Virus record (IMG/VR): IMGVR_UViG_2675903289_000001
Origin: a virus
Lineage: Duplodnaviria; Heunggongvirae; Uroviricota; Caudoviricetes
DNA: 14,355 nucleotides
Strand: one strand, 5' to 3'
In this document: one piece after another, positions 1 through 14,355 of the stretch
Layout: each line of letters opens with the position of its first letter
How positions within the stretch are numbered: position 1 is the first letter of the stretch
Made by a program: the position numbers and the translations under genes
Notes under the pieces: generated by a model
Seen by the model: only the letters and a program-made list of their open reading frames with translations
Told to the model about the DNA's origin: nothing
Databases searched by the model: none

Positions 1-192
1 CTCTTCCAGAAACGACTCCAGTACCATGGCCTCCTCACGGGGGACAGAAAGCGTCACGCTGTACGTTTTCAGGTTGGCATTCAGCCCGGCAGGCGCTCGC
101 TGGGAATAGCCATCACCAAAGCGCACCTTTCTTACAGAAGGGGCCGAAGCCACATCCATACCGGGTTTCACTTTCCAGCGGAAGGTTTTCAT
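1..192 (-). CDS. M: Minor tail protein M (lambda gpM-like), start codon at 190-192, 3' part cut by window edge; only the N-terminal 64 codons are present
   Basis: Not in ORF track (no stop in window). Manual reverse-complement translation from 192 gives MKTFRWKVKPGMDVASAPSVRKVRFGDGYSQRAPAGLNANLKTY..., which matches lambda gpM from memory. ATGA start/stop overlap with H stop at 189-191. Confidence 0.85.
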   Translation of the reverse strand, partial: MKTFRWKVKPGMDVASAPSVRKVRFGDGYSQRAPAGLNANLKTYSVTLSVPREEAMVLESFLEE

Positions 193-2836
193 CGTCCACC
201 TCCGGAGAACAGGCCACCATCACGCATCTGTGTCTGAATTTCATCACGGGCACCCTTGCGGGCCATGTCATACACGGCCTTCATCATCTGTGGACCTGGC
301 AGACCATTCGTACCGTCGTTCTGAATCACCACGTGATTGTTCTGATTAAAATTAATGCCTTCAGCCCGCCGCATCTGCGCCGGACTTCCGGCACCGCCCA
401 CATAACCACCTTCCGCATAGCCGCGCATCAGCCGGTAGAGATTCCCCACGCCAATCCGGCTGGTTGCCTCCTTCGTGAAGACNNNNNNNNNNNNNNNNNN
501 NNNNNNNNNNNNNNNNNNNNNNNNNNNNNNNNNNNNNNNNNNNNNNNNNNNNNNNNNNNNNNNNNNNNNNNNNNNNNNNNNNNNNNNNNNNNNNNNNNNN
601 NNNNNNNNNNNNNNNNNNNNNNNNNNNNNNNNNNNNNNNNNNNNNNNNNNNNNNNNNNNNNNNNNNNNNNNNNNNNNNNNNNNNNNNNNNNNNNNNNNNN
701 NNNNNNNNNNNNNNNNNNNNNNNNNNNNNNNNNNNNNNNNNNNNNNNNNNNNNNNNNNNNNNNNNNNNNNNNNNNNNNNNNNNNNNNNNNNNNNNNNNNN
801 NNNNNNNNNNNNNNNNNNNNNNNNNNNNNNNNNNNNNNNNNNNNNNNNNNNNNNNNNNNNNNNNNNNNNNNNNNNNNNNNNNNNNNNNNNNNNNNNNNNN
901 NNNNNNNNNNNNNNNNNNNNNNNNNNNNNNNGGTCTTNNNNNNNNNNNNNNNNNNNNNNNNNNNNNNNNNNNNNNNNNNNNNNNNNNNNNNNNNNNNNNN
1001 NNNNNNNNNNNNNNNNNNNNNNNNNNNNNNNNNNNNNNNNNNNNNNNNNNNNNNNNNNNNNNNNNNNNNNGCTGCCTGCCGGTCAGTCAGCCCCCGGTTT
1101 TTCGCATCAATGGCTGCCCGTTTTGCCCGTTGCTGCTGTGCGAATTTATCCGCCTGCTGCGCCAGCGCATTCAGGTGCTCCTGATACGTAACCTTGTCAC
1201 CAAGTGCAGCCAGCTGGCGTTTGTACTCCAGCGTCTCGTCTTTATGCGCCAGCAGGGATTTCTCCTGTGCGGACAGCTGGCGACGTTGTGCCGCCTCCTC
1301 CAGTACCGCGAACTGACTTTCTGCCTTCCACAAATCCCGGCGCTGCTGGCTGATTTTCTCATTCGCTCCGGCATGCTTCTCCAGCGTCCGGAGTTCTGCC
1401 TGAAGCGTCAGCAGGGCCGCATGAGCACTGTCTTCCTGACGATCGCCCGCATACACCTTCACGCCGGACTGTTTCGGCTTTTTCAGCGTCGCTTCATAAT
1501 CCTTTTTCGCCGCCGCCATCAGCGTGTTGTAATCTGCCTGCAGGATTTTTCCGTCTTTCAGTGCCTTGTTCAGTTCTTCCTGACGGGCGGTATATTTCTC
1601 CAGCGGCGTCTGCAGCCGTTCGTAAGCCTTCTGCGCCTCTTCGGTATATTTCAGCCGTGACGCTTCGGTATCGCTCTGCTGCTGCGCATTTTTGTCCTGT
1701 TGACGCTGTTGATCTACCCTCTTTTGGGCTGCATCCCGCTCCAGGCGTTTTTTTTCACGATCATCCCAGTAACGCGCCCGTGCTTCATCGTTAACGAAAT
1801 AATCATCCTTGCGCAGATTCCAGATGTCGTCTGCTTTCTTAAACGCAGCCTCTGCCTTAATCAGCATCTCCTGCGCGGTATCAGGACGACCAATATCCAG
1901 CACCGCATCCCACATGGATTTGAATGCACGTGCAGTCCTGTCTGCCCAGGTCTCCAGCGTGCCCATGTTCTCTTTCAGGCGGCGGGTCTGGTCATCAAAC
2001 CCTTTCGTTGCGGCCTCGTTCGCCGCCTGCAATGCCCCGGCTTCATCGCCGGAACGCTGCAACTGAGCAACATACGCAATCTGCTCCGCCGTCACGTTAT
2101 GGAACTGGCGTGCCATCGCCGTCAGCCCCGACGTCGGGTCTGTGGTCAGCTTCCCGAAGGCTTCAGCGACCTTGTCCACCTCCACGCCGGATGCATAGGA
2201 GAAACGCGCCACACTCTGGCTGATGGACGCAATCTGAGCCTCACCGCTTACCCCCGCCTTAACCAGTGCGCTGAGTGACTCGCTGGTCTGGTTAAACGTC
2301 AGCCCTGCCGCCTGCCCGGCTCTGGACAGGACCAGCATACGATCTGCCGTCAGTCCCGCCTGATTACCGGAAAGGACCAGCGTTTTGTTGAAATCGGACA
2401 GGGTTGAGTTGCCCTGATACCAGGCATACGCCAGCGCACCGGTCGCCACCGCCAGCGAGGTGGCCCCCACCATCGGCAGGGTGATCGCGCCGGCAAGCCC
2501 CCTGAACATGGGGATCATCCCGCCGAAGGAGTCCTTAACCTGACCACCCTGTTGCAGCAGGATCAGCCAGGGATTCTGCCCCCCTGCAAGCTGCGTGGCC
2601 ACGTCGGTGAACTGTGCAGGCAGCATACGCATGGCGGCTTTATACTGCCCGACGGAAATCCCCGCTTTCTGTGCAGCCAGCGCCTGTCGGCTCAGCGACT
2701 GTTCAACGACTGCCGCTGTTTTTTTCGCATCACTTTCCGTACCGGAAAAATGACGCCTGACTCTGGCCATCTGCTCGTCAAATCTGGCCGCATCCAGACT
2801 CAAATCAACGACCAGATCGCCTACCGGTTCAGCCAT
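189..2836 (-). CDS. H: Tail tape measure protein (lambda gpH-like), interrupted by two N-runs so the N- and C-terminal parts appear in different frames
   Basis: ORF track 428..2836 (802 aa with X) begins MAEPVGDLVVDLSLDAARFDEQ..., and ORF 189..449 ends ...DEIQTQMRDGGLFSGGGR; these match the gpH N- and C-termini. Long Ala/Gln/Lys-rich coiled-coil-like middle. ATG at 2834-2836. Confidence 0.9.
483..931. other. Run of N (masked or assembly gap) inside H
   Basis: Contiguous n characters in the sequence. Confidence 0.99.
938..1070. other. Run of N (masked or assembly gap) inside H, separated from the previous run by a 6-nt island ggtctt at 932-937
   Basis: Contiguous n characters in the sequence. 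Confidence 0.99.
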
Positions 2837-3667
2837 ACCGGACTCCTCCTGCGATCCCTTCTGATACTGTCATCAGCATTACGTCATCCTCCGTCATGTC
2901 CGCCACATCCGGGGAAGCGGGGATAACTTCATTCCCGTCCGGGCCAAAGCGGACACCTCCGGCAAGCCCTGCCGCTTTCTGCATCAGCACATCATCTTCA
3001 GGCTCTTCGTCAGCCTCGCGCCGGTTCAGCAGACTGAAATCCAGCGGATGCATCTCCGGATCGCTGAAAAACAGGCTGAGCACGGTGTACGTCAGCCCGG
3101 AAAAGTGCATATCCAGCAGAACATCATGAAAATAATGGGTACTGTAAAAGCGGTGCCAGTCGGCATACTCCGTGGATGACATCCCGGCAAGCATGGCGCG
3201 CCAGTCGGGTCGCCCCATCTCACGCGCCAGTTTCAGGGCAAAACTCAGCTCACCGTCGAACACTTTCCCGCAGAAACAGGCTCTGCAGGCCCGGCGTCCT
3301 CTGCCTGTTCAGGAGCATCATTCACCACAAACTCATACATACCGGACAGCCGGTACACCACGTTTTCAGCATGAGAAATTGCCTCTGTGGGCCAGGTGGT
3401 AAGCACTTCCTGCTCAATCTGTTTAACGGCTTCATTCATGGACGGCATCTGCGTCTTCTTCGGATGGTTATGCCACAGGGACATCGCAACCACAAAAGCG
3501 CCGGTTCTGATGGCGTCTTCCACAGTAAACTTCCGGTTGCTGTCTGACTCCGCCTGTTCTGCCTGCCGTTTCATCAGGTCGAGATGCTCAATACGCTGCA
3601 GGGCTGACAGTTCAGAAAGCGTGACGGTCACACCGTTATGTTCAAATGATTCGGTTTTCAGGAACAT
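2829..3667 (-). CDS. T: Tail assembly chaperone G-T fusion made by programmed -1 ribosomal frameshift near the end of G (T-frame segment 2829..3263)
   Basis: T-frame ORF 2829..3263 (FDGELSFALKLAREMGRPDW...) has no independent RBS-led start, overlaps the G 3' end, and is reached by a -1 slip on GGGAAAG at 3263-3269. This is the same architecture as lambda G/G-T. It overlaps the H start by 8 nt. Confidence 0.85.
3245..3667 (-). CDS. G: Tail assembly chaperone G (lambda gpG-like), 140 aa
   Basis: ORF track 3245..3667, MFLKTESFEHNGVTVTLSELSALQRIEHL...AGKCSTVS; length and sequence match lambda gpG from memory. Confidence 0.92.
   Translation of the reverse strand: MFLKTESFEHNGVTVTLSELSALQRIEHLDLMKRQAEQAESDSNRKFTVEDAIRTGAFVVAMSLWHNHPKKTQMPSMNEAVKQIEQEVLTTWPTEAISHAENVVYRLSGMYEFVVNDAPEQAEDAGPAEPVSAGKCSTVS
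3263..3269 (-). promoter_or_regulatory. Slippery heptamer G GGA AAG (recoding signal for the G-T -1 frameshift)
   Basis: Plus strand reads ctttccc at 3263-3269. In the G frame the codons are GGA AAG (Gly-Lys of ...SAGKCSTVS), six codons before the G stop. Confidence 0.85.
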
Positions 3668-3682
3668 CGCTGACTCTCCGGA

Positions 3683-4289
3683 TTAACTGGCGGTGACGTT
3701 GATTTCTGCAACCGCAGCAAACTCACCATTACCAGATACGACCGGAATGTTGACCTTGCCTGCAGCAACACCTTTCACGGTGATGGTCATACCACTGACC
3801 GACACGGTGGCTTTTGTTTTATCCGCAGACACCGCACGGAAGCTCTTGTCGGTTGCGCCATCCGGCTGGAATGCCACGGTCAGCGTGGTGCTCTGCCCTT
3901 TCACTACGGAAGCACTGGCGGGTGTCACCGTCATGCCGGTCGTCGCCGTCACCGTGCTGCGATCTTCTGCCATCGACGGACGTCCCACATTGGTGACCTT
4001 CACCGTGCGGGTAATCACCTCCTTCGCCGTCACCGCCTTACCGATACTGCTGACCCAGCCACGGAACACATCGACCGTGCCGTTCGGGAAGCGGATTTTA
4101 TAGGCACGGGTATCACCTTCATTAAACCACGCCAGCAGCGCCTGCTGCCCCTGCTCTCCGGGCATCCACGCCAGCGTGAAGCTGGTATCTCCGGCAGATT
4201 TCTGCCCCTGCCCGGTCGCAGTCCAGTCTGCATCTTCATCATCGAGATAGCTGTCGTCATAGGACTCAGCGGTCAGTTCGCCGGGCGTC
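3683..4289 (-). CDS. V: Major tail tube protein V (lambda gpV-like), N-terminal ~45 codons lost in the N-run starting at 4290
   Basis: ORF track 3683..4165 plus in-frame upstream translation to 4288 ([46 protein letters not shown]...). C-terminal Ig-like region ...[18 protein letters not shown]. Matches gpV from memory. Confidence 0.88.
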
Positions 4290-4697
4290 NNNNNNNNNNN
4301 NNNNNNNNNNNNNNNNNNNNNNNNNNNNNNNNNNNNNNNNNNNNNNNNNNNNNNNNNNNNNNNNNNNNNNNNNNNNNNNNNNNNNNNNNNNNNNNNNNNN
4401 NNNNNNNNNNNNNNNNNNNNNNNNNNNNNNNNNNNNNNNNNNNNNNNNNNNNNNNNNNNNNNNNNNNNNNNNNNNNNNNNNNNNNNNNNNNNNNNNNNNN
4501 NNNNNNNNNNNNNNNNNNNNNNNNNNNNNNNNNNNNNNNNNNNNNNNNNNNNNNNNNNNNNNNNNNNNNNNNNNNNNNNNNNNNNNNNNNNNNNNNNNNN
4601 NNNNNNNNNNNNNNNNNNNNNNNNNNNNNNNNNNNNNNNNNNNNNNNNNNNNNNNNNNNNNNNNNNNNNNNNNNNNNNNNNNNNNNNNNNNNNNNNN
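4290..4697. other. Run of N (masked or assembly gap) covering the V 5' end, the U-V junction and the U 3' end
   Basis: Contiguous n characters in the sequence. Confidence 0.99.
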
Positions 4698-4900
4698 GCC
4701 AGGTATCGCTGTCCAGCTCTTCGCCCGTGTATTCAGCGCCGGTGAGATAAACGGCAATTGCCGGAAAATCTTCCTCATCAAAAACAGCGGGGCGACCATC
4801 AAAAAGCGTCGCCCCGGTGTCATGCTTNNNNNNNNNNNNNNNNNNNNNNNNNNNNCTCCAGTGCATCCAGTACGGCTGCACGGAGTTCAGTATGTTTCAT
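4698..4900 (-). CDS. U: Tail terminator protein U (lambda gpU-like), fragmentary: N-terminus 4856-4900 and body 4698-4827 are split by a 28-N run, and the C-terminus lies in the 4290-4697 gap
   Basis: Manual translation from ATG at 4898-4900 gives MKHTELRAAVLDALE. After the N-run the track ORF 4273..4881 reads KHDTGATLFDGRPAVFDEEDFPAIAVYLTGAEYTGEELDSDTW. ATGA overlap with the Z stop at 4897. Confidence 0.8.
4828..4855. other. Run of 28 N inside U (not a multiple of 3, so it breaks the frame)
   Basis: Contiguous n characters in the sequence. Confidence 0.99.
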
Positions 4901-5475
4901 CGCTTTATTACCATTCTCAGTTGATGCTGCAGCGCATAGCCCAGCTCTTTCGGAAGACGTTCACGCCGTATCCGTTCAATATTCTGTTTAAACGCCGTGG
5001 TCAGCGGCACCGCCATCGGGATTTTCACCACATCAATGGGGTAACGGTTTTTCCCGGCCACACGCTGCATAACATGCCACCGGCCGTTTTTCAGTTGCTG
5101 AATAAACGCGCCGGGAATACGACGGTTACCCACCACAAGCACGCTGCCGCCACCTTTCAGGGATGAACGCTGCCCCTTTTTATGACGCCTGCGGCGGGAC
5201 AGGACAACCCGCGCATTACCCAGCTTGATTACGGGCAAATCCCCCCGGTTAACTTTGATTCTGGCCTGCGGATTTTTGACCGTGGCCCTTTTCAGCCTGG
5301 CCCTTTCCTTTACCAGTTTCCGGCGTACCTTTGTCTCACGGGCAACCTGTGACGCAGACTGCGATATCGCGGATGAAGCAACGCGGTTAATGGCCATTGC
5401 GGCGGCACCGGGCACCGCCGTTTTGCTGATACGGCTGAGGTTTTCAACGGCCTGCTCAAGACCTTTTATGGCCAT
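4897..5475 (-). CDS. Z: Tail completion protein Z (lambda gpZ-like), 192 aa
   Basis: ORF track 4897..5475, MAIKGLEQAVENLSRISKTAVPGAAAMAINRVASSAISQ...; ATG at 5473-5475. Position and length match gpZ. Confidence 0.9.
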   Translation of the reverse strand: MAIKGLEQAVENLSRISKTAVPGAAAMAINRVASSAISQSASQVARETKVRRKLVKERARLKRATVKNPQARIKVNRGDLPVIKLGNARVVLSRRRRHKKGQRSSLKGGGSVLVVGNRRIPGAFIQQLKNGRWHVMQRVAGKNRYPIDVVKIPMAVPLTTAFKQNIERIRRERLPKELGYALQHQLRMVIKR

Positions 5476-5486
5476 ACATCCCCCTT

Positions 5487-5840
5487 TCAGCGGCGACGGT
5501 TAACGGCAGGCGGTACGCCCCGTCCAAGCCAGAGATGACAACTTCCGCCATCATCCGGCGAAACCCGATCTACCCAGAAATTTTCCTCACCGATGGTCAG
5601 CGTGTCTCCACGCCGCAGCTGCCGCACCTCATCAGTCCGGACAAACAGGGACGGGCTGGAGCCTTCAACGCGCACGCCCTGTCCGGCATAGCTGATATTT
5701 TCAGGGTCATCAAAAACACCACGTATCACCGCACCTGACTGCTCACCGGATGTCATGGTGGCTGACGTTCCCATGTACCCGCGTATCGTTTCATCGGCGC
5801 GGGCAATGGCAGCATCGAACAGGTTATCGAAATCAGCCAC
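5487..5840 (-). CDS. FII: Head-tail joining protein FII (lambda gpFII-like), 117 aa, GTG start
   Basis: ORF track 5487..5840, (M)ADFDNLFDAAIARADETIRGYMG...; GTG at 5838-5840 preceded by GGGAGG. Confidence 0.9.
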   Translation of the reverse strand: MADFDNLFDAAIARADETIRGYMGTSATMTSGEQSGAVIRGVFDDPENISYAGQGVRVEGSSPSLFVRTDEVRQLRRGDTLTIGEENFWVDRVSPDDGGSCHLWLGRGVPPAVNRRR

Positions 5841-5851
5841 AGCGCCTCCCG

Positions 5852-6250
5852 TTATTGCATTCTGGCCAGGCCGCGCTCTGTCATTTCGGCTGCCACACCG
5901 GCAGAGACACGAAACGCCGTTCCCGGCAGCACAAATGCCACAGGTTTATCCCGCGTGGCGTGAAGTGCATCAGTATGCAGCGTCACCAGTGCCACGACCG
6001 TGACCAGTTCAGCCGTATCCTGAATCACGGTATCCGGCTGCGCTGATACCACCTCATTTTCATGCCCGGTCAGCACATTTTCCCGGCTGAGAGGGGTGTC
6101 CTGACCGGCAGTTTCATCCGTGTCATCAAGCTCTTCTTCCAGCTCTGCCACACGAAGCGCCAGTTCTTCTTTCGTTCCCGTCAAACTGACATCGCGGTTC
6201 AATTGCTCACCCAGCTCCTGAAGACGGGCAATCAGTTCATCTTTCGTCAT
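5852..6250 (-). CDS. FI: DNA packaging/head assembly protein FI (lambda gpFI-like), 132 aa
   Basis: Track ORF 5852..6289 is extended upstream. The likely true start is the ATG at 6248-6250 (MTKDELIARLQELGEQLNRDVSLTGTKEELALRVAELEEELDD...), preceded by GGAGGAG. Confidence 0.85.
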   Translation of the reverse strand: MTKDELIARLQELGEQLNRDVSLTGTKEELALRVAELEEELDDTDETAGQDTPLSRENVLTGHENEVVSAQPDTVIQDTAELVTVVALVTLHTDALHATRDKPVAFVLPGTAFRVSAGVAAEMTERGLARMQ

Positions 6251-6271
6251 GAACTCCTCCACAGAGAGAAA

Positions 6272-6289
6272 ATGGCCCCGAAGGGCCAT
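6272..6289 (-). terminator. Perfect 7-bp GC-rich hairpin with UUCG loop immediately after the E stop, followed on the mRNA by a U/C-rich run; candidate partial terminator or RNA-stabilising element
   Basis: Plus strand atggccc-cgaa-gggccat. On the mRNA this is AUGGCCC UUCG GGGCCAU, then UUUUCUCUCU, then the FI RBS. Confidence 0.4.
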
Positions 6290-6291
6290 GA

Positions 6292-7317
6292 TTACGCCAG
6301 TTGAACGGACACGAACTCATCAGGATCAGCCAGCAGCATCAGCGGTGCTGACTGAATCATGGTGAACTCACGCGCCGGATCGCCGGTGGTCACCCAGTTT
6401 TTCGGGTAACGGGCAGAAGCGTTAATGCCTTCGCGCTGTGCGTCCGCATCCTGAATGCAGCCATAGGTGCGCAGACCGCGAGCCTGAGTGTTCCCCAGCA
6501 CCATCGTGTTGTCCGGCAGGAAGTTCTTTTTGACGCCGTTTTCCACGTACTGTCCGGAATACACGACGATGGCCACATCGCCATACATTCCCTTATAGGA
6601 CACCGCTTTGCCCAGGTCTTTTACCGCTGTCTCCAGCTCGGAATGAGAGCCGCGACGGGTATCCAGCTTCTCCTTGACGGCTTTGAAGGAACGGAACAGC
6701 GCCCAGCCTTTCGGGTCAAACACGATGATATTCACCACACCGCTGGCGTTCAGCGCGTAGGCTTCGATATCGTCGGTCGGGTCATACGTGGACTTGTCAC
6801 GCTTGCTCCACTCCGTGACGCCGGACTGTGTGATGTTGTTCGCCGCACTGCGGCCCATATCCACCTCAACCGGATCGAAGGCTTCACCGGTCATGGTGTA
6901 TTTGCCCTTGAGCACGGCAGAAACTGCCTGCATCTCTTCGACCTGAGCAATGGCCAGCTCTTCGTCACGCATGTTCTGCATGATGATGCGACGGCGGCGG
7001 TAAGCCGGGTCCGCCAGATTCTGCGGATCTTCATCCGGCAGGCGACGCAGGGTCATCTGCGGATTCACCTCATGCTTGGGTTTGACATATCCCGGCGTAA
7101 ATTCAGAGGTGGAGCCGCCACGGGAACGGATAACCTCACCGGAAACAATCGGCGAAACGTACAGCGCCATGTTTACCAGTCCCGGAATTTGTGAGAGATA
7201 GACTTTCTCCGTAGTGAAGGGATAGCTCTCACGGAAAAAGAGACGCAGAAACAGCGGATCAAACTTAAATTTCTGCTCATTTGCCGCCAGCAGCTGGGCG
7301 GTTGTGTACATCGACAT
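6292..7317 (-). CDS. E: Major capsid protein E (lambda gpE-like), 341 aa
   Basis: Track ORF 6292..7344 contains MSMYTTAQLLAANEQKFKFDPLFLRLFFRESYPFTTEKVYLSQIPGL... from the ATG at 7315-7317; ends ...DEFVSVQLA. Matches gpE from memory. Confidence 0.95.
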   Translation of the reverse strand: MSMYTTAQLLAANEQKFKFDPLFLRLFFRESYPFTTEKVYLSQIPGLVNMALYVSPIVSGEVIRSRGGSTSEFTPGYVKPKHEVNPQMTLRRLPDEDPQNLADPAYRRRRIIMQNMRDEELAIAQVEEMQAVSAVLKGKYTMTGEAFDPVEVDMGRSAANNITQSGVTEWSKRDKSTYDPTDDIEAYALNASGVVNIIVFDPKGWALFRSFKAVKEKLDTRRGSHSELETAVKDLGKAVSYKGMYGDVAIVVYSGQYVENGVKKNFLPDNTMVLGNTQARGLRTYGCIQDADAQREGINASARYPKNWVTTGDPAREFTMIQSAPLMLLADPDEFVSVQLA

Positions 7318-7330
7318 AAAAAAATCCCGT

Positions 7331-7351
7331 AAAAAAAGCCACACAGGCGGC
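7331..7351 (-). terminator. Intrinsic-terminator-like hairpin between D and E (GC stem, CUGU loop, then seven U on the mRNA)
   Basis: mRNA sense AAAGGCCGCC UGUG UGGC UUUUUUU. The U-tract is the plus-strand aaaaaaa at 7331-7337. Confidence 0.4.
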
Positions 7352-7372
7352 CTTTAGTGATGAAGGGTAAAG

Positions 7373-7705
7373 TTAAACGATGCTGATTGCCGTTCCGGCA
7401 AACACGGTCCGTTTTTTCGTCTCGTCGCTGGCAGCCTCCGGCCAGAGCACATCCTCATAACGGAACGTGCCGGACTTGTAGAACGTCAGTGTGGTGCTGG
7501 TCTGGTCAGCAGCAACCGCAAGAATGCCAACGGCAGCACCGTCGGTGGTGCCATCCCACGCAACCAGCTTACGGGTGGAGGTGTCCAGCATCAGCGGGGT
7601 CATTGCAGGCGCTTTCGCACTCAATCCGCCGGGCGCGGTTGCGGTATGAGCCGGGTCACTATTGCCCAGCGGCTGGTAATGGGTAAAGGTTTCTTTGCTC
7701 GTCAT
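7373..7705 (-). CDS. D: Head decoration protein D (lambda gpD-like), 110 aa
   Basis: Track ORF 7373..7711 starts [14 protein letters not shown]...; the likely true start is the third codon, ATG at 7703-7705 ([27 protein letters not shown]...). Confidence 0.92.
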
Positions 7706-7714
7706 AAACATCCC

Positions 7715-8110
7715 TTACACTGGTGTGTTCAGCAAATCGTTAACGGCATCAGATGCCGGGTTACCTGCAGCCAGCGGTGCCGGTGCCCCCTGCATCAGAC
7801 GATCCAGCGCAGTGTCACTGCGCGTCTGTGCACTCTGTGGTGCTGCGGCCAGAATACGGCGGGCCGTTTCCACGGTCATACCGGGGGTTTCGGCCAGCAC
7901 GCGTGCCTGTTCTTCGCGTCCGTGAGCCTCCTCACAGTTGAGGATCCCCATAATGCGACTGTTTTCTGCCGCAACCGCTGCGGTGATCTGCGCGTTCACG
8001 TCCGGCTGCGCCGCGCTGGCGTTCTCGCCCTCCGTCGCTTGCACCACGCCAGTAACGTCAGCCTGCGAAGCAGTGGCTGAAACAGTTGTTGATTGAGTCT
8101 CTTTGGTCAT
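7715..8110 (-). CDS. Nu3: Scaffolding protein Nu3, in-frame internal start within C (C-terminal 131 codons)
   Basis: ATG at 8108-8110 in the C frame (MTKETQSTTVSATASQADV...), preceded by GGAGGG on the mRNA. Lambda has a nested Nu3 in the same place. Confidence 0.6.
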   Translation of the reverse strand: MTKETQSTTVSATASQADVTGVVQATEGENASAAQPDVNAQITAAVAAENSRIMGILNCEEAHGREEQARVLAETPGMTVETARRILAAAPQSAQTRSDTALDRLMQGAPAPLAAGNPASDAVNDLLNTPV

Positions 8111-9026
8111 TCGCCCTCCTGAGAGACGGGATTTACGTGCATCCAGTGCATCACGCATGACGGTGATCGCATCGGTACTGTTAACAAGTTCATCAGCCAG
8201 TCCGGCATCAATGGCCTCCTGACCGCTGTACACTGCAGCCTCGGTATCCAGCACAGCCTGCACGGACAGGCCGGTATATGCCGACACCTTCTGTGCAAAC
8301 ATCCGGCGGGTTGCATCCATCCGGGACTGCAATGTTTCCCGGACATCATCCGGTAGATGGCTGTAGGGGTTGCCATCCACCTTATGGCTGCCGCTGTAAA
8401 TCAGCGTGATTTCCACGCCCTGTTTCTCCAGTGCAGCGCCGTAATTACTGTGAGCCATCATGACGCCGATGGAGCCTGTCCGGGCGGTCTGCGTGACCAG
8501 ACGCCGGGAGGCGGCACTGGCAAGCAGCTGACCTGCGCTGCAGTTCATGTCATTGGCCAGCGCCCATACCGGCTTTATGTCACGCACACGGGCGATGATG
8601 TCAGCGCAGTCAAATGCTCCCGCCACCATTCCGCCCGGTGTGTCCATATCGAGCAGAATGCCGTCCACCATCGGGTCGCTGGCAGCCTGTTGCAGACGGG
8701 CGATAATGCCGTTGTAACCGGTCATCCCCGAGTACGGCTGCAGCGCCCGCGTCCGGCTGACCAGCGTGCCGGACACCGGCAGCACGGCGATGCCGTTCAT
8801 TACCTGATAACTGCGGGCCTGTCGTGGTCCGTCATCATCACCGGATAACGCCAGCGCCGCGGGTGCCTCTCCGGCAGTCAGGCTGTCGCCGGATACTGCA
8901 TCCGTCAGGCAGCTGATCCCAAGCTGGCCTGCAAGCGCACAAAAGAAAACCCGCGCATAGGCGGGTTCAAGCATCNNNNNNNNNNNNNNNNNNNNNNNAA
9001 AAGCCATGCTGGCAATATGCGGGAGA

Positions 9027-9046
<20 letters not shown>
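7715..9046 (-). CDS. C: Prohead protease / capsid assembly protein C (lambda gpC-like, ClpP/S49-type serine peptidase fold), GTG start, with a 23-N run near the 5' end
   Basis: Track ORF 7715..9181 is extended upstream. GTG at 9044-9046 gives (M)TAELRNLPHIASMAF... and is preceded by AGGAGGAG. Start overlaps the B 3' end by about 20 nt, as in lambda. Confidence 0.88.
8976..8998. other. Run of 23 N inside the C 5' region
   Basis: Contiguous n characters in the sequence. Confidence 0.99.
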
Positions 9047-12727
<3,681 letters not shown>

Positions 12728-12753
<26 letters not shown>

Positions 12754-13273
12754 TCAGCAACCCCGGTATCAGTTCATCCAGCGCGGCTGCTTTGTTCATG
12801 GCTTTGATGATATCCCGTTTCAGGAAATCAACATGTCGGTTTTCCAGTTCCGGAAAACGCCGCTGCACCGACAGGGGGATCCCGTCGAGAATACTGGCAA
12901 TTTCACCTGCGATCCGCGACAGCACGAAAGTACAGAATGCGGTTTCCACCACTTCAGCGGAGTCTCTGGCATTTTTCAGCTCCTGTGCGTCGGCCTGCGC
13001 ACGCGTAAGTCGATGGCGTTCGTACTCAATAGTCCCTGGCTGGAGATCTGTCTCGCTGGCCTGCCGCAGTTCTTCAACTTCCCGGCGCAGCTTTTCGTTC
13101 TCAATTTCAGCATCCCTTTCGGCATACCATCTTATAACGGCGGCAGAGTCATAAAGCACCTCATTACCCTTGCCACCGCCTCGCAGAACGGGCATTCCCT
13201 GTTCCTGCCAGTTCTGAATGGTACGGATACTCGCACCGAAAATGTCAGCCAGCTGCTTTTTGTTGACTTCCAT
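12728..13273 (-). CDS. Nu1: Terminase small subunit Nu1 (lambda gpNu1-like), 181 aa
   Basis: ORF track 12728..13273, MEVNKKQLADIFGASIRTIQNWQEQGMPVLRGGGKGNEVLYDSAAVIRWYAERD...; N-terminal winged-HTH region and 26-nt overlap with the A start. Confidence 0.96.
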
Positions 13274-13294
13274 TGTTCATTCCACGGACAAAAA

Positions 13295-13413
13295 CAGAGA
13301 AAGGAAACGACAGAGGCCAAAAAGCCCGTTTTCAGCACCTGTCGTTTCCTTTCTTTTCAGGGGGTGTTTTAAATAAAAACATTAGGTTACGGCGAAGAAG
13401 AACGGAAACGCCT
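13295..13413. promoter_or_regulatory. cosB: three Nu1-binding R elements (R1 ~13295-13313, R2 ~13339-13353 in inverted orientation, R3 ~13401-13413) with an AT-rich IHF-type spacer between R2 and R3
   Basis: Shared core ggaaacg/cgtttcc seen at 13303-13309 (+), 13343-13349 (inverted) and 13404-13410 (+). Position between the Nu1 start and cosN matches lambda cosB organisation. Confidence 0.65.
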
Positions 13414-13450
13414 TAAACCGGAAAATTGTCATAAATAGCGAAAACCCGCG

Positions 13451-13462
13451 CGCCTTCCGCCC
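13451..13462. other. cosN core (12-bp cohesive-end segment) - variant sequence
   Basis: Plus strand cgccttccgccc (GGGCGGAAGGCG in packaging orientation), flanked by lambda-like sequence on both sides; lambda has GGGCGGCGACCT here as I recall. Confidence 0.6.
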
Positions 13463-13484
13463 CGTAACCTGTCGGATCGCCGGA

Positions 13485-13491
13485 AAGGACC
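13485..13491. other. cosQ-like heptamer (aggaccc, i.e. GGGTCCT in packaging orientation)
   Basis: Sequence and spacing (about 23 bp from the cosN core, on the side away from Nu1) match my recollection of lambda cosQ. Confidence 0.5.
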
Positions 13492-13661
13492 CGCAAAATG
13501 ATAATAATTATCATCTACATGTCACAACGTGCATCTACGCCATCAAACCACGTCAAATAATCAATTATGACGCAGGTATCGTATTAATTGATCTGCATCA
13601 ACTTAACGTAAAAACAACTTCAGACAATACAAATCAGCGACACTGAATACAGGGCAACCTC

Positions 13662-13895
13662 ATGTCAACGAAGAACAGAACCCGCAGAACAACAACCCGC
13701 AACATCCGCTTTCCTAACCAAATGATTGAACAAATTAACATCGCTCTTGTTCAAAAAGGGTCCGGGAATTTCTCAGCCTGGGTCATTGAAGCCTGCCGCC
13801 GGAGACTGTGCTCAGAAAAAAGAGTTTCGCCTGAAGCAAACAAAGAAAAGAGTGACATTACTGAATTGCTCAGAAAACAGGTTAGACCAGATTGA
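13662..13895 (+). CDS. Small basic protein, putative ribbon-helix-helix (Arc/MetJ/CopG-like) DNA-binding protein, 77 aa
   Basis: ORF track 13662..13895. Arg/Thr-rich N-terminal arm, predicted beta-strand RNIRFPNQM, helix IEQINIALVQKG, GSGNF turn, helix SAWVIEACRRRL. AT-rich codon usage unlike the structural genes. Fold assignment is from the sequence pattern only. Confidence 0.55.
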   Translation: MSTKNRTRRTTTRNIRFPNQMIEQINIALVQKGSGNFSAWVIEACRRRLCSEKRVSPEANKEKSDITELLRKQVRPD

Positions 13896-13952
13896 AGCAA
13901 TTTAGATAATCGTGCAGACTACGCCCCCTCATATCACATGGAAGGTACTACA

Positions 13953-14355
13953 ATGGCTCAGGTTGCCATTTTTAAACAAATATTCGATAAAGTGCGAAAT
14001 AATTTAAACTATCACTGGTTTTATTCTGAACTAAAACGTCACAATGTCTCACATTACATTTACTATTTAGCCACAGAGAATATTCATCTTGTTCTTGAAA
14101 ACGATAATACGGTTTTAATAAAAGGACAGGGTAAGGTTGTAAATGTAAGATTTTCAAAAAATAAATGCCTTATAGAAGCCACCTTAAAAGGATTCAAATC
14201 AGGAGAGTTATCATTTTACGAATACAGGAAAAATCTTGCTACAGCAGGGGTTTTCAGATGGATTACAAATATCCACGAAAACAAAAGGTATTACTATACC
14301 TTTGATAATTCATTACTCTTTACTGAGAACATACAGAACACTACACAAATATTTC
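13953..14355 (+). CDS. DUF1398-like protein (resembles E. coli lambdoid-prophage YdfO/YbcV-type proteins), 3' end beyond the window; 134 codons present with no stop
   Basis: Absent from the ORF track because it has no stop. Manual translation from the ATG at 13953 gives [140 protein letters not shown] lies 8 nt upstream. Family assignment is from memory, not a search. Confidence 0.75.

What the first reader, a model, noticed from the sequence alone, without database searches (positions are those of the whole stretch)
13440..13475. cosN core differs from the canonical lambda cohesive end while cosQ and cosB are conserved
The 12 bp at 13451-13462 read GGGCGGAAGGCG in packaging orientation, against GGGCGGCGACCT for lambda as I recall it. 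That is five substitutions packed into six adjacent positions, in a region where the flanks (CGCGGGTTTTCGC on the Nu1 side, CGTAACCTGTCGGATC on the other) are almost unchanged. A clustered change confined to one half of the sticky end would alter the cohesive-end sequence itself and possibly terminase nicking or end annealing. It could equally be a consensus or assembly error.
Basis: partly seen in the sequence, partly recalled or inferred. Interest (0 to 1): 0.5.

Follow-up and report, generated by a model that had tools for sequence, protein, structure and literature searches.

The report
Natural alternative lambda-type cohesive end allele
The odd sticky-end sequence in this lambda-like prophage is real, but it is a recurrent natural allele lying in the half of the cutting site that published work shows to be tolerant of change, so it is ordinary and is neither an error nor a new mechanism.

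Summary
On the minus strand, window 13451-13462 reads GGGCGGAAGGCG where lambda, DE3, 2H10 and Turner read GGGCGGCGACCT. That is five changes, at cohesive-end bp 7, 8, 9, 10 and 12. cosQ, the CG dinucleotides at both nick sites, cosN bp 1-6 and the cosB sites R3, R2 and R1 are intact.

It is not an assembly error. The same 12-mer occurs at 169 places in 158 of 5426 complete E. coli genomes, against 8154 canonical places. It also occurs in 23 PLSDB plasmids of about 46 kb, in 78 IMG/VR contigs, and in GenBank phages PhiR46_1 and YDC107_1.

It sits next to three cosB types and two TerL classes. Four full-length TerL proteins are identical between variant and canonical loci, so no terminase co-adaptation is needed. 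The window's own TerL is 99.7% identical to ones beside canonical cosN.

Feiss et al. 2015 report that bp 7-12 vary naturally (N15, phiD326, Gifsy-1) and that mutations there have little effect, because TerS bound at R3 positions TerL for the bottom-strand nick.

Self-annealing stability is unchanged, but annealing to lambda ends is halved. This is a new allele of a known kind, and interest is low.

The parts
13486..13492 (-). cosQ heptamer GGGTCCT, at -30 to -24 from the top-strand nick
   Evidence: Located. It is identical to lambda in alignment A1 and is present in nearly all 33 left-flank classes that carry the variant 12-mer. PMC4669245 says the 7-bp cosQ is highly conserved. That this heptamer is cosQ rests on my own knowledge of lambda coordinates.
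13449..13464 (-). cosN, 16 bp: CG | GGGCGGAAGGCG | CG, with the inferred nick sites flanked by the conserved CG dinucleotides
   Evidence: The definition of cosN as 12 bp plus 2 flanking bp on each side is from PMC9026076. 8 of 16 bp are rotationally symmetric, against 10 of 16 in lambda. Nick positions are inferred by homology and were not measured.
13451..13456 (-). [quoted passage not shown] Five substitutions; bp 11 C is retained.
   Evidence: All five changes are co-inherited in 10 variant sequences compared with 120 canonical ones.
13457..13462 (-). [quoted passage not shown]
   Evidence: The left half is reported to be under selection (PMC4669245).
13398..13413 (-). cosB R3 (cos bp 50-65, AGGCGTTTCCGTTCTT), the TerS site that anchors TerL for the bottom-strand nick
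   Evidence: It is identical to lambda. The R3 extent and role are from PMC9026076 and PMC4669245.
13339..13349 (-). Core of cosB R2 (inverted R repeat, GGAAACGACAG), cos bp 114-124
   Evidence: It is conserved with lambda. The assignment as R2 comes from its being the inverted copy of the R1 core and from the published R3-I1-R2-R1 order.
13303..13313 (-). Core of cosB R1 (CTGTCGTTTCC), cos bp 150-160
   Evidence: It is conserved with lambda.
12728..13273 (-). Nu1 (TerS), 181 aa, with a lambda-type N-terminal DNA-binding domain
   Evidence: ORF, translation, and tblastn 92.8% identity to the Nu1 of strain 582.
10828..12753 (-). A (TerL), 641 aa, the endonuclease that nicks cosN
   Evidence: ORF. 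It is 99.7% identical (2 of 641 differences) to TerL proteins encoded beside canonical cosN.

Best explanation
This is a working lambda-type cos site (cosQ, cosN, cosB with R3, I1, R2 and R1) that carries a second, naturally circulating cosN allele, GGGCGGAAGGCG. It works as lambda's does. TerS (Nu1) binds R3 and the other R sites. This places TerL (gpA) so that it nicks the bottom strand between bp 12 and 13 largely regardless of the bp 7-12 sequence. A second TerL nicks the top strand 5' of G1, using the conserved left half. The result is a pair of 12-nt 5' overhangs, 5'-GGGCGGAAGGCG and 5'-CGCCTTCCGCCC. These are perfectly complementary to each other and as stable as lambda's, but they anneal poorly to lambda-type ends. 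In this window the allele arrived as part of a roughly 200-bp cos haplotype patch (bp 7 to about +200) by recombination. It did not arise as five new mutations in this lineage. What is shown: the sequence, its recurrence, its independence from TerL and cosB type, the patch structure and the annealing energies. What is inferred: that the site is cut, and where.
For: Recurrence. A variant-specific 47-mer megablast cannot seed on canonical sites, because their longest shared runs are 19 and 22 nt and the word size is 28. It finds 169 places in 158 of 5426 E. coli genomes. The matched canonical query finds 8154 places in 4294 genomes. Other hits are 23 PLSDB plasmids in E. coli, E. fergusonii, E. 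albertii and Shigella sonnei, 78 IMG/VR contigs, GenBank phages PhiR46_1 (host field ECOR13) and YDC107_1 (Ravinvirus), and Escherichia sp. E1V33.

Spot checks of fetched loci all show the exact 12-mer.

Context diversity. There are 33 different cosQ-side flanks and three cosB types: lambda R3, a second phage type, and a PICI type. Two TerL classes are represented, at >=95% and <80% identity to the window's.

No co-adaptation. Four full-length TerL ORFs are identical between variant and canonical loci, and no residue is exclusive to variant carriers.

Patch structure. Against L049, L036 and L213, the window has 0-1 mismatches per 100 bp on both sides but 9-10 in bp 1-100 and 3-5 in bp 101-200. 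The allele is linked to C at bp 71 and C at bp 97.

Literature. bp 7-12 variation is common in lambda-like phages, right-half mutations have minimal phenotype, C11G has none, and TerL-lambda cuts cosN-N15 and cosN-lambda equally well (PMC4669245). The N15 end is verified as GGGCGGCGTCCG.

All conserved features are present: the CG flanks, cosQ, the left half and R3. Self-duplex energy is -18.6 against -19.0 kcal/mol. The structural genes from Nu1 to H are otherwise intact outside the masked N runs.
Against: No virion end has been sequenced for any carrier of this allele, and no paper in the searchable library mentions the 12-mer. Cutting and the nick positions therefore rest on homology. Only 2 of 50,697 phage records carry it, so most carriers are prophages or plasmids of untested viability. 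I found no publication for PhiR46_1. The literature examples change only 2-3 of bp 7-12, and none changes five. The allele shows no cloud of intermediates, which fits awkwardly with the published view that bp 7-12 are unconstrained.
Confidence: 0.85

Rival explanations
1. This is a consensus or assembly error in this one sequence, and the true site is canonical.
For: The window does contain five masked or undetermined N runs totalling 1041 bases, so the record is not pristine.
Against: The identical 12-mer appears in hundreds of independent assemblies from different laboratories, hosts and countries, with differing flanks.
Confidence: 0.01
2. This is a decayed, non-functional cos in defective prophages. 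The right half has drifted because it is no longer used.
For: Most carriers are prophages of unknown inducibility, and very few isolated phages carry the allele.
Against: Drift would give scattered variants, not one exact 12-mer shared across 33 flank classes, three cosB types and two TerL classes. Carriers include autonomous phage-plasmids of about 46 kb (16 of 36 plasmid-borne sites in the E. coli set) and a GenBank phage with a propagation host. The window's packaging and head genes are intact and 97-100% identical to relatives. cosQ, the CG flanks, the left half and R3 are all preserved.
Confidence: 0.05
3. The allele is functional but needs a co-adapted terminase with changed nuclease specificity.
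For: In the first small sample, gpA I466 was present in 6 of 6 variant carriers and 10 of 46 canonical ones.
Against: With 41 variant and 44 canonical loci, the I466 association fades to p=0.02 over 268 variable columns. Four TerL proteins are identical across the two alleles. The strongest associations (N9D, S21A) are at the cos-proximal end of the gene, as expected from linkage. The window's TerL differs by 2 residues from ones beside canonical cosN, and one of the two (R404) is absent from most other variant carriers.
Confidence: 0.03
4. The site is functional but is cut in a different register. The new run GGCGCGCGGG repeats the CG nick context at bp 11-12, 13-14 and 15-16, so the bottom-strand nick might shift by 2 nt and give a 10- or 14-nt overhang.
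For: The sequence itself. TerL nuclease has low intrinsic specificity and mis-nicks when its anchoring is disturbed (PMC4669245; PMC9026076).
Against: The cosN-to-R3 spacing that sets the nick position is unchanged, with R3 at bp 50-65. N15 also has CG at bp 11-12 (GGGCGGCGTCCG), and its record annotates a 12-nt end.
Confidence: 0.06

Closest known systems
Bacteriophage lambda cos (cosQ-cosN-cosB; GGGCGGCGACCT)
   Same: The cosQ heptamer, the spacing, the CG flanks, cosN bp 1-6 and bp 11, the R3, R2 and R1 sequences, and the Nu1 and A genes are the same (TerL about 99% identical to lambda-class proteins).
   Different: bp 7, 8, 9, 10 and 12 of the cohesive end differ. Rotational symmetry is 8 of 16 bp instead of 10 of 16. 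The ends anneal to lambda ends at only about half the stability.
N15 and phiD326 cosN (differ from lambda at bp 9 and 12; N15 = GGGCGGCGTCCG)
   Same: It is a natural variant confined to the right half, with G at bp 12 as here. It has been shown experimentally to be cut by TerL-lambda as efficiently as lambda's own cosN (PMC4669245; sequence).
   Different: N15 has two changes rather than five. bp 9 is T in N15 and G here. N15 has a simple cosB and its own TerS specificity, whereas the window has the full lambda-type cosB.
Gifsy-1 cosN (differs at bp 8, 9 and 11) and mEp213/LLS (GGGCGGCGCGCT)
   Same: They are further published right-half variants among lambda-like phages (PMC4669245; PMC12315714).
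   Different: The positions and bases differ. None matches AAGGCG, and those phages have diverged head or terminase genes, whereas here the terminase is essentially lambda's.
cos sites of Gram-negative PICIs (EcCICFT073 type)
   Same: cosQ and cosN are lambda-like with an unrelated cosB. Some IMG/VR PICI-type cosB sites carry this same 12-mer, and others carry the related GGGCGTCAGGCG.
   Different: The window has a phage cosB plus Nu1 and A, not an Rpp gene. The experimentally studied CFT073 PICI and its helper phage 4 have the canonical 12-mer, so they give no direct test of this allele.

Membership tests
[quoted passage not shown] | A 12-bp cohesive-end sequence with significant identity to GGGCGGCGACCT, especially bp 1-6 | tested here: met
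   7 of 12 bp are identical, and bp 1-6 and bp 11 are unchanged.
lambda-like cos sites | Conserved 5'-CG-3' dinucleotides flanking both nick positions | tested here: met
   ...TTACG|GGGC... and ...GGCG|CGCGGG. This conservation is stated in PMC4669245.
lambda-like cos sites | The conserved 7-bp cosQ about 30 bp upstream of cosN | tested here: met
   GGGTCCT at window 13486-13492, at the same distance as in lambda.
lambda-like cos sites | cosB with a TerS site R3 at a fixed distance (bp 50-65), plus I1, R2 and R1 in the complex type | tested here: met
   R3 is identical to lambda at bp 50-65, and the R2 and R1 cores are present. The IHF site I1 was not scored; bp 71, 73 and 78 in that interval differ from lambda.
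lambda-like cos sites | Adjacent terS (Nu1) and terL (A) genes of the lambda family | tested here: met
   Nu1 is 181 aa and A is 641 aa, collinear with the strain 582 prophage at 93% and 99% identity.
lambda-like cos sites | Staggered nicks 12 bp apart that give 5' overhangs in virion DNA | not testable with these tools
   This needs virion DNA end sequencing or an in vitro cleavage assay. No record or paper gives ends for a carrier of this allele.
Tolerated right-half cosN variants (N15, phiD326 and Gifsy-1 class) | Changes confined to bp 7-12, with the left half and flanks intact | tested here: met
   The changes are at bp 7, 8, 9, 10 and 12 only.
Tolerated right-half cosN variants | Cut by an unmodified lambda-class TerL | tested here: inconclusive
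   Identical TerL proteins are encoded beside both alleles. This argues that no adaptation is needed, but cleavage itself has not been observed.

The most novel reading that the evidence does not exclude
E. coli lambda-like phages, phage-plasmids and their PICI satellites maintain two discrete, mutually incompatible cohesive-end types, CGACCT and AAGGCG, with almost no intermediates. A chromosome cut between heteroallelic cos sites, for example after recombination between concatemers or from tandem elements, would carry ends with five mismatches. The computed annealing energy is -9.5 kcal/mol, against -15.3 for the lambda/N15 pair, which already costs about four-fold in yield. The alleles would then act as a partial reproductive barrier or compatibility marker. 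That would explain both the all-or-none inheritance of the five changes and the enrichment of the variant on phage-plasmids (16 of 36 plasmid-borne sites, against 2% overall).
Probability: 0.1. Interest if true: 0.45.

Novelty: new member of a known kind. Interest (0 to 1): 0.15.

Why it matters
It matters little for mechanism. The finding extends a published rule, that cosN bp 7-12 tolerate change because TerS anchoring sets the bottom-strand nick, to a more extreme natural allele with five of six positions changed.

It has some practical value. Tools that annotate prophages or predict termini by looking for GGGCGGCGACCT will miss about 2% of lambda-type cos sites in E. coli and nearly half of those on phage-plasmids. 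DNA from such phages will not anneal or ligate to lambda arms.

The absence of intermediates between the two alleles is a small population-genetic puzzle.

Tried and rejected
1. Assembly error. Rejected because of the recurrence.

2. TerL co-adaptation. An early hint at I466 dissolved with 85 loci, and identical proteins occur across both alleles.

3. Experimental support from PICIs. I hoped that the EcCICFT073 cos sites, which are packaged by lambda and phi80, carried an AGGCG-type right half. Fetching CFT073 showed that both PICI sites and phage 4 are canonical, so there is no direct test there.

4. Quasi-palindrome or templated origin. GGAAGG is nearly complementary to the CCTTTCC next to cosQ, but the match needs a bulge, and both alleles fold into comparable hairpins (-13.1 against -11.5 kcal/mol). 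This is unsupported. Inversion of CGACCT does not give AAGGCG. A compensating 4-bp insertion and deletion (GGGC-GGAA-GGCG against GGGC-GGCG-ACCT) is possible but untestable here.

5. Species-representative genome scan with a degenerate pattern. Nearly all of the 75 hits were chance matches in unrelated taxa; only Escherichia sp. E1V33 was a real lambda-type site.

6. Literature. The 12-mer is in no paper in a phage context. No paper was found for the PhiR phage series. The most relevant survey, Vahanian et al. 2017, Virology 509:140, is not held, so I cannot say whether it already lists this allele.

7. The source of the window was not found. The best 161-bp match among complete E. coli genomes is 98.1%.

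Full report
OBSERVATION

Read in packaging orientation (the minus strand), the window around 13440-13475 is ...GGGTCCTTTCCGGCGATCCGACAGGTTACG|GGGCGGAAGGCG|CGCGGGTTTTCGCTATTTATGA.... The 12-mer occupies 13451-13462 and is unique in the window.

I aligned it with lambda, DE3 (whose record annotates the cos site), 2H10, Turner and PhiR70_1. The flanks are nearly invariant. The differences from GGGCGGCGACCT fall at cohesive-end bp 7, 8, 9, 10 and 12.

THE SURROUNDINGS

This is a complete lambda-type cos.
- The cosQ heptamer GGGTCCT is at 13486-13492.
- CG dinucleotides flank both nick positions.
- R3 is at cos bp 50-65 (13398-13413) and is identical to lambda.
- The R2 and R1 cores are present.
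- Nu1 starts at bp 190.

Nu1, A, W, B, C, D, E, FI, FII, Z, G and T are collinear with the prophage of E. coli strain 582 and 93-100% identical to it. The apparent breaks in U, V and H are runs of N in the window, not mutations.

NOT AN ERROR

I used a 47-nt query centred on the variant. It cannot seed on canonical sites, because their longest shared exact runs are 19 and 22 nt and megablast needs a 28-nt word.
- The variant query finds 169 places in 158 of 5426 complete E. coli genomes, 16 of them on plasmids.
- The matched canonical query finds 8154 places in 4294 genomes, 20 of them on plasmids.

The allele is therefore about 2% of lambda-type cosN sites overall, but 16 of 36 plasmid-borne ones.

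It also occurs elsewhere:
- 23 PLSDB plasmids, mostly about 46 kb and non-mobilizable, from E. coli, E. fergusonii, E. albertii and Shigella sonnei;
- 78 IMG/VR contigs;
- Escherichia sp. E1V33;
- two GenBank phage records, PhiR46_1 (host field ECOR13) and YDC107_1, which is classified as Ravinvirus, the N15-like group.

Every fetched example shows the exact 12-mer.

INDEPENDENCE FROM CONTEXT

Among 88 variant-bearing sequences I found 33 different cosQ-side flanks and three cosB types:
- lambda R3, which is the majority;
- a second phage type, in 18 sequences;
- a PICI type, in 4 sequences.

TerL beside the variant is either lambda-class (>=95% identical to the window's) or a divergent class (<80%). 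The canonical allele occurs with the same classes.

The window's TerL differs at only 2 of 641 residues from TerLs beside canonical cosN. In 41 variant and 44 canonical lambda-class loci, four full-length TerL ORFs are identical across the two alleles, and no residue is exclusive to either. The only notable associations are N9D and S21A at the cos-proximal end of the gene, as expected from linkage. Terminase co-adaptation is therefore not required.

HOW IT GOT HERE

I compared the window with L049, L036 and L213, which carry the canonical allele. It has 0-1 mismatches per 100 bp for hundreds of bases on both sides, but 9-10 mismatches in bp 1-100 and 3-5 in bp 101-200.

The five cosN changes are always inherited together, in 10 variant sequences against 120 canonical ones. 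They are linked to C at bp 71 and C at bp 97, which are minority states among canonical sites.

So the allele sits in a roughly 200-bp cos haplotype that moves by recombination. The left boundary of the patch lies at cosN itself.

Single-step alleles exist but are rare: C7A in PhiR70_1, T12G in L054 and G6A in L082.

WHAT IS KNOWN

Feiss et al. 2015 (PMC4669245) make the following statements.
- In lambda-like phages, differences in bp 7-12 are common: N15 and phiD326 differ at bp 9 and 12, and Gifsy-1 at bp 8, 9 and 11.
- Many right-half mutations have minimal phenotype. C11G has none, whereas the symmetric G2C costs about ten-fold.
- TerL-lambda uses cosN-lambda and cosN-N15 equally well.
- cosQ, the left half and the CG flanks are the conserved parts.

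I verified the N15 end as GGGCGGCGTCCG. LLS and mEp213 are reported as GGGCGGCGCGCT (PMC12315714).

A dedicated survey exists (Vahanian et al. 2017, Virology 509:140), but it is not held. The 12-mer found here appears in no paper in a phage context.

MECHANISM

What is shown: all elements that the literature identifies as constrained are intact, and the changed positions are exactly the tolerant ones.

What is inferred: TerS at R3 positions TerL to nick between bp 12 and 13. A second TerL nicks 5' of G1. The virion ends are 5'-GGGCGGAAGGCG and 5'-CGCCTTCCGCCC.

Computed duplex stability for self-annealing is -18.6 kcal/mol, against -19.0 for lambda. Annealing of a variant end to a lambda end is only -9.5, weaker than the lambda/N15 pair at -15.3. 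That pair costs about four-fold in yield experimentally.

Rotational symmetry falls from 10 of 16 bp to 8 of 16. The G2:C11 pair and the flanking CG pairs are retained.

RESIDUAL DOUBTS

Cleavage at this allele has never been observed. Isolated phages carrying it are few.

The all-or-none pattern of five changes, with both alleles conserved across divergent terminases, does not look like neutral drift of unconstrained positions.

The new GCGCGCG run could in principle allow a shifted nick. However, the R3 spacing is unchanged, and N15 also has CG at bp 11-12 with an annotated 12-nt end.

VERDICT

The feature is real. It is a natural, widespread allele of a well-understood site, and it falls within a published pattern of variation. 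It is a new member of a known kind, and interest is low.

Noticed in passing
window 483-931, 938-1070, 4290-4697, 4828-4855, 8976-8998: There are five runs of N totalling 1041 bases. They interrupt the tail genes H, V and U and the C gene. They mimic frameshifts and split ORFs in the ORF list, but they are masked or undetermined sequence, not mutations.
   Followed up: yes
L095 5456-5467 and L120 (IMG/VR); about 475 E. coli genomes by megablast: This is a PICI-like element: an AlpA-family regulator and a lambda-E-like capsid gene lie upstream, and a 183-aa TerS/Rpp-like gene lies downstream. It carries a third cosN allele, GGGCGTCAGGCG, which shares the AGGCG right end with the window but also changes bp 6 in the supposedly constrained left half. 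Four IMG/VR loci with the same PICI-type cosB carry GGGCGGAAGGCG instead.
   Followed up: partly
E. coli genome and PLSDB searches; L132, L134, L135: The variant allele is strongly enriched on non-mobilizable plasmids of about 46 kb, which are N15-like phage-plasmids. It accounts for 16 of 36 plasmid-borne lambda-type cosN sites in complete E. coli genomes, against about 2% of all sites. These plasmids encode a lambda-type Nu1 (WP_000453567.1) identical to that of chromosomal prophages.
   Followed up: partly
L001 (PhiR70_1), L054, L082: Rare single-step cosN alleles exist: GGGCGGAGACCT (C7A), GGGCGGCGACCG (T12G, together with the variant-linked C at bp 71, so it looks like a recombinant or repair mosaic within cosN) and GGGCGACGACCT (G6A, in the left half).
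   Followed up: no
window 10828-12753 (-), gpA residue 404: The window's TerL has R404 where almost all other lambda-class TerLs examined have L. R404 is shared by only 3 of 41 variant-bearing loci and by none of the 44 canonical ones.
   Followed up: no
window 12728-13273 (-), about 400-700 bp from cosN: Nu1 is mosaic. Compared with strain 582 and the phage-plasmids, mismatches are concentrated in the central part of the gene (23, 11 and 6 per 100 bp), while the N-terminal DNA-binding region and the gene A overlap are nearly identical.
   Followed up: no
L212 (E. coli OkiPb01701), position -3 relative to cosN: This prophage's cosQ-side arm is 99.9% identical to the window's. It has canonical cosN but TTGCG instead of TTACG immediately 5' of the top-strand nick.
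   Followed up: no
PLSDB hits H241-H242: Perfect canonical lambda cos 47-mers appear in plasmid records assigned to Rahnella, Bacillus thuringiensis, Alicyclobacillus, Paenibacillus and Stenotrophomonas. These are most likely lambda or cosmid contamination, or lambda DNA assembled as a plasmid.
   Followed up: no

Follow-up and report, generated by a model that had tools for sequence, protein, structure and literature searches.

A ynfO-ydfO type accessory cassette beside cos in a lambda-like phage, probably built from two separate modules

Two small genes lie next to cos in a lambda-like phage genome, and they raise the question of what each of them does and whether they form a functional pair. 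The genome, in reverse reading, fills the window, that is, the whole stretch of 14,355 nucleotides that was analysed. In the ORF list, the genes for terminase A (10828..12753) and Nu1 (12728..13273) are on the minus strand. Past cos, the GC content drops from 0.57 to 0.37: it is 0.367 across positions 13560-14355, against 0.566 +/- 0.022, with a minimum of 0.509, in 190 other segments of 796 nt. The cassette genes range from 0.31 to 0.44, ORF2 by itself being at 0.31, whereas the flanking genes are at 0.57. By their coordinates and strands, the two plus-strand ORFs are directed away from cos, antisense to Nu1 and A, and both are antisense to the PR' late transcript. The original prediction had noted this sharp AT-rich switch and this orientation, and its description of the segment is correct; its interpretation, a moron encoding a ribbon-helix-helix (RHH) protein paired with an effector or toxin, is only partly supported. 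In the structural-gene part, the sequence is broken up by masked runs of N (483-931, 938-1070, 4290-4697, 4828-4855 and 8976-8998), which explain the zero-GC rows in the composition profile.

The reading preferred here, to which a probability of roughly 60% can be given, is that this is an accessory cassette of ynfO-ydfO type at a lambda-like right end, in which two independent modules are adjacent by chance. The first would be ORF1, whose invariant 49-residue domain would most likely form an Arc/CopG-like RHH dimer that binds DNA and regulates transcription. ORF1 would be attached to the boundary between the right arm and the packaging module, as the constant last gene there, diverging from the packaging genes. 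The second would be ORF2, a putatively soluble alpha/beta protein, presumably dispensable for lytic growth, which is probably expressed from the prophage under host control; its most likely role would be that of a lysogen-expressed modifier of host physiology or stress tolerance. In consequence, the YlcI/YnfO and DUF1398 genes are best studied as separate modules and not as a pair.

ORF1 (13662..13895, plus strand) encodes a 77-aa protein of the YlcI/YnfO family (DUF3950), YnfO subtype. It exceeds the curated cut-offs of the family models in Pfam (DUF3950, PF13132; 2e-20, 72.8 bits, cut-off 25) and NCBIfam (YlcI_YnfO_N, NF041551; 35.2 bits, cut-off 30), and it matches phrog_949 at 6e-33. As is typical of the family, it closes the right arm and diverges from the gene of the small terminase, Nu1, whose start is 388 nt upstream on the other strand. 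ORF2 begins with an ATG at 13953, preceded by a ribosome-binding site, GGAAGG, at 13940-13945, and runs on the plus strand to 14355, the window end, where 134 of its 136 codons are present and the last two and the stop are missing. The full-length protein of 136 aa is found in phage PhiR49_1, whose DNA is 98.4% identical. As originally predicted, ORF2 belongs to the DUF1398 family (YdfO/YbcV/YcgX): it covers model positions 1-119 of 119 in Pfam DUF1398 (PF07166; 2.8e-43, 147.2 bits), which is its single Pfam match, and residues 1-134 match PDB 2HH8, the NMR structure of E. coli YdfO, at 1.2e-65.

Judged by their substitution patterns, ORF1 and ORF2 are both real coding genes under purifying selection. 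Among 201 distinct sequences, the diversity of the ORF1 N-terminal domain at codon positions 1, 2 and 3 is 0.045, 0.017 and 0.245, and dN/dS for ORF2 is 0.18-0.32 against the lambda and Qin-type copies. These values bear on the possibility that the N-terminal segment of ORF1 serves, at the DNA level, mainly to link phage modules in recombination, with the ORFs as decaying passengers. In effect, there is a mosaic junction exactly past ORF1 codon 49, followed by many different sequences, as a linker would produce. Nevertheless, variation falls mostly at third codon positions (0.245 against 0.017-0.045), selection on ORF2 is maintained, and thousands of genomes keep the ORFs intact. A linker role is thus very improbable, and the reading of the cassette as decaying DNA appears excluded by the selection signal. 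Neither protein shows a membrane segment or signal peptide in sequence and hydropathy analysis, and the product of ORF2, with a maximum 19-residue hydropathy of 0.39, is predicted to be soluble.

What kind of protein ORF1 encodes is suggested by its architecture and by its very basic character. Residues 1-49 comprise a basic arm and a probable RHH core with a pI of 12, and residues 50-77 are a variable tail of 28 aa; among aligned viral copies, the first part is near invariant and the tail is hypervariable. Like the Arc, Mnt and CopG repressors and the RHH antitoxins (MazE6/7, ParD, RelB), ORF1 is small and has a basic N-terminal arm. Its pattern RNIRFPNQMIEQINIALVQKGSGNFSAWVIEACRRRL agrees with the order strand, helix, glycine turn, helix. 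When ORF1 is compared with Arc, its beta-strand-like NIRFP is set by hhalign on NLRWP in the expected register (E = 0.029, probability 1.7%), and two helices joined by a glycine-containing turn follow; against Mnt, the register is also right but the match is not significant. An AlphaFold2 monomer (mean pLDDT 71.6, 87-89 for residues 21-50) is predicted to have an unstructured basic arm and helices at 19-32 and 34-54, the tail being of low confidence. The RHH families of Pfam gave no match to ORF1 even at E = 10, RHH_6 appearing (0.092) in one distant DUF3950 member only; profile searches of ORF1 alignments against PDB sequences returned no RHH protein and nothing relevant, and Foldseek found no match to the model. 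No significant sequence, profile or structure link to the Arc/MetJ/CopG superfamily, including Arc, Mnt, CopG and the RHH antitoxins, was thus found by these searches. The RHH call made originally is consistent with the predicted topology and the Arc register, and a statistically significant match is missing; a putative RHH fold for the N-terminal domain is plausible and rather likely.

The cassette itself is not new: the Qin prophage of K-12 has this arrangement as ynfO-ydfO. Of 5426 complete E. coli genomes, 2669 contain at least 80% of the 796-nt segment, and RefSeq already annotates its genes, the first as 'YlcI/YnfO family protein', in some cases also under the name ynfO, and the second as 'DUF1398 domain-containing protein'. 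Qin and the window share the families, their order and orientation, the 57-nt spacing, the Nu1 homologue alongside and the YnfO-type tail. They differ in that the window carries a diverged allele of ORF2 (76% identity to the Qin-type protein) and in that Qin is a cryptic remnant, while the genome around the window cassette is lambda-like and seems intact, with 98.4% identity to PhiR49_1, an inducible phage. With both families named, one structure solved and the arrangement already annotated in genomes by the thousand, the cassette carries little weight as a discovery. Its remaining value is that it points to a gene that adjoins cos in lambda and in about half of the complete E. coli genomes.

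Lambda offers a second comparison. Its right end carries an unannotated YlcI-like ORF, lambdap79 (YbcW-like), lambdap78 (YbcV-like) and bor, equivalent to ylcI-ybcW-ybcV-borD of DLP12, and in the original lambda record (J02459) the YlcI-like and DUF1398 genes are both unannotated. From cosQ through ORF1 codon 49, the DNA of lambda and of the window is about 97% identical. Directly after this codon there is a mosaic junction, beyond which many different sequences are found. Lambda, unlike the window, has a 64-aa ORF1 with another tail and an insertion of roughly 560 nt with lambdap79 on the opposite strand. Its homology with the window restarts at AGGT[C/T]AGACCAGATTGAA and then continues through lambdap78, the DUF1398 proteins being 76% identical. 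In PhiR49_1, the closest phage, no bor is annotated downstream, unlike in lambda.

It had been proposed that this is a moron. Like the morons bor and lom of lambda, the cassette is AT-rich with respect to its neighbours, dispensable, and variably present in otherwise collinear phages, and like bor it is oriented against the late transcript; related phages carry alternative cargos at the same position. Unlike bor and lom, it has no recognisable terminator and no consensus promoter for ORF1: a consensus scan found no plus-strand sigma-70 promoter upstream of ORF1, and a scan of the PhiR49_1 locus (L001) found no plus-strand terminator-like site after ORF2. The moron proposal holds for the distinct composition and variable presence; as to transcription signals, the scan shows a promoter-like site before ORF2 only.

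Whether the two genes form a pair can be judged from their neighbourhoods, which were counted in 222 non-identical viral loci with a YlcI/YnfO gene. Where ORF1 has the window-type tail, CSEKRVS[PS]EANK..., a DUF1398 gene lies 57 nt downstream in all 54 loci. Where it has the lambda-type tail, TSEKRAYTSIKS, the gene is about 550 nt downstream in 20 of 26 loci, and with the tails ATDATH.., STE[SR]SG.., INEK.. and TSEKRAYTSIQS there is none within 1.6 kb. Loci with these last four tails have other cargo, for example a TonB_C-like lipoprotein or, on the opposite strand, a PerC-like gene, or lead directly to the lysis genes. In related phages (L164, L243, L255), the space from the YlcI/YnfO gene to the lysis genes takes variable cargo and, depending on the phage, holds DUF1398, a YbcW-like gene with DUF1398 and Bor, a TonB_C-like lipoprotein, a PerC-like regulator, or nothing. 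Upstream, a divergent Nu1 homologue is found at 360-440 nt in 172 of 232 loci. No Nu1 could be detected in the remaining 60, and in the one of these that was examined (L164), an HNH-TerS-TerL packaging module takes its place. Thus, it is the DUF3950 gene that constantly adjoins the packaging module, and the position downstream of it is taken by DUF1398 or by one of several other cargos.

These counts weaken the idea, also raised originally, of a dedicated toxin-antitoxin-like or regulator-effector unit. In such a unit, the RHH part of ORF1 would bind DNA and its tail would neutralise or control the DUF1398 protein. The general build does recall type II antitoxins, with a small upstream gene, a putative RHH N-terminus and a variable tail of low confidence; there is a weak HicB-like PHROG match (0.055), and the linkage of the window-type tail to DUF1398 is complete. 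However, this linkage is accounted for by contiguity, because the last codons of that tail (KQVRPD-stop) are part of a conserved control region, the promoter region of the DUF1398 gene, that is carried along with it. Most DUF3950 genes have no DUF1398 neighbour at all, so that co-occurrence is not obligate, and in lambda the two are separated by a third gene on the other strand. Conversely, K-12 ycgX, a homologue of ybcV and ydfO, adjoins bluR, outside the DLP12 and Qin prophages (PMC3509220). DUF1398 has no toxin family match in Pfam; the PADLOC defence families yielded only a weak Csx23 match (0.023) for ORF2 and none for ORF1. The Keio collection includes a ybcV::Kan strain (PMC3945230), and ORF2 has a promoter-like site of its own rather than translational coupling. 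In addition, a model of a fused ORF1-ORF2 chain (P0134), used as a stand-in for a complex, is unusable (pLDDT 40.9). A dedicated pair is thus unlikely. The shared tail and control region, together with the many contexts in which the partner is absent, indicate that the two genes are separate modules.

Candidate control signals of ORF2 are found at 13876..13910 on the plus strand, overlapping the last codons of ORF1. A GGT-N3-ACC palindrome, AACAGGTTAGACCAGAT, lies at 13876-13892 and agrees with 10 of 14 positions of the PdhR box. It overlaps a promoter-like pair, TAGACC (13883-13888) and GATAAT (13905-13910), separated by 16 nt and matching the consensus at 9 of 12 positions, which makes ORF2 the only one of the two genes preceded by a promoter-like site in the consensus scan. 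By sequence alone, the box is indistinguishable from chance, and a search with the PdhR consensus allowing up to 3 mismatches missed it. Homology with lambda restarts exactly at the box, which therefore moves together with the DUF1398 gene. PdhR gSELEX peaks have been found in K-12 at the corresponding positions, beside ybcV in DLP12 and in ynfO>ydfO in Qin, and ybcV mRNA is down 10-fold in a pdhR mutant (PMC7660256). A promoter-like element of its own, with a PdhR-type box, makes it probable that ORF2 is expressed in the prophage state and controlled by the host.

Several published observations concern homologues. An ionic liquid induces the ydfO transcript strongly and transiently, and ydfO overexpression is cited as increasing resistance to oxidative stress (PMC4077768). 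The ydfO gene also responds to overexpression of DicC, and overexpression of T4 MotB, which alters H-NS-dependent repression, raises ybcV and ybcW more than 1000-fold. In lambda, CRISPRi knock-down of lambdap78 has no effect on plating, and knock-down of lambdap79, which is on the late-transcript strand, is polar on late genes (PMC10695390); from this polarity it follows that the late transcript passes through the region, antisense to the cassette. K-12 ydfO has been scored as 'essential only by TraDIS', meaning that it has few transposon insertions, despite its prophage location (PMC5821084); AT-rich or H-NS-bound DNA, or mapping, are conceivable causes.

For ORF1, its constant position suggests another possibility, namely that it is tied to packaging and cos, either as an accessory DNA-binding factor or as a regulator of transcripts that cross cos and enter the terminase genes, and is not a regulator of accessory genes. 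In lambda, cosQ, cosN and cosB all lie within a 238-bp segment, bp 48446-182 (PMC4856287), which by alignment corresponds approximately to 13281..13519 of the window, outside the cassette. When the window is aligned to the right end of lambda, bp 48502 of lambda falls at position 13463, and the 12-mer equivalent to cosN, CGCCTTCCGCCC, is therefore at 13451-13462. Lambda and a Qin-like locus have AGGTCGCCGCCC instead, which differs at 5 of 12 positions between conserved flanks; the window phage thus probably has a cohesive-end sequence different from that of lambda. At 13486-13492, in the position of cosQ, is the heptamer AGGACCC, the presumed cosQ sequence. Just beyond, at 13494-13512, is a Fur-box-like palindrome, CAAAATGATAATAATTATC, which agrees with 16 of 19 Fur consensus positions, a score that none of 200 shuffles reached, although the significance is overstated because the shuffles were of the GC-rich whole window. 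The palindrome overlaps a minus-strand promoter-like site at 13525..13498 (GTGACA, 16 nt, TATCAT; 10 of 12 positions) directed at cos and Nu1.

Between the cos segment and ORF1 is a highly conserved, non-coding leader (13520..13661, on the plus strand of the window). Among 99 collinear loci, its per-site diversity is 0.004-0.07, no higher than that of ORF1 synonymous sites (0.07). Its most conserved 30-nt block (0.004), which is also outside the 238-bp segment, contains an imperfect inverted repeat, ATCAATTATGACG ... CGTATTAATTGAT, at 13560-13572 and 13580-13592. From its sequence, this repeat is a candidate operator or regulatory site, and the leader with the repeat would be the candidate target of ORF1. 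Neither the window nor the PhiR49_1 locus matches any RNA family of Rfam.

A packaging role would fit with the presence of ORF1 beside a lambda-type Nu1 in most loci, and beside HNH-TerS-TerL in one Nu1-less locus, while the downstream neighbour varies. YlcI/YnfO proteins are also listed in capsid-forming PICIs that have their own TerS and TerL (PMC13612085), a distant member carries a fused TerS-like Terminase_2 segment, and the leader between cos and ORF1 has been counted as more conserved than synonymous sites. By contrast, ORF1 is outside the 238-bp segment that holds cosQ, cosN and cosB (PMC4856287) and reads away from cos, and no packaging genes are found near distant DUF3950 genes, which occur in integrase-primase elements and chromosomal islands. 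On balance, a direct part in packaging or in terminase transcription is improbable. A broader version, that YlcI/YnfO is a conserved DNA-binding regulator at the packaging-module boundary of lambdoid phages and satellites, controlling cos-crossing or leftward accessory transcription through the leader and repeat at 13520-13661, with the YnfO tail perhaps contacting DUF1398, is equally doubtful; if it were true, the lambda map would so far have missed a regulatory gene.

Database labels suggest, finally, that ORF2 is a virion 'head protein' (PHROG 413 and listed RefSeq NC_ phage records, including lambda NC_001416 and, for instance, NC_019711) or a 'putative envelope protein' (older records), but neither label is supported by anything in the sequence, position or strand of the DUF1398 gene. 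This gene does not belong to the block of head genes and runs antisense to the late structural transcript; it lacks a signal peptide or membrane segment (maximum 19-residue hydropathy 0.39), can be knocked down in lambda (lambdap78) without affecting plating (PMC10695390) and is present in only 43 phage records of 50,697, so that a virion role is scarcely credible.

The wider distribution of the two families is uneven. All 43 phage records in which DUF1398 is detectable are lambda-like. Distant DUF3950 proteins form only 110 clusters among 1.8 billion representatives in an exhaustive search, and in the loci examined, their genes are in integrase-primase satellite-like elements or chromosomal islands and never adjoin DUF1398. 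Among these loci (L439, with protein P0304 at 4001-4390, and L440-L448), there are islands that adjoin fimbrial and type I restriction genes, and in one protein DUF3950 is fused to the TerS-like Terminase_2 segment mentioned above (1.7e-6).

Some further observations concern the DNA around the two genes. ORF1 and ORF2 share a reading frame, with one TGA and 19 sense codons between them (13893-13952), and public sets contain 'fusion' proteins, such as P0134 (233 aa, 761 members), in which the TGA is translated as Trp and both are joined. They probably arose from gene prediction under an alternative genetic code rather than from real read-through. Programmed read-through of the TGA was considered and rejected because evidence for it is lacking: an in-frame arrangement with 19 sense codons has a chance of about 0.1 and the examples are all near-identical DNA. 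Downstream of ORF2, outside the window, PhiR49_1 has a plus-strand ORF of 53 aa (L001 5133-5294, where the window coordinate is the L001 coordinate plus 9279). It has no match in PADLOC, NCBIfam or Rfam, and its DNA recurs in other cargo variants near the Rz end.

Lambda DNA is also found in unrelated assemblies (L408-L435), for instance as Arcanobacterium and Brevibacillus 'plasmids' of about 3.55 kb and as 48-kb contigs in Pseudomonas and Shewanella. A 'Campylobacter phage' of 48,361 bp (MW057783) is likewise lambda DNA, as are ENA contigs of about 3.5 kb. Spike-in or control DNA is the likely source of these sequences; the pieces of roughly 3.5 kb presumably correspond to the nanopore control amplicon from the lambda right end, whose size they fit. 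A search of genome contigs for distant DUF1398 contexts returned mostly such contamination, and many of the noisy YnfO and YbcV variants in protein databases stem from it.
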